Source: an uncultured delta proteobacterium (GTDB taxonomy: Bacteria > Desulfobacterota > Desulfobacteria > Desulfobacterales > SG8-13). Taken from it: a stretch of 64,000 nucleotides of DNA. Positions 1-64,000 of this stretch are shown one piece after another. Position numbers and translations under genes: made by a program. Position 1 is the first letter of the stretch. Each line of letters starts with the position of its first letter. The notes below the pieces were generated by a model that did no database searches, was not told the origin of the DNA, and saw only the letters and a program-made list of their open reading frames with translations. The DNA lies in contig CAWKCK010000017.1 in assembly GCA_963848135.1 (NCBI GenBank), forward strand, positions 1,344,538 to 1,408,537, in the 5' to 3' direction.

Positions 1-19
1 ACCCGGTTTAACGAATGGT

Positions 20-53
20 GCCCACCAAGATTGGGCCACCGGTAACAGTGGCC
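20..53. promoter_or_regulatory. Tandem palindromes, candidate enhancer (UAS) for a sigma54 activator
   Basis: GCCCA-N7-TGGGC (20-36) overlaps GGCCAC-N8-GTGGCC (34-53), about 130-160 bp upstream of a -24/-12 promoter. Confidence 0.35.
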
Positions 54-180
54 ATTGAATCCAACCGCCTTTTCGCGATCCATTGGATCAAAGACACGCT
101 TTTAAGTTATTTAATTGAAATCGTTACGTTTTTTTCCCTGAAGCGCCAGATATATCTAAAATCACCCTAACCGGGTCGAG

Positions 181-196
181 TGGCACACGGCTTGCT
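181..196 (+). promoter_or_regulatory. Sigma54 (-24/-12) promoter
   Basis: TGGCACACGGCTTGCT has GG-N10-GC spacing and lies upstream of an operon that encodes a sigma54-dependent response regulator. Confidence 0.8.
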
Positions 197-392
197 TAAC
201 ACCATTGCATCTTTTGAACATTGTGCGATCTTAGGTTGCACGGTCGCAATCGACGATACCGCGATGATAAGCAGCCAACGGACTGACAGCGGTCACCTTG
301 TCATCGAAAGCGACCGGGAATTTTAAACACGCACAGGACAATCCTTAGCCGGAGCCTGCTGCGACGAATAAACCATATTGAGGAGGTCGTGT

Positions 393-1553
393 ATGAAGAA
401 GAGTCTGAAAATCGCGAGTTTATTGCTCCTGGTGGTCATGGTGGCAGTACCGTTGCTGCTGACGGGCACCGCGGTGGCAGAAACACTGGAAGAAGCAATT
501 GCCAAGACCCCGGCGGGCACCGAGGCCGGACAGATCGATCCTGAAGCGAAAACCGGTTTTCTCGGTATCCCTGGAGCACCGGACCCCAGCTTGGTCGTCG
601 GGTTTTTTTGGGCCGTATGGGTCGGTTGGATCTTTTCCACGGTCGGTGCATTCGGCGGTATCATGGCAGGTGTCGGCCACATCACGGTTTTCGGCCTGGC
701 CGATTATGGCAAAACTTTCAAAAAGACATCCCCCGCTCTGAACAAACTCATAACTGACAGTATCCGGGTCTCCAACCAGTGGCTGGTCGGACTGAGCGCG
801 GCGGTATCCAGTTTCAACTATTACAAAATGGGTCGCCTGGTGCTGCCTCTCGGCATTGCATTGGCCATCGGTTCCGTGGCCGGCAGCATATTGATACCGA
901 TCATCACGGCCGGTAAAATATCTCTTAAGGCTTACCTGGGTTATTTTGGCCTGTGCGTGTTTGTTATCGGCGCGTTTCTCTTCTATGAAACCACTCCCAA
1001 GGGTCAGGCCGGTAAAAAAGAAGCCAAAGCGGCAGCCAAAGCTTTTGAGGACGCGAACATAAAGAAATCCTCCTCCCTCGCCGAAGAAGATCGGGGGGTC
1101 AGGGTTCACCAATGGGGTATCGGCCGCGTTACTTTTTCCTTTTATGGCGTGGAATTCAGCTTTCGGCCCATCATCCCGATCATTGGTGGTTTTTTTATTG
1201 CCGCCCTGGCATCCTTTCTGGGCATCGGTGGCGGCTTCCTGTTCGTCCCCTTCCTGACCAGTATTGCCGGCCTGCCCATGTTCCTCGTCGCCGGCACCTC
1301 GGCCCTGACGGTTCTGGTTGGGATGATCATCAGCGTCTTCACCTATATGCTGGTTAAAGGAGTCCCTGTATACTGGTCCCTCATCGGCATTGAGCTGATC
1401 GGTATCTTCGTCGGTTCCATGATCGGCCCGCGAACCTCCAAGTACATTCCGGACATCTGGCTCAAACGCTTGTTCGTCGTTCTGGCGCTCTATGTCGGAC
1501 TGCGGTATACCACAAAGGGGTTTCTGGGCTACAGCATCGTTCCACCGTTCTGA
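393..1553 (+). CDS. Sulfite exporter TauE/SafE (TSUP) family membrane protein with N-terminal extension
   Basis: AGGAGG RBS at 381-386; multi-TM; two half-repeats with VGAFGG and LGIGGGFLFVP motifs; VAGTS motif. Confidence 0.8.
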   Translation: MKKSLKIASLLLLVVMVAVPLLLTGTAVAETLEEAIAKTPAGTEAGQIDPEAKTGFLGIPGAPDPSLVVGFFWAVWVGWIFSTVGAFGGIMAGVGHITVFGLADYGKTFKKTSPALNKLITDSIRVSNQWLVGLSAAVSSFNYYKMGRLVLPLGIALAIGSVAGSILIPIITAGKISLKAYLGYFGLCVFVIGAFLFYETTPKGQAGKKEAKAAAKAFEDANIKKSSSLAEEDRGVRVHQWGIGRVTFSFYGVEFSFRPIIPIIGGFFIAALASFLGIGGGFLFVPFLTSIAGLPMFLVAGTSALTVLVGMIISVFTYMLVKGVPVYWSLIGIELIGIFVGSMIGPRTSKYIPDIWLKRLFVVLALYVGLRYTTKGFLGYSIVPPF

Positions 1554-1614
1554 TGCGCAACCGGCCACCTTGTGCCCGGATGCCCAATAGATGCATCGGA
1601 CAAACGCGATAGGA

Positions 1615-1644
1615 CCTGCTCCCGGATCACGAATCGGGAGCAGG
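1615..1644. promoter_or_regulatory. GC-rich intergenic hairpin without U-tract (possible mRNA stabiliser or attenuator)
   Basis: Perfect 10-bp stem CCTGCTCCCG...CGGGAGCAGG. Confidence 0.45.
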
Positions 1645-1701
1645 ACAACAAATCCAGACCGGCGGGATAAATAAAATAATTTGCCACCCAGAGGGCTTGC
1701 T

Positions 1702-2289
1702 ATGGCTATGATGAATACATTATATTTACACATTGATCGTTTTCTGATCGGATTCTATCGGATCAGCGAAGTTCCCATTTTTGGTTACCTTTTTGGATCG
1801 GCCATTCTGGGTCTCCTGTGTGTTGTGTTGGGCCAGTTCACCCTATCTCTCGCCTACAGGGCCAACCGGAAAAATCTCAACAGCAACAACAAAGAGATGG
1901 TCCGGATGCACAACCTTTCGATTTACGCGTTGCTGGCAAAAAATAAAAAGGCCTATAAGAGCTGCAACAAAGAGGCCAACGACGCATTCGGAAAATATTT
2001 TTTTGCACAAATCGCCCTGGGAATATCGTCCCTGTGGCCAATCCCTTTTGCCATGGCGTGGATGCAAACCCGATTCCAAGGGGTCGAGTTTCTGCTACCC
2101 TTTAATATACCCGGTATCGGTCAAACCGTTGGATACACATTTACATTCATTCCTATTTATGTTCTGGTGTACATTCTCTTCGGCAAGGTCAAGCACCGGT
2201 TGCCTTATTTCAAAAGAGAGCATGAATTTATAAAGACCGATGGCAACAACACGGAAAAAATGCTCAGCATTTCTGATTTGCACGCCTAA
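1702..2289 (+). CDS. Hypothetical membrane protein
   Basis: About three TM segments; co-oriented within the operon; start uncertain (1702/1708). Confidence 0.7.
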   Translation: MAMMNTLYLHIDRFLIGFYRISEVPIFGYLFGSAILGLLCVVLGQFTLSLAYRANRKNLNSNNKEMVRMHNLSIYALLAKNKKAYKSCNKEANDAFGKYFFAQIALGISSLWPIPFAMAWMQTRFQGVEFLLPFNIPGIGQTVGYTFTFIPIYVLVYILFGKVKHRLPYFKREHEFIKTDGNNTEKMLSISDLHA

Positions 2290-2380
2290 AGACCGACCAG
2301 CACCAGATCTGTTTCCTCACATCTTCAAACCCTGCCGCCGCCTGTCTTCAATTATCGGGTCATTATTTCTGCACCGGTTG

Positions 2381-2830
2381 ATGCCGGTTCTCGCCATTAT
2401 CTCTTTTACTGCCGACAGTGCCCTCGCCACCCAAAGTCACGGCCACCCGGCCGGCCTGTATGCCCATCAGATGGCCCATGTGTTCTTCATGTTTTCCATG
2501 GGGTTGCTGATATACTGGCTCCGTCACAGAGGGCTGACCAGATCGGCGGGATGGCGGACCATTCAGTATGCATCCTTTTTCTTTATCCTCTGGAACGCGG
2601 ACGCCTTCCTGGTGCACTTTATTGAAGAGCAATCGTTCGCGCTGGACATCACGCGCTTGAGCACCTGGGAAATCAGCATAAAGGCACCGCCGGAAATGGG
2701 CTGGTTGGGATATGTCTACTATATCGCCAAACTCGACCACCTGTTGTGCGTTCCGGCGCTCTTGTTCCTCTACATTGGATTGAAAAAATTGCTCCGGGAA
2801 AGTATCAGTCAAAACGAAGGGATCGGTTGA
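2381..2830 (+). CDS. His-rich hypothetical membrane protein, possible sensor accessory
   Basis: ATQSHGHPAGLYAHQMAH motif and TM helices; stop overlaps kinase start (ATGA); start uncertain. Confidence 0.65.
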   Translation: MPVLAIISFTADSALATQSHGHPAGLYAHQMAHVFFMFSMGLLIYWLRHRGLTRSAGWRTIQYASFFFILWNADAFLVHFIEEQSFALDITRLSTWEISIKAPPEMGWLGYVYYIAKLDHLLCVPALLFLYIGLKKLLRESISQNEGIG

Positions 2831-4371
2831 TGAATGCCTCCTCGCTGCCGATCTGGACCGTGGATGTCATCGGCTCGTTGTGCATGATCGTCCTCTCTAT
2901 CCTGTGTCTGCATGTGGCGTGGCAACTGCAACACCGCGACCGCAGCAACATTATCTGGACCTACCTTTTTTGGGTCTGCGCGGCCTTGACGGTTTTCGCC
3001 GTGTCCCGTTCAGCCGGCCACATCCTCAAGCAAATTCTGATTATCGGCGGTAATGAGTCTGCCTGGGCAGCCATTCGACCATACAGCAGTGCGATCAACA
3101 CCTTCACTTTCGTTATCGTCGCCTCATTGACCCTCTTTTTCGAACGCACCTGGAGCATCTACCAGCAGATTAACAGCGACAAACAGGACTTGCAGGCCGC
3201 CCGTGACAAATTGCTCTATTTGAACCAGAACCTCGAAAACCTCGTCAGTGAGCGAACGGCGGAACTGGCCTTGTCCGAGCATAAATACCGTCGTATTTTC
3301 GAGGTCTCACGCGATATGCTCCTCGTCGCCGAAAAAAGCGGTCAGATCATCGATATCAACCCCTCCGGCCGTGAAATGCTCTCCCTGCCCGGTACCGTTC
3401 CCGCGGTCAACAACTTGAAGGTCCAGGATTTTTTTCTCGATCCCTCCGGGTGGCAACCGATTTTGGAAATCATCGCGGCAGACGGGTTCATTGCCAATGC
3501 AGAAATCCAACTGCGGTGCAAGGACGGCAGCCGCATCCGGACCCTGTTGACAGGAAGCCTCGATCGTGGTTCCCCAGGCAACGACGACACGATTCACTTC
3601 CTGGTCAAGGACATAGAACAGCACCGCCTGTCTGAGGAACAGATCGCCCAGGCGGACAAACTGGCATCCATCGGCCAGCTGTCGGCCGGCATTGCGCATG
3701 AAATCAACAACCCGCTCGGTATCATTCTCGGATACACCCAGCTTCTGATCCGCCATGAAGACCCGCAAACCGAAAAGCACCAGGACCTGAAAACAATTGA
3801 AAAGCACGTTCGCAACTGCAAAACAATCGTGGAAGATCTACTGAACTTTGCACGGACATCGTCTCCCAAGGAAAACCAAATAAGAATCGATGACGCGCTG
3901 GAGGAAGTTGTTAAATTTGTCCACCAGCACGCGGCTCTCGATCACATCGAGATCAAGCGCAATTACGACCCGTCGGTTCCTCGAATGCTGCTTGATGAAA
4001 AAAAAATCAAACAGGTGTTCATGAACCTGATCATGAACGCCAGGCATGCCGTCGACAACCACGGTACGCTCTCTCTATCGACGGAATTCCGACCTGCAAA
4101 GCGTCAAGTCGTCATCAGAATCGCCGACACGGGGCACGGTATTGAAAAAAAGAACCTCAGCCGCATCTTCGATCCGTTTTTTACCACTAAACCAACCGGA
4201 GAAGGCACCGGGCTTGGCCTGTCGGTAAGCTATGGTATCATCAAAAACCATGGCGGTAACATCGACGTCGAAAGTAAAGTGGGCGAGGGCTCAATCTTCA
4301 CCATCACACTGCCGGTGGTATCTCCCAATAAAGGGTATCAGAATGCACAGAGACATTCTCATCGTCGATGA
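2830..4371 (+). CDS. PAS-domain sensor histidine kinase (NtrB-type)
   Basis: N-terminal TMs, PAS, H-box AHEINNPL, N-box, DTGHGI, FDPFFTTK, GTGLGL. Confidence 0.92.
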   Translation: MNASSLPIWTVDVIGSLCMIVLSILCLHVAWQLQHRDRSNIIWTYLFWVCAALTVFAVSRSAGHILKQILIIGGNESAWAAIRPYSSAINTFTFVIVASLTLFFERTWSIYQQINSDKQDLQAARDKLLYLNQNLENLVSERTAELALSEHKYRRIFEVSRDMLLVAEKSGQIIDINPSGREMLSLPGTVPAVNNLKVQDFFLDPSGWQPILEIIAADGFIANAEIQLRCKDGSRIRTLLTGSLDRGSPGNDDTIHFLVKDIEQHRLSEEQIAQADKLASIGQLSAGIAHEINNPLGIILGYTQLLIRHEDPQTEKHQDLKTIEKHVRNCKTIVEDLLNFARTSSPKENQIRIDDALEEVVKFVHQHAALDHIEIKRNYDPSVPRMLLDEKKIKQVFMNLIMNARHAVDNHGTLSLSTEFRPAKRQVVIRIADTGHGIEKKNLSRIFDPFFTTKPTGEGTGLGLSVSYGIIKNHGGNIDVESKVGEGSIFTITLPVVSPNKGYQNAQRHSHRR

Positions 4372-5734
4372 CGAACAGGACATGCTGCAATTGCTGAAGC
4401 GCAGCCTGACGCCGGATCTGGACTGTCGGATCGAAACCGCCTCATCGGGTAAGGAGGCCCTGCGTGCTATTTCGCACCACCCGTTTGACCTGGTTCTGGC
4501 CGACATCAAGATGCCGGAAATGGACGGGCTGGAGCTACTGGAGCTCATCAAGCGCAAGAAGCCGGAGCTGACCGTGGTCATGATGACCGCCTACGGAACG
4601 GTCGACACGGCCGTGGAGGCCATGCGCAATGGGGCCTATGACTTCGTCACCAAACCGTTTGACCACGAGGCTCTGATCGTTCGGCTCGAAAAGGCCCTGG
4701 AGAGAAGCCGACTCTTGAAAGAAAACCAGCGTCTGCAACTGGAGTGTCGCGAGAATACCGCTTTTCAGAGTATCGTCGGAAAAAGCGCTGCTATGAACCG
4801 GGTTTACGAAACCATCCAAATGGTTGCCAAAACCGAACTAACGGTTCTGATCACCGGGGAATCGGGAACAGGAAAAGAATTGGTGGCTCGCGCCGTGCAC
4901 AATCTGAGCGACCGCAGAACCGGTCCGTTTGTCGCGGTCAACTGCCCCACCGTGCCGGAAAACATTTTGGAAAGCGAACTCTTCGGTTATAAAAAAGGCG
5001 CCTTCACCCATGCCTCCCAGAACAAGATCGGTCTTTTCCAGGAAGCGCACCGGGGATCGATCTTTTTGGACGAAATTGGGGACATCAGCCCGACGATTCA
5101 AACCAAGCTTCTACGGGTTTTGCAGGAGAAAGAAATCAAGCCTTTGGGCTCCACTAAATCGATTTCCATCGATGCCCGCATCATCGCTTCAACCAACCAG
5201 GACCTCGAATACAAAATTAAACACGGTGAATTCAGGGATGACTTTTTTTACCGCCTGAATGTGCTGCCCATAAAACTGCCATCTCTGCGGCAACATCCTG
5301 AAGACATCCCACTCATTGTCAATCATCTGCTCGAAAAGCATTGCGCCAAACTGGACAAACCACTAAAAACAATCTCGCCCCAATTAATGGATATTTTTGT
5401 CAACCGCACCTGGGAAGGAAATGTCCGCGAGCTTGAAAATGTCATCATGCAGGGAATTCTCTTCTCCACCACGGATGTGATCCGACCCGAAAATGTGGAA
5501 CTGGACAATAAGGAGGCCACCTGTAAAATGGACGGTATGGATTTTTGCCGGCTTCCCTATAAAGAGGCCAAGGAAAATACGCTCCTGCGTTTCAACCAGG
5601 ATTACTTCTCCCGCCTGTTGAACGCAAAACAGGGCAACGTCACACAGGTAGCGCGCCAGTGCGGCCTCGAACGTCAAGCCCTGCAGCAAATCATGCGGCG
5701 CTACGGTATCAAGGCAGATCCGTTCCGACCCTGA
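4343..5734 (+). CDS. Sigma54-dependent response regulator (NtrC family)
   Basis: Receiver ILIVDD...DIKMP, Walker A GESGTGKE, GAFTHA loop, FLDEIG, C-terminal Fis-type HTH. Confidence 0.93.
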   Translation: MHRDILIVDDEQDMLQLLKRSLTPDLDCRIETASSGKEALRAISHHPFDLVLADIKMPEMDGLELLELIKRKKPELTVVMMTAYGTVDTAVEAMRNGAYDFVTKPFDHEALIVRLEKALERSRLLKENQRLQLECRENTAFQSIVGKSAAMNRVYETIQMVAKTELTVLITGESGTGKELVARAVHNLSDRRTGPFVAVNCPTVPENILESELFGYKKGAFTHASQNKIGLFQEAHRGSIFLDEIGDISPTIQTKLLRVLQEKEIKPLGSTKSISIDARIIASTNQDLEYKIKHGEFRDDFFYRLNVLPIKLPSLRQHPEDIPLIVNHLLEKHCAKLDKPLKTISPQLMDIFVNRTWEGNVRELENVIMQGILFSTTDVIRPENVELDNKEATCKMDGMDFCRLPYKEAKENTLLRFNQDYFSRLLNAKQGNVTQVARQCGLERQALQQIMRRYGIKADPFRP

Positions 5735-5858
5735 CACAATGACTTACATCGTTCCACCCAAATAATCTTAGAATTACTTCTCTCGAATCTCATGAACTGC
5801 CGTTATTTTAGAACCACAATTCGTTTTTTAATTTCATTCAAAATTCAGGGATGAACTG

Positions 5859-7103
5859 ATGTCCCCACGCCGCATTACGTTGACGCTCTGCCTGGTTGAA
5901 ATACTCGGTCTGATCGGTATCGCGACCTTTCCGGCCCTCTTACCGCAATTTGCCGATGAATGGCGTCTCAGCAACACCCAGGCCGGATGGATCAACGCCG
6001 TTTATTATGGGGGTTACATGATTAGCGTGCCGTTTCTCGTGAGCCTGACCGACCGAATCGACGCGCGACGCGTCGTTTTCACCGGCGCGTTGGGTGGGGG
6101 AATCGCCGCTGCAGGTTTTGCGCTTCTGGCCACAGGTTTCTGGTCCGCGATGCTGTTTCGGTTTCTGGCCGGTATCAGCTTGGCCGGCATCTATATGCCG
6201 GGGCTCAAACTGCTTGGCGATCACACGGAAGGTCGCCTGCAAAGCCGGTATGTCTCTTTCTACACGGCCTCTTTTTCGATCGGACTCAGCCTGTCATACC
6301 TTCTGGCCGGTGAGATCAGTGTATTGCTCAACTGGCGTTGGGCATTCGGGTTTTCGGCAATGTGTGCCACGGGCGCTTTACTTCTGGCAGCTTACGGCCT
6401 GCCACTGGGAGCCACGCGTCCGGCAGTCGGATCCACCGGTGACTGGTTTAATTTCCGTCCGGTACTGGCGGCCGGCAGCGCGCTGGCCTATATTTTTTGT
6501 TATGCCGCCCACATGTGGGAGCTTTTCAGCTTGAGATCCTGGATCGTGGCGTTTCTGACTTACAGCGAGAATCTTCAACCCCTCATTGGGTATAGACCTT
6601 CAGCCACCCAACTGGCTTTTGCAATCGGCCTGATCGGCCTACCGGCCAGCATTGCCGGTAATGAACTGGCGCGCAAGTTTGGCCGAAAAAAAACGATTAC
6701 ATTGATCATGACGACATCCGCCCTGTTGTGTGCCGGAATCGGTTTCACCTCTTCATTGCCCTATGCCCTGGTGGCCGCTTTGTGTGTTTTGCACGGCGTA
6801 ACGGTTGTGGGGGATTCGGCGGCATTGACGGCCGGTGCGGTGGCGGCCGCCCCGACCGGATATCGCGGTGCAACGCTGGCCCTGCATTCGACGTTCGGCT
6901 TCGGAGCGGCATTTTTCGGTCCGCTGGCCGTGGGAATGGTTCTCGACTTTTTCAGTCCGGGAATGGCTTTAGCCTGGGGCATGGCTTTTATCACAATGGC
7001 TCTCGGCTGCGCCCTGGGACCGATTTTCCTGATGCTTTTCGGTCGGAACAGCCGGGTCAATGGGCAGCCACCGGGCCCCCGAGAGAGGTCTTCCCGTGAG
7101 TAA
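5859..7103 (+). CDS. MFS transporter
   Basis: About 12 TM helices; MFS loop motifs SLTDRIDARR and LARKFGRKK. Confidence 0.88.
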   Translation: MSPRRITLTLCLVEILGLIGIATFPALLPQFADEWRLSNTQAGWINAVYYGGYMISVPFLVSLTDRIDARRVVFTGALGGGIAAAGFALLATGFWSAMLFRFLAGISLAGIYMPGLKLLGDHTEGRLQSRYVSFYTASFSIGLSLSYLLAGEISVLLNWRWAFGFSAMCATGALLLAAYGLPLGATRPAVGSTGDWFNFRPVLAAGSALAYIFCYAAHMWELFSLRSWIVAFLTYSENLQPLIGYRPSATQLAFAIGLIGLPASIAGNELARKFGRKKTITLIMTTSALLCAGIGFTSSLPYALVAALCVLHGVTVVGDSAALTAGAVAAAPTGYRGATLALHSTFGFGAAFFGPLAVGMVLDFFSPGMALAWGMAFITMALGCALGPIFLMLFGRNSRVNGQPPGPRERSSRE

Positions 7104-9501
7104 CCGATTCGTCAAATGGTTGTTGATCGGGTCACTGGGTTTTGCCGTCATGGTAATTGTCGCGATGGCCACGGCCGCTCTCTGGTATCGCACGACCGTC
7201 GCGAGAAGCCAACCGCAGATAAGCGGCAGCATTAATGTGGCCGGCATCGTCGATAGGGTTGAAATTATCCGAGATATCCACGGCGTCCCCCATATTTTTG
7301 CCCGCAACGAACCGGATCTTTTCTTTGCCATGGGATATGCCATGGCGCAGGATCGCCTTTGGCAGTTGGATCTTTTCCGTCGTGTCGGCGCCGGCCGCCT
7401 GGCAGAAATATTGGGACCGGAGGCTATTGAGATCGACCGCTACTTTCGATCCCTGTCCGCCGCGCAAAAAAATCGATCGCTCCCTCACGACCTCGCCTTC
7501 ATGGTCGATTCCTTTTCAGCGGGCATAAATGCCTATATAGACGACCATAATGACCGATTGCCGTTGGAATTCAAGCTGCTCGGATACCGCCCGGAGCCGT
7601 GGAACCCGCAAGATTATTTTTCTGTCTACACCTTGATCAACTGGGGTCTGAGCATCGGTTGGCGGGTCGATCTGATCGCAGCCGGAGTTCTGCGCAAGGT
7701 CGGCGAGGAGAGATTCCTCGCAGCTTTTCCGACCGCAACCGAAACAGACCTGTCCATCCTGAGCGAGATCAGACAAACCCTGCCGAACGTTTTTTCGCCA
7801 GCGCAATCGGTGGTCGCGGCGGTAACCCGACTGCCCGGCTTCACCCCGGGGCCGGCCAGCAACAACTGGGTCATTTCCGCAAAGCGGTCCGACACCGGTC
7901 AGCCCCTGCTGGCCAACGACACCCATATGGCCCTGACCAATCCCTCCCTCTGGTGGGAAGTCCACCTGGCGTGTCCGACCATCGAGGCTGCCGGTTTTGC
8001 CATTCCCGGATTACCCGGCCTGCCCGTTGGCCGCAATCGCCACGTTGCCTGGGGTGTAACCAATGTCATGGTGGACGATGTCGATTTCTACATCGAACAA
8101 CTCAATCCGCAAAACCCTCTGAAGTATCTATACGCCGACCGTTGGGAAGACATGCGCACCCAGGTTGAAAGAATACGCGTCAAAGGTGCCGAACCGGTCG
8201 AATTCAATGTTCAGCTGACCCGCCACGGGCCGGTCATCGCAAGTGCTGATTCGGATGCGGATATACCGGCGGACAAGGTGGTGTCGGCCCGGTGGACCGT
8301 TTTCGAGGTCGACGGCCCGGCCCGGGCCGCCTATCTTTTGTTGAAATCCGGCGACGCGGCCGGGGTAGTGGCTGCACTGGCACACTGGTACGCACCCGGT
8401 CAGAACTTTGTTTTCGCCGACACTGGCGGAACCATCGGCTACCAGTGCAGCGCCGCCATTCCTATCCGCCCCAGAGGCAACGGGTTGCTGCCATTACCTG
8501 GTTGGACAGGTACAAACGAGTGGTCGGGTTTCATCGCCTTTGACAAATTGCCCCACATCAGTGACCCGGCCGAAGGGTATATCGCCAGTGCCAACAATCC
8601 GGTCACCGGTGGCGATTATCCGCATGTCATCGGAACCTATTGGGAACCCACAGATCGGATCAGCCGCATCCGCCATCTGCTCGAGGCAAATCAAAGATTG
8701 TCCGTTGCTGACATGATGTCCATGCAGTCAGATATCACCCCCCCTATGGCGGCGGAATTGACCGCTGCCATGTTGCGCATCCTAGAAGAAAACCCGCATA
8801 TATTTCCGGATCCCCGCATCAGAGAAATCCTCGGGAAATGGGATCTTCAGATGACCCGGGGCAGTTCCGCAGCAGCGCTGGTCGAAACAACCTATCTCAA
8901 ACTCTTGGAAAATATCTTTCAGGATGAACTCGGCGCTGAGCTATATGCCAGATATATCGGGCTGACGATTTTCGCACCACGAGCCTTGAGACAGATCCTG
9001 AAATCCGGACGATCCGCCTGGCTGGATGATATCAGGACGTCGGAAGCCGAAACGCTGACGGACGCCATCGAAAAAAGCATGCATCAAGCTGTCGCACACT
9101 TGCGGGAACGTTTGGGCCCGAAAGTCGAATCCTGGACCTGGGGGCACCTGCACACGCTCACATTCCGTCACATTCTCGGAGAGCGCAAGCCTCTGAACCG
9201 GCTATTGGATCTGGGCCCCTACCCGACATCCGGCTCTCACCTGACGGTCAACAAGAAACAATACGACTACACCGCCCCCTTTGCGGTCAAAGAGGGTGTA
9301 TCGCAGCGAATGATCGTGGATCTGGCCGCCCCAGAGACGGCCTTTCATGTTCTTCCAACCGGCCAGTCGGGCCTGCTCGGCAATCCCCACTATCAGGACC
9401 AGGTGGCTCTCTATCTTGATGGTCGGTATCATCCGAGCTGGTTAAACCAAGCCGACATCAACCGCCATGCCGAAGCCTCGCTGGTGTTATTGCCCCGTTG
9501 A
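7096..9501 (+). CDS. Penicillin acylase family Ntn-hydrolase (membrane-anchored)
   Basis: GVPHIFA, AQDRLWQ, catalytic SNNWVIS, LANDTH, GQSG; GTG start after GAGAGG. Confidence 0.92.
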   Translation: MSNRFVKWLLIGSLGFAVMVIVAMATAALWYRTTVARSQPQISGSINVAGIVDRVEIIRDIHGVPHIFARNEPDLFFAMGYAMAQDRLWQLDLFRRVGAGRLAEILGPEAIEIDRYFRSLSAAQKNRSLPHDLAFMVDSFSAGINAYIDDHNDRLPLEFKLLGYRPEPWNPQDYFSVYTLINWGLSIGWRVDLIAAGVLRKVGEERFLAAFPTATETDLSILSEIRQTLPNVFSPAQSVVAAVTRLPGFTPGPASNNWVISAKRSDTGQPLLANDTHMALTNPSLWWEVHLACPTIEAAGFAIPGLPGLPVGRNRHVAWGVTNVMVDDVDFYIEQLNPQNPLKYLYADRWEDMRTQVERIRVKGAEPVEFNVQLTRHGPVIASADSDADIPADKVVSARWTVFEVDGPARAAYLLLKSGDAAGVVAALAHWYAPGQNFVFADTGGTIGYQCSAAIPIRPRGNGLLPLPGWTGTNEWSGFIAFDKLPHISDPAEGYIASANNPVTGGDYPHVIGTYWEPTDRISRIRHLLEANQRLSVADMMSMQSDITPPMAAELTAAMLRILEENPHIFPDPRIREILGKWDLQMTRGSSAAALVETTYLKLLENIFQDELGAELYARYIGLTIFAPRALRQILKSGRSAWLDDIRTSEAETLTDAIEKSMHQAVAHLRERLGPKVESWTWGHLHTLTFRHILGERKPLNRLLDLGPYPTSGSHLTVNKKQYDYTAPFAVKEGVSQRMIVDLAAPETAFHVLPTGQSGLLGNPHYQDQVALYLDGRYHPSWLNQADINRHAEASLVLLPR

Positions 9502-9725
9502 TAGGGCAAAATAATGATTGTCACGGACCGACGCATGTCCTATAGGATCCAAATCCCCGGGCAATGCGCCCCGAAGATTCATTGAATTCTATAACCTCCA
9601 GGAAAGCCGAGAGATCAGATATTTGTGTACTCCTGGAACTGTCAAATTTTAGTCGTTTACTCAACAATGCGGGGGATTTAGGATGATTATTATAGGGATA
9701 ACGAACCAGGAAGGAGAATTAAAAC

Positions 9726-10856
9726 ATGGGTAAAGGAACCCAATGCGTTCACAGCGGATCAATAAAAGACCGTCTCAGCGGGGGGCTGAACTCTCCGATC
9801 TTCACATCCTCAGCCTTTGTCTACCTGGATGCAGATGAAAACGTTTATCCGAGATACTTTAACACCCCCAACCAGAAGGCCGTCATCGGCAAGCTCTGCG
9901 CGCTCGAGAAGACAGAAAGCGGGCTTCTGTTCAGCTCCGGTATGGCCGCCATCAGCACCGTCGTCTACGCCATCGCCGGCCAGGGCGATCATGTGGTGAT
10001 GCAGCGGGACATTTATGGCGGCACGCACCACTTTGCCACTGCAGAACTGGAAAGGTTCGGCATCGAATACACATTCGTATCCAATAAACCTGATAATTTT
10101 GAACAGGCCGTCCGGGACAACACGCGGCTGATATACATTGAAACCCCATCCAATCCACTGCTCATGGTCACCGACGTCGCGGCTGTGGCAAAAATCGCCC
10201 GCACACATGGCATCGTCAGCGCCATCGACAACACCTTTGCCTCGCCCATCAACCAGAATCCGGCCGACATGGGGATCGACATCGTTGTCCACAGTGGCAC
10301 CAAGTACCTCGGCGGCCATAGTGACATCTGCTGTGGGGCCGTTTTGAGCACCGATCGACTCATTGACCGTATCAAGTCCTCCGCCGTTAATTTTGGCGGC
10401 AGTCTGAATGCCAGCACCTGCCACCTTCTGGAAAGGAGCATGAAAACGCTCGGTATCCGCGTTGAAAGGCAGAATGCTAATGCATTGGCGGTTGCCCGCC
10501 ACCTTGAAAAACATCCGAATATCCAGCAGGTTTACTATCCCGGTTTGGAGACCCACCCGGGTTTCGAGGTGGCCCGAAACCAGATGCGCGGTTTTGGCGG
10601 CATGCTATCGTTCGAGTTGAAAGAAGAGCGGATCGAACCGCAAAGGTTCGTCCGGCGACTCGATCTGATCCGTCCGGCCCTGAGCCTGGGTGGCGTGGAA
10701 ACGATCATTTGCGCGCCGTCAGCGACATCCCACGTTAAATTATCTCCTGCTGAAAGAAAGGAGCTCGGCATCGCTGATGGACTTTTCCGTCTATCGGTCG
10801 GTATCGAAGACGTGGCGGACATCACTACCGATCTCGACAATGCCCTCGACAATTGA
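9726..10856 (+). CDS. Cys/Met metabolism PLP-dependent enzyme (cystathionine gamma-lyase/synthase family)
   Basis: [40 protein letters not shown]. Confidence 0.92.
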   Translation: MGKGTQCVHSGSIKDRLSGGLNSPIFTSSAFVYLDADENVYPRYFNTPNQKAVIGKLCALEKTESGLLFSSGMAAISTVVYAIAGQGDHVVMQRDIYGGTHHFATAELERFGIEYTFVSNKPDNFEQAVRDNTRLIYIETPSNPLLMVTDVAAVAKIARTHGIVSAIDNTFASPINQNPADMGIDIVVHSGTKYLGGHSDICCGAVLSTDRLIDRIKSSAVNFGGSLNASTCHLLERSMKTLGIRVERQNANALAVARHLEKHPNIQQVYYPGLETHPGFEVARNQMRGFGGMLSFELKEERIEPQRFVRRLDLIRPALSLGGVETIICAPSATSHVKLSPAERKELGIADGLFRLSVGIEDVADITTDLDNALDN

Positions 10857-10930
10857 GAAGATAACTGGCGCTGCAGTGCTGAATTCAGCCACGGCAGTAT
10901 GTCCATCCAATCCTAATATACCGCTCAACA

Positions 10931-11584
10931 ATGGTTTCTGAAAGAACCTACAAGCAAATCGTGTTCTGCGACTTCGACGGCACCATCACAGTCGAAGAGA
11001 CCTTTGTCGGGATGCTCAAGCAATTTGCAACCGTACCGTATGAGGAAGTCGAAACCCAGCTGATCGAAGGCAAACTGACCCTTAGGGAAGCAGTGCGCCG
11101 GTTGGTCGAATCGGTGCCGTCAAAATACCATTCCCATGTGCTGCAATATATCGACGACAAGCCGATTCGCGACGGTTTTATGGAACTTCTCGATTTTCTC
11201 CACTATCACGGCGTCCCTTTTGTCGTGGTCTCAGGTGGCCTGGTGGAATCTGTATCCGCCAAGCTGATTCCCTACCGCGAGCGCATCCATGAAATATATG
11301 CTGCCGAAACGGATAACAGTGGTGAATTCTTGCGTGTATCTTCGAAATTTGAAAGCCAATCGGAGCTGGTCGCCAAAACCCGCGTGATGGATCGGTACAT
11401 TTGCGATCAATCCGTTGTCATTGGCGACGGCATTACTGACCTTAATATCGCGATGGCTGCAGATCTTGTCTTTGCCCGCGGCCAGCTCGCCGGATTCCTC
11501 GAGACAAGGGGCAAACCGCATATCATCTGGAAAGATTTTTTCGACGTTTGCAACCACCTCTCAAAACGATGGTTGGCATCATGA
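10931..11584 (+). CDS. HAD-IB family phosphatase (MtnX-like)
   Basis: FCDFDGTIT, VVSGG, IGDGITD motifs. Confidence 0.85.
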   Translation: MVSERTYKQIVFCDFDGTITVEETFVGMLKQFATVPYEEVETQLIEGKLTLREAVRRLVESVPSKYHSHVLQYIDDKPIRDGFMELLDFLHYHGVPFVVVSGGLVESVSAKLIPYRERIHEIYAAETDNSGEFLRVSSKFESQSELVAKTRVMDRYICDQSVVIGDGITDLNIAMAADLVFARGQLAGFLETRGKPHIIWKDFFDVCNHLSKRWLAS

Positions 11585-11871
11585 AGCCGGCCGGCCGGCC
11601 ACAAACGCCGCATAGGGTAATTTCCGTCTGTTAAAAAAAATGAAACTATTGGTATTGGTGTACAGGCAGATTGTGAATGGGAAAAGGAAGAAATTGGAAC
11701 GTACCGATACGATGAACGCACGTATATAGTCCCGGACCAACAGCGAGATTTCGCGTTTGCATGCGTCACGAAACGGGCGACTATCAGGTATCGCTTCAGC
11801 GCCCATTTTTGCGGGCATGGGTTGGCCGGATGAGGGCAACACCGATACGGGCATCCAGCGGAATCTTAAGG

Positions 11872-12327
11872 TCAACTGCTCAGTTTTTCGAGATCACCGA
11901 GATCATCTCCCAAACGCTGAATCCGCCCCCCCATCATCTCGACAACTGCAGATTGCGCTTCCAGCCATAGCGGCAGGGCCCGTTGAAGCACTCCCACACC
12001 TTTAGGAGTCAGTTCAAGCGTGCGTGTGCGCAGATCTTTGCCGTGCCCTGATTGAATCAACCCTTCACGCTCCAACGGCTTGAGATTGCGATTGAGGGTT
12101 GTTCGATCGAGCAACATCATGTTGGCGACATTGCTGATGGTGGCACTGGGGTTCAGGTAAATGGCGTTCAGGAGGTTAAACTGAGTGCCTTTCAGGCCCG
12201 CCGGCTTGAGGTGCTCGTCGTAATGGTTGTTCACAACGCGCGCCGCACGCCGAACACGAATGCCCATGCAGGAATCGGCCACTTTATGGCAGATACCCTT
12301 CAATCGTTCCAAATCTTGCTCAGCCAT
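11872..12327 (-). CDS. MarR family transcriptional regulator
   Basis: C...RRAARVV, GLKGTQF, LDRTTLNRNLKPLER, DLRTR...LTPKG wHTH. Confidence 0.88.
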   Translation of the reverse strand: MAEQDLERLKGICHKVADSCMGIRVRRAARVVNNHYDEHLKPAGLKGTQFNLLNAIYLNPSATISNVANMMLLDRTTLNRNLKPLEREGLIQSGHGKDLRTRTLELTPKGVGVLQRALPLWLEAQSAVVEMMGGRIQRLGDDLGDLEKLSS

Positions 12328-12608
12328 AAGTCTGTATCTACACATTAAAAACCCGACTGTCAAGCCCTAAAAATTCGCCTGGCGATTGCGGCCTGTCGAC
12401 CCTTCCTGCCATACCGTAACGCTGTATCGATGGCGGTATTTATAAATAATTCTGCTTCCCAAATCGCTGCCCCTTCGTTAGAATAAGCGCCATTTACTCC
12501 TGAAACCCATCTCTCCTTGTGTATAAGGGGCCGCCGGGTTATCGGAAAAAGGTACCGGTATCAGAAAATTTAACGCCCCGGAGTCACCGCTGACCCATAA
12601 AGCGATGA

Positions 12609-13688
12609 ATGCATCGAATGAAACCAAATAAGAAACGCAAAGCCAAACGCCGCCGTTGGTTGGCGGTTATCGTTCTTCTCGCGGTTTTCTTCGGGTTGGG
12701 CCTTGTCGTTCTGGACAACTTCCGGGAAGAGGAAAAAGCACTGCGTCAACAATTACGCGAGACAGTGGCAGAAATATTCCCGGAACAGGCCGCATCGGTG
12801 TATGCCTCATTCGGTTTGCACCCCTATAGCCAGGAGCCGCTTCCCCAGACTATTGGAGAACACCATAACCCCGACATCGTTTTGATCCACGGCCTCGACG
12901 ACCCGGGTAAAATCTGGATGAACCTGGCACCGGCACTGCCGTCCAACGAATTTCGAGTCTGGGAAATGACCTACCCTAACGACCAACCCATAAGCACGTC
13001 GGCCCGATTCTTTACTTCCAAATTGAGGGCTCTGAATGCAAGCGGCGTCACCGCAGTCATCGTTGTCGCCCACAGCATGGGCGGGCTGGTTTCGCGGCAG
13101 ATGCTCACCGATCCAGATATTGATTATGCCGGCCTGCTGGCCGCCGGACAGGTACCAGCTGTTGTTTCCCTGGTAATGGTCGGCACGCCGAACAACGGTT
13201 CGGAATTGGCACGCCTAAGAGGGTTTACCGAACTGCGGGACCAATTGACCCGCTTGGCCGAAGGAGAGGGGCACTGGCTCGGTGGAATCCTGGACGGTGC
13301 CGGCGAGGCCAAACTCGATCTGCTGCCTGGCAGCCGCTTCCTGGAAACGCTGAATGCACGTCCTCATCCCGAAGGAACCGAAATGCTGGTCATTGCCGGA
13401 ATTGCCGCGCCCTGGAGCGAATCAGAAATTGAAACCCTGGCGCACTCCCTCCAGGGACAGGCACCCGAAAGCATGCACACGATCATCACCGATCTCCAAG
13501 CTATTATGCAATCCATGACCCGCGGCCTGGGAGACGGCCTGGTAACGGTCGATTCCGCACGTCTTGAAGGGGTTCCTTTGCTGACAGTTTCCGGCACCCA
13601 CCTGACGATAATCCGCAACTTATCCCAGTCCAGTGATCGGGTACCACCCGCAGTACCGATTATCATCGACTGGATCAGACGATATTGA
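12609..13688 (+). CDS. Alpha/beta hydrolase (lipase-like), N-terminally anchored
   Basis: LIHGLDD, AHSMGG nucleophile elbow, GTPNNGS, GDGLV. Confidence 0.85.
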   Translation: MHRMKPNKKRKAKRRRWLAVIVLLAVFFGLGLVVLDNFREEEKALRQQLRETVAEIFPEQAASVYASFGLHPYSQEPLPQTIGEHHNPDIVLIHGLDDPGKIWMNLAPALPSNEFRVWEMTYPNDQPISTSARFFTSKLRALNASGVTAVIVVAHSMGGLVSRQMLTDPDIDYAGLLAAGQVPAVVSLVMVGTPNNGSELARLRGFTELRDQLTRLAEGEGHWLGGILDGAGEAKLDLLPGSRFLETLNARPHPEGTEMLVIAGIAAPWSESEIETLAHSLQGQAPESMHTIITDLQAIMQSMTRGLGDGLVTVDSARLEGVPLLTVSGTHLTIIRNLSQSSDRVPPAVPIIIDWIRRY

Positions 13689-13952
13689 GTCTCTTCTGCC
13701 CCCACCGCCCTCTTGGAAACCTGAATCGCCCCGTTATACCGCTATCATTGACACCCCTGCGATTGTGCTTAACGTTTTTTAAACGCTAGCAGGACAGATC
13801 AACGGGCACACGTCTCCATCTTCTCTGCCGAATATAAAAAGCACGCCTACCTCCTGGTCGCGTCCCAGAAAGTAGGCTCCGCATGCAAAAATAATCGAAT
13901 GCAAGGGCCCGGAAGGCTTCATCCATAAAGCATACATTGAGAGCAACGATAA

Positions 13953-16034
13953 ATGCCGACCAATCGATTGATCGACGAAAAAAGTCCCTATTTGCTGCAG
14001 CACGCACACAACCCGGTTGACTGGCATCCCTGGTCAGAGGCGGCGTTCGAAGCGGCCCGCAGCCAAGACAAACCAATTTTTCTCTCCGTCGGATATGCCA
14101 CCTGCCACTGGTGCCATGTTATGGAAAGAGAAACCTTTGAAGACAGTGAAGCCGCACGTTACTTGAACGACGCCTTCATTTGTATCAAGGTCGACCGGGA
14201 AGAACGCCCGGACATTGATGCAGTTTACATGGCCGCCTGCCAGATGATCACAGGCAGCGGAGGATGGCCTTTGACCATTTTCATGACCGCGGATAAAAAG
14301 CCGTTTTTCGCTGCCACATACCTGCCTAAAAACACCCGGTTCGGCCGCGCCGGGGTCATCGAACTGTGCCAGCAGGTCAAAGACCTCTGGAATTCCCAGA
14401 ACGAGAAAGTAACCACCTCGGCTGAAAATATCGCCGGACATCTCAGTCGGGCGTTCACGTTTACCACTGCCGATGATCTGGATACCACTCTTCTTGACCG
14501 GGCCTACTCCGAAATTGAACAAAATTTTGATTCACGCTTCGGCGGATTCGAAACGGCACCCAAATTTCCCACCCCACACCGGCTGCTGTTCCTGCTTCGC
14601 AGTTACCACCGCTCCGGCAATCAACATGCCTTGGAAATGGTCGAGAAAACGCTGACAGAAATGCGGCTAGGCGGAATATGGGATCACGTGGGCTTCGGTT
14701 TTCACCGCTACTCGACCGATCAGCAATGGCTGCTCCCGCATTTCGAAAAAATGCTCTACGATCAGGCTCTCGTTGCACTTCCTTTTCTCGAGACGTACCA
14801 GATCACCAAGAAACCGTTCTATGCCGAAACAGCCCGAGACATTTTCACTTATGTCCTGCGTGATATGCAAGCCGATCAAGGGGGGTTCTTTTCGGCCGAA
14901 GACGCCGACAGTGAAGGCGAAGAAGGAAAATTCTACGTGTGGTCGGAAGATGAGATTCGACAAGTATTGGGGCCCGAATCTGCCGACATCTGGATCCGTG
15001 CACTGAACATCAAGAAAGGCGGTAATTTTCATGATGAAGCCAGCGGCACCAAAACCGACGCCAACATCCTTCATCTCAAACGTTATCCTGACGATGTTGC
15101 ACGGGAGATCGGCATCGATCCGGCGGATTTCCAACACCGCTGGGAAGAGGTGCGGTCAAGACTTTTCCAGGAGAGAAAAACACGTGTCCACCCGTTAAAG
15201 GACGACAAAGTACTGACCGACTGGAACGGACTGATGATAGCGGCTTTGTCCCGCGGCGGGCGGGTCCTCGGAGAACAAGCCTACATTCGTGCAGCAACTG
15301 GCGCGTCTGATTTTATCCTGGAAACCATGCGGGATGACAACGGACGGCTGCACCACAGGTATCGTGAGGGTGAGGTCGCTGTTGCCGGGCAGGCGGCGGA
15401 TTATGCCTTTTTTGTCTTCGGCCTGTTGGAACTATACCAAGCAACATTCAATCCGAACTGCCTGGAGAACGCTCTGTCACTTCAGCAACAAATGCTGACC
15501 GATTTCTGGGATGGCACAAATGGCGGATTCTACTCAACGGTTGAATCAAGCGGTGATTTACCGGTTCGCCCCAAGGAACTCTACGATGGCGCTCTTCCGT
15601 CGGCGAACTCTGTGGCGCTCTATAACCTGCTTTGCCTCGCAAGGTTCACGGGTAACACGCAATGGGACGAATACGCCCAATCCCTGGTCCGTGCTTTTTC
15701 CGGCACCGTCAGAAACCAACCCACGGCGTTCGCATTTCTCCTGATCGGTCTCGATTTTGCTTTAAATCCGGGGCAGGAAGTGGTAATCACCGGTGAACCG
15801 GAAGCACCAGATACCCTTGAAATGCTTCAGGCGTTGAACGCCAGTTTCACTCCGAATAAGATCACGCTGGTAAAAACCGACCAAAATGCGGCGCTCTTGG
15901 CCGAAATCGCAGGTTATACGGACGGCTTACAGGTGGCCCAGGGAAAAGCAACCGCTCATATTTGCCACGGCACTTCCTGCAAAGACTCCACAACTGACAT
16001 TGTGAGTATGATCCGTCAAATCACCGGAAAATAG
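13953..16034 (+). CDS. Thioredoxin domain-containing protein (YyaL/SPATA20 family)
   Basis: [53 protein letters not shown]. Confidence 0.93.
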
Positions 16035-16067
16035 CGAGACATCGATAGAAAGTTCGGAAGGACCGGA

Positions 16068-16322
16068 ATGAAAGACGATCTGGGTTTGTACTATTACCCG
16101 AATCCCCTAAACAAAAATTTCCGTATCTACGTCAAAGAGATGAACGGTGAGATTTGCTTTCGTATGTGGAATTCGGAAGACCTGTCTCTCTGGGAGACCC
16201 ACGGATGGGTTCCCTACGGTGCCATCCGTGAAGCGTCAAAGATCTACCAGGGGAAGACAATCGATCCCAAACAGGCCTATGATATCGAAATTGCCCAGGC
16301 GCTGTTGAAACAAGGCCGGTAA
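16068..16322 (+). CDS. Small hypothetical protein
   Basis: 84-aa ORF with GAAGGA RBS, co-oriented; GLYYYP...WETHGWVPY. Confidence 0.7.
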   Translation: MKDDLGLYYYPNPLNKNFRIYVKEMNGEICFRMWNSEDLSLWETHGWVPYGAIREASKIYQGKTIDPKQAYDIEIAQALLKQGR

Positions 16323-16360
16323 ACCGGCTGAAACCGGGCAGCCCCAGCGGAGATGGTGGC

Positions 16361-17725
16361 TTGATCCTCGTCCTGAAAAACGACCTTACGCTAGTCGATA
16401 TTCCGCCGCAGCTTCATGAGCTATTGACGCAAAAACTCAAGTTCCCAAACCCCAAATATATCGAAAATGCCCGCATGGGACGCTGGAACCGCGGCGTGAA
16501 GAAAGAGTTGCGCTTTTTCTACCGACTCCGGGGCAACAAGCTGTCGATCCCGCGCGGGTATATCCGACAATTGATCACCACCTGTCGGAAGCTTGAAATC
16601 GACTATACTATCGAAGACCAGCGCCGCAGTCTCCCTCCCGTGGCGTATACTTTCAAGGGGCACCTGCGCCCCTTTCAGCAGCAAGCTGTCATGCGTATGC
16701 TATCAAAAGAGTTCGGTACGTTGAACTCTCCCACCGGTTCCGGAAAAACGGTAATGGCCCTCCACATTATCGCCCGCAGGCAACAACCGGCGCTAATCGT
16801 CGTTCATACGAAGGATCTGGCCCGCCAGTGGGCCGAGCGCATCGAAGAATTCCTGGGAATTTCCGCTGTGGAAATCGGCCTCATCGGTGGCGGTAAAAAA
16901 ACTATCGGCGAGAAGATAACCGTCGCCTTGGTTCAATCCCTGTATAAATGCGCTGACGAAGTGGCGCGCCATATCGGCCACCTGATTGTCGATGAATGCC
17001 ATCGCACACCCAGCCGGACGTTCACCGATGCCGTAACGGAATTCGATGCGCGCTACATGCTTGGTTTATCAGCAACGCCCTGGCGGCGCGACAATCTCTC
17101 CAAGTTGATATTCTGGCATCTTGGTGATGTCCACCATCAGGTAGAAAAACGAGATTTGATCCGGACGGGCAATGTTTTACCCACCGATGTCATCTTCCGG
17201 GAAACCGAATTCAAACCCTACTACGACCCGGTACACGAATACAGTAAAATGCTCTCCGAACTGACGGTCAATGACGAAAGAAACCGGCTGATCGCCGGAG
17301 ATATCGCAAAAGAAGCAACGCAGCGGGAGGGCGTTTGTCTCGTCTTGTCCGACCGCAAAAAACACTGTGAAAGTCTCTGGGCAATTTTGAAATACGGCTA
17401 TCGCCTCAGGGCCGATATTTTTACCGGTGATTTAAATACCAGCCAACGACAGATTGTCCTGGATCGCCTCCATGCCGGTGATACCCAGGTACTCATCGCC
17501 ACAGGCCAACTTATCGGTGAGGGGTTCGACTGCCCCAACCTGAGTACTCTTTTCCTGGCGACACCGGTACGATTCAGCGGTCGCGTGATTCAGTACCTGG
17601 GGAGAATACTGCGACCCGCTCCAGGGAAAAAAAGCGCCCGGGTATTCGACTACATCGACATTCATGTCCAGCCTCTTCTGAAAGCCGCCCAGGAGCGGAA
17701 GCGCACCTACGGTTTGCAATCGTAA
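16361..17725 (+). CDS. Superfamily II DEAD/DEAH-box helicase
   Basis: PTGSGKT, VDECH, LSATP, GEGFDCP, QYLGRILR. Confidence 0.9.
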   Translation: MILVLKNDLTLVDIPPQLHELLTQKLKFPNPKYIENARMGRWNRGVKKELRFFYRLRGNKLSIPRGYIRQLITTCRKLEIDYTIEDQRRSLPPVAYTFKGHLRPFQQQAVMRMLSKEFGTLNSPTGSGKTVMALHIIARRQQPALIVVHTKDLARQWAERIEEFLGISAVEIGLIGGGKKTIGEKITVALVQSLYKCADEVARHIGHLIVDECHRTPSRTFTDAVTEFDARYMLGLSATPWRRDNLSKLIFWHLGDVHHQVEKRDLIRTGNVLPTDVIFRETEFKPYYDPVHEYSKMLSELTVNDERNRLIAGDIAKEATQREGVCLVLSDRKKHCESLWAILKYGYRLRADIFTGDLNTSQRQIVLDRLHAGDTQVLIATGQLIGEGFDCPNLSTLFLATPVRFSGRVIQYLGRILRPAPGKKSARVFDYIDIHVQPLLKAAQERKRTYGLQS

Positions 17726-18171
17726 AATCCTGGACCGCCAGCAGGGTGCCACCACGCGTCTACAAAACCTCCCGTCAGGTGGCTATTGACTCCTTTTGGT
17801 AGGTAGTAGCTATAATCCGGTTCCGTCAGTGGATCGAAACGCGGACTAGAAAAATTGACAACAACCCTTTCACTCGGCAGGATTCGTGAATATGTTAAAA
17901 AGAATTTAGAGAAACTGTTGTGCTTGACGAAACGAGGTAAGACTCGCCGCGAGATGCACCTTGCCATAAAATAAACCTCTGCGCATTTTGACTGAATATC
18001 GACTTGTCTTATCGGTTTCTCATGACCTTATTCAGTACCCTGTGAATAAATTCCTTACGACACTTGTGGCCCTAAGATGTCGTGCAATTGTAAGGAAACA
18101 GGGGCGCCGGCGTCGAAAGTCATGTTGGGCATTACATAACCGCGGTAAACGGGTAAGCGGGGAGGATTTCG

Positions 18172-19092
18172 ATGAAGATTGCAATGATCGGTTTGGGACG
18201 AATGGGAATGAACATGGCCAGACGACTGCTCGGCGGCGATCACCAGGTTATCGCCTACAACCGCAGTCCCGATAAGACTGAAAAACTGGTAACTGAAGGC
18301 GCAACCGGCGCTTTTTCTTTGGAAGAAGTCATCCGGCTTCTCGAACCTCCACGAATTGTTTGGTTGATGCTGCCGGCCGGACGCGTGGTGGATGAGCACA
18401 TCGACGCACTGTCGTCGATGCTCTCCTCGGGGGATATTCTGATCGATGGTGGCAACTCCTATTACAAGGACGATATCCGCCGCGCGGAAAAATTAGCGCA
18501 AAGAAAAATTCACTACTTGGACGCAGGTGTCAGCGGAGGGATCTGGGGACTCGAGATTGGTTACTGCACCATGATCGGCGGTGAAAGAAATTCTTACGAA
18601 GAGATAGAACCGATCCTGAAAACCCTTGCCCCCAAGGATGGCTACCTGTATTGCGGTAACACCGGGGCCGGTCATTTCGTAAAAATGGTACACAATGGCA
18701 TTGAATACGGCATGATGCAGGCTTATGGGGAGGGTTTTGAAATCCTGTCCGCCTCGAAATACGCTGAAGGGTTCGATTATGCCGACATTGCGCACCTTTG
18801 GAATCAGGGCAGCGTCATCCGGTCATGGCTGCTGGAACTGGCCGAACAGGCTTTCCGCAAAGAGGCGGACCTCTCCGATGTTAAGGGTTACGTACAGGAT
18901 TCAGGTGAAGGCCGGTGGACAGTGCTACAGGCGATAGAGACGGGCGTGCCGGCGGAAGTCATCACGCTATCGCTGATGCGGCGGTTCAGATCCCGGCAAC
19001 AGGACCCCTTTGCCGAAAGGGTTCTTGCGGCTCTGCGCCGGGAATTCGGCGGCCATGCAACGATTTCGACGACGGGAAGCGTGCCGAAATGA
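18172..19092 (+). CDS. gnd: Decarboxylating 6-phosphogluconate dehydrogenase (short form)
   Basis: GLGRMG, IDGGNS, DAGVSGG, GHFVKMVHNGIEYG, DSGEGRWT. Confidence 0.95.
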   Translation: MKIAMIGLGRMGMNMARRLLGGDHQVIAYNRSPDKTEKLVTEGATGAFSLEEVIRLLEPPRIVWLMLPAGRVVDEHIDALSSMLSSGDILIDGGNSYYKDDIRRAEKLAQRKIHYLDAGVSGGIWGLEIGYCTMIGGERNSYEEIEPILKTLAPKDGYLYCGNTGAGHFVKMVHNGIEYGMMQAYGEGFEILSASKYAEGFDYADIAHLWNQGSVIRSWLLELAEQAFRKEADLSDVKGYVQDSGEGRWTVLQAIETGVPAEVITLSLMRRFRSRQQDPFAERVLAALRREFGGHATISTTGSVPK

Positions 19093-19128
19093 CTTCTTGC
19101 CATTTATTGACTGACGGGGGACCATTTC

Positions 19129-20688
19129 ATGAATGAAAAAACTTCAACCCGCAGCGGCCGGTATCAACCGATCGTCAGGGTCAGAGCCGACGATATGGAG
19201 ATTCCGCAGGATGACTGCCGCATCCCTATTCGCAGCGAACCCTGCACCATCGTCATCCTCGGTGCCACCGGTGATCTGACGGCCCGCAAATTGATGCCGG
19301 CCCTTTTCGACCTCTATCAGAAAGACGGGTTGCCGGAAACCTTTGCGATTGTGGGCTGTGGCCGCACGGCGCTGAACGATCAGCAGTTTCGCAAAAAAAT
19401 GGAATCCGCCGTGGTCGTTGAAAATGGAGATCGCTCCGCCTGGCAACGTTTTGCCGCGGCCCTTCACTATTTCGCGCTTGTCTACGATGATCCGGAATCT
19501 TATCTGCGGCTGGCAGAACTGTTGAAGGACCTTGATAATCGTCACCATACGGACGGAAACCGGATGTTTTATCTGGCACTGCCACCGTCCCTGTACCGTA
19601 CCGTGGCTAAAATGCTGGGGCGGTCCGGACAGGGGCGCGAGCATACCGACGGCAAGGGTTGGGCGCGGCTGGTGGTCGAGAAACCCTTCGGCCACGACCT
19701 GAAATCAGCGATCGAGTTGGACCGCGATATTCAACACGATTTTAAGGAACAACAGGTATTCCGTATCGACCATTATCTCGCCAAGGAGACGGTTCAAAAC
19801 GTTCTGATGTTCCGATTCGCCAACACCATATTCGAACCGGTATGGAACCGCCGATACATAAAATCGGTCGAAGTAACCGCCACCGAAACCCTTGGAGTCG
19901 AACACAGAGCCGGATACTATGAACAGTCCGGAGTTTTGCGGGATATGTTCCAGAACCACATGATGCAGCTGTTGGCACTAACAGCCATGGAGCCACCAAG
20001 CCGGTTCGAAGCCGACCGTGTCCGAGACGAAAGGGTCAAAGTTTTCCGATCACTTAGGCCATTTCCGGTTCAGGACCTCCAGGAGTATCTGGTCCTTGGT
20101 CAGTACGATCGGGGGACGGTCGGCAAAGATCCAGTGCCCGCATACAGGGAAGAACCGGGCGTCGACCCATCGTCCCTGACACCGACTTATGCCCGCATGA
20201 AAGTGTATCTGGACAACTGGCGTTGGCAGGGCGTCCCCTTCGTATTAACCTCCGGCAAGCGGCTTGCCGAAAAGCTTACCCGGATCACTATTCAGTTTCG
20301 CGAGATACCCCATTCGATGTTTCGCCAAGTGCTGGGACAAAACGTTAATCCAAACCGTCTGACCCTGGGCATTTATCCCGAGGAAAGGATCTCACTGACC
20401 TTCCAGACCAAGACGCCGGGTCCGCGGACCTGTCTGCGAAACGTGACCATGGATTTCTTCTATCACCAAAAAGATGCCGGCCCGGTTCTCGACGCCTACG
20501 AAAAAGTCCTGCTCGATTGCATGCTCGGAGACCAGATGCTGTTCTGGCGCCAGGATGCCGTAGAGCAATGCTGGTCATTCTTGACGCCCATTTTGACCGA
20601 ATGCGAGGCTTGCGGCGATCGAAAGCAAATGCTCCATGCCTACCCGGCTGGAAGCCATGGACCGGCAGTATCCTTGAATCTGGCGTGA
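19129..20688 (+). CDS. zwf: Glucose-6-phosphate dehydrogenase
   Basis: GATGDL, EKPFG, RIDHYLAKE, RDMFQNH. Confidence 0.96.
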   Translation: MNEKTSTRSGRYQPIVRVRADDMEIPQDDCRIPIRSEPCTIVILGATGDLTARKLMPALFDLYQKDGLPETFAIVGCGRTALNDQQFRKKMESAVVVENGDRSAWQRFAAALHYFALVYDDPESYLRLAELLKDLDNRHHTDGNRMFYLALPPSLYRTVAKMLGRSGQGREHTDGKGWARLVVEKPFGHDLKSAIELDRDIQHDFKEQQVFRIDHYLAKETVQNVLMFRFANTIFEPVWNRRYIKSVEVTATETLGVEHRAGYYEQSGVLRDMFQNHMMQLLALTAMEPPSRFEADRVRDERVKVFRSLRPFPVQDLQEYLVLGQYDRGTVGKDPVPAYREEPGVDPSSLTPTYARMKVYLDNWRWQGVPFVLTSGKRLAEKLTRITIQFREIPHSMFRQVLGQNVNPNRLTLGIYPEERISLTFQTKTPGPRTCLRNVTMDFFYHQKDAGPVLDAYEKVLLDCMLGDQMLFWRQDAVEQCWSFLTPILTECEACGDRKQMLHAYPAGSHGPAVSLNLA

Positions 20689-20772
20689 AAGCAGACACGC
20701 AATGCGCTAAATCGATTATGACCGCGTTTATTCGCTCTGAAAATACTTACAAAAATCTGTTGAGGGTGACTC

Positions 20773-22791
20773 ATGCAACCAAAACTTGACCAAATGTGCA
20801 TCAACACCATCCGAATGCTTGCTGCCGACGGCATTGAAAAAGCCCGTTCAGGGCATCCTGGTATGCCGATGGGGGCGGCAGCCATGGCCTACGTACTGTG
20901 GACGCGTTTTTTGCGCCACAACCCGAGAAACCCCGCCTGGCCGGATCGCGACCGATTCGTGCTCTCTGCCGGTCACGGTTCCATGTTGCTGTACAGTTTG
21001 CTGCACTTAAGCGGTTACGACCTGTCACTCGCTGATCTCAAGAATTTCCGCCAATGGGGCAGCAAAACCCCCGGCCACCCTGAACATGGTCTCACCCCCG
21101 GCATCGAGACCACCACCGGCCCTTTGGGACAAGGTTTTGCCAATGGCGTTGGTATGGCCATTGCCGAGGCGCATTTGGCCGCCGTCTTCAACCGCCCCGG
21201 ATCTGAAATCGTCGACCACTGCACATACGGGATTGTTAGCGACGGCGACCTGATGGAAGGGATTTCCCACGAAGCGGCTTCTCTCGCCGGTCACCTCGGC
21301 CTCGGAAAATTGATCTATCTATACGATGACAACCACATATCGATCGAAGGCAGTACCGACATTGCCTTCACGGAAGATCGCCTGGCCCGTTTTGCCGCAT
21401 ATGGCTGGCATGTTCAGCAGGTACCGGACGGCAACGATCTGTCAGCAATTGAGACGAGCATTGCATCGGCACAAAAAGAACTTCGGCGACCATCGCTCAT
21501 CGCTGTGCGCACCCACATCGGTTTTGGCAGTCCGAATAAACAGAACACCGCCGGTGTTCACGGGGAACCTTTAGGGGCCGAAGAACTCAAACTGACCAAA
21601 CAAAACCTCGGCTGGCCTCAGGATCCGCTTTTTTACGTCCCGGCAGAAGCCGCGGCGCATTTTCGTCAGAGCATCGAAAAGGGCGCTCAAATCGAACAAA
21701 CTTGGCAGAAAGCTTTGGCCGAATATACGAAAATCTATCCGGAAATGGCTGACCGCTGGCGCCAGGTTGAGGAAAGTCACCTGCCGGAAGGATGGGACCG
21801 CGATATCCCCTATTTTCCGGCCGACCCCAAGGGGATGGCCACCCGTGTGGCATCCGGCAAGGTTCTCAACAGCATCACCCCCCGACTACTCAATCTGATG
21901 GGTGGGTCGGCCGACCTGGCCCCGTCGACCAAGACACTGATCGATGGTGAAACGGATTTCCAACCCGGCAACTACCAGGGCCGAAATCTGCGCTTCGGTG
22001 TCCGCGAGCATGGCATGGGTGGCATTTTGAACGGCATGGCACTCCACCAGGGCCTGTTACCATACGGGGCGACGTTTCTGATCTTCTCCGATTACATGCG
22101 ACCGTCCATTCGCCTGGCCGCCTTGATGAAATTGCAAGTGCTCTATGTCTTTACCCATGACAGTATCGGACTGGGAGAAGACGGCCCGACGCACCAACCG
22201 GTGGAACAGCTGGCCGCATTGAGAGCTATCCCGAATCTGGCGGTCATCCGGCCCTGCGATGCAAACGAGACTGCCGAGGCCTGGAGAGCGGCGATAGATT
22301 ATGTTCACGGCCCCGTCGCCCTGGTCCTGACCCGTCAGAACCTGCCGGTATTGGACCGTGCCACAGCCGCGGTGAAAGACGGACTCCGCCGCGGCGCATA
22401 CATTCTTTCTGATCCTGACACTGGTCAGCCGGATCTCATCCTCCTGGCCAGTGGTTCGGAAGTGCACATTGCGCTTGCAGCTGCGGCCAAATTGAGCGGT
22501 CAGAATGTGGCTGTAAGGGTTGTCAGTCTGCCGTGCTGGGAATTTTTCAATCGCCAACCCGCATCGTATCGCGACCGTGTTTTACCGCCCGAAATAACAG
22601 CCAGGGTGGCCATCGAAGCCGGAATTTCCCAAGGCTGGCACCGATTCGTCGGTACTCATGGTGCAGTCATCGCGATAGATCACTTCGGCGCCTCCGCGCC
22701 CTATCAAATTCTGTATGAAAATTTTGGTCTGACGACCGGTCAAGTGGTGGCAAAAGCGCTGGAGGTACTGGAAAAATCAACTCGGGGTTGA
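20773..22791 (+). CDS. tkt: Transketolase
   Basis: [42 protein letters not shown]. Confidence 0.97.
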
Positions 22792-23597
22792 AACCGGGTT
22801 CCGATTCTCGAAAAATGACAGGACTAACTGTGAACGCTAAGAAAAAACCGCGCATCATAGTGACTCAAAGCGCAGCGGATTTGGCGAGGGAGAGTGCGGA
22901 ATTTTTCCATCTCACGGCTGCGGCAAGCGTTGCCCAAACCGGCCAGTTCAGAGTGGCTCTCTCCGGAGGATCCACCCCGCGGCCGCTGCATCGTCTCTTG
23001 GCCGCGCCGCCGTATCGCGACAGTATACCCTGGACGCAGACGCATATTTTCTGGGCCGATGAGCGGCTCGTACCAACCGATGACCCTGCCAGCAATTTCG
23101 GTGTCGCCAGAATAGATTTGCTCGATCACCTTCCGATCCCAACCGACCAAATTCATCCGATGTGTTCCTCACGTCCCCCCGGCCAGGCCGCAGACGATTA
23201 CGAAAATACGCTGGCGTCATGTTTCCATTCAAATCCACCGGCATGGCCTGTTTTCGACCTCATTCTTCTTGGTATCGGCCCGGACGGACACACGGCCTCG
23301 ATTTTTCCCGGCGACCGCACCGCACTCGACACCTCCCGTTGGGTCGTTGCCGTCAACGGAGGATCACCGAATGTCGACCGCCTGACGCTGACGTTGCCGG
23401 TACTCGAACAGGCTCGACATATCGTCTTTCTGGTGTCGGGTTCCGACAAAGCCGGTATGGTCCGAATTATCCTGACCGAAGAAACAAAGGCATTGCCACC
23501 GCAGCATCTCGCATCAGCCGCTGGCCGAGTGACCTGGTATTTGGATCAAGATGCAGCCCATCTATTGCCAAGAGAGCTGGCCGGAAAAGCGCACTGA
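22788..23597 (+). CDS. pgl: 6-phosphogluconolactonase
   Basis: [23 protein letters not shown]; true start may be 22815 or 22830. Confidence 0.92.
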
Positions 23598-23671
23598 AAC
23601 TGCCGTTTGCCGTGCAAATTAGCTCCCACGAATCAATGACCGCATGAATTTTTTTCTAAAGAGCGTAAATT

Positions 23672-24628
23672 ATGGCAAAAAAAATCCTGGCTGCCGATAT
23701 CGGCGGAACAAACAGTCGATTCGGCGCTTTCAGCGTCGACAACAAGAACCGTTTGGAACTTGTGGCGTCCCGTTGGCTGGACACCCGGGCGTATTCCTCG
23801 TTTCGAGATCTACTCTATGAGCTCGAAACCGGTGGATTCGAAATGCCGGTTTCATCCGCAGATTCCGCCGTTTTCGCTGTTGCCGGGCCGGTAATAAAGG
23901 ACGTCTTCAGCAGCCCACCGAATATCGACTGGGATATCGACCTAACAAGTATTGCCAAAGAATTCGATGTTGAATCATGCGTATTAATTAACGATTTCAT
24001 CGCCCAGGCGTATGCCTGCCGTTCGCCGGTCATAAAGGATGCCCGCCAGATCCTTACCGGGGAAACTGACCCTGAGGCCCCATTGGCGGTAATCGGAGCG
24101 GGCACGGGACTGGGGCAGGCCGCTCTGGTTCCCTTGAAGAACGGTGGCTATACGGCCCTGGCTTCCGAGGGTGCCCATACCGGTTTTGCCTTTGAAGCCG
24201 AGTCGGAACTGGCCTATAAGCGATTCCTGCTAAAAATTTCAGGCGAACCGTATGTCAGAGCAGAAACGGTTGTTTCCGGTGCCGGTTTGGCCCACCTGCA
24301 TCGCTTCCTCACCGGTGAACGGCTCGAACCGGCCGAGGTGTCCGCGACCTTGGGCGACGATTCGGAAACCCTCCGCTGGATGGCCAGGTTCTACGGCCGA
24401 CTCACCCGCAATTTGGCATTGCAAATGCTGGCCCTTGGCGGCGTTTATATTGCCGGTGGTGTAGCGGCCAAGGTTCCCGAACTCGTGACGCATACGGAAT
24501 TTACGCGCGCGTTCCGACACTCGGTGACGATGCGCCGGGTATTGGAACAGATACCGGTATACTTGAACACAAATGAAGAGAGCGGTCTGTGGGGCGCGGC
24601 CTTTAAGGCGATGCAAATGAGCCGATAG
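23672..24628 (+). CDS. glk: Glucokinase
   Basis: ADIGGTNSR, LINDF, GAGTGLG, SEGAH, YIAGG. Confidence 0.9.
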   Translation: MAKKILAADIGGTNSRFGAFSVDNKNRLELVASRWLDTRAYSSFRDLLYELETGGFEMPVSSADSAVFAVAGPVIKDVFSSPPNIDWDIDLTSIAKEFDVESCVLINDFIAQAYACRSPVIKDARQILTGETDPEAPLAVIGAGTGLGQAALVPLKNGGYTALASEGAHTGFAFEAESELAYKRFLLKISGEPYVRAETVVSGAGLAHLHRFLTGERLEPAEVSATLGDDSETLRWMARFYGRLTRNLALQMLALGGVYIAGGVAAKVPELVTHTEFTRAFRHSVTMRRVLEQIPVYLNTNEESGLWGAAFKAMQMSR

Positions 24629-24736
24629 CGCCTTCCGACACCAACATTCTTGCAAATATCAAAGATAGGCTTATTTTGGTCGAGCCCGTCGTGAAATTCG
24701 ATAAATTTTTATGCAGCAAGTTAACAAGGAGGTCCT

Positions 24737-26035
24737 ATGAATGATCATGTAAAAGGGTTCGCCACCCGGGCCGTACATGCCGGCCAAGCGCCGGATAAGG
24801 CAACCAATGCCAGAGCCGTTCCCATTTACCAGACCACGTCATTTACGTTCAACGATACGGCCCATGCCGCGGATTTGTTTGGCCTGAGGCAATTCGGCAA
24901 TATTTATACTCGGATCATGAATCCAACGACCGATGCCCTCGAGCAAAGGATTGCCGCTCTTGAAGGCGGTGTCGGGGCCCTGGCCCTTTCTTCCGGCCAG
25001 GCGGCCGAAACCCTGGCGTTGCTGACCCTGGCCGAATCCGGCGACGAAATCGTTTCGTCCACCGATCTTTACGGCGGTACCGTCAGCCTTTTCACCCATA
25101 CATTCAAAAAATTCGGCATTAACGTCAAGTTTGTGCCACCGGATGACCCGGCAGCGTGGGAAAAAGCCATCAGCGCCAATACCAAGGCCTTTTTTACCGA
25201 AACCATCGGCAACCCGAAGCTCGACATCGTCGATATCGAGGCCATTGCGGACATCGGCAAACGGCACGGAATCCCCCTGGTGGTCGACAACACGGTCACC
25301 ACGCCGTACCTGCTGCGACCGTTCGAGTTCGGCGCGGCCATCATCATTCACTCCGCCACCAAGTTCATCGGCGGCCACGGCACGTCTATTGGCGGTCTCA
25401 TTGTCGACTCAGGCAATTTTGACTGGGAAGGCTCCGGTAGATTTCCGGCCTTTGTCAAACCCGAGCCCGCTTACCACGGTTTGAAGTTTGTCGAGACCTT
25501 CGGAAACCTGGCCTTTATCCTGCGCGCCCGGGTGCTCGGTTTGCGGGACATGGGAGCGGCCATGAGCCCGTTCAACGCCTGGATGTTTTTGCAGGGCTTG
25601 GAAACCTTGCACCTGCGCATGGCCTGCCACTCGGAAAACGGATTGCAGGTCGCCCGTTTCCTGGAAAAAAACAAATGCGTCAGCTGGGTCCGTTACCCCG
25701 GCCTCGAGTCCTCGCCCACCTATCATTTGAAGGATAAATATCTTCCGAAAGGTCAGGGTGCCCTGGTCGGATTCGGCATTAGCGGCGGCAATGCCTCAGC
25801 GGTCAAATTTATCGAAAGCCTCGAGCTGTTCAGTCATCTGGCCAATATCGGTGATGCCAAAAGCCTCGTCATCCATCCGGCTTCGACCACCCATGAACAA
25901 TTGAGCGCAGAAGAACAAAAGGCAGCCGGAGTCACACCGGATTTTATCCGCTTGAGCGTCGGCATCGAAGATATCAATGACATCACCGCAGATCTGGGCC
26001 AGGCCCTGGAGGAAGGGGTGGGCTGTAAACTTTAA
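24737..26035 (+). CDS. metY: O-acetylhomoserine aminocarboxypropyltransferase (sulfhydrylase)
   Basis: [46 protein letters not shown]. Confidence 0.92.
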
Positions 26036-26039
26036 ACTT

Positions 26040-26073
26040 AATTATACCCTGTCGCGAGCGACAGCGTATAATT
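26040..26073. terminator. Palindromic hairpin after metY (probable terminator)
   Basis: AATTATAC-C-CTGTCGC-GA-GCGACAG-C-GTATAATT inverted repeat. Confidence 0.5.
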
Positions 26074-26118
26074 AAGTTCAATCAAAGCCTCTATATTTAG
26101 AAGAGATCGAACTCGCGT

Positions 26119-26826
26119 ATGAATCCCCGGGAAGACCAGAAGCGCCGTGCAGCATGGGAGGCCATTGAACAGGTACAATCGGGCATGGTCATTGGGCTCG
26201 GTACTGGCAGTACCGCCACTTGGGCTTTGAAACGCCTGGCGGAACGCCTCGCAGCGGTTGAAATCACAAAGATTGCCGGCGTGCCAAGCTCCCGGGACAC
26301 CGCGGAAAAAGCCGTTCGGTTAGGCATCCCCCTGACCGACCTGAACACCCACCCTGTACTTGATATGACCATCGACGGAGCCGACGAAATCGATCCGGAC
26401 CTTAACCTGATAAAAGGCGGTGGGGGAGCATTGCTGCGAGAGAAGGTTCTGGCTCAAGCCAGCCGGCGCAACATCATCATCGCCGATGCATCAAAATTGT
26501 CTCCGCATCTGGGAAGCCGACATGCACTTCCGGTTGAGGTGACGACGTTCGCCTGCAAATGCATTGAACGCTATCTGGTTGCCCTTGGTGCTAAAGTTCA
26601 GATCCGACAGTCCAACTCCGGCACATCGTTCCGTACCGATCAGGGGAACCTGATACTCGACACCGATTTCGGCCCTATTTTGGACCCTGGAGTGCTTGCG
26701 GCCAAATTGGCCGACAGGGCCGGGATCATTGCCCATGGACTTTTTCTGAATCTGGCCGACGACGTCATTGTCGGTGAAGAAGAAAGGGTTCGGCACTACT
26801 GCTGCTCAAGCCCAGGCGACGAGTGA
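26119..26826 (+). CDS. rpiA: Ribose-5-phosphate isomerase A
   Basis: GLGTGST, DGADE, KGGGGALLREK, TDQGNLILD. Confidence 0.95.
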   Translation: MNPREDQKRRAAWEAIEQVQSGMVIGLGTGSTATWALKRLAERLAAVEITKIAGVPSSRDTAEKAVRLGIPLTDLNTHPVLDMTIDGADEIDPDLNLIKGGGGALLREKVLAQASRRNIIIADASKLSPHLGSRHALPVEVTTFACKCIERYLVALGAKVQIRQSNSGTSFRTDQGNLILDTDFGPILDPGVLAAKLADRAGIIAHGLFLNLADDVIVGEEERVRHYCCSSPGDE

Positions 26827-26961
26827 ATCGCCCCCGCCGAATGGAACCATAAGCCATCCCCCTTAATAGGGGCAAAAGCAAAAATACACACCTTACAAAT
26901 TCGAAAATATAAGCCCGAATTTCGCAACGAATCCAAATGGTAAAAATGCAGCGGCTGTCAT

Positions 26962-28329
26962 TCACTTGTTCTTCCCCCGATAGAACCGAGCCAGCACCTG
27001 CGGGGCAACACCCAGGTAATACGCGATGACCACCGCCTGATTGACGGCCCACGTCCGCCACGCTCCCAACCTGAGCCAGCGCCGGGCGGAAGTGAGGACC
27101 GGAACCGGCAGGGTAACGATGTGACCCTTCTTGCCCAGACGTCGGATGATTTCATAGTCTTCCATGATCGGCAGAACGGGATATCCACCAACCGCCCGGT
27201 ATGTCACGCCCGACATGAAGAGTGCCTGATCACCGTATGGTTTTTTCAAGAATCGTGAGCGCCAATTTGCGACCTGTTCCATAATACGCATGGCGCCATG
27301 GGGCGCGTCGATGCGCAGTTCAAAAGCCCCGGCGGCGACCTTCGGTTTTATCAAGCAGCGGCGGACGACCTGATCATACCCTTCCGGCAGCAGTGTGTCG
27401 GCGTGAAGAAAGAGCAGGATATCACCGCTCGCCATCGCCGCACCGAGGTTCATCTGCTGCGCCCGTGGCGGGGAAGACGTCCATACAACCGCACCGGCCG
27501 AGCAGGCAATGTCCCGAGTACTATCACAGCTGCCGCCGTCAACGACAATGACCTCGATGTTTTCTGCCTGTTGCGCTCTTCGGACCGTCGCCGCGATGCT
27601 TCCGGCCTCATCGAGCGCAGGAATGATAACCGATATCCGCTGACGCGCCGTCTTTATGACGGATTCGCCAGTCAATTGCTCCCAGACGGGGAGATCTTCC
27701 GGTCGGTCGACATCGGCAAGGGTTGGCAACATCGCTACCGATAACCCCAACGCTGCCGCCCTGTCTCGTGAGAGTTCCATCACCTTTCTTGTCCCCCAGG
27801 GTATATCGGCAAGCAAGTGCGGAATCGCCCTCGCAACGGATTTTCTGTGCAGACCGATCAGATAGTAACCGCCGTCGACTGCCGGGCCAAAAACGATGTC
27901 CGTCCGTTTCAGCGCATCGAAGGCTCTATGGATCGTATCGGCGGTAATACCCGGTATATCGGTCCCGACCACGATGGCAGCGCTGGCACCGCCAGAAAAA
28001 CCCGCTTCCAGGGCAGTGCCCATGCGATGGTCGAGCTCTCCATCACCCTGGGCGGTATAGGTATATCCGGAACCGAGCCATTGACGCATCGCGGTTGCGT
28101 TTCCGCCGGCAAAACGGATTTCTATATGCAGCGGACGTAAGCGCACAAGCGGTGTCAGTCGGCGGAGCAAGCGCTCCGTCATGCGCCGCTGCAATTCCGC
28201 TGCACCCTCGGCCCCCACGGCCGGAATGAGGCGGGTTTTTGTATGACCGGGTTCAGGATAGCGGGTAAATATGATCAAATGTTCGCTGGCAATCGGTGGC
28301 ACGGCGTTCCTGACGGTGTTGTATCCCAA
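26962..28329 (-). CDS. Fused TIGR04282-like + TIGR04283-like glycosyltransferase (arsenosugar / rSAM-selenodomain-associated)
   Basis: N-half FTRYPEPGHTKTRL, QGDGEL, GTDIP, GPAVDGGYYLIG, DVDRPEDL; C-half ISVIIPALDE, RAQQMNLGA, LFLHADT, YGDQALF, MEDYE, TSARRW; start uncertain. Confidence 0.88.
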   Translation of the reverse strand: MGYNTVRNAVPPIASEHLIIFTRYPEPGHTKTRLIPAVGAEGAAELQRRMTERLLRRLTPLVRLRPLHIEIRFAGGNATAMRQWLGSGYTYTAQGDGELDHRMGTALEAGFSGGASAAIVVGTDIPGITADTIHRAFDALKRTDIVFGPAVDGGYYLIGLHRKSVARAIPHLLADIPWGTRKVMELSRDRAAALGLSVAMLPTLADVDRPEDLPVWEQLTGESVIKTARQRISVIIPALDEAGSIAATVRRAQQAENIEVIVVDGGSCDSTRDIACSAGAVVWTSSPPRAQQMNLGAAMASGDILLFLHADTLLPEGYDQVVRRCLIKPKVAAGAFELRIDAPHGAMRIMEQVANWRSRFLKKPYGDQALFMSGVTYRAVGGYPVLPIMEDYEIIRRLGKKGHIVTLPVPVLTSARRWLRLGAWRTWAVNQAVVIAYYLGVAPQVLARFYRGKNK

Positions 28330-28376
28330 ATGAATACCTTGATCGATTCAAAAGAGGCTATCTTCCACCGGGACTT

Positions 28377-28536
28377 GTATCGGTTCACAGGGTTACAACG
28401 TCCAATGTGCTTAAGGCCCCAGAATTGTAAGCATTTACGGGGTGCCGCGGATGCAAGGCGCCGGGCGCGCAGGCGTACTTTTTTGTACTTCAAGTGCCCG
28501 ACAACAAAGCAGATGCGGTGCCCTGTATATGCTTAC
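28377..28536. mobile_element. MITE-like non-autonomous element, copy 1
   Basis: Direct repeat CGGGACTT at 28369-28376 and 28537-28544; imperfect terminal IRs; homologous copy at 50155-50312. Confidence 0.85.
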
Positions 28537-28671
28537 CGGGACTTTCGTCCATATCGTGTCAAGAGTCAAGGCATCGGCACATTTGGGATCGAACGGAGCG
28601 TCGTTTCGAAGTGTTTAGGCTGTGAAACTCTGCGTATGGTGATATATCCGTGATTGGAAATAGAAAGGGTT

Positions 28672-29703
28672 TCATGACCGCATGAAGGGATCGAAGAGGG
28701 AGCGAATGAAAGCAAGGTCCATATACCGTTGAAGGGTTCGCCAGGTATCCGGATTTTTCATGCCAACAAACTCGGTCTGATAGGCCACCCACCCCATGGC
28801 CGACCAGGATATGCCCCGCAAGTAAACGAACGGATCACGCAGGCGGATTCGATCCTGCAGTGTCTCCCGCTGATGAGCATTTCCAATACTGCGGGAATAA
28901 GCGCCAGTGAATTCTTTCTTCGCCGCAGGCGTCATACGGTAGTTTGTCTTCCACAGGGTCGTCAGAGGAGAACAAAAGTGGGATAAATCCTGTGAAGGGT
29001 CTCCCCAGCGCGGCATTTCCCAGTCCACCAGGTAAATGCTTCCAGACTTTCGGTCGACGATGAAGTTCCCCGAATTTACTTCAGTGTTTATGACACAGTG
29101 CCACGGATCGTCCTGGTAGTATGTTTCCTGCTTCCGCGCCTCAGCGGCCCAAAGGATGACCTCCCCCAGGTACCTGCGGAGGTCATCATCCGCCAGATCC
29201 GAATCGAAGAAGTGCTGCAGCAGACCTTTGCACTCGTTAAAGATCAGACTCAACGGCGCGTCTTCGCGAATCAGATGATTTCTCTCTTCGGCAACCCCGA
29301 TCTGGTGGACGGTGGCAAACAGATGGGCTGCCGCTTCCAGGTCGCGGCTGTAATCCAGTGGTTCACCCGGAAGGTATGCCATGATCAACACCCCGTGGTC
29401 CAACCTTTTCCGGCTGTCATCCACGAAAAAGGGGCGGGGGGTAACACCGCTGTTTTCGAGCAGCTTCAGTGCCCGGTATTCATAATCGATCTGATCGGAG
29501 CGATCGATCTGGGTGCCGATATTCACGCGGAATACAAGCGGCACGCCATCGGGATCAGCGCTCATCAAGTAGTTAAGATTGTATTCCCCTTGCGCAAGCG
29601 GTGCAACTGTATACCGGCAGCCCTGCATGCCCGGAACGCCGCGCCAGTCTTGGCCGTCGATGTAGACCTGCACCTTCGGCAACATGTCTTCCATCAGGCC
29701 CAT
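28672..29703 (-). CDS. Aminoglycoside-phosphotransferase / choline-kinase-like protein
   Basis: LAQGEYNLNY P-loop, atypical catalytic loop NTEVNSGN, LVDWE, GDPSQDL. Confidence 0.75.
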   Translation of the reverse strand: MGLMEDMLPKVQVYIDGQDWRGVPGMQGCRYTVAPLAQGEYNLNYLMSADPDGVPLVFRVNIGTQIDRSDQIDYEYRALKLLENSGVTPRPFFVDDSRKRLDHGVLIMAYLPGEPLDYSRDLEAAAHLFATVHQIGVAEERNHLIREDAPLSLIFNECKGLLQHFFDSDLADDDLRRYLGEVILWAAEARKQETYYQDDPWHCVINTEVNSGNFIVDRKSGSIYLVDWEMPRWGDPSQDLSHFCSPLTTLWKTNYRMTPAAKKEFTGAYSRSIGNAHQRETLQDRIRLRDPFVYLRGISWSAMGWVAYQTEFVGMKNPDTWRTLQRYMDLAFIRSLFDPFMRS

Positions 29704-29826
29704 ACAGTTTTACCCTTTCGACGGCACCATCGGCGTTTGAAGATGATAAAATAGAAAATTATTTCGAATATTTGCGCACCTTCGAAACTGTCAAAATTTG
29801 GGAGTCTTCCCAGAAAAGCGGGGGGT

Positions 29827-30870
29827 TTACAAATGATTATTATTTTCGATTGGAAACACCCGAATCCTGTCGGGCGGCAACCGAAGTCGAACGGCCTGCC
29901 CCGGATAATACTCTCCCCGTCCGGCCAGCACTTCCAGTCGTTTCCCGCGGCAACTCACCCACACCCGGGTGGCCACTCCTTCAAAATGGGTTCGTTCCAC
30001 CCGACCCTCCAAATCAAACTCGTTAATGGTTGAAAGCAGTATGTCCTCCGGCCGAATCGTTGCCGTCAGAGGATGTCCGTTGCCGGCCATTTTGGGCAGA
30101 GCGAAATCACCGAATACCGTTTGAAAGCACCCATTTCGGAAGCGCCCATCGAAGAAGTTCACTCCGCCGAAAAACCGGGCGACAAGCCTGTCTACCGGCT
30201 TATAGTAAAGCTCCTGGGGCGTTCCCACCTGGCGCAATTGACCGTCAAGCAGTAACGTCACCCGGTGGGACATGACAAGCGCCTCAGTTTGATCGTGGGT
30301 CACAAATAGTGTTGTGATACCGGTTTTTTCCTGAATATCGCAGATCAACTCTCGCATCTGGTGACGCAGGTTGGCATCCAGATTGCTCAGTGGTTCGTCG
30401 AGTAACAAAAGACCCGGTTTCAATACCAATGCCCGGGCCAGGCTCACCCGCTGCTGCTGACCGCCGGAGAGTTCGTGAATCTTCCGTCTTCCAAGTCCAT
30501 CAAGCTGGGTGAGTTCCAAAATATGCTCTACCTTGTGTCTGACTTCACGCGCCGCCAGCCCGTGCATTTTCAGTCCGAAACCAACATTTTGGGAGACGTC
30601 CAGAAAGGGGAACAGTAGCGGCTTCTGAAAAACCATGACCGTGTTGCGTTTTTCCGGAGGCGTGCCGTTGAGCAAGCGCCCATTTAGCCATATCTCGCCT
30701 TCGGCTGTTCCGATCAGGCCGGCCACAGCTTTTAGAATGCTCGTTTTCCCTGCGCCGCTGGGTCCCAGGATCGATACCATTTCACCATCTGCGACCTTCA
30801 GGTTGAAACGATCGATCACCGATTGCCGGCCGTAACGGATGGAAATATCTTTCAGGAACAGCTCGCCCAT
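29827..30870 (-). CDS. ABC transporter ATP-binding protein (PotA/YnjD-like, TOBE)
   Basis: GPSGAGKT, LSGGQQQR, LLLDEP, VTHDQ; ATG at 30870. Confidence 0.92.
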   Translation of the reverse strand: MGELFLKDISIRYGRQSVIDRFNLKVADGEMVSILGPSGAGKTSILKAVAGLIGTAEGEIWLNGRLLNGTPPEKRNTVMVFQKPLLFPFLDVSQNVGFGLKMHGLAAREVRHKVEHILELTQLDGLGRRKIHELSGGQQQRVSLARALVLKPGLLLLDEPLSNLDANLRHQMRELICDIQEKTGITTLFVTHDQTEALVMSHRVTLLLDGQLRQVGTPQELYYKPVDRLVARFFGGVNFFDGRFRNGCFQTVFGDFALPKMAGNGHPLTATIRPEDILLSTINEFDLEGRVERTHFEGVATRVWVSCRGKRLEVLAGRGEYYPGQAVRLRLPPDRIRVFPIENNNHL

Positions 30871-31664
30871 CACCAGACCCCCGTAAGACTTTGTCGGCCA
30901 AGGTTCTTGGCACTGAAAAGCAGCGCCAGGAAAGCCGGCACTACGAAAACAATGCTGACCGCAGCCGCAACCGGACGATCCCCGCTGGCCATCAGCGCGA
31001 AAAGGATCACGGGCAGGGTTGTGATTTTTCCGCCGCCAATGATGAGGGTAGCCAGGTACTGGCTCCAGGACAACAGAAATGAAAACAGGGATGCCACGAC
31101 GATTCCCGGCAGTGTCATGGGCAGCATGATCCGCAGAACAACGCTGGTCGTATTTGCGCCGAGTGATCGTGCCTGATCTTCGAAGTCGGGATTGTAATTC
31201 GAGAACACGCCCCACATCACGAAAACGGCATAGGGCAGGCAGAAGGTGAGGTGGACGAGAACCACGCCGATAAAAGTTTCGGTTAATCCCAACCGAATGA
31301 ACCACAGATGCAGTCCCATGGCAACACACAGAGGCGGCACGATGACCGGCAGCGTCAAGAGAACTGAAATCAAATCCTTACCTCTAAAAGTGTAGAGTCC
31401 AAGCGCGCGACCAGCTGGGAATCCAACCAGCAGCGCGATGACTGCGGTTGCCGCTCCGACGGCGATACTTTGAAAAACGGCATTTAAGATCTGGTCGCCG
31501 GCAGTTCCGAAGATATACTGCCACGCGCGAAGACCCCACGCTTGGGGAAGAAGACCGGGGTAAAACCAGCGGGCACTGAACGACCAGATGAGAAGTTGGC
31601 AGAAAGGCAACCCGATGGCGACGGTGACCAGTCCTGCAAAAATATACCGGGTCGGAATTTTCAT
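30870..31664 (-). CDS. ABC transporter permease
   Basis: EAA-like loop FEDQARSLGA; multi-TM. Confidence 0.9.
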   Translation of the reverse strand: MKIPTRYIFAGLVTVAIGLPFCQLLIWSFSARWFYPGLLPQAWGLRAWQYIFGTAGDQILNAVFQSIAVGAATAVIALLVGFPAGRALGLYTFRGKDLISVLLTLPVIVPPLCVAMGLHLWFIRLGLTETFIGVVLVHLTFCLPYAVFVMWGVFSNYNPDFEDQARSLGANTTSVVLRIMLPMTLPGIVVASLFSFLLSWSQYLATLIIGGGKITTLPVILFALMASGDRPVAAAVSIVFVVPAFLALLFSAKNLGRQSLTGVW

Positions 31665-32572
31665 AGGATGACCCCCCTTCGGCGGGCGACCTGAACCAAC
31701 ACTTGGGAGAGAACGATGGCCACCGCCACAACTGCTGCAATGATCAAACCGGTGGCAATGCCCTCGGGACGCGCCATAAGATCGATATCGCTGAAATTCC
31801 GGTAGGCCCACACAGGCATGGTCATGGGGTAGGTTTGGCCCAGCAGATACGGCACCTCGAAAGCGCCAAAAGTGTACGCAAAAACGATCAGGCTGGCCGC
31901 TCCAAGACTGGGCAAGATGATCGGCAACACCACGAAGCGAAACCGCTGCCACCGGTTGGCGTGCAGCGTGCGAGCGGCTTCCAGCAGTTCTGTCCCCTGG
32001 TTGTTTAGCACGGACAGGACCATAAGGGTGATAAACGGAACTTCTTTCCAAACGTAGGTAATGATTATACCGACACCCCAAGAATCGTTTACCATCAAGG
32101 GAAACTGTGACGGATTGTCGATCAGTCCGATGGCTTGCAGCATGCGCGAGGCCAGGCCGCTGGGGGCCAACATAAAGATGACGGCCGTAGCAATAACCAG
32201 GTGCGGCACCGTCAATGGAATCTGAAACACAAAGTTGACAACACGTCGAGAGGATCGGTAACCGGTCATGGCCATCGCCGCCAGCACACCGAGTACCGCG
32301 GCAATTGCCGTCGATACCGCAGAGATATAGAATGTCAGGGCAAGGTTCTTCAGAAAATCCGGATCAGCGATAATATTGTTGAAATGCTTCAGGGAGTATA
32401 CCGTCATCCCGGCTGCCGGCAGATGGCCGAGGCTCTGAAGAGCCCCCAGGAATAGTCCCCCCCCAAACAAGCCCAGCACCACCAGCAAGGCCGGTGTGAG
32501 AAGAGCGGTCAACACGGGAAAACCCGGACCGGTGCGGGTCCGGGCATCGGTAATCGGTTCAACGGTAATCAT
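31661..32572 (-). CDS. ABC transporter permease
   Basis: WKEVPF, LLEAARTLHA, FGAFEVPYLLG. Confidence 0.9.
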   Translation of the reverse strand: MITVEPITDARTRTGPGFPVLTALLTPALLVVLGLFGGGLFLGALQSLGHLPAAGMTVYSLKHFNNIIADPDFLKNLALTFYISAVSTAIAAVLGVLAAMAMTGYRSSRRVVNFVFQIPLTVPHLVIATAVIFMLAPSGLASRMLQAIGLIDNPSQFPLMVNDSWGVGIIITYVWKEVPFITLMVLSVLNNQGTELLEAARTLHANRWQRFRFVVLPIILPSLGAASLIVFAYTFGAFEVPYLLGQTYPMTMPVWAYRNFSDIDLMARPEGIATGLIIAAVVAVAIVLSQVLVQVARRRGVIL

Positions 32573-33810
32573 CTTTTCTTCAGCACTTGATTAACCCAAT
32601 CTTTTTCGAGGCGGATTAAAATTTGCGAAGGCGGTTCCGGCAATTGATGGCTCTGCAGGACATCATCCGAAAGGGTGGCGATACCGCGAGGTAAATCGGC
32701 AAACCGGGCCTGCCACTGCGGATCGAGGCGTTTGACATCGATCGCTGGGAAATCGCCCCATACGATCGGGTCTGCTTTTTGGAACTGTGCCTCGGGAGAA
32801 AGAAGAAAATCGGCCACCACCATTGCGCCTTCTTTGTGTTCGGCGTTGAAGGGAATCGCCACAAAATGGGTATTGCTGATCGTCCCTTCCTCGAACACAA
32901 AAGTGCGCACAGATTCTGGATAAAGGCCGTCATTGATTTTCTTCGAAGCTTCGGCCGGATGGTAACTAATGGCGAAATCCACCTCACCGTCGGCAAACAG
33001 CTGGGACAGCCGCTCGGGGTTTTCCGGATATGTTTCCCCGTCGCGCCAGAGAGACGGTGCCAGTTCACGTAGAACACGAAAACACTCCGCGGCGGTCTCC
33101 GCAAAACGGCCTTCGTTCAGCGGCCCCTGCCATGCACCGACATCTCCGGAAATAGCGTAAAAGACATGACGGACAAATACCGAACCGGTAAAATCCGGTG
33201 GTGCCGGGTAGGTAAACCGACCGGGATGATTGCGTACCCAGTCGAGAAGATCTTTCATGCTACGGGGTGGATTCGGCGTGCGCGCACTATCGTAAATCAT
33301 AACGACCTGGGCACTTCCCCAGGGTGACTCGAGATTTTCCACGGGTTCACCGAAGTCGTTAAAGACAGATGGGCGACTCCAATCGACCAGGCGCTGGTTC
33401 GGTAGTTGATTCGCAAAAGGACCAAAAAGCAGATCGTTGCGCTTGGCTGTACGAAAGTTTTCACCGTTAATCCAGAGCAGGTCGGCCTGACCGCCGGCAT
33501 CCTTGCCGGCCTGTTTTTCCACTAGTAGCTTGCTGATGACTTCCGCAATATCGGTGATGGGAACCTGGCGCAGGCTGATGCCGTAGCGCTCTTTTACGGC
33601 CGGAGCGACATACCCGTTGACATAGGCATTGGTGCTGGGAAATCCCCCCCACATATACCAATCGACGGTCTGCCCCTTCGCGCGCCGAAGGATGTCGTCC
33701 CAGTTGTCACCGGTAGCATGTATTAACGGTGGAAGACACAAAAACCCGAATATCGCCATCAATAGCCCAATGGCGACAGGGTGCCACCGCTTTTTCTTCG
33801 AGAGCGTCAT
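32569..33810 (-). CDS. ABC transporter substrate-binding protein, YnjB-like
   Basis: Signal peptide; AKGQTV..WGG, WINGENF, PWGSAQ, FTYPAPPDFTG, FLLSPEAQ..KADP.VWGD resemble E. coli YnjB. Confidence 0.85.
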   Translation of the reverse strand: MTLSKKKRWHPVAIGLLMAIFGFLCLPPLIHATGDNWDDILRRAKGQTVDWYMWGGFPSTNAYVNGYVAPAVKERYGISLRQVPITDIAEVISKLLVEKQAGKDAGGQADLLWINGENFRTAKRNDLLFGPFANQLPNQRLVDWSRPSVFNDFGEPVENLESPWGSAQVVMIYDSARTPNPPRSMKDLLDWVRNHPGRFTYPAPPDFTGSVFVRHVFYAISGDVGAWQGPLNEGRFAETAAECFRVLRELAPSLWRDGETYPENPERLSQLFADGEVDFAISYHPAEASKKINDGLYPESVRTFVFEEGTISNTHFVAIPFNAEHKEGAMVVADFLLSPEAQFQKADPIVWGDFPAIDVKRLDPQWQARFADLPRGIATLSDDVLQSHQLPEPPSQILIRLEKDWVNQVLKKR

Positions 33811-33871
33811 TTAGGAGTCCTTTCTGAAGGCCGATTCGACGAAATTCCTTTAATGGTTTTAACGCTCAGAC

Positions 33872-36616
33872 TCAGGTCTTCATCAGTTTTCTGAGAACAA
33901 ACGGGAGGATACCACCATGCGCGAAGTAGTCGACATCCACGTCGGTATCCAGCCGAGAGATCACTTCAAATTCGACGGTAGTCCCATCGGGCTTGACGGC
34001 TTTGACCTGCAAAATCTTACGCGGTTTCATGCCGGCCACACCGCTGATGGAGTATGATTCATCGCCATTCAGCCCGAGGCTTTTCGCCGTGACGCCTTCC
34101 TCGAAAACCAGAGGCAATACCCCCATGCCGACCAGATTGCTACGATGGATGCGCTCGAAAGATTCAGCGATAACTGCCGTTACCCCCAGAAGCATGGTTC
34201 CTTTGGCGGCCCAGTCACGTGACGAACCGGTGCCGTATTCTTTGCCACTGACGACGATCAGCGGTTTTGCCTCCTCAATATAGTCTATGGCGGCGTCATA
34301 GACAAACATCTCCTTATTCTCAGGAAACTTTACAGTGTAACTCCCCTCTTTTGGTTCCACCAGCTTGTTTTTGATACGGATATTTCCAAATGTACCGCGC
34401 ATCATGACCTCGTGGTTCCCTCGCCGCGAACCATAAGAATTGAAATCTGCAGGGGCAACGTCCTGGTCGACCAGATAGCGACCGGCGGGGTAATCCACCG
34501 GAATGGCTCCTGCCGGCGATATATGATCGGTAGTCACGGTGTCACCGAGCAGCATCAATGTTGTGGCGGACGCGATATCGCCTGGCTGAGAAAGCGTCAG
34601 GTCGAAATTTTCGAAGTACGGCGGCCGCTTGATATAGGTGGACCGGCTATCCCATTTGAATGTTGTGCTCTGATCAACCGCAAGATCCCGCCAGAACTCG
34701 TCACCGTCGAAAATGCGGCCGTATTCTTCCGTATAGAAGTTCTTCTTGACGTGCTTGCGTACCAGGTCGTCGATTTCTTCGCCGGCCGGCCAGAGGTCTT
34801 CTAGGTATACTGGTTCACCGTTCGGATCAAGCCCCACCGGTTCAAAGGTTAAATCGATATCAATCCGCCCGGCAATGGCAAACGCGACCACCAACATGGG
34901 TGACGCAAGGTAATTGGCTTTCACGTTCTGATGGATCCGGGCCTCGAAATTCCGGTTTCCCGAAAGAACAGAAGCAACGGTCAAATTGTTTTCATTGATG
35001 ACCCGTTCGATTTCAGGATGCAGGGGACCGCTGTTGCCGATGCAGGTCGTGCAACCGAAGGCAGCCAGATGAAACCCGAGTGCTTCGAAGTAAGGCATCA
35101 ATCCGGCGTCTTCGAGATAGCGAAGGACCACTTTTGAACCGGGTGCCAGGGAAGTTTTAACATATGTCGGCACCTTGAGACCCCGCTCTACCGCCTTACG
35201 CGCCAAAAGACCGGCGCCGATGAGAACGTAAGGGTTGGAAGTATTGGTGCAGGATGTGATCGCTGCAATCGCCAAGCAGCCGTCACCGAACTTTTCCGCC
35301 CGGCCGAAGAGGTTGACGTCGAAAAGTCTGGAGTTTACCGGATTGCAAACCGGAGCCCGCATGGTCTGGGATCCGGATTCATCATGGAAATTTGATACCT
35401 GGGCGATGTCGGCATCACGGTCGTATTCACAACCCAGAACATCGGCAAATGAGCCTTTCAGTTTCGGCAGGATGATCCGATCTTGGGGTCTGGCAGGGCC
35501 GGCAACGGCAGGCTCGACCGTTGAAAGATCGAGGTCGAGCACTTCGGTGTATTCCGGATCGTTTTCGCCGGTATAAAAGAGTCCGACAGCCTTGGTGTAG
35601 GCCTCAACGATTTTCGCCTGTTCTTTGCGATTGGTCAGCTTCAAGTAATCCAAAGTCTTCTCGTCCACCGGGAAGAAACCAAGGGTAGCACCGTATTCGG
35701 GCGTCATGTTGGCAATGGTCGCGCGGTCTGGTACCGAAAGTTTCTTCATTCCCGGGCCGAAGTATTCGACAAATTTTTCGACCACATTCTGCTTTCGGAG
35801 CATTTCAGTCACCGCCAAAACCAGATCGGTCGCCGTAACGCCAGCCTTGAGTTCACCGGTCATCCGGACACCGATTACCTGGGGAATCGACATATAGTAT
35901 GGTTGCCCCAACATGACGGCCTCGGCTTCAATACCGCCGACACCCCAACCCATGACGCCGATACCGTCGATCATGGTTGTATGGGAGTCGGTGCCCACCA
36001 ATGTATCCGGATAGGCCAGAAGCCCCCCATCGCTGTCTTCGGTGATGACGACCTGCCCGAGATACTCGAGATTCACCTGATGACAGATGCCGGAGTTCGG
36101 CGGCACGACCTTAAAATTATTGAAACTCTTTTGGGCCCATTTTAACAATGCATACCGTTCTCCGTTGCGCTCATATTCTTTGGCCACATTCTTGGTCAAG
36201 GCGCTTTCGGTGCCGAAATAGTCCACCTGGACGGAATGGTCCACAACCAGGTCCACCGGAACCAGCGGATTGATTTTCATCGGATCGCCGCCGAGCTGCT
36301 TGACGGCATCACGCATCGCGGCAAGATCGACCACCGCCGGAACACCTGTAAAATCCTGCATCAGCACCCGCGCCGGGTGGTAGGGGATTTCGACCGGTTC
36401 AGCATAGGTTTTCTGCCAGTTGGCAATGTTGAGAAGATCTTCTTCGCGAACGATTCGGTCATCCAGTTTCCTGAGAAGGTTTTCAACCAGAATGCGGATG
36501 GAATAGGGCAAACGGTCGATGTCCGCGACACCATTCACCTGCAGTTGCTTGACATCCAAGATGCGGACTTCCTGGCCGTGAACGGCGATCTTCCGAACAT
36601 AGTCGTCTCGTTTCAT
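33872..36616 (-). CDS. acnA: Aconitate hydratase AcnA
   Basis: QDFTGVP, DHSVQ, GTDSHT, TSCTNTSNP, GCTTCIGNSG, TTDHISPAG, GSSRDWAAKG; GAGGAG RBS before ATG 36616. Confidence 0.96.
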   Translation of the reverse strand: MKRDDYVRKIAVHGQEVRILDVKQLQVNGVADIDRLPYSIRILVENLLRKLDDRIVREEDLLNIANWQKTYAEPVEIPYHPARVLMQDFTGVPAVVDLAAMRDAVKQLGGDPMKINPLVPVDLVVDHSVQVDYFGTESALTKNVAKEYERNGERYALLKWAQKSFNNFKVVPPNSGICHQVNLEYLGQVVITEDSDGGLLAYPDTLVGTDSHTTMIDGIGVMGWGVGGIEAEAVMLGQPYYMSIPQVIGVRMTGELKAGVTATDLVLAVTEMLRKQNVVEKFVEYFGPGMKKLSVPDRATIANMTPEYGATLGFFPVDEKTLDYLKLTNRKEQAKIVEAYTKAVGLFYTGENDPEYTEVLDLDLSTVEPAVAGPARPQDRIILPKLKGSFADVLGCEYDRDADIAQVSNFHDESGSQTMRAPVCNPVNSRLFDVNLFGRAEKFGDGCLAIAAITSCTNTSNPYVLIGAGLLARKAVERGLKVPTYVKTSLAPGSKVVLRYLEDAGLMPYFEALGFHLAAFGCTTCIGNSGPLHPEIERVINENNLTVASVLSGNRNFEARIHQNVKANYLASPMLVVAFAIAGRIDIDLTFEPVGLDPNGEPVYLEDLWPAGEEIDDLVRKHVKKNFYTEEYGRIFDGDEFWRDLAVDQSTTFKWDSRSTYIKRPPYFENFDLTLSQPGDIASATTLMLLGDTVTTDHISPAGAIPVDYPAGRYLVDQDVAPADFNSYGSRRGNHEVMMRGTFGNIRIKNKLVEPKEGSYTVKFPENKEMFVYDAAIDYIEEAKPLIVVSGKEYGTGSSRDWAAKGTMLLGVTAVIAESFERIHRSNLVGMGVLPLVFEEGVTAKSLGLNGDESYSISGVAGMKPRKILQVKAVKPDGTTVEFEVISRLDTDVDVDYFAHGGILPFVLRKLMKT

Positions 36617-36637
36617 GGGCACTCCTCTTTTTTGCAG

Positions 36638-37300
36638 CTAGATTGTTTCGAATTCGATCTTATCGACAAATTTGATCCAATCGAACCCAAAATATCCTTG
36701 GGCGACCGCCCGGATCGGGTAGCCGTGTTTTTGGGGCAGCATCTGCCCGTTGATCTCATGGGCAAGAAATACAGTGTCCGACTGGATTTCGGATACCTCA
36801 AAGCGTTTTGATTTCTCATCGGAGCCGTTTGGCCCGCGAATCGTGACATGGGTGATACGACTGTCAGCGCGGGCGGCCTTAAGAAGCTGGGCTATTGAAA
36901 TCCCTTTCCAGCGCCCGAAGTTAGCAAATACCCCCGGACAGATCAAAAGAACATTTTTCTCGACTGCCGGTAACTTCATAATATCGGTAAAGCCCAGGCT
37001 GAGAGGTTTTTCGACCTGCCCGGTGACCGCCAGGCGCCAGGCCTCGATTTCAACCGCGTGATCGCTCAATCCCATGGTTTCGAACTGACTCAGCGGTAGG
37101 GGTTGAAGATTGCGCGTATCCAGATAGCGTGGATTTTTATTGATCAAACTAGCCATTGGGGTATTGGCAGACAAAATCTGTCGCTTTAATTTCGCTTCTG
37201 TCGCTCGGACCCGGGACGACCAGGGGTAAAAATTCAGAAAAACCGCGGCCATTGAACCGAACAGCCTTTTAATGAATGTTCGTCGTGTACCTGAAATCAT
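36638..37300 (-). CDS. Tat-exported molybdopterin-dependent oxidoreductase (sulfite oxidase / MsrP-like Moco domain)
   Basis: TRRTFIK twin-arginine signal; WRLAVTGQV, Moco Cys LICPG, WKG, HGYPIR..GYFG..WIKFV. Confidence 0.82.
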   Translation of the reverse strand: MISGTRRTFIKRLFGSMAAVFLNFYPWSSRVRATEAKLKRQILSANTPMASLINKNPRYLDTRNLQPLPLSQFETMGLSDHAVEIEAWRLAVTGQVEKPLSLGFTDIMKLPAVEKNVLLICPGVFANFGRWKGISIAQLLKAARADSRITHVTIRGPNGSDEKSKRFEVSEIQSDTVFLAHEINGQMLPQKHGYPIRAVAQGYFGFDWIKFVDKIEFETI

Positions 37301-37399
37301 CGCCTGTAGCCTTCGGATGTCAGTCTTTTAGCCGGTCTCTGCCGGGTGATCGATCGTATCGGGAACCCTCCGAGGCGATCAGTGGGTTCAACGGCGGTG

Positions 37400-38098
37400 T
37401 CAGCCTTCCTTCCGCAGCTTCTTGATTATTTTTGGAATAAAGAACGAAAACGCAAATAATGCAAGTGAGAAAAATACCTTGAAAGAAACCAATTCCCCCC
37501 AATTACCGGATGCCCATACGTCTTTAATCGTCCCGATAAAAAAGGTGAATATAAAGGTGCCGACGATGATACCCAAGCCGGTACCGGCGGTGTAGTCCCA
37601 AAATCGTACGCGTGTCAGACCCATGCCGAAGTTCATCGGCGTGAAGGGAAAGTATACCAGACGCAGGTAAAGCACGGTTGCAAAACCGTTACGCTCGATG
37701 GCCTCGTCGTATTTTTTCAAACGGTTACCGATCAGTGACGCGGCGAATTCGCGCCCCAGGGTTCGCCCGATGACAAATGCGGCACATGCACCCAACATGG
37801 CGCCGAACCAAACGTAAATGAAACCCCAGTAAGGACCGAATATCGCCGCACCCAGCCCGGTGAGAAGGGTCCCAGGGATAAACAGGCAGACCCCGACAGT
37901 ATATATCAAGATAAAGACCAAGGGAGCCCAGATCCCAGCGGTATCCAGAAATTTTCCCAGTTGTTCTGCGGTCAGTATCTCTTTTATCGGGGTAAATCGC
38001 ACCAGAATAATGGCTCCGGCCACAAATGCTGCCAAAATAGCGGCCTTAAATATGGCCTTACCCCGGCCCCCAGACGCTTGTTTTTCAGCGGATTCCAT
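37400..38098 (-). CDS. TVP38/TMEM64 (DedA/VTT) family membrane protein, YdjX/YdjZ-like
   Basis: FIPGT..G..FG..G, AFVIGR.LGR, LRLVYFPF..NF..G.T. Confidence 0.88.
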   Translation of the reverse strand: MESAEKQASGGRGKAIFKAAILAAFVAGAIILVRFTPIKEILTAEQLGKFLDTAGIWAPLVFILIYTVGVCLFIPGTLLTGLGAAIFGPYWGFIYVWFGAMLGACAAFVIGRTLGREFAASLIGNRLKKYDEAIERNGFATVLYLRLVYFPFTPMNFGMGLTRVRFWDYTAGTGLGIIVGTFIFTFFIGTIKDVWASGNWGELVSFKVFFSLALFAFSFFIPKIIKKLRKEG

Positions 38099-38299
38099 GT
38101 GTCGACTCCTGCACGGAAAAAACCTCAATGCTCAATATTACCCGACCACTGCTTCTTTGAGTAAACAGTCTGAATCAGATTGGCTTAAGCCGGATATTTG
38201 ACCCGCCGGAGGCTTTCTTGGCCAAGGCGTTTCGGAGCGAAGCTGTCGTCGGGCTACCGCAAGCTTCGAATAATGCCGGCCAGGCAAGCCTTCGGTGGT

Positions 38300-39760
38300 T
38301 CAGCACTCTTCCGGGCTACAGGCCCGGCCTTTTAGATTAAAAAAGAACTTCAGAGTATTCTTAACTTTATCGGAAAATATTTTTGGAGAGAAATAGTTGC
38401 CCGCCACCCGTTTGTTTATTTCACCAATCGTCGGATAGGGATGGACGGCTGCCGCCAGAGTGGACAGTTTAACCTTTCCATTGAGGATAGCAACCCATTC
38501 ACCGAGTAGGTCACCGGCGTGGGGTCCTAAAATCTGAACACCGATTGGTTTTTCCTTGCCGTCCAGGATCATTTTAATTTGGCCGTTCCGTTCGCCCTCG
38601 GCGAGACTGCGGTCATTGTCTTTGAATGCTTCGGTCCAAACCGAATAGTCTATACCGGCTTTTCGGGCTGCGTTTTCGTTCATACCGATGCTGCCCAAAG
38701 GGGGATCCGTAAACGTGCACCAGGGCAGGAACGTATAATCGGTTTTACGGGGCAAGTGGAAAATGGCATTACTCACAACGATCCCGCCTTCATAACCGGC
38801 GGCGTGCGTAAATTGGTAACCACCCTTAACATCGCCGGCAGCGTAAATGTGCTTACGGGTCGTTCTCAGGCGGTTGTCAACTTTTATCCCCTGCCGGTCG
38901 TATTCAACACCGATGGTTTCGAGACCGAGGCCATCGATGTTGGCGCCCCGCCCCGCAGCGACCAGGATGGTTTCGGCTTTCAGTGAAACGCTCTGCCCCT
39001 CGGGCGTCTTGAGAGAAACCTCTATCTGGCCGCCGAGATCCTTAACATATTCGATGGCCGCTCCCAGGAAAAATCTGACACCTTCAGCGGACATGACATC
39101 TTTGACGATCTCCGCCATGTCCTGATCTTCTTTTCCCAGGATTTGTTCGGCAACATCGAGTATGGTCACCCGGGTACCGAGACGGTTAAAAGCCTGCCCC
39201 ATCTCGCAACCAATCGGACCGGCACCCAGAACAAGCATGGAAACCGGCAGGCGATCCATATAAAAAATTTCACGGTTGGTAAGATAGGGTGTTTCAGCCA
39301 GTCCTGGAATCGGCGGTGCAACCGGGGATGAACCGGTGGACACAAGCCAGTTCTTTGCCGAGTAGGATCTCCCGTCCACACGCACGGTGTGTTGGTCGGA
39401 AAAAGTCGCTTCACCGAATACCACCTTGGCGCCAAGTTTGCAAAATCGCTCTTCGGAATCGTGTTTTTGGATGGTATCGATAACTCGTTTGATCCGATTG
39501 GATATATCTCTGAAATCCACTGGTGGTAATTCAACTGTCGGCAGGCCGAAATCAGCAGCGTTTTTCATTTGATGATAGATATGGGCGCTTTTGATCAATG
39601 TTTTACTCGGGACACAACCAAAATGGAGGCAGTCACCACCCAGCACATTGTCCTTTTCAATCAAGAGTGTCTTCGCTCCCAGTTGAGCGGCACCGGCCGT
39701 CGTCGTCAAGCCGGCGGCACCCCCACCGATGATCCCGATATCAAAGTCGAAATTCGCCAT
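38300..39760 (-). CDS. FAD-dependent pyridine nucleotide-disulfide oxidoreductase (MerA/Lpd-like)
   Basis: GGGAAG, GGDCLHFGCVPSK, GAGPIG, AAGD, HPYPT; lacks the MerA C-terminal CC pair. Confidence 0.9.
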   Translation of the reverse strand: MANFDFDIGIIGGGAAGLTTTAGAAQLGAKTLLIEKDNVLGGDCLHFGCVPSKTLIKSAHIYHQMKNAADFGLPTVELPPVDFRDISNRIKRVIDTIQKHDSEERFCKLGAKVVFGEATFSDQHTVRVDGRSYSAKNWLVSTGSSPVAPPIPGLAETPYLTNREIFYMDRLPVSMLVLGAGPIGCEMGQAFNRLGTRVTILDVAEQILGKEDQDMAEIVKDVMSAEGVRFFLGAAIEYVKDLGGQIEVSLKTPEGQSVSLKAETILVAAGRGANIDGLGLETIGVEYDRQGIKVDNRLRTTRKHIYAAGDVKGGYQFTHAAGYEGGIVVSNAIFHLPRKTDYTFLPWCTFTDPPLGSIGMNENAARKAGIDYSVWTEAFKDNDRSLAEGERNGQIKMILDGKEKPIGVQILGPHAGDLLGEWVAILNGKVKLSTLAAAVHPYPTIGEINKRVAGNYFSPKIFSDKVKNTLKFFFNLKGRACSPEEC

Positions 39761-39851
39761 GCTAACCTCTCCGCTCGCTGGTTGAAGTTATAAAATTATC
39801 GCGATGGTCCCCGAAAATGTCTCCGTTGGCCCCGAAAGTAAAATCTTCGCG

Positions 39852-40319
39852 CTATTCAAGCACCCCGGGCCAGTTTTGTTCGGCCTTATGAATGTACCCC
39901 AGAATGTCTTCTTTCCACTTCTGCTGGATCTCGTGGTTGTAATTCAGATAGAGTTTGTCGTCGACAATTTGCCAGCCGTTAACCGGATCGATGTCTGCGG
40001 TGGTCCCCATCGCAACGGCGTAAGCTCAGTAGCCGCCATACTGGGGTGCATACCTCTGCGGATCGGATTTAAAACGTTCGAGATGCTCGGCGTCCGCAAA
40101 TCGCCATTTAGCGCCGCGCCATTTAAACTCAAACTTTTTATTGCCTTTGATCGGTCGGCCTTCGATGAAATAGGCCACCGGATCATAACCCTTAACGGCA
40201 AGCCCCAGCCAATTGGTGTTTACCGGCTTTTTGTTCCGAAATGCTTCCAACGTATCAACCGGCATTAGAAATGTTACGAGAATTAAAAGCAGCGTCAATG
40301 TCAATCGACTTCTGATCAT
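39852..40319 (-). CDS. YHS-domain secreted (seleno)protein, in-frame TGA read as Sec (155 aa)
   Basis: GYDPVAYF...APQYGGY-TGA(40028-40026)-AYAVAMG...WQIVDDKLYLNY...KAEQNWP to TAG 39852; the TGA occupies the conserved Cys of PQYGGYCA. Confidence 0.88.
39993..40016 (-). promoter_or_regulatory. Candidate bacterial SECIS element
   Basis: GUUGCG-A-UGG-GGA-CCA-C-CGCAGAC hairpin; G-starting loop 19 nt after the UGA. Confidence 0.65.
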
Positions 40320-40641
40320 GATCGCCTCCCGGTGGAATGGTTGTTTTGAGGTGAAAGCGCAACAGATGGATTTAAGTTCACACGACCGAAGCCCGTATTA
40401 ACAATACACCAAGATAACGCACAAATTCATCCCATGCCACCTTCGCCCCTATTCGACCGCGCCTAAGATGGTGTCCATCCGTACAAGGCAGATAGCGCTC
40501 TTTTGTATCCCATTTCTTGCTTGGTCGCTGGCAGAACGGCAAACTTACAGACACGGTTACCGGATAAGAGACGACGATCGGGGCCGATGCAGAGTATTTG
40601 GAAGTTGCGATATAATAAAGGCGGCTGACGGACGGGTTGCG

Positions 40642-41493
40642 TCAGATCTTGCCTTTCCACGGTACCAGTTTAAATTCCAGGTACCGCATCAACAGGTCGC
40701 TGAGCAGGGCAATCACGCCAATCACGACAATACCCATCACAACCACATCGGTTACCAGAAATTCCGAAGCGTTCAGGATCATGTAGCCCAATCCGGCTGC
40801 CGCCGCCACCATCTCTGCAGCAACCAGGGTCGTCCAGCCGAAGCCAATGCCGATACGCATTCCGGTTAATATTTCCGGCAAGGCCGCTTTGAGCACCACA
40901 TGACGTATGACCTGCGCCCGGGTCGCACCAAGGGAGTAAGCGACGTGGATCTGTTCAATGGATACCGACCGAACGCCGGCCCTGGTGCTCAGGGCCATTG
41001 GTGCAAAACATGCGAGGTAAATGAGAATAATCTTCGAGAGTTCATCGATACCGAACCAGATGATAATCAGCGGTAGATAAGCCAACGGTGGTATCGGTCG
41101 GTAAAACTCGATGGGTGGGTCGAACACTCCCCTAAAAATTCGGCTCATCCCCATGGCCAAACCAACAGGTATCGCGGTGATACAAGAAAAGAAAAAGGCT
41201 AAAAAGACCCTGTATATGCTGACCCAAGCATGAACCCAGAGTGTGGAACCACCGAATCCGACGGTTCCGACCTCGATGGCCCGGTTCCAGACCGCAGCGG
41301 GCGACGGGAGAAACAGGGGATCCACGATTCCCCACCTTGTCAGCGCCCACCAGAGGAATACCAATATAAAGACCGTGACAATACTGATCGCGAGGCTGCG
41401 CCCGCTGCCGGGGGCACCGTATCCCTCACCAGCCGGTGTGTCGTCCCCGTTGACTTCACGCAAAAGCAGCGATATCAATTCAGGCCGTTTCAT
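40642..41493 (-). CDS. tauC: Taurine ABC transporter permease
   Basis: DPPIEFYRPIPPLAYLPL, GWTTLVAAE. Confidence 0.88.
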   Translation of the reverse strand: MKRPELISLLLREVNGDDTPAGEGYGAPGSGRSLAISIVTVFILVFLWWALTRWGIVDPLFLPSPAAVWNRAIEVGTVGFGGSTLWVHAWVSIYRVFLAFFFSCITAIPVGLAMGMSRIFRGVFDPPIEFYRPIPPLAYLPLIIIWFGIDELSKIILIYLACFAPMALSTRAGVRSVSIEQIHVAYSLGATRAQVIRHVVLKAALPEILTGMRIGIGFGWTTLVAAEMVAAAAGLGYMILNASEFLVTDVVVMGIVVIGVIALLSDLLMRYLEFKLVPWKGKI

Positions 41494-42302
41494 TTTTTCG
41501 GGGTCGCACTTCCAGATGTTAAGAAGCCTTGTTGGCGGATGATTGTAAAAACAGTTTCGCGCATGGCGATGTAATCCGGCTGTGACTTGATCGCCCGCGA
41601 ATCCCTGTGTTCGAGATACCGGCGGGAAAATTCGGGCTCAAAAGAATGGACGATCCGACCGGGTCTGGAAGACATCACCACCAGGCGTGTCGCCAAAAAG
41701 AGTGCTTCCTCGACACTGTGGGTGATGAAAAAAATCATTTTACGGGTGTCGGCCCACACATTTAAGAGCAACTCCTGCATGCTGTCCCGGGTTAGGGCGT
41801 CCAACGCACCGAAGGGTTCATCCATCAGCATAATCTGCGGATCGCTGCTCAGTACCCGCGCGATGCCGAGGCGCTGCTGCATACCGCCCGAAAGCTGATA
41901 AATGGGGTAATTCTGGAATTCTGCCAGCCCGACAAGAGCCAGAAATCGGCGTGCCACCTCTCGACGCTCCTGACGGGAAACCCCTTGAAGCATAAGCCCA
42001 AATTCGGCGTTCTCGATGACATTCAACCACGGTAAAAGCGCGTGTTTCTGAAACACCACCCCGCGGTCTTTGTGGGGACCGACCACTTCTTTGCTGTCAA
42101 ATAGGATCCGACCTGTTGTCGGCCGGATGAACCCGGCCAGTAAATTTAGCAGAGTTGTTTTGCCGCACCCCGAAGGACCCAGCACGACCAAAAACTCCCA
42201 ACCCGCGACATCCAAGTTGACATCATCGAGAACCGCAATACTTTCACCAGCTTCTCGACCGGGAAACGTGAGGGTAACATTTTGGATTTCAAGTTCAGTC
42301 AC
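41490..42302 (-). CDS. tauB: Taurine ABC transporter ATP-binding protein
   Basis: [28 protein letters not shown]-terminal [11 protein letters not shown]. Confidence 0.88.
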
Positions 42303-42360
42303 TATTTTTGAGTTCAGATTCTCGTTGATATGAAAATAGGGTCTCGATAGGCGTCGGCCG

Positions 42361-42414
42361 ATTCAATAGCCTCCGACAAAGCCGGAGGCATGGATTGTGA
42401 ACTGCTTAAAACGG
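42361..42414 (+). repeat. IS200/IS605-end-like mini repeat, copy A
   Basis: ATTCAATAGCCTCCGACAAAGCCGGAGGC...TTGTGAACTGCTTAAAACGG; similar to 54817 and 56199. Confidence 0.6.
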
Positions 42415-42464
42415 CGTTTTCAAAATGTTATTGCGGGCAACCCGCCCGGCATTGAATATGATTT

Positions 42465-43481
42465 TTAAGGTTTTTTTAGCGCCATTTCCACCCAGCCCGG
42501 GTTGATGTGTGCGCTGTAATCAGGAAGCACGGCCGGTATTTTTCGTTCGTTTTTTAAAAATTCGGCTGTTGCCAGCAAGGCCCTTGCCGCCCCGCCATCC
42601 TTACCGCATCCCAACCACTGGCAGGAGGCCTGCTGCTCCAGATCAGGAAAGACATAACTGGCCAAAACTCCGGGAACATCCGCCGGATTTCCGCCGACAA
42701 GGCCGACAATGGCTTGCACGGGTTGAGAGTCAGATGTCCAGGCCACTGAATTGTCGCGATATTCGGCGTCTGTCTTTGCTAAAACCGAAACGAACTGGAT
42801 CATAAATTCGGAATGGCTTTGGGAGAATTTTCGATCGGCTATCAAACCGTCAAAGGTGGGTTTACCCCACCGGCCCAAATCGCCGGAGGTAATTAGTACC
42901 TTACCGGTTTTTTTGATGGTCGAAAGCGCCGGATCCCAGACAAATGCAGCATCGATATCCCCGCGCTGCCAAGCCGCCGCAAGTCCGTTGGGTGGTAAAT
43001 TCAGTATGGTTACATCGCCGGGGTCGATACCGAACTGTTCAAGGGCAAACAGGGTGTGGAAATGCGTCGTCGATACAAAAGGCGTCGCCAGTTTCCGGCC
43101 CTTCAAGTCCTGGGGCGCGACAACGCCTGAACCGTTTCGCACCACGAGGGCTTCCGCTGAAGCGATGCCTTCAGCTATCCAGAATAGCTCAACGTCAAGA
43201 CCCCGCGACATGGCTGTGCTGACACCTGTCGACCCCAACAAGCCGATTTGTACGTCACCGGAAGTAATCGCCGGCAGAAGTTTTCCAGGCGAATCAAATT
43301 TGTACCACTGGATCGTGTAGCCGGTCGCTTTTTCAAAATCTCCACGGGCAATGGCGACCTTCCAGGGATTGAAAATGAGTTGATACCCGATGGTCACTTT
43401 CTTTTGTTCTGCCTGAACCACCGGGCAGAGAAGGGTCAAAGCAACGACAACGAGTAGAAGATGAACAGCGCTCTTTTTCAC
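42465..43481 (-). CDS. tauA: Taurine ABC transporter substrate-binding protein
   Basis: Signal peptide; VTIGYQ, ATPFVSTTH, AAWQRGDIDAAFVWDP, GKPTFD. Confidence 0.87.
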   Translation of the reverse strand: MKKSAVHLLLVVVALTLLCPVVQAEQKKVTIGYQLIFNPWKVAIARGDFEKATGYTIQWYKFDSPGKLLPAITSGDVQIGLLGSTGVSTAMSRGLDVELFWIAEGIASAEALVVRNGSGVVAPQDLKGRKLATPFVSTTHFHTLFALEQFGIDPGDVTILNLPPNGLAAAWQRGDIDAAFVWDPALSTIKKTGKVLITSGDLGRWGKPTFDGLIADRKFSQSHSEFMIQFVSVLAKTDAEYRDNSVAWTSDSQPVQAIVGLVGGNPADVPGVLASYVFPDLEQQASCQWLGCGKDGGAARALLATAEFLKNERKIPAVLPDYSAHINPGWVEMALKKP

Positions 43482-43995
43482 GGCACCTCCTCACATTTGA
43501 CTGTGGTTGAATTCGGGCTGTTTCTTGAAAATCGTTATGAACCCCGGCAAGACAGGGCAAAATCGACGAATAAAAGGAATCTATGAATGTTATATGGACG
43601 AGCACTCTCGCGTCGCATCTCATACTGTATGCTTATCGCCGTCGAAAATGACTTTACTGTTCATACCATAGGTAAAGGGTAAGTCAAGCGGCAGGTGAAG
43701 ATCCTTACAGTTATCGAAGGCCGTCTATCCCCAATCTTTCATGAAATATCCGGACGAAAAAAAGCCGAGTATTTCCGACCCCTCTTCCGCATATTCCATC
43801 TTGGTTTCAACGCATCGGTGCAACACGCACAACGGTAAAGGAAGGGGATAGCGGTGGTCTGTTGACTTCAATTTTTTCGTCATTACAATTTGGCTTGGCT
43901 CCCCGGATAATAGTGATTGCCATTCCTTTACGCCGTGCGCAATTTACTACTGTTCTGAAATTGTGTCTAACCAAGGAAAAGAAGGAGGAAGAAAC

Positions 43996-44511
43996 ATGGC
44001 AGACCGATCTGGTCTCGTTACTGTCGGTGGAAAACCGGTTACACTGGTTGGTCAGGAATTGAAAGTCGGCGATGTTGCGCCGGATGTCACGGTCCTGGGC
44101 AATGAAATGGAAGAGGTTCGACTTTCGTCATATCGGGGTAAGGTTTGCGTGATTAGTGCCGTGGGTTCTCTCGACACGCCCACCTGCGACGTGGAAACCC
44201 GGCGGTTCAACGCCGAGGCCGGCAAACTGGGTGATGACGTTATCATTCTGACTATAAGCATGGATCTGCCCTTTGCACAGAAGCGCTGGTGCGGGGCGGC
44301 AGGCATCGATAAAGTGGTCACGTTGTCCGACCATCGTGATGCAGCGTTCGGCACTGCTTACGGTATCCTTGTAAAGGAGTCGCGCCTGCTGGCACGGATC
44401 ATTTTCGTGGTCGATAGAGAGGGAATCGTGCGCTATGTACAGCTGGTGAAAGAGCTTGCCGATGAACCCGACTACGATGCCGTCATCGCAGCTGTACAAA
44501 AAGTCGTGTAA
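43996..44511 (+). CDS. tpx: Thiol peroxidase (atypical 2-Cys peroxiredoxin)
   Basis: SLDTPTC, ISMDLPFAQKRWCG, EPDYDA; GGAGG RBS. Confidence 0.93.
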   Translation: MADRSGLVTVGGKPVTLVGQELKVGDVAPDVTVLGNEMEEVRLSSYRGKVCVISAVGSLDTPTCDVETRRFNAEAGKLGDDVIILTISMDLPFAQKRWCGAAGIDKVVTLSDHRDAAFGTAYGILVKESRLLARIIFVVDREGIVRYVQLVKELADEPDYDAVIAAVQKVV

Positions 44512-44611
44512 CCATGGCGTCGTACGGCCGATATCGTGATAATGCGGGGAAAATCCATTTGCCGACGGGTCATTGAATCACCAACGCCCGTGTTGATTCA
44601 ACGACCGGTAT

Positions 44612-45034
44612 TTATCCCGGAAATTTGATGGTAACCATCTCTGCCCCATCTTTCTGCTTGAGCTTGACTTTCAGATCGATGCTGCTTTCCCGCATTCCCA
44701 GAGCCAGGTCTGTCTTTCCCTTGTCGCCTTCAATGTGCGTCGCTTCCCTGACGGCTTCGAAGACTTTTTGTCCCACTTCACTACCCGGTGTTGGCAGCTC
44801 GGTGAGCCTGTATTCGGCCTGGACTGTCACCTTTCCGTCGCTGCTGCGATGGATGGAGATCTTTTCCGCATTGTTGTTAACGCCATGCAGGGCCGCAAGA
44901 GCCAACCACTTCACGGCCGCCTGGTCTTTGTCGGCGTCGTTTTTAAGAATCGACATCTCCCGCAAGGGGTCTGTCGTTGAATAACAATCACACATTTCTT
45001 GGATCTTTTTATGAACACTACCGCTGTCTTTCAT
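44612..45034 (-). CDS. Hypothetical protein
   Basis: 140-aa ORF with AAGGAGG RBS; CDC motif near N-terminus. Confidence 0.75.
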   Translation of the reverse strand: MKDSGSVHKKIQEMCDCYSTTDPLREMSILKNDADKDQAAVKWLALAALHGVNNNAEKISIHRSSDGKVTVQAEYRLTELPTPGSEVGQKVFEAVREATHIEGDKGKTDLALGMRESSIDLKVKLKQKDGAEMVTIKFPG

Positions 45035-45396
45035 TGTCTGCCTCCTTTTATTATCCGAAAAATAAAAAAATATAACTTCTCGTTTTGCCAATAGTTTAAA
45101 CACTAATTCGGTGAATGCAAGACACCTTCGACCGAATCACCGAACGGTTTAAAATCGCAAACGGGTTGCTGTCAATATGACCGCAACAGGGATGAAAGTC
45201 GAATCCCAGAAGTGGTTTCGAATTTAGCCCTTGAGCTTTTGCCTCGATAATGGCATTTTGTCTTTAGAAGGTATTAAAATTGCGGTTCAAATCGGAATGC
45301 ATAGCTTTTGAACCGGGCAAAGCGTTCTTTTAAATTCATTTTCCCGGGAATCCCGCGGTGGTTGAATCCTTTGATTATTATTAAGGGAGATTATTA

Positions 45397-46254
45397 ATGA
45401 GAAGTAAATTAAGTGTCGCTGTTTTTGCCTTGTTCATCCTGTTGTTTTCGTCCCCGGCTTATGTCGCTGAAATCGAGTGGAACGTCATTCAGACGCTGAA
45501 CCTCAAAGTACCGCCGGTTGACATCGCTTTTTCGACATCACGAAACATGATCCTCGTGCTCACGGAACAAGGGGAACTTCAGGTCTTCGAGCCTGATGGT
45601 CAACAGGTGGCCAACTTGGATGTCGGAAAAGGGTTCGATCGACTCTATCACATCCAGGGATCTGATGTGGTTCTGCTCAGCGGTCACGGCAACAAGACCG
45701 CGAAAATCATCGAGCTGAGTTTCATCGAGCAGATCAACACAACCGGTGCGCCCTTTCTGGGTACGGAAAAGGCACCAGTCGTTATCACCGTGTTCAGTGA
45801 CTTCGAGTGAGTGTACTGCAAGAGACTCGGGTCTCTACTCGACCAGGTGGTCGAAAAATATCCCCAAAAAGTAAAAGTCGCCTACAAGAACTTCCCGGTG
45901 AGATCCCACAAATATGCTGAAACGGCCGCCCGTGCCGCACTGGCGGCAGACAAGCAAGGAAAATTCTGGCCGTTTCATGACAAGCTGTTCGAATACTACA
46001 ACCAATTGAATGATGAAAAGGTTCGTGAGATTGCCCGGGAGCTGAAACTGGACCTGGCACAATTTGAAAAAGACTGGAAAGACCCGGGCATCGCGGCCAC
46101 AGTCCAAGCGGACATGGCCGAGGGCAGTCGGATCGGTGTCCGCTCGGTTCCGACGGTCTTCATCAACGGCAAGCAGGTGAAACGACGCACGCTGGATGGC
46201 ATGTCGGAGATGATCGATAAGGAGTTGACCCAACCCTCAGAGGCTAAAAAGTAA
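45397..46254 (+). CDS. Secreted DsbA/thioredoxin-fold selenoprotein with UxxC active site (285 aa)
   Basis: Two abutting in-frame ORFs joined by TGA 45808-45810: GAPFLG..APVVITVFSDFE-U-VYC...KNFP...GKFW.FHD...GVRSVPTVFING. Confidence 0.9.
45821..45836 (+). promoter_or_regulatory. Candidate bacterial SECIS element
   Basis: Perfect AGAGAC-UCGG-GUCUCU hairpin; loop 16 nt after the UGA; extendable by GAGU/ACUC. Confidence 0.65.
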
Positions 46255-46280
46255 ATTGGCTGATAGGTGTGACGCAATGG

Positions 46281-46311
46281 AAAAGCAGCTTCAAATGAAG
46301 CCGCTTTCTTT
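46281..46311 (+). terminator. Intrinsic terminator after the DsbA-like gene
   Basis: AAAGCAGCTTCA-AA-TGAAGCCGCTTTCTTT. Confidence 0.55.
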
Positions 46312-46539
46312 AATGCGTTGTCGTCATAAAACGGCACACATCCATCGGTAACACGTTAAAACAGATGTGTTTGTCTGTTGGTTAATTGAACCATCAGTGA
46401 GTTATCATCGACTGGGAACGGAAGGAATGATCAGCGACTTCAGCACGCAAACTCATGCATAATGAAACCTAAAGAAATAACAGATTTTATAATTATATAA
46501 GGCTATTCAACCCAATTCACCAATTGTAGTTACAACGGA

Positions 46540-46664
46540 CAGTCGGGGTTACTGCTGTTCTTTCCCAAGGCTGCCTAAAGCATTCCTCGCCATGGCGGAA
46601 CTCGCTTTCGCTGCTAATCATTCCCCCCGCTCAGTTAGCATTTACAGGAAAAACTCCCCGACTG
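46540..46664. other. Multi-stem structured intergenic element (candidate ncRNA or palindromic element)
   Basis: Closing stem CAGTCGGGG/CCCCGACTG; inner stems TGCTAA/TTAGCA, GCTTTCGC and TTCC-GCCATGGC-GGAA. Confidence 0.4.
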
Positions 46665-46695
46665 CTGGGTAAACTGACGAAAAAACCAGCCGATT

Positions 46696-48365
46696 TTATG
46701 GTACCCATTCATAGGTATTCGTCACATTGCCGCCTGGGACCAGATCTCCGCTGATCTTCATATTGTCCGTGCCGTCCGGTCTCGATGAATAGAGCTCCTT
46801 GACATTAATCGTATCCTGGTCCGCCCGGTAGGCCAACCGGGAACTGTCTGGCGCCCACTCGAACGAATCGACGTCATCCCCCACTCGGCAAGAGGGACTG
46901 GTGCGACACGGCAGTGTTGACGGTTCCATCCGGAGTAGACGTGTATAGCTCAAAAGATGTCGAGGCCTGCTCGGCGATATATGCGATGCGTCTACTATCC
47001 GGCGCCCAGCCAAAAAAGGGTCCGCTGAATATATCGGTGGCGGAGCCCACCAGCGGTTGGTGTTCCGGAGACCTTGACGAAATCGCCGTTAAGGTTAGGG
47101 GCCGTGGTGTAAAGTTCATCTTTATTGATCTCATCCTGGTTGGCCTGATAGGCAATAAGTGAACTGTCGGGTGCCCAGGCAAACGCCCGCACATCCTCAC
47201 CACCGACAAGCTCATCGCTGACTTTCCGGGGTGATGTTCCCGAAGCATTGTCGGTGTATAGCTCAAAAACCCCGACAGTGTCTTGATCGGCGATATAAGC
47301 GATACGAGAGCTGTCCGGTGCCCACCCAAAATTGCCGACCGTACTGTTGTCAAAAGTCAACTCTGATACCAGAATCGGCGACTGGCTCCCGTCGGCAAAA
47401 ACAGTGAGCAGATCGAACCGCTGATCGAGAAATTGATCGGCCCGATAGGCAATGCGCTGGTCGTTCGGCGCCCACTCGAATCCCGTCACTTCTCCCAGGG
47501 TCTGCAATGTGCCGGAAAGGGACACGGGTGTTGGAAAAACAAATGCCGCATCGGCGACAAACAGCTCGTTTATACCGACAGTGTCAACTTCAGCGGTAAA
47601 TGCAATCAGCGAGATGCCCGGGGACCAGGCATAATCGGAAACAGTGGCAATAATCGAACCTGTTCCGGGGGTGTTGGAGAGTTGATTGTTGTCCTGGTTA
47701 AAGGGGCGGGTAGAAAAAAGATCGAGTTTTGTTGGCGTACCCTGGATGACATTCTGGGTGTATGCGAGAAGCAAACGGCTCGGCGACCAGGCAAAATCTC
47801 TGACTTCTCCATCCGGGTTGGGAAAAACAGAAACTCTGACCGGTGTCCCCCCTGTCGGGGATACTGTGAACAATTCGATATTACCGACCGTGTTGGGAAC
47901 CGGGTTGAACGCCCGAAAAGCGATTGTAGAGCTGTCAAAGGACCAGGCAAAGTCCTCCACTTCGAGAATGTTGGTTGACTGCCGCGACACATTTTCTGGC
48001 GTTCCACCCTCAACGCGGACGACGTAGAGTTCGAATTTTCCGAACACTTGCTGATCCGCCTTATAAGCGACTCGCTGCCCGTCGGGTGAAACGGCAAAGT
48101 CAACCACCTGGCCGCCGTTTACCAGCGTTCCAGATAATTTTTCTACCGTTATGGCGGTACCGTCATCAATCGAGACGTAAAGCTCGGTGGTTGTGGCATC
48201 GTCCTTTTGAGCCAGAAAAACAACCGCGTCGACAATCGTTGTGCCACCGCCGCCACCGTTCGATTCATCCCCATCGCCGCCGCAAGAGATAAGTAAAAGC
48301 AAAGCCAGAGAAAGCAGTCCTGAAGACATCCCGGCAACTCTCTTATTAAGGCACGTCATTTCCAT
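46696..48365 (-). pseudogene. TolB/PD40-like beta-propeller lipoprotein with two +1 frameshifts (pseudogene or sequencing error)
   Basis: Lipobox LLISC; about eight repeats of F.WAPD...IAY.ADQ....ELY across three frames; shifts at C3 47046-47048 and C5 46878-46882. Confidence 0.8.
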
Positions 48366-48784
48366 ATTTTCATCCCTTCGATTTGGTGCGGTCCCTTATC
48401 AGGGTTTTGCAGAGATTATTTGATGCCGTATCGCAAAGTACAATCTCTTTTCAACCACATTACGACAGCCATTCGTATCTACAGCTAGAATACCCGGGCT
48501 CAAGCGAGATTGACGGCCAGGAGCGACCATCCCGGAATTTAAATTTATAATGGTTATTCTAATCATTAAAAACAATAATTGCAAGCGTTTATAAAGTATT
48601 GCAGGCCGCAGTATTTGTATATACGACGGCACCTTTTCTTTTCACGGTAAGAACAAAGGCAACGGCGCCCTGATCCACCGGTAGATACGTGAACTCTCGC
48701 CACTCCCAAACTATGCGTTGATTACAGTCGGTCCTCGCTGTCATTGCATCAGAACAAATCTAAGATAGATGACCGTGTTTCCGT

Positions 48785-48813
48785 TTGACACGCGGCAGCG
48801 GCTCAATTATGTT
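48785..48813 (+). promoter_or_regulatory. Sigma70-type promoter
   Basis: TTGACA-N17-TATGTT upstream of ATG 48854. Confidence 0.55.
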
Positions 48814-48853
48814 TAAGATAGTTCATTTTCCTGCCTACCGATATGAGGTCATC

Positions 48854-49459
48854 ATGAAAAGGTTTCATGGGATAATGGTCGTTTTACTGGTTTTATCGTT
48901 TCCTGCACTCGGCATCGCGGAGATCCCGGATGAAATCGCCGGATTCAAACTCGGCGGAAATATTGCGGAATTTCAGGATCGCATCAAAATGGACACGGCG
49001 TTGCCCCTGCGCTACTCCAACTACATCGAAGAAGTCGAAATTCAGCCTGTGGAGGGATTTAAAAACGGTCTCCTGTGGTTCGGAAAATGCACCGCCCCCG
49101 GGCGTATCGTCAGAATTCGCCTGAAATACGCCGATTCATCGAAAAAATTCTACAACGAACTTCTGAAGCGTTATCGAGGTCGATTCGGGAAGCCGACAGA
49201 ATGGCGCGGCGACCCGTTTCACATCGTTATCTCCTGGAAATGGTCGTTTGTGGATGATCAAAATAACCGCATCAGCATGATCCTGGATCACAATACCCGG
49301 GATGAAGAAGAATCCTACGGCAACACGGTCAAACTGACCATGTGGAACCTCATCGATGAGGAACGCGAGTGTTCTAAAAGAAAAAACGCAGACCGTCCTG
49401 CCCAGCCGCGAAAAAAGGCGTCAACACAGGCGGATTGGGAATTACTTCTGCCCCGTTGA
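48854..49459 (+). CDS. Secreted hypothetical protein
   Basis: GAGG RBS; signal peptide MKRFHGIMVVLLVLSFPALG; WRGDPFH..SWKWSF. Confidence 0.78.
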   Translation: MKRFHGIMVVLLVLSFPALGIAEIPDEIAGFKLGGNIAEFQDRIKMDTALPLRYSNYIEEVEIQPVEGFKNGLLWFGKCTAPGRIVRIRLKYADSSKKFYNELLKRYRGRFGKPTEWRGDPFHIVISWKWSFVDDQNNRISMILDHNTRDEEESYGNTVKLTMWNLIDEERECSKRKNADRPAQPRKKASTQADWELLLPR

Positions 49460-49506
49460 TTCTACGGACGTTACTATTTCGATTGAGATAATTCGTTGGG
49501 TATTAT

Positions 49507-49541
49507 AAAAACGGGGCTGCCCGGAATCCGGACAGCCCCGT
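49507..49541 (-). terminator. Intrinsic terminator for a minus-strand transcript
   Basis: ACGGGGCTG-c-CCGGA-A-TCCGG-a-CAGCCCCGT with the A-run on the left (U-tract on the minus strand). Confidence 0.7.
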
Positions 49542-49544
49542 GAT

Positions 49545-49745
49545 ATGGAACTTTCTGCCTGCTGCTTCGGGGCCGCTAGCCACTCCGCATTCAGTGAAGC
49601 CATCGTCCGCTCAGATCAATCGAATAGGCTAATAGTCAAACAGGTAGAGAGCTCGCTCCGCTTTGCGCGACCCACAGACAGGATTTCCCGCATTTGTACT
49701 TCAGCTTCGGCTCTGTCGGACTTCAGAAATCAACTCCGGTCAATA
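49545..49745 (-). ncRNA. Candidate structured non-coding RNA
   Basis: Long irregular hairpin 49548-49654 plus smaller hairpins, ending immediately before a minus-strand terminator; no credible CDS. Confidence 0.4.
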
Positions 49746-50154
49746 GTATTGTCCGGTTGATTGCGGAAAACCAGGTTCCATATTATCAACGCCCTTTTCG
49801 CCAACCGCCCACAACGGTGTTGAAAACCACCAAGTGGCGCATCAATCCAAAGCAAAATCCGGACCATCTTTTCGTATTATATTTATAATAAATATTTTCA
49901 GATTGTTATAACAATGGACGATTCGAAATTTGGATACCATCTGACGGGCAGCGGCAGGTAAAATGCCAAATTACGTCAACAGGCGGCGGGAAGACAAACG
50001 ATATGAAGGAAAAAAAATACACTCAATCTCCTTGAATATATGTGGTTTTATCAAATTATGCCGCAATTGAGTCAAATTTGAAGAAAAAATCCTACAGTCA
50101 CGGATTGGCTAGGCCCTTTTTCAACATTCATCAAACATATGACCAACCCGATAA

Positions 50155-50312
50155 TTATCGGTTCACAGGGCTGCAATGTCTAATGTACCTCAGGCCACAG
50201 AATTGTAAGCGTTTACAGGGTGCCGCAGATGCAAGGCGTCGGGCGCGCAGACGTACTTTTGTACTTCAAGTGCCCGACAACAAAGCAGATGCGGTGCCCT
50301 GTGAATGCTTAC
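50155..50312. mobile_element. MITE-like non-autonomous element, copy 2
   Basis: Direct repeat CCCGATAA at 50147-50154 and 50313-50320; about 16 substitutions plus a 2-nt indel versus copy 1 by manual alignment. Confidence 0.85.
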
Positions 50313-50359
50313 CCCGATAATTATTATCAACATCGATAATCACCGACGATTAGGCCGAA

Positions 50360-52528
50360 TCAGGCGCCCATAACTTCACCGATGCTGCCGGACAACTGCA
50401 TCAGGCTGAAAGGTTTTCTTAAAAAATTACCGGTTTCGGCTGTTAAGTCTTCTTTCAAATATTGAGCCGGAAGGTCTTTGCCGGTCATCATGAACTTCAC
50501 TGCCGGATCGATCATCTTCATATTGGACAAGATCTTACTGCCGACCACCTGCGGTATATCCGCGTCGAGGATCACCAGACAAATGTCGTCCAATTTCAAC
50601 TGGAATACTTCAAGTGCGCGCAAGCCGCTATCGGCCTTTAGCACACTGTAGCCCAGTTTTTTCAACATCTGCTCCAACACATCGAGTACGGCGGAGTCAT
50701 CACCGACGGTCAACACGGTTTCCCTCTTGGCGGGTTTGGCCCTTGTATACGCCTTATGCTCCACCAGCCTTGTTTTCATTGCAGGTAGAAATACACTGAA
50801 GTTCGAGCCTTTCCCTTTGGTACTTTGAACGGTGATAAACCCATTGTGGTTCTTTACGATACCGTAGGCCGAAGCAAGCCCTAAACCGGTTCCCTTCTGC
50901 GGGCCCATTTTTTTGGTTGTGAAAAACGGTTCGAACACGCGCTCCATTGTAGCTTTATCCATGCCAATGCCGGTGTCAAGGATTGACAACTTGACGTATT
51001 TTCCTGGCTTATACTTCTGGTTTTTCAGAGAATTCTTGTCCAAGACGAGGTTTTGCGTCCGAATATGCAGCCCCCCCCCATCGGGCATGGCATGAAGGGC
51101 GTTAACGACGATGTTCATGATGATCTGTTTTATCTTGACAGGATCGACCTCGATTGGCCATAGGTTCTCTTCATATTTCGTATGGACATGGATATTCTGC
51201 CTTGTCTTTTCAAAAGTCTGGATCTGCTCCTGGGTAAGTTCGTTCAGGTCGGCCACCTCCATCCCCACAGTTCCACCCTTGGCGAATCCGAGCAGTTTTC
51301 CTGTCAACTCATTGGCATTGTTGATATAATTCTCAATTGACAAGAGATGGTTGAAATAGGGGTGCACGTATTCTGAGTTCGAAAGCATAATCGACACGTG
51401 GCCTTGAATTCCCATGAGAATGTTGTTGAAATCGTGGGCAATTCCACCAGCCAATGTTCCCACGGCCTCCATTTTCTGGGCCCGATAGAGGCGATATTCA
51501 AGCAGTCTTTTCTCCTGTTCGGCGCGCTTGAGTTCGCTGACGTCATGCACGACGACGGTGGCCGATTTGGGTTTACCGAATTCGTAATGTTTCCTGTCAT
51601 TGATCACAGCCCAGAAGACTTTGCCCTCCTTGTTCCGAATTTTGAACTCGGCTGATTCTGACAGTTCCGTACCCCTATAAATCTTGGTCAATCGCTCGAA
51701 AAACAGGCTCCGGCTGTCCTCGGTAAAAATCTCGTAACTTTTCATGCCCAGCAATTCCTCACGGGTATAACCGGTCAGATTGCAGATGAGATCATTGGCC
51801 CGGACGAACCTGCCGGTCCGTAGATCGACCTCGTAAATACCAGCCGGTGCATATTTAACCAACTGGCGGTAGCGCTCTTCACTTGTTCGCAGAGATTCCT
51901 CGGCCTGCTTTCGGATCGTAATGTCCTCGATCACACCGTCGATCCAGATGAGGCGCCCATTGTCATCCGATTTCACAGCGGCGGAGCACGACACCCAAAA
52001 AGACTTTCCACTGCGTTTTCGCATCATGAGCTCCCGCCCGCTGATGTGCCCCTGGTTAATAATGTCGGCGATAAAGTCCTTCATTTCCAACGGATTCAAA
52101 TAGAGGTCAGGTATTCTGGTGTTCATGAAATCGTCGACGGAGCGGTATCCAAAAATTCTGGCCGCAGCCGGATTGGCGCGGACGATACGGCCAGCGGGAT
52201 CAATGGTACATCGAAAAACACCCGCTGTTAAATTTTCGATGAATTCGCGGTGGTCATCTTCGCTCTTCAACAGGGCGTCGCGGGTTTTTTTGAGCTTGTT
52301 AATCGTCGTTTGTGCATGGGCGCCGAAGATCAGCAGAATGCACAACACGATGACCCGGGTGTAAATTTCATAAAGGTCCGGGCCGAAAATCTCGGCCACG
52401 ATGTTGTATCTGTTGGAAAAAAATATATTGAGTATGGAGTCGAGAACCCAATATATAATGGCAATGGGAATCCCGGCCAAAATCATCGAATCCATACCTC
52501 TCGCGTTTTTTTGCGCGTCTTTCTTCAT
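50360..52528 (-). CDS. Hybrid sensor histidine kinase (two PAS domains + receiver)
   Basis: Two TMs, two PAS, AHDFNNIL, DTGIGM, FEPFFTTK, GTGLGL; receiver VGDD/ILD/KPF. Confidence 0.92.
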   Translation of the reverse strand: MKKDAQKNARGMDSMILAGIPIAIIYWVLDSILNIFFSNRYNIVAEIFGPDLYEIYTRVIVLCILLIFGAHAQTTINKLKKTRDALLKSEDDHREFIENLTAGVFRCTIDPAGRIVRANPAAARIFGYRSVDDFMNTRIPDLYLNPLEMKDFIADIINQGHISGRELMMRKRSGKSFWVSCSAAVKSDDNGRLIWIDGVIEDITIRKQAEESLRTSEERYRQLVKYAPAGIYEVDLRTGRFVRANDLICNLTGYTREELLGMKSYEIFTEDSRSLFFERLTKIYRGTELSESAEFKIRNKEGKVFWAVINDRKHYEFGKPKSATVVVHDVSELKRAEQEKRLLEYRLYRAQKMEAVGTLAGGIAHDFNNILMGIQGHVSIMLSNSEYVHPYFNHLLSIENYINNANELTGKLLGFAKGGTVGMEVADLNELTQEQIQTFEKTRQNIHVHTKYEENLWPIEVDPVKIKQIIMNIVVNALHAMPDGGGLHIRTQNLVLDKNSLKNQKYKPGKYVKLSILDTGIGMDKATMERVFEPFFTTKKMGPQKGTGLGLASAYGIVKNHNGFITVQSTKGKGSNFSVFLPAMKTRLVEHKAYTRAKPAKRETVLTVGDDSAVLDVLEQMLKKLGYSVLKADSGLRALEVFQLKLDDICLVILDADIPQVVGSKILSNMKMIDPAVKFMMTGKDLPAQYLKEDLTAETGNFLRKPFSLMQLSGSIGEVMGA

Positions 52529-52647
52529 TCCCTAATCCTTGCCTAAGAATTAAACACAATACAATTCAAGCGAAAATGCCCGCCGACAGCCTCGGGGCAT
52601 CAATACCGAGCCGTTAACATTTTAGGAATCCGCCCGAGAAATTAAAG

Positions 52648-52663
52648 TGCAATAACCATTCCA
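52648..52663 (-). promoter_or_regulatory. Sigma54 (-24/-12) promoter candidate for the hybrid kinase
   Basis: Minus strand TGGAATGGTTATTGCA, GG-N10-GC. Confidence 0.55.
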
Positions 52664-52729
52664 AAAATCCAGTGACGCTGTCGCGTTTCGAAATCTACTT
52701 TTGAATAGGGGAATAATCTTGGATGGTCA

Positions 52730-53920
52730 CTAGTTCGTCATCAGGTGGGCAACGGCCTTCTCGAGACCGTCGATGGACAATTCGAACATGGGAAAGATCT
52801 GCTCGATGACTTTAACTGTTTGGGTGTAGGACCACATGTCTTCAGTCATGGGATTAAGCCAAACCGAATGAGGAAATGTCTTGGTCAGAAATTTGAGGCA
52901 CTCGATACTCGGTGTTCCACTGCGCTCCTCAATGTGGATCGAGCCATCGGCGACCATTAACTCATAGGGTGCCATGCTGGCATCACCGACAACGAAAAGC
53001 CTGGTCTGGGGGTCTTCAGCGGCAAATTCCTCGATCCGTTTCGGTTTGCGGAACCTGGCCGAGTCTTCCCAAAGAGTGCTGTAGACCGTGTTGTGAAAGA
53101 AATAGGTCTTCAGATCCTTGAACTGCGAGCGGGCATAATCGAATATCGTCTGCACAACGGAAATATAGGGATCCATGGAATACCCGCCGTTGTCGATGGC
53201 CAAAATGATTTTGAGCCGATCCTTCAGACTGCGTTCAAAGACTATTTCAATCTCCCCGCCGTTCTTCATGGTCTGGTAGAGCGTCGCATCGATATCGAGC
53301 ATGTCCTTGGGGCCCACCGGAACCAGATTGCGCAACCGCTTCAGGGCCTCGCCCACCATCGGTCGCGTCAGCGGCCCACTGAGGGAATAATCCCTGTAAC
53401 GCCGATCCATAGCGACCTTAACGGCCGACTTGTTACGGGATACACCGCCGACGCGCATTCCCCCCGGGTGGACACCCGAATGTCCCACGGGTGAGGTCCC
53501 GCCGGTTCCGATCCATCGGCTGCCACCGTGATGTTCGCCGGTCTGATCTTTGAGACGCGCTTTGAAATATTCGATCAATTCATCCGGACTCAAGCGGCTC
53601 AGTTCCGATTCGTCGATACCCAGGGCCTCGGCCAGCGCGCGGGGATCCTTGAGCCAGTGTTCCAGCATGTTTCTGGCGATATCATCCAACTCGACGCCGG
53701 TGTAATCCGGCAGTTCAGCTCCCTGAAAGTGATGGGCAAACGCCTGGTCGTAGAGGTCGAAGTATCTCTCGCTTTTAACGAGGATTGTACGGGACGCCGT
53801 GTAAAAATCATTTAGGGAGTTCACCAGATCGGATTGCAAAGCCCGGTGAAGGGTTAGAAAGGACGTCGGGCTAACAGGAATCCCGATATCTTTGAGTGTA
53901 TAGAAAAAATCAACAAACAT
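52730..53920 (-). CDS. VWA-domain (CoxE-like) protein, partner of MoxR ATPase
   Basis: HHGGSRWIGTGGTSP, MIDAS-like IDNGGYSM, YFFHN, VGDASMAPYEL, WLNP. Confidence 0.85.
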   Translation of the reverse strand: MFVDFFYTLKDIGIPVSPTSFLTLHRALQSDLVNSLNDFYTASRTILVKSERYFDLYDQAFAHHFQGAELPDYTGVELDDIARNMLEHWLKDPRALAEALGIDESELSRLSPDELIEYFKARLKDQTGEHHGGSRWIGTGGTSPVGHSGVHPGGMRVGGVSRNKSAVKVAMDRRYRDYSLSGPLTRPMVGEALKRLRNLVPVGPKDMLDIDATLYQTMKNGGEIEIVFERSLKDRLKIILAIDNGGYSMDPYISVVQTIFDYARSQFKDLKTYFFHNTVYSTLWEDSARFRKPKRIEEFAAEDPQTRLFVVGDASMAPYELMVADGSIHIEERSGTPSIECLKFLTKTFPHSVWLNPMTEDMWSYTQTVKVIEQIFPMFELSIDGLEKAVAHLMTN

Positions 53921-53946
53921 AGGGACAATCCTGGCTTAGGAAAATA

Positions 53947-54801
53947 TCAGTACAACCGCCTGCGGCGAATGTACTCGGTTGTTTTCCGGAGGTCCTGGCT
54001 TTTTTTGAACAGCACGCCAAGGTAAGGAATCTCGCCTTTAGCCAGCTTTTTGGGCCTGAAATCCGGATCGGCATTGAGGGCCCGGATCCAATTGATGAGC
54101 TCACGGGTTGCCGGTTTCTTTTCCACCCCGTCCAACTCGCGCAGATGGTAAAAGGCCGTTACCGCATGTTCCATCAGCTCCGATTCGAGATCGGGGAAAT
54201 GAACGCCGATAATGTTGCGCATCATCTTTGGCTCCGGAAAGGCGATATGGTGGAAATTACAGCGCCCCAGGAACGGGTCCGATAGGTCTTTCTTGGCATT
54301 TGAGGTGATGATGATCACCGGTCTGTGCCTGGTTTTGACGGTTTTGTCGATTTCGATAATGTCAAATTCCATCTGATCCAGAACATCGAGCATGTCATCC
54401 TGAAAATCGGTTTCGGCTTTATCGATTTCATCGATCAGCAATACGGTTCGGATATCAGCCGTAAAAGCCTGCCCTATTTTTCCCATGCGGATGTACTCTT
54501 CGATGTTGCTCACATCCCGACTGGAGTCGCCGAAACGGCTGTCGTTAAGCCGGGTGAGTGTATCGTATTGATAGAGCGCTTCAATCAGTTTCATGCTCGA
54601 TTTGACGTTCAACACCACCAGAGGCATTTTAAGATTCTCGGCGATGGCATGGGCAAGCATTGTTTTCCCGGTACCCGGCTCCCCTTTAAGAAGAAGCGGC
54701 ATTTCAAGGGCCATAGAAATGTTGACGATACTGGCCAACTCTTCATCGAGAACATACCGGGTGGCACCGGTAAAGCGTTTGGAATTGTTTTCTGTAGTCA
54801 T
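53947..54801 (-). CDS. MoxR family AAA+ ATPase
   Basis: GEPGTGKT, LIDEIDKA, ITSN, KKPATRELINW. Confidence 0.9.
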   Translation of the reverse strand: MTTENNSKRFTGATRYVLDEELASIVNISMALEMPLLLKGEPGTGKTMLAHAIAENLKMPLVVLNVKSSMKLIEALYQYDTLTRLNDSRFGDSSRDVSNIEEYIRMGKIGQAFTADIRTVLLIDEIDKAETDFQDDMLDVLDQMEFDIIEIDKTVKTRHRPVIIITSNAKKDLSDPFLGRCNFHHIAFPEPKMMRNIIGVHFPDLESELMEHAVTAFYHLRELDGVEKKPATRELINWIRALNADPDFRPKKLAKGEIPYLGVLFKKSQDLRKTTEYIRRRRLY

Positions 54802-54816
54802 TCAATCATACCTTCA

Positions 54817-54882
54817 ATTCAATGACCTCCGGCAAGGTCGGAGGAAGGGTTTGTGAACCACTCCAGCAAAGCTGGGAGGTCA
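54817..54882 (+). repeat. IS200/IS605-end-like mini repeat, copy B (two hairpins)
   Basis: ATTCAATGACCTCCGGCAAGGTCGGAGG...TTGTGAACCACTCCAGCAAAGCTGGGAGGTCA. Confidence 0.62.
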
Positions 54883-54889
54883 CCGATGG

Positions 54890-55978
54890 TTATTGGGGTA
54901 TAGATTCAAAACCGAGCGCACTGCGCAGTCGATCGGAGACTTCCCGTGTCAGCTGCAACACTCTCTCTGCCAGGGACGGTGACAGCGTGCCGGTCCCGCA
55001 ACTGGGTGTGATAAGGGATTGAGCGGCAATTTGACGGCGGCTGAATCCCAGCTCTTCGATGGCGCGAACCTTTTCATACCACTGGGCGGCCAACGATTCG
55101 GCAGTTTCCCTGGCCACATCGTCTCCATCACCAGTGGGCACAATGCCCCAGGCCAGAATTTTGCCCGAGTCGATAAATTTCCGGATCAGTTCGGGATAAA
55201 GTATAAAACGGTCAAAGTAAGTATACGCATCAAAATTGATGATGTCTGCCGGAGATTCAAGGGCCAGCGACCAGTCGGTATTGGCACAGATGTGGACCCC
55301 TACAAGCCCACCGGCGGTGTGAACCGCCGCCATGATTTCTTCCAGGCAGGTGGTGATATCGTCCCGAGACACACTCAAGAATTCCGAAGTGCCGAACCCG
55401 GCCAGGGCCGGTTCATCGCAAAAAATAATTACCGAACGATCGGGAGCGGACATCTGGCGCACTTGCCATGCGGCTTTCAGGGCTAAAAGCTTGACGGCAG
55501 CATCCCGCATCTGCAGATTATAGAAAATGGCTTGCCGATTGTCATCTTTCAATCCGGTGCAAAAAGTGAACGGACCGGTTACCTGTCCTTTGACTGCGAT
55601 GGGGTTCGGCTGTTCCGGCAGGTTTTCCATTAATACTTCAAATCCGGGGGCCGTATCGGTGTTGAGAGTGAAACGGGATCGGTTGAGGTCCAGTTGCCCC
55701 TCCATCACGGCCATGTATTCTTCGTAGAATTCCAGGATCTGCTGATCGTAATCCGCCGCTGCGGTATCGACAAACGTGCGGCCGTCAACGATACGGACAC
55801 CAGGCAGGCCTGGTGTAAACTGGGGAATCATGCCCTCACGAGCATGGACCGGTAGCTGAACCCACAGAGGAATGTCCGGGGTATATTTGAAAACGAGCCG
55901 GCTGGCCATGGCATGATCTTCCAGCGGCAGACTGCCGATAAGCAGGGGCCGGCAATCAGCTTCAAACTGAAGCGCCAT
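54890..55978 (-). CDS. Core (single-domain MetE-like) methionine synthase, MesB-like
   Basis: IGSLP, WVQLP, KGQVTGP, DEP, zinc ligands HIC and TPSCG; 362 aa with no folate-binding N-domain. Confidence 0.72.
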   Translation of the reverse strand: MALQFEADCRPLLIGSLPLEDHAMASRLVFKYTPDIPLWVQLPVHAREGMIPQFTPGLPGVRIVDGRTFVDTAAADYDQQILEFYEEYMAVMEGQLDLNRSRFTLNTDTAPGFEVLMENLPEQPNPIAVKGQVTGPFTFCTGLKDDNRQAIFYNLQMRDAAVKLLALKAAWQVRQMSAPDRSVIIFCDEPALAGFGTSEFLSVSRDDITTCLEEIMAAVHTAGGLVGVHICANTDWSLALESPADIINFDAYTYFDRFILYPELIRKFIDSGKILAWGIVPTGDGDDVARETAESLAAQWYEKVRAIEELGFSRRQIAAQSLITPSCGTGTLSPSLAERVLQLTREVSDRLRSALGFESIPQ

Positions 55979-56198
55979 TCAAGATTCCTCTCCGTGTGGA
56001 TTCCAATTGCGTGTCATCTCAGCCTTTACCGAAACTGTCCGCAACAATCAGAAAATGAGAAAGTGGTATTTGTAACATGAACCTATATCGTTGACAAGAC
56101 AGTTCACCAGTAGGAATATACGCCGTCGGCTATCATAATGCCGGATGATCAATCAACCCGCTCGACCGGACAGATAACCACCCTGAAAAGATTTCATG

Positions 56199-56250
56199 AT
56201 TCAATGACCTCCGGCAACGTTGGATGAATGGCTTGTGAACCGCTCAAAGC
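56199..56250 (+). repeat. IS200/IS605-end-like mini repeat, copy C
   Basis: ATTCAATGACCTCCGGCAACGTTGGATG...TTGTGAACCGCTCAAAGC. Confidence 0.62.
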
Positions 56251-56390
56251 AGTCTTTTAAAACCATTATTTCGGGAGTTTTTTAACTCCTGGAACTGATA
56301 ATTTTTCAGAGTCTTACCAGCAAAGCGAAGGATTTACCGATGATTATTATTCGGGCTCGGGTTTTCGCCATTTCCGGCTGATCGGAATGA

Positions 56391-56419
56391 TTGACACCTT
56401 TATATGCCGGTGCTATAGT
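56391..56419 (+). promoter_or_regulatory. Sigma70 promoter upstream of tatA
   Basis: TTGACA-N17-TATAGT with extended -10 TG. Confidence 0.65.
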
Positions 56420-56629
56420 CTGAGCCTGCTCGATTTCTGCCGAAAGACAAATTAGTACAACAATTGCGGTGGTTTATACTAAAATGGCTGCAGGTGTTCG
56501 AGCGAAGGCAACCCGGCATATATACATGACAAACCTGACTTGGTTGGCCAGGATGCGCTATTGTCCGCGTACAAGCGATAACCGGGGTCGGAACACGAAA
56601 AAGATAATTCCCACGGATAGGAGGAATAT

Positions 56630-56815
56630 ATGTTTGGAATCGGAATGCCGGAGCTGATTATTATTCTGGTGATCATCCTGATCATATTCGGAGCCGGCAA
56701 ACTACCGGAAATCGGAGCAGGAATGGGAAAAGCCATCCGCAACTTCAAGGGCGCCACCAAAGAAGACGAGCAACCGAAGGATCCTGAAAAGATCGAAGAA
56801 AAGAAGGACGCCTGA
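56630..56815 (+). CDS. tatA: Twin-arginine translocase subunit TatA/E
   Basis: [45 protein letters not shown]. Confidence 0.95.
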
Positions 56816-56987
56816 TTTTCACGTCCTGTGTTCAGTAACGCGTCTTTCCGTCACCTCAACTTCGCTCATAAAGGGCAGTTTCATGACGCTGCCCTTTACT
56901 CGACCCGCCTTGAAATCCCAACGCTTTATATACCAGAGTGTTGAAAAATATTATGCGCGCCGGCTATCCAAGGTAAAATTCGACTCC

Positions 56988-57416
56988 TCAGAAAGGGATG
57001 TCATCATCCTGCGAATCCGAGTACGGCGTCTCGGCGTCCGGAGGTGGGGGCCCACCATAAGCGTCCCGCGACTTGGCAGACTCTTTGGGTCCCAAGAACT
57101 GGACTTCATTGGCAACGACTTCGGTGGTGTAGCGCTTGTTACCATCCTTGTCCTGCCAATCCCGGGTCTGCAACCGTCCTTCCACATACACCTGCCGGCC
57201 TTTCGAGAGATATTCGCCGCACAACTCGCCAAGCTTACGCCAGGCGACGATACGGTGCCATTCTGTCCGCTCCTTTTTCTCACCGCTGCTCTTGTCGTTC
57301 CATTCCTGTGACGTCGCAATCGAAAAAGTTGCAACGGCAGTGCCGTCCGGCGTGTAGCGGACTTCCGGATCGCGCCCCAGGTTACCGATCAGAATAACTT
57401 TGTTGATTCCGGCCAT
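56988..57416 (-). CDS. ssb: Single-stranded DNA-binding protein
   Basis: [41 protein letters not shown] tail. Confidence 0.97.
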
Positions 57417-57432
57417 GTTTTCTATCCCTCCC

Positions 57433-57500
57433 TGTCTATATTCTCAAAACATAGTGTCACTGTCGCAAACATAGTGTCATTGGCCGAAAGATAATGTCAC
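57433..57500 (+). mobile_element. Putative transposon end (TGT terminus + three transposase-binding-like repeats; Tn7/IS21/IS1202-type architecture)
   Basis: TGT at 57433; AAACATAGTGTCA at 57447 and 57467 and AAAGATAATGTCA at 57487 (20-bp period); coincides with the start of AT-rich DNA. Confidence 0.6.
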
Positions 57501-57888
57501 TTCAGAAAAAAAATATCGTTCATTTTGCCGGTCTCAATAGCGGCTTCTGGACATTTTCCCCCAAGAAAGTGCTCGACCCTTGGGCCGGGTATTCCATCTG
57601 ATGGATTCGCTAGGTAATTTTTAGAATTAATTTCCAGCCCTGAAACACTTGTTGATATATGAACTACCGAATCTGACGATTATGTCAAGAGGGCTTCTAT
57701 CGTCCCTTCCTGATCATGACAATCAAGGTGGGACATTACCCGTAATTCGATAAAAAAACAAGTTTCGAGGGGTTATGGTTATTTTTAGTTTTTAAGAGAC
57801 CCTCACAGTAAGGGTATATAGCAGCAGGTTGGACTTTCGCCGTGGCAGCTTTTGCCGTGATAGGTTGATCTTATATTGAGAAAAATTG

Positions 57889-57920
57889 AAAAAAGCCGAC
57901 TACCAGATGTAGTAGTTGGC
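57889..57920 (-). terminator. Intrinsic terminator downstream of the NfeD gene
   Basis: AAAAAA-GCCGACTAC...GTAGTTGGC. Confidence 0.55.
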
Positions 57921-57987
57921 CTTCATGGTTTCGGAGTTATTAAAAGTTTCGCTTAAATGAAAACAATTAAATATAATTCTGGACACC

Positions 57988-58287
57988 TCACCTCTTCCAA
58001 GGGTTGACCTGCAACGTTAACCCTTCCACATTTTGGATAACCACTCTATCACCAGGCAATAAAGGGGCTTCACTGACAGCCTTCCATAGTTCCCCGTTCA
58101 CGAAAACTTTTCCTTCATTCTTCTTCCAGTGTTTGACCTCACCCACCTTACCCAACATGCCTGAAACCCCACAAATAGGTTTTCTCTTTCTTCCCATGAA
58201 AAACCAGAACAGAGGAAAGGCCACGTGCTCAATCAGCTCAAAAAGAATAAACCCTATAACCAGAGTCAATATAATATTTTCTATCAT
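57988..58287 (-). CDS. NfeD family protein (short, C-terminal OB fold)
   Basis: TM segment then G..G.V..GKVFVNGELWKA.S...G.RV.I..VEGL.L.V. Confidence 0.82.
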   Translation of the reverse strand: MIENIILTLVIGFILFELIEHVAFPLFWFFMGRKRKPICGVSGMLGKVGEVKHWKKNEGKVFVNGELWKAVSEAPLLPGDRVVIQNVEGLTLQVNPWKR

Positions 58288-58354
58288 CCTTTGTTCCGGG
58301 TTTAAATAATGGAATCAAGCATTAAGCCTACCAAGTCAATCGCCTATGCGAATA

Positions 58355-58936
58355 TCACTCAGGAATCTTAACATCGTCATCATCATATATCCCATTTTCG
58401 GCGGTTGTGTGACATGCTATACAGTTCGACAATGAGCCAATAGATTTACGTTTGAAAATCGCGGGGTCCAATTCATGATGCTTTTTACGGATATAAGGAA
58501 TATCGGTAATCCGTATGGGTACCTGGCCTCCCAAACATCTCATGATTTTCACTGATCGCTCTGCTGAAGAGTTCTCCGCACCATTCGTTGTGAGATAATC
58601 TGAAATGTTTTTTATTGTAGCCGGATCGGTCTCAATTTCCTCTCCGAAATGGTTATTAAGTTGGTTTAAAATTTTCAGCCATGACGCGGATGGCAACAGC
58701 TCCGGCTGATATGCGAAATGACACTCACCACATGTTTCTTTATATGTTTGGTTGGTCACCGGCTTCAAATGGTCGTTGTTGTCATGACCGTTTCTATCAT
58801 CATCAACCTTTTGACGTCCCCCTCGATACCGGTATCTTTTTTTATAATGGTCATCATCAGAAAGAGCTTCGAAAATACAACTGAATGTCAAAAAAAACGA
58901 AACTGTAAATATGATGTATTTGGTAGAAGGTTTCAT
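58355..58936 (-). CDS. Diheme cytochrome c (DHC family)
   Basis: Signal peptide; CGECH..Y.PELLP..SW...L.NHFG and NCIACHT.AE.G.YDDD.VKIP. Confidence 0.88.
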   Translation of the reverse strand: MKPSTKYIIFTVSFFLTFSCIFEALSDDDHYKKRYRYRGGRQKVDDDRNGHDNNDHLKPVTNQTYKETCGECHFAYQPELLPSASWLKILNQLNNHFGEEIETDPATIKNISDYLTTNGAENSSAERSVKIMRCLGGQVPIRITDIPYIRKKHHELDPAIFKRKSIGSLSNCIACHTTAENGIYDDDDVKIPE

Positions 58937-58990
58937 TTTATCTCCTATTCAATCACATTGAGGCTGAAATGAATCGTAACAATTGGAAAT

Positions 58991-59920
58991 TTAACCTCTG
59001 AACCGGGTCAATTTTCCAACAATTGCTCTGGTGACCTTACGTATTAATTTAAAACACCCGACCAGTAATTTCAGAATCAATATCACCAAGATTTTGCAAA
59101 CGATAAAGAAGGTTTTTAATTTGTCTTTTGAAATAATCCTGTTCAAAAGTATTGGTTCTAATTTTATTCCAGTTCGGTACGTCTTGTTGCTAACAGAATC
59201 GTTTTTAGTATACACTTTCTTCTTTAACTCTTTATCCTTTCCTAAACTTCGACATATACCTCCTGTATCTGAATAATAAATTGCGTAACTCTTACAGAAA
59301 TATTTGGTTCCTTCCCAGTCCGGCAATTGAATAAGTTTTTGCAGAAATTCTCCTTTTCTAATTCCGGTTCGTTTGGTTTCACCTTGTTCAAGGAACAAGA
59401 TGCTACCATTTATAAAACATCTTCCTTCATTTAAACTGTTCAAACCGCTACATGATTTCCAAAACAGTTGGCCGTTGTTTTTTTTCATGATTTCATACTG
59501 GTTTAGTTTATAGGAAATATCTCCGCTTTTATAAGTCTCAATCGATTTATACTTATTTTTGGTAACCCCTGTTTGAATTGATTCATTTTCTCGGAGAATA
59601 GTTTCATCCTGCAAACGGTTGTTACTTCTCTCAAGAAGTGGTTTGATTCTACCGGTTTTACACTCATAAATCTTGTAGCTCGTGCAGTAGTATTTAGTTT
59701 TTTCCCATTTCGGTAATTTGTTGAGGTGATCCAGAAACTCTCCCTTTAAAAATCCCGGCCCTGCATTAACACCCGGCATTAAATAAAGAATATCTCCATT
59801 TATAAAGCATTTTCCATTTTTCAAAGTACCTAAACCAAAATGGCATTCCCACACCAAATCACCGTACACGTTCTCGATAATTTTATACTCGGATAATTTA
59901 TAGGCGATTGTTTGCATCAT
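58991..59920 (-). CDS. Hypothetical protein with two ~90-aa internal repeats and a C-terminal hydrophobic helix
   Basis: Duplicated YKL..Y.I.....G.L.W....GL..L..G.CFING.IL.L..G...KGEFL..L..LP.WE.TKY.C.SY.IY. Confidence 0.78.
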   Translation of the reverse strand: MMQTIAYKLSEYKIIENVYGDLVWECHFGLGTLKNGKCFINGDILYLMPGVNAGPGFLKGEFLDHLNKLPKWEKTKYYCTSYKIYECKTGRIKPLLERSNNRLQDETILRENESIQTGVTKNKYKSIETYKSGDISYKLNQYEIMKKNNGQLFWKSCSGLNSLNEGRCFINGSILFLEQGETKRTGIRKGEFLQKLIQLPDWEGTKYFCKSYAIYYSDTGGICRSLGKDKELKKKVYTKNDSVSNKTYRTGIKLEPILLNRIISKDKLKTFFIVCKILVILILKLLVGCFKLIRKVTRAIVGKLTRFRG

Positions 59921-60029
59921 TTGCCTGTTACTTCTTTAATAATTGATCCCAAATCTTAAACTGGAAACCAGATGTTTCAAAAATAGAGACTGTTCAGGCT
60001 GGAAAATGCAGGTCTTATCGAAAAAGGGA

Positions 60030-60444
60030 TTATATAAGAAGAGAGAGATTTTGCAGATACGCAGGTAGAGATCGAGTCTTTAACGGTTTAATATGATGAG
60101 GAAAAATAATCTTTATTAAATCGATATTGGACTGGTAATCAGATAAATTAAATAAAATAGATGGGGTAACAAGTATTTCTAGTTTTAGTTATCGAGTGGG
60201 CACCGTTTGACGCCTTAAGGGTTTGTATGTCCTCCAAATTACAACTTTTGCATTGGGTTCCTAAACAGCGAGTATGAAATAGAAAACTTATACTTGACCA
60301 TTCTTTACCTTGAATACCATGTAGACATGCCCCTCCGCAAAGACACGCTTGCGGCAACAGACTGTTCGCAAAGAGTCCTATGATGAGAAATTTTATAAAA
60401 TACAGTCTGAATATTTTTAAATTTCTCAGCAAATTATTTTCCAT
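60030..60444 (-). pseudogene. Small Cys/His-rich secreted-type protein with a +1 frameshift
   Basis: ACLCGGACLH..FHTRC...CKSC; removing one T from the T4 run at 60183-60186 extends the frame to ...LPAYLQNLSLLI-TAA (60030). Confidence 0.6.
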
Positions 60445-60636
60445 CGTTATAGCCCGTCAAGAATTCCAATGGGCTACCGCAGTTACTCGTTTTTTATAAC
60501 ACATCTTCAAAATGTTATTCAAGACACTTTGGATATTTTTGCAGAAACACAAATTATAAGCCGTAAATTATAGAAGAAACTTTGTAATTGAATATACAGT
60601 CTGGCTATATTCAAAAAATCCGGCTTTCCTAACCTT

Positions 60637-61478
60637 TTATGGCTTGATGTTTGGTTGCAAATCCAATGCCTCGCGCAGAAAGGACACGGCTCGCTTTCGA
60701 CTATCATATGCCGCCTCTGGATCCCACTGAAGAATGGCGGTCTGGTTCTTTGCAAATGGTGCATAACCCTTCCAGGATCCTGCGCGATCGAATCCATGGT
60801 GAGCATCGGGATACAATTTCAATGAAACTACGCCTGGTTGTTTCTCGTTCAACCAATCGCAAAAGTTCTTGCAAGTCTCTCCGTCGCCCCAGGAATCTTT
60901 CTCTCCGCTCATTATAAGTATCGGGGCTCCTGTTGGTCCGGTCGAATCGAAGTGTTTCTTGAGCCATTTGCAGGCGGGATAGAATCCAACGTGAGCAGTA
61001 AATCCTTGCTCATCAGGACCGAGCCACTTTTTGACAACTTTGCGTGAAGCAGCTGTTACGCTAATATGACCACCGAGCGAAAACCCCATGATAGCAATAC
61101 GCTCTGGATCGATACGGGGATTTGAACGTATGGCCACTAATGCTCCAAAAGCCCAAGGCAGAAAAGTTTCAACAGGCGGCCGATCAGAGGGGCCAGTGTA
61201 AATATTGCTTTTAAAATCAACCTCAAATGTTGCTATTCCCGCTTCCAGAAGTGCGGGGCGATGAAATTCGTATCTACTATCTGGTCCTGCTGTCCCATGA
61301 AATAGAATCACCACTGGCACTTTTTGCTGAGCGCTTCAGGTAACGTTAATATACCGCTAAAATTCTTGGTTGTCGGTTCAAGGCCCTTGAATCTAAGAGT
61401 TTGGCGGTTTACCTGCGATGTACACTCAGGTAATGCAATTAAAATAAATAATGCCAATGATATCCGAACCCATGCCAT
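60637..61478 (-). pseudogene. Dienelactone hydrolase family esterase split by a -1 frameshift
   Basis: Signal-bearing N-part (61478-61321) and catalytic part (HGTAG, GFSLGG, GEKD, HHGFD) meet at the T5 run 61321-61325. Confidence 0.72.
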
Positions 61479-62224
61479 TGAAATTCTCTTGCAGTTAATA
61501 ATTGCACGATATCGTATGATCCAGAAGCTTTGTGTTACATTGGGATTTTCTGGCAAATATCGGAAACCTCGAAACGTGTATAATTGTATCTAATTGGAAA
61601 TAATGACAATTTAAAAGATACTTTCTGGGCTATTTAAGCTATAACCTGCCTATTGTCAGTGTGTCAAATCAAAATCGTGATCGATCAGTTCCCCAGCAAT
61701 CAAAAATCACAAGAACAATAATCAAAAAGATGCCAATTCCACTTAATGAGAAAGGTATTGCAGAAGGATGCCCTAATGGGGAAAATCGGCGTTGATTTTG
61801 AGAGCGGGGAGGTAGGGCTGTTGGATTGAGACCGGAACTGCAGAACCGTTTTCAGCTGAAATGCGAAATGGAATTTGGAATTTTGGGGTCAGATGACGGG
61901 TTGGCTGGATTTTGGCTTGGGAAAGAAAATGGGGATAAAGATTGGGGCCGAGCATCTGTTTATTGACAAATGGATTCGAGCATCATAAATGCTATGGTTA
62001 AGATAGCCAAAAAGTATATGGAATTACAGTCAGTTGAAGGTATTGGCAAGATAGCTGTAATATCCGCCCCTCCTATTTTCGTGTGATACACGAAACAAAG
62101 CTTGATCGATAAAAAAAATGATGATTCTCCTTGTTCAATTATTTCTATCCCTTGCCACCACAAAGATTTTTCCTATAAGCTGAACAATTAGCCAAATGAA
62201 GGTACACTTTTCGGAGGGACTAAT

Positions 62225-62420
62225 ATGTCTATCGAATCGAGGAATTTAAACTTTTAATTTTGGCGCTTATTTTCTCAGTTATTGGCACTGCCAACCATGG
62301 CGGCTAAACAATAGGATTGGAAGCGTTTTTGCTTCGAACTGGAAGGTGGGCCGGTCTGGCAGGCCAAAAACGACGTGCTGATTCCTGGAAACTCCGGAAC
62401 TGAATTTTTGTTAAGGATTG
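62225..62420 (+). pseudogene. Degraded gene remnant (secreted/outer-membrane protein N-terminus)
   Basis: GGAGG RBS + ATG, early stops, then protein-like FELEGGPVWQAKNDVLIPGNSGTEF. Confidence 0.4.
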
Positions 62421-62439
62421 TTCGCTGGAGAGTAAAAAC

Positions 62440-62817
62440 ATGAAAACCCGCATTTTTCTGATCTTCTGTTCGGTCGGCTTGGTACCGATCGCGTTAGGCT
62501 ATGGAGCCAATCCGTCGGCCACCCTGGACGCCCTCTTTGGCATCACAGTCGACACGACCAATCTCACGCACATCATGCGGGCAGTAATGGGCCTGTATTT
62601 TGGAATGGTCGTGATCTGGGTTTGGGGTGCTTTTAAAAAGCAGATGACCGCTCCGGCGCTCTTGAGCTGCGCGGTTTTCATGCTCGGACTTGCCGCCGGA
62701 CGCGTACTAAGTTTCATTCTGGACGGCCTGCCGCATTGGCTGCTTATCGTATATGCGGTCCTTGAGATTGTGCTCGGCCTGATCGCGATCACCCTTTACA
62801 GGGGAAGGACTACATAG
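62440..62817 (+). CDS. DUF4345-like membrane protein
   Basis: Four TMs; IALGYG, HIMRAVMGLY, FMLGLAAGR.LS..LDG.P. Confidence 0.8.
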   Translation: MKTRIFLIFCSVGLVPIALGYGANPSATLDALFGITVDTTNLTHIMRAVMGLYFGMVVIWVWGAFKKQMTAPALLSCAVFMLGLAAGRVLSFILDGLPHWLLIVYAVLEIVLGLIAITLYRGRTT

Positions 62818-62980
62818 TGGCGAAGGGGCCCGACGGCGGTTCGCTGCGGTTCGCAAGTTTATAAGTTGGAGAATCTCGAAACGGCGCCTGTCCGCGAGTT
62901 ACCGCCCCTGGTGGATTGTTATTCACCGTCCATCCGGCGTTCGCGTTGCCCGTTCATTTTCAAAAAAGGATAAGATAACT

Positions 62981-63631
62981 ATGCGTAAGGCATTGATTGC
63001 CGGTGCAACCGGCGCGATCGGCTCGGTGTTACTGGAATTACTGAACGACTCCGACCAATACTCGGAAATTCACTGTATCGGAAGGCGAGAACCACCCACC
63101 TCAGGCGAAAAGATCAAGGCTCATATCGTCAGCTACGATGAGCTGGATCAGCTCAATTTTCAGCAACCCATCGATGACGTTTTCTGCGCTATAGGGACCA
63201 CCATCAAGACCGCGGGCTCGGTGAAGGGCTTCAAGAAAGTGGATCGAGATTATGTTCATTTAGTGGGCAAACTGGCCCAACGTCTGAACGCGAAGACCTG
63301 CTCCGTGATCAGCGCCATCGGAGCCGACGCCGGATCGTCCAACTTCTACAACCAGACCAAGGGCGAGGCCGAGGAACTGCTGCAGAGCCTGGGCCTGAGA
63401 TCGCTCCGCATCTTCCGCCCCTCCTTGCTGCACGGCGGCCGCGATGAGTTTCGTTTGAAGGAAGTGGTGGGTTTCGTGGTGCTCACGATCATGACCCCGC
63501 TGCTGCAGGGGCCATGGAAAAAATACCGCGCCATCCGCGTCGAACAGGTCGCGAAAGCCATGTATGAAAGCGCTCGGCAAGATTACCCGGCGGTACAAAT
63601 TTTCGAAAGCGACGAGATCCAGCGTTTCTAG
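62981..63631 (+). CDS. NAD(P)H-binding oxidoreductase (YraR/TIP30-like atypical SDR)
   Basis: GATGAIG, FCAIGTTIKTAGS, SAIGAD, Y..TKG, RPSLL.G.R. Confidence 0.88.
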   Translation: MRKALIAGATGAIGSVLLELLNDSDQYSEIHCIGRREPPTSGEKIKAHIVSYDELDQLNFQQPIDDVFCAIGTTIKTAGSVKGFKKVDRDYVHLVGKLAQRLNAKTCSVISAIGADAGSSNFYNQTKGEAEELLQSLGLRSLRIFRPSLLHGGRDEFRLKEVVGFVVLTIMTPLLQGPWKKYRAIRVEQVAKAMYESARQDYPAVQIFESDEIQRF

Positions 63632-64000
63632 CTCAAAGCCATCAACAATCAACCAGATTGATACACGACAAGGCGGCGAAATAGGAAAGCGACGCCCCTA
63701 AAAAACAGAGCACGAACACAATGTCACCATGATACGCGTTTTACTGTTCCCGACATGATATCCAGTTGTAAAATGAAAATTCTATGCATTCCCTGATAGA
63801 CAAATCCCTGGCAAGCAAGCTGTACTATTGGATACCCCGTATTTGTTGGATAGCCAGGACATATCTGTTCAATTAGAACTGACTCAGATGATTATAGGAA
63901 AAGGTGGTGGTTACCCTCGCGTAACAAGGATTCTATTTAATTAAGGCCGGATTTTTTCAGGCCCGCAATATACAGTTCAATCACTCAGCATCCTTTATGA

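Follow-up and report, generated by a model that had tools for sequence, protein, structure and literature searches.

In the 64,000-nucleotide stretch of DNA analysed here (hereafter the window), the region that natively lies upstream of ssb has been displaced by foreign DNA, and comparison of the locus with its congeners supports position 57433 as the edge of this DNA. Directly beyond that edge lie three direct repeats that are tentatively interpreted, as a good possibility, as a transposase-binding array at the ssb-proximal end of a site-specific, cut-or-copy DNA transposon with ends of the Tn7/Tn5053-group type. This interpretation draws on the repeats themselves, their junction with the ssb leader, further copies of the same end in the genome, abutted inverted ends with 5-bp spacers and a conserved position at ssb, all of which can be read directly in the DNA.

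Under the transposon reading, each element would begin with a short tip, and 11-12 bp further in would come 14-bp sites arrayed with a 20-bp period, to which a DDE transposase may bind; the other end of the element would consist of an inverted, imperfect version of the tip and first site, with the sites spaced out. The element would home to one set position, 16-17 nt ahead of the ATG of ssb, the end that faces the gene being the same each time, and the 5 bp between abutted copies (TCCCT) would be target duplications. Successive insertions at this point could have led to a pile-up of at least three elements, which carry cargo and no transposition genes, and this pile-up would separate ssb from its native promoter and its former neighbours.

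The ssb locus and the repeats at its upstream junction

The ssb gene is syntenic with tatA, as it is in congeners, and a search of 40 relatives showed that the congeners align over tatA, ssb and the leader as far as query positions 787-807, corresponding to window 57416-57436, with no congener in that search matching the sequence beyond 57436. A different upstream region was found at ssb in all 11 congener loci that were read out. Ten of these have a common upstream region with TTGACT and TATCAC boxes, followed 170-400 bp further on by a gene for an EamA-type transporter and/or a THUMP-type methylase, and in the eleventh (G003) ssb has a different neighbour. The original prediction, which had proposed a Tn7-like island that replaced the region upstream of ssb, is thus borne out as regards the replacement, with 11 of 11 congener loci differing from 57436 on. 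The comparison with the empty site that it had suggested identifies the EamA and methylase genes as those upstream of ssb in congeners, and in the present genome (G000) these two genes sit on another contig, at C1:189009-191468. Metagenome sequences display several states of the same locus: a 2804-nt contig (X7 record 26) aligns to 57433 and diverges thereafter, another sequence (X2 record 9) continues into upstream sequence of the congener type, and a third (X7 record 27) spans ssb and the whole near end (57124-57777).

As had been noted from the sequence, the Shine-Dalgarno motif CCCTCCC (57426-57432) is directly followed by TGT from 57433, and the DNA becomes AT-richer beyond the junction, with a GC fraction of 0.528 before 57433 and 0.425 after it. 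As the proposed terminus of an element this TGT is ambiguous, as congeners carry a native TGTC at the same place. For that reason the junction is resolvable only to 57433-57437, and the first 2-4 bases of the tip may be native sequence.

A repeat search of the window returned three 14-bp sites with a period of exactly 20 bp, in agreement with what had been predicted, the first starting 11-14 bp inside the tip or homology break (Table 1). The 13-mer AAASATARTGTCA has six occurrences in the 6.03-Mb genome, both strands counted, and these are found only in two arrays, namely the array at ssb and one at C1:210807-210859. When a looser three-site pattern was allowed up to 6 mismatches, the genome yielded only four true arrays, one in the window and three on contig C1, plus a few AT-rich chance matches; with up to 3 mismatches the pattern was absent from all of 400 other genomes sampled from the phylum. 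The possible fourth site, GATTATGTCA, was also located as expected (57678-57687) and it sits inside an inner block of the near end that is conserved across end types: the block TTATGTCAAG with CTACCGAAT ahead of it is invariant in the L- and R-type ends described below, and nearly so once the metagenome contig L061 is added. The near end closes at GAGGGGTTATG, a Shine-Dalgarno motif plus ATG behind which no real gene lies, either in the window copy or in its closest relative on C1 (C1-L). In metagenome contigs the similarity likewise breaks off at 57775-57777. As Rfam had no match in 57300-58100 and the single-strand RNA fold of the near end has a z-score of -0.6, an RNA gene in this stretch is unsupported.

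Table 1. Positions of the features in the window, with the strand and the evidence on which each row is based.
Feature	Position	Strand	Evidence
ssb, sole ssb gene of the genome, putative insertion target	56988..57416	-	Pfam SSB, E 1.8e-42; tblastn, one copy
Native ssb leader with Shine-Dalgarno (CCCTCCC on +)	57417..57432	-	Congener homology to ~57433-57436
End tip (TGTCTATATTCTC)	57433..57445	+	Last 11 bases identical to R-type tips on C1
Whole ssb-proximal near end ('N end'), ~344 bp	57433..57777	+	Homology stops at 57777
Repeat units with spacers	57447-57466, 57467-57486, 57487-57506	+	Repeat search
Putative binding-site repeat 1 (AAACATAGTGTCAC)	57447..57460	+	Repeat search and genome pattern count
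Putative binding-site repeat 2 (AAACATAGTGTCAT)	57467..57480	+	Repeat search and genome pattern count
Putative binding-site repeat 3 (AAAGATAATGTCAC)	57487..57500	+	Repeat search and genome pattern count
Promoter-like TTGAGA-16-TATTTT facing ssb, candidate replacement promoter	57510..57537	-	Promoter scan, weak
Inner block CTACCGAAT...GATTATGTCAAG, holding the fourth site	57664..57689	+	Invariant columns in L- and R-type ends
Unrelated repeat of ~100 bp with GC hairpin, first cargo stretch	57859..57956	.	Six other genome copies, 77-86% identity
NfeD-like protein, dihaem cytochrome c, 309-aa protein without known family	57988..59920	-	Pfam
Dienelactone hydrolase-like, DUF4345 and NAD-binding proteins; no mobility gene	60148..64000	.	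Pfam

Further copies of the end and the organisation of the island

The near end of the window together with the Shine-Dalgarno motif (window 57426-57777, C17:1401963-1402314) is 95.5% identical to C1-L (C1:210787-211135), and these two copies represent the L type. Two adjacent, diverged near-end copies on the same contig, R1 (reaching to C1:252745) and R2 (reaching to C1:237800), are 98% alike and can be aligned to the L type along ~300 bp, with an identity of about 60-68%, having in common with it three sites (of the AAAACATAAGKTCC type), a stretch with TTCAG and ATTCAT, and the inner block CTACCGAAT...TTATGTCAAG. The body of the R type is put at ~345 bp, because the inner ~110 bp of the R repeat belong to a repeat family of their own, which is present in relatives too; when the R end and the module that adjoins it were compared with a sample of 400 genomes of the order, only these inner ~110 bp were matched. 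This module of ~150 bp precedes the near end at all three C1 copies, is never found alone in the genome and reads, outward from the junction, TGGTAAGGACC then AAAATATAGTGTC.

The tip and site of the module form an inverted, imperfect copy of the L-type tip and first site (17 of 25 positions match), with a tip-to-site distance of 11 nt that equals that of the near end and with sites at +12, +71 and +107, of which the latter two (the last one inverted) pair into a long terminator-like hairpin. Since the tips on C1 face each other across exactly 5 bp (TCCCT) at 3 of 3 junctions, each C1 locus is regarded as a pair of abutted transposon-like ends. It had been predicted that an opposite end would be found with inverted sites followed by a 5-bp duplication; three such ends are indeed present on C1, with inverted GGACACTAT/TGACACTAT sites leading to the tip and then 5 bp, although the 5 bp are TCCCT and not the CTCCC that had been anticipated. 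The tips themselves start with TGT in C1-L, in the metagenome contigs L060 and L061 and in the window copy (there ambiguous with the native TGTC), with TCT at R1 and R2, and with TGG at all three opposite ends; in the window copy, TCCCT and the common tip are separated by one additional G. One end of each kind bounds a stretch of 14.9 kb (C1:237801-252745) with TCCCT outside both ends, and its cargo includes cbiK, a paralogue of the NfeD/dihaem cytochrome/309-aa block, cyclase genes and IS copies, with no mobility gene of its own in a Pfam scan of the ORFs.

TCCCT is thus seen in all three abutted junctions; it also flanks the 14.9-kb element at either end and precedes the tip in L060. Within the transposon reading these 5 bp would represent target duplications, but a recombinase core fits as well because the same 5 bp occur at every junction. 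In this regard, an integrative element moved by a tyrosine or serine integrase has to be taken as a serious rival, if an unlikely one. It would make the near end at ssb an attL, produced by crossover at TCCCT in the ssb leader, and the succession of inverted end, TCCCT and three-site end an intact attP-like site with core-type half-sites and arm-type repeats, with repeated integration giving rise to the head-to-tail array. Crossover fits the way in which outer partners (modules A and B, and ssb) and inner bodies (L and R) are shuffled at the tip: module A is joined to an L body and, 95% alike, to an R body, and module B (83% alike) is joined to the second R body, the two R bodies being 98% identical. 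In addition, TCCCT is native to the leader of congeners, sites flank every junction on both arms, and the genome is rich in tyrosine recombinase systems. On the other hand, the ~82 kb examined contain no integrase genes apart from those of an independent two-recombinase unit of 2175 bp, the search for an attR-like junction (module, TCCCT, native promoter) gave none, and the 25-bp imperfect terminal inverted repeat made up of tip and first site, with its offset of 11-12 bp, is a transposon pattern.

The same arrangement on C1 bears on a further possibility, namely that the island carries a replication origin of plasmid or phage type, of which the sites would be the iterons together with an inverted operator. 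Such an origin would be consistent with direct repeats spaced by roughly two helical turns, with the nearby inverted pair of the same site on C1 and with an adjoining A-rich run, but none of the four copies has a rep gene, a dnaA-box cluster or a partition gene beside it, blastn of the near end against 72,556 plasmid records gave no match, and the fixed position at ssb is left unexplained; this explanation is regarded as highly improbable.

Beyond the near end, the window continues with cargo. Its first stretch holds a repeat (57859-57956) unrelated to the near end, and two of the six other copies of this repeat are found no more than 5 kb away from the copy of the two-recombinase unit that C18 carries. 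The block at 57988-59920 is 83-86% identical to C1:240043-243152 (L003:43-3152), inside the pile-up on C1; the C1 copy has an extra VIT-like ORF, and its orientation to the element end is opposite to that of the window copy. Contig C1 also carries brxA, brxB and brxC, the last split into at least three ORFs, at C1:257948-263444 (L003:17948-19695, L004:69-3444), reaching the contig end. PglZ is expected beside BREX genes and was found nowhere in the assembly, and on this ground the island is considered partly unassembled; the BREX system on C1 is either broken or partly unassembled. A repeat of ~360 bp at C1:253130-253496 (L003:13130-13496) has at least 25 copies, distributed over most contigs, with ~90-95% identity.

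Contigs C17 and C1 may well be parts of a single island, at least 82 kb long, with at least three or four head-to-tail elements. Read from ssb, with C1 reversed, this island would comprise the near end and cargo of the window, the end of C17, a gap, the end of C1 with the brx genes, far end A', TCCCT, near end R1 and the 14.9-kb element, then far end B, TCCCT, near end R2 and cargo with many IS copies, and lastly the C1-L junction in inverted orientation, with EamA ~19 kb further on. One inversion must be assumed, because the C1-L junction is inverted relative to this model, and the ends of C17 and C1 have no common repeat to explain the break. If correct, the model accounts for the IS-rich island of at least 82 kb and for the assembly break in this genome. 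A pattern scan and a comparison of the locus gave no opposite end at the EamA-side boundary, and placing the far boundary by aligning the EamA-side intergenic region with congeners was abandoned, the sequences being too divergent. Near the EamA boundary, a minus-strand ORF at C1:191900-192700 (L059:5900-6700) seems to run across an in-frame TGA and may be a selenoprotein or a broken gene; a 139-aa part of it had no Pfam match.

Multiple ends are known to arise where one element lands beside another, as stated in passages of PMC8649781. Target immunity has been described for Tn7-like elements in part of PMC11014353, and such immunity would disfavour the pile-up, because the adjacent R1 and R2 are 98% alike.

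Carriers at ssb and the search for the moving enzyme

An exact-pattern scan of metagenome contigs retrieved two contigs, L060 and L061, and in both of them ssb is followed by the near end. In L060 the tatA-ssb synteny is kept, and the sequence reads leader, TCCCT and then the tip TGTTTAAGTCT, the former being the spacer of the C1 junctions and the latter the tip of C1-L. L061 has a different gene context and an ssb that is 68.8% identical over the first 330 nt, with a near end ~80% identical to C1-L that starts 17 nt from the ssb ATG. The distance between tip and ssb ATG is accordingly 16-17 nt in G000, L060 and L061, with the same orientation in all three, and the unusual attachment site beside ssb that had been proposed from the window is therefore upheld.

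A tree made from the first 330 nt of ssb (14 rows) placed G000 and L060 in one clade (97/98) nested among the 11 empty-site congeners, and L061 outside all others on a long branch, with the carrier state requiring two changes. The same spot must have been entered twice, or else the element was lost precisely several times, which argues for a site-specific element; the tree thus points to site-specific insertion at ssb on at least two occasions, as far as can be judged from ssb phylogeny.

The conservation of the sites upstream of ssb in three or four organisms, together with their location between the promoter-like site and the ssb Shine-Dalgarno motif, could also suggest that a regulator of ssb, from the host or the element, uses them as an operator array, in which case they would form a control region and not a recombination site. 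It had been reasoned that repeats kept at ssb in relatives free of the island would indicate a regulator site, but all 11 congener loci are without the sites and have another conserved upstream region. Moreover, the three further copies in the genome, all on C1, adjoin no gene and face a terminator-like hairpin, the non-coding end is better conserved (~80%) than ssb itself (68.8%) between L061 and G000, and the sites are placed at the edge of low-GC foreign DNA; taken together, an operator array is very improbable.

The stretch 57250-57950 is partly present in 20 sequencing runs among those listed, from 10 studies, with 22-39% of the sampled words found, and these runs come from marine sediment, salt marsh and estuary. 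No joint skipping the element was detected in four metagenome runs examined. Among the reference genomes searched, the near end is confined to this genome: blastn against 400 other genomes of the order gave nothing beyond one marginal 30-bp match. The exact two-site pattern gave 41 loci in a genome contig collection, none of them related, and all were set aside by eye as chance or unrelated 20-bp tandem repeats; the nine loci in viral contigs were likewise all AT-rich unrelated repeats. One contig of Xenorhabdus beddingii (L047:1970-2070, minus strand) has four tandem 20-bp units beginning AAACATAGTGTC, between ORFs of 551 and 564 aa; their core equals that of the window site, a resemblance that may be due to chance.

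The genes that the original prediction had named as worth seeking (tnsABC, tniQ, cas and istAB) did not come to light, in that searches of both the island and the genome yielded none of tnsA, tnsB, tnsC, tniQ, cas and istB. TniQ (PF06527) had 0 matches in G000 (98.65% completeness), with control genomes weak or silent, and 0 in 351 genomes of the order, where the control was silent; the Mu-transpos_C and TnsA N-terminal domains had no match in the genome, the control being silent in each case, which makes these negatives weak. TniB had only two weak matches, in large unrelated frames of 744 and 861 aa on C15 and C3, away from the island. For IstB (PF01695), whose control was positive in 13 of 14 genomes, there was a single sub-threshold match (22.1 bits) far away on C17, and an IS21-type end is thus unsupported. 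Matches to rve numbered 15, all on other contigs or inside IS copies and none adjoining an end, and the five that were examined are IS3- or IS481-like. Pfam and ORF analysis revealed no transposase behind any of the four ends, and the predicted lack of a transposase in the 6.5 kb that follow the repeats also holds for the rest of the contig, which ends 9.6 kb away. The ORFs scanned had neither a resolvase nor a serine recombinase domain.

Several candidates were considered and rejected. Two overlapping tyrosine recombinase genes lie 128 bp from the R2 end within a 2175-bp unit at C1:235039-237213 (L002:15039-17213); this self-contained unit has a 99.95% identical copy at C18:608214-610388, and more distant pairs exist on C5, C17 and C18. 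An rve protein of about 606-613 aa in the pile-up is part of a 2955-bp IS (C1:213401-216355, L001:13401-16355) with an identical copy at C18:441976-444930; this protein has an extended low-complexity tail, and the IS also contains a 348-aa ORF that resembles rve only very weakly. A weak rve match at the edge of C13 belongs to an ordinary IS.

It is also conceivable, although doubtful, that the copies belong to a homing element family not described so far, with an enzyme that the models used do not see, which targets the leader of the sole ssb and captures its transcription.

Transcription of ssb and comparison with known elements

SSB is essential. As the native promoter region is gone from the locus, transcription of ssb must start in inserted DNA, and the gene is therefore probably transcribed from inside it at present. 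The landing point cuts the sole ssb from its promoter, so that the element would have to supply transcription. A candidate replacement promoter, TTGAGA-16-TATTTT, faces ssb in the near end and is also present in C1-L; it is absent from L061 and from the R-type end, and the number of promoter-like sites in the near end does not exceed that in shuffled sequence. If promoter capture did take place, imprecise loss of the element would cost an essential function, and dead copies would consequently persist and pile up at ssb.

Homing transposons are prized for inserting at one predictable, harmless place. To our knowledge, the well-studied ones all land behind or inside the target gene, and landing in the leader of an essential gene is not known to us for any of them. 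The literature searched, which included the main texts of PMC10293859 and PMC8649781, did not mention ssb as a gene at which transposons attach. Should the transposon reading be true, ssb would be added to the known attachment genes, the existence of a target selector recognising where a gene begins would be implied, and mobile DNA would have a way of becoming hard to lose, namely addiction by promoter capture. Overall, the finding is rated as a homing element with multi-site ends of a known kind, at a landing point that is new and unusual, of which only decayed copies have been seen.

In comparison with other systems, the junctions resemble lambda-type att sites and tandem arrays of prophages or islands in having repeats on both arms, a short common core, hybrid junctions between head-to-tail elements and a conserved target gene. 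They differ from lambda-type att sites in that no integrase gene adjoins any copy, no attR partner was found, and the repeats start 11 bp from the crossover and are mirrored like terminal inverted repeats. The ends of IS21 and phage Mu, which carry multiple terminal transposase sites and TG tips, are similar in that several phased sites are present per end, and abutted ends occur in tandem copies of IS21. However, there is no IstB match at the family cut-off and no Mu-type transposase C-terminal domain here, and IS21 and Mu do not home to one gene, unlike the element at ssb.

The closest comparison is with the Tn7-like group. Packed sites at one end and spaced sites at the other are the contrast between Tn7R and Tn7L, and the ends described here are asymmetric in the same manner, with packed sites on the target-gene side and spaced sites on the other. 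According to passages of PMC8649781, Tn7-like elements and their Tn5053/Tn552 relatives have arrays of ~20-bp sites at both ends (three sites left, four right), and the median distance of the outermost site from the boundary is 12 bp. Portions of PMC11014353 describe Tn7-like islands at attachment sites, recognition of a specific sequence within an essential gene and TGT/ACA termini, and part of PMC10293859 presents the TniQ/TnsD target selector as characteristic of the Tn7 clade. The predicted Tn7-like island stands as regards the end architecture, the ssb-specific site and the opposite ends on C1, but not as regards tns and tniQ genes or a far end by EamA. By analogy, the element would work like one with a Tn7-type end, a description that fits the data, and it is not filed as a Tn7-like member, because genes for TnsA, a TnsB-type protein, TnsC and TniQ, and an integrase of its own, were not found.

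Unlike the Tn7-like group, in which tnsA, tnsB, tnsC and tniQ would be expected to mark the element, these genes were found neither in the island nor in the genome; insertion is into the 5' leader, downstream of the promoter and ahead of the ribosome-binding site, rather than beyond the 3' end of the target; conservation of the near end extends over ~344 bp; and the inverted site pair of the far end forms a terminator-like hairpin. What is shared with Tn7-like elements (Tn7, Tn6022, Tn6230 and CRISPR-associated transposons) and the wider Tn5053/Tn402 and Tn552 group is the arrays of ~20-bp sites under both tips, the outermost site ~12 bp from the boundary, a 5-bp spacer that may be a duplication, and the fixed point and fixed orientation beside a conserved essential gene. 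As in the Tn7-like islands described in parts of PMC8649781, PMC11014353 and PMC10293859, several elements would be piled up at this point with defence and IS cargo.
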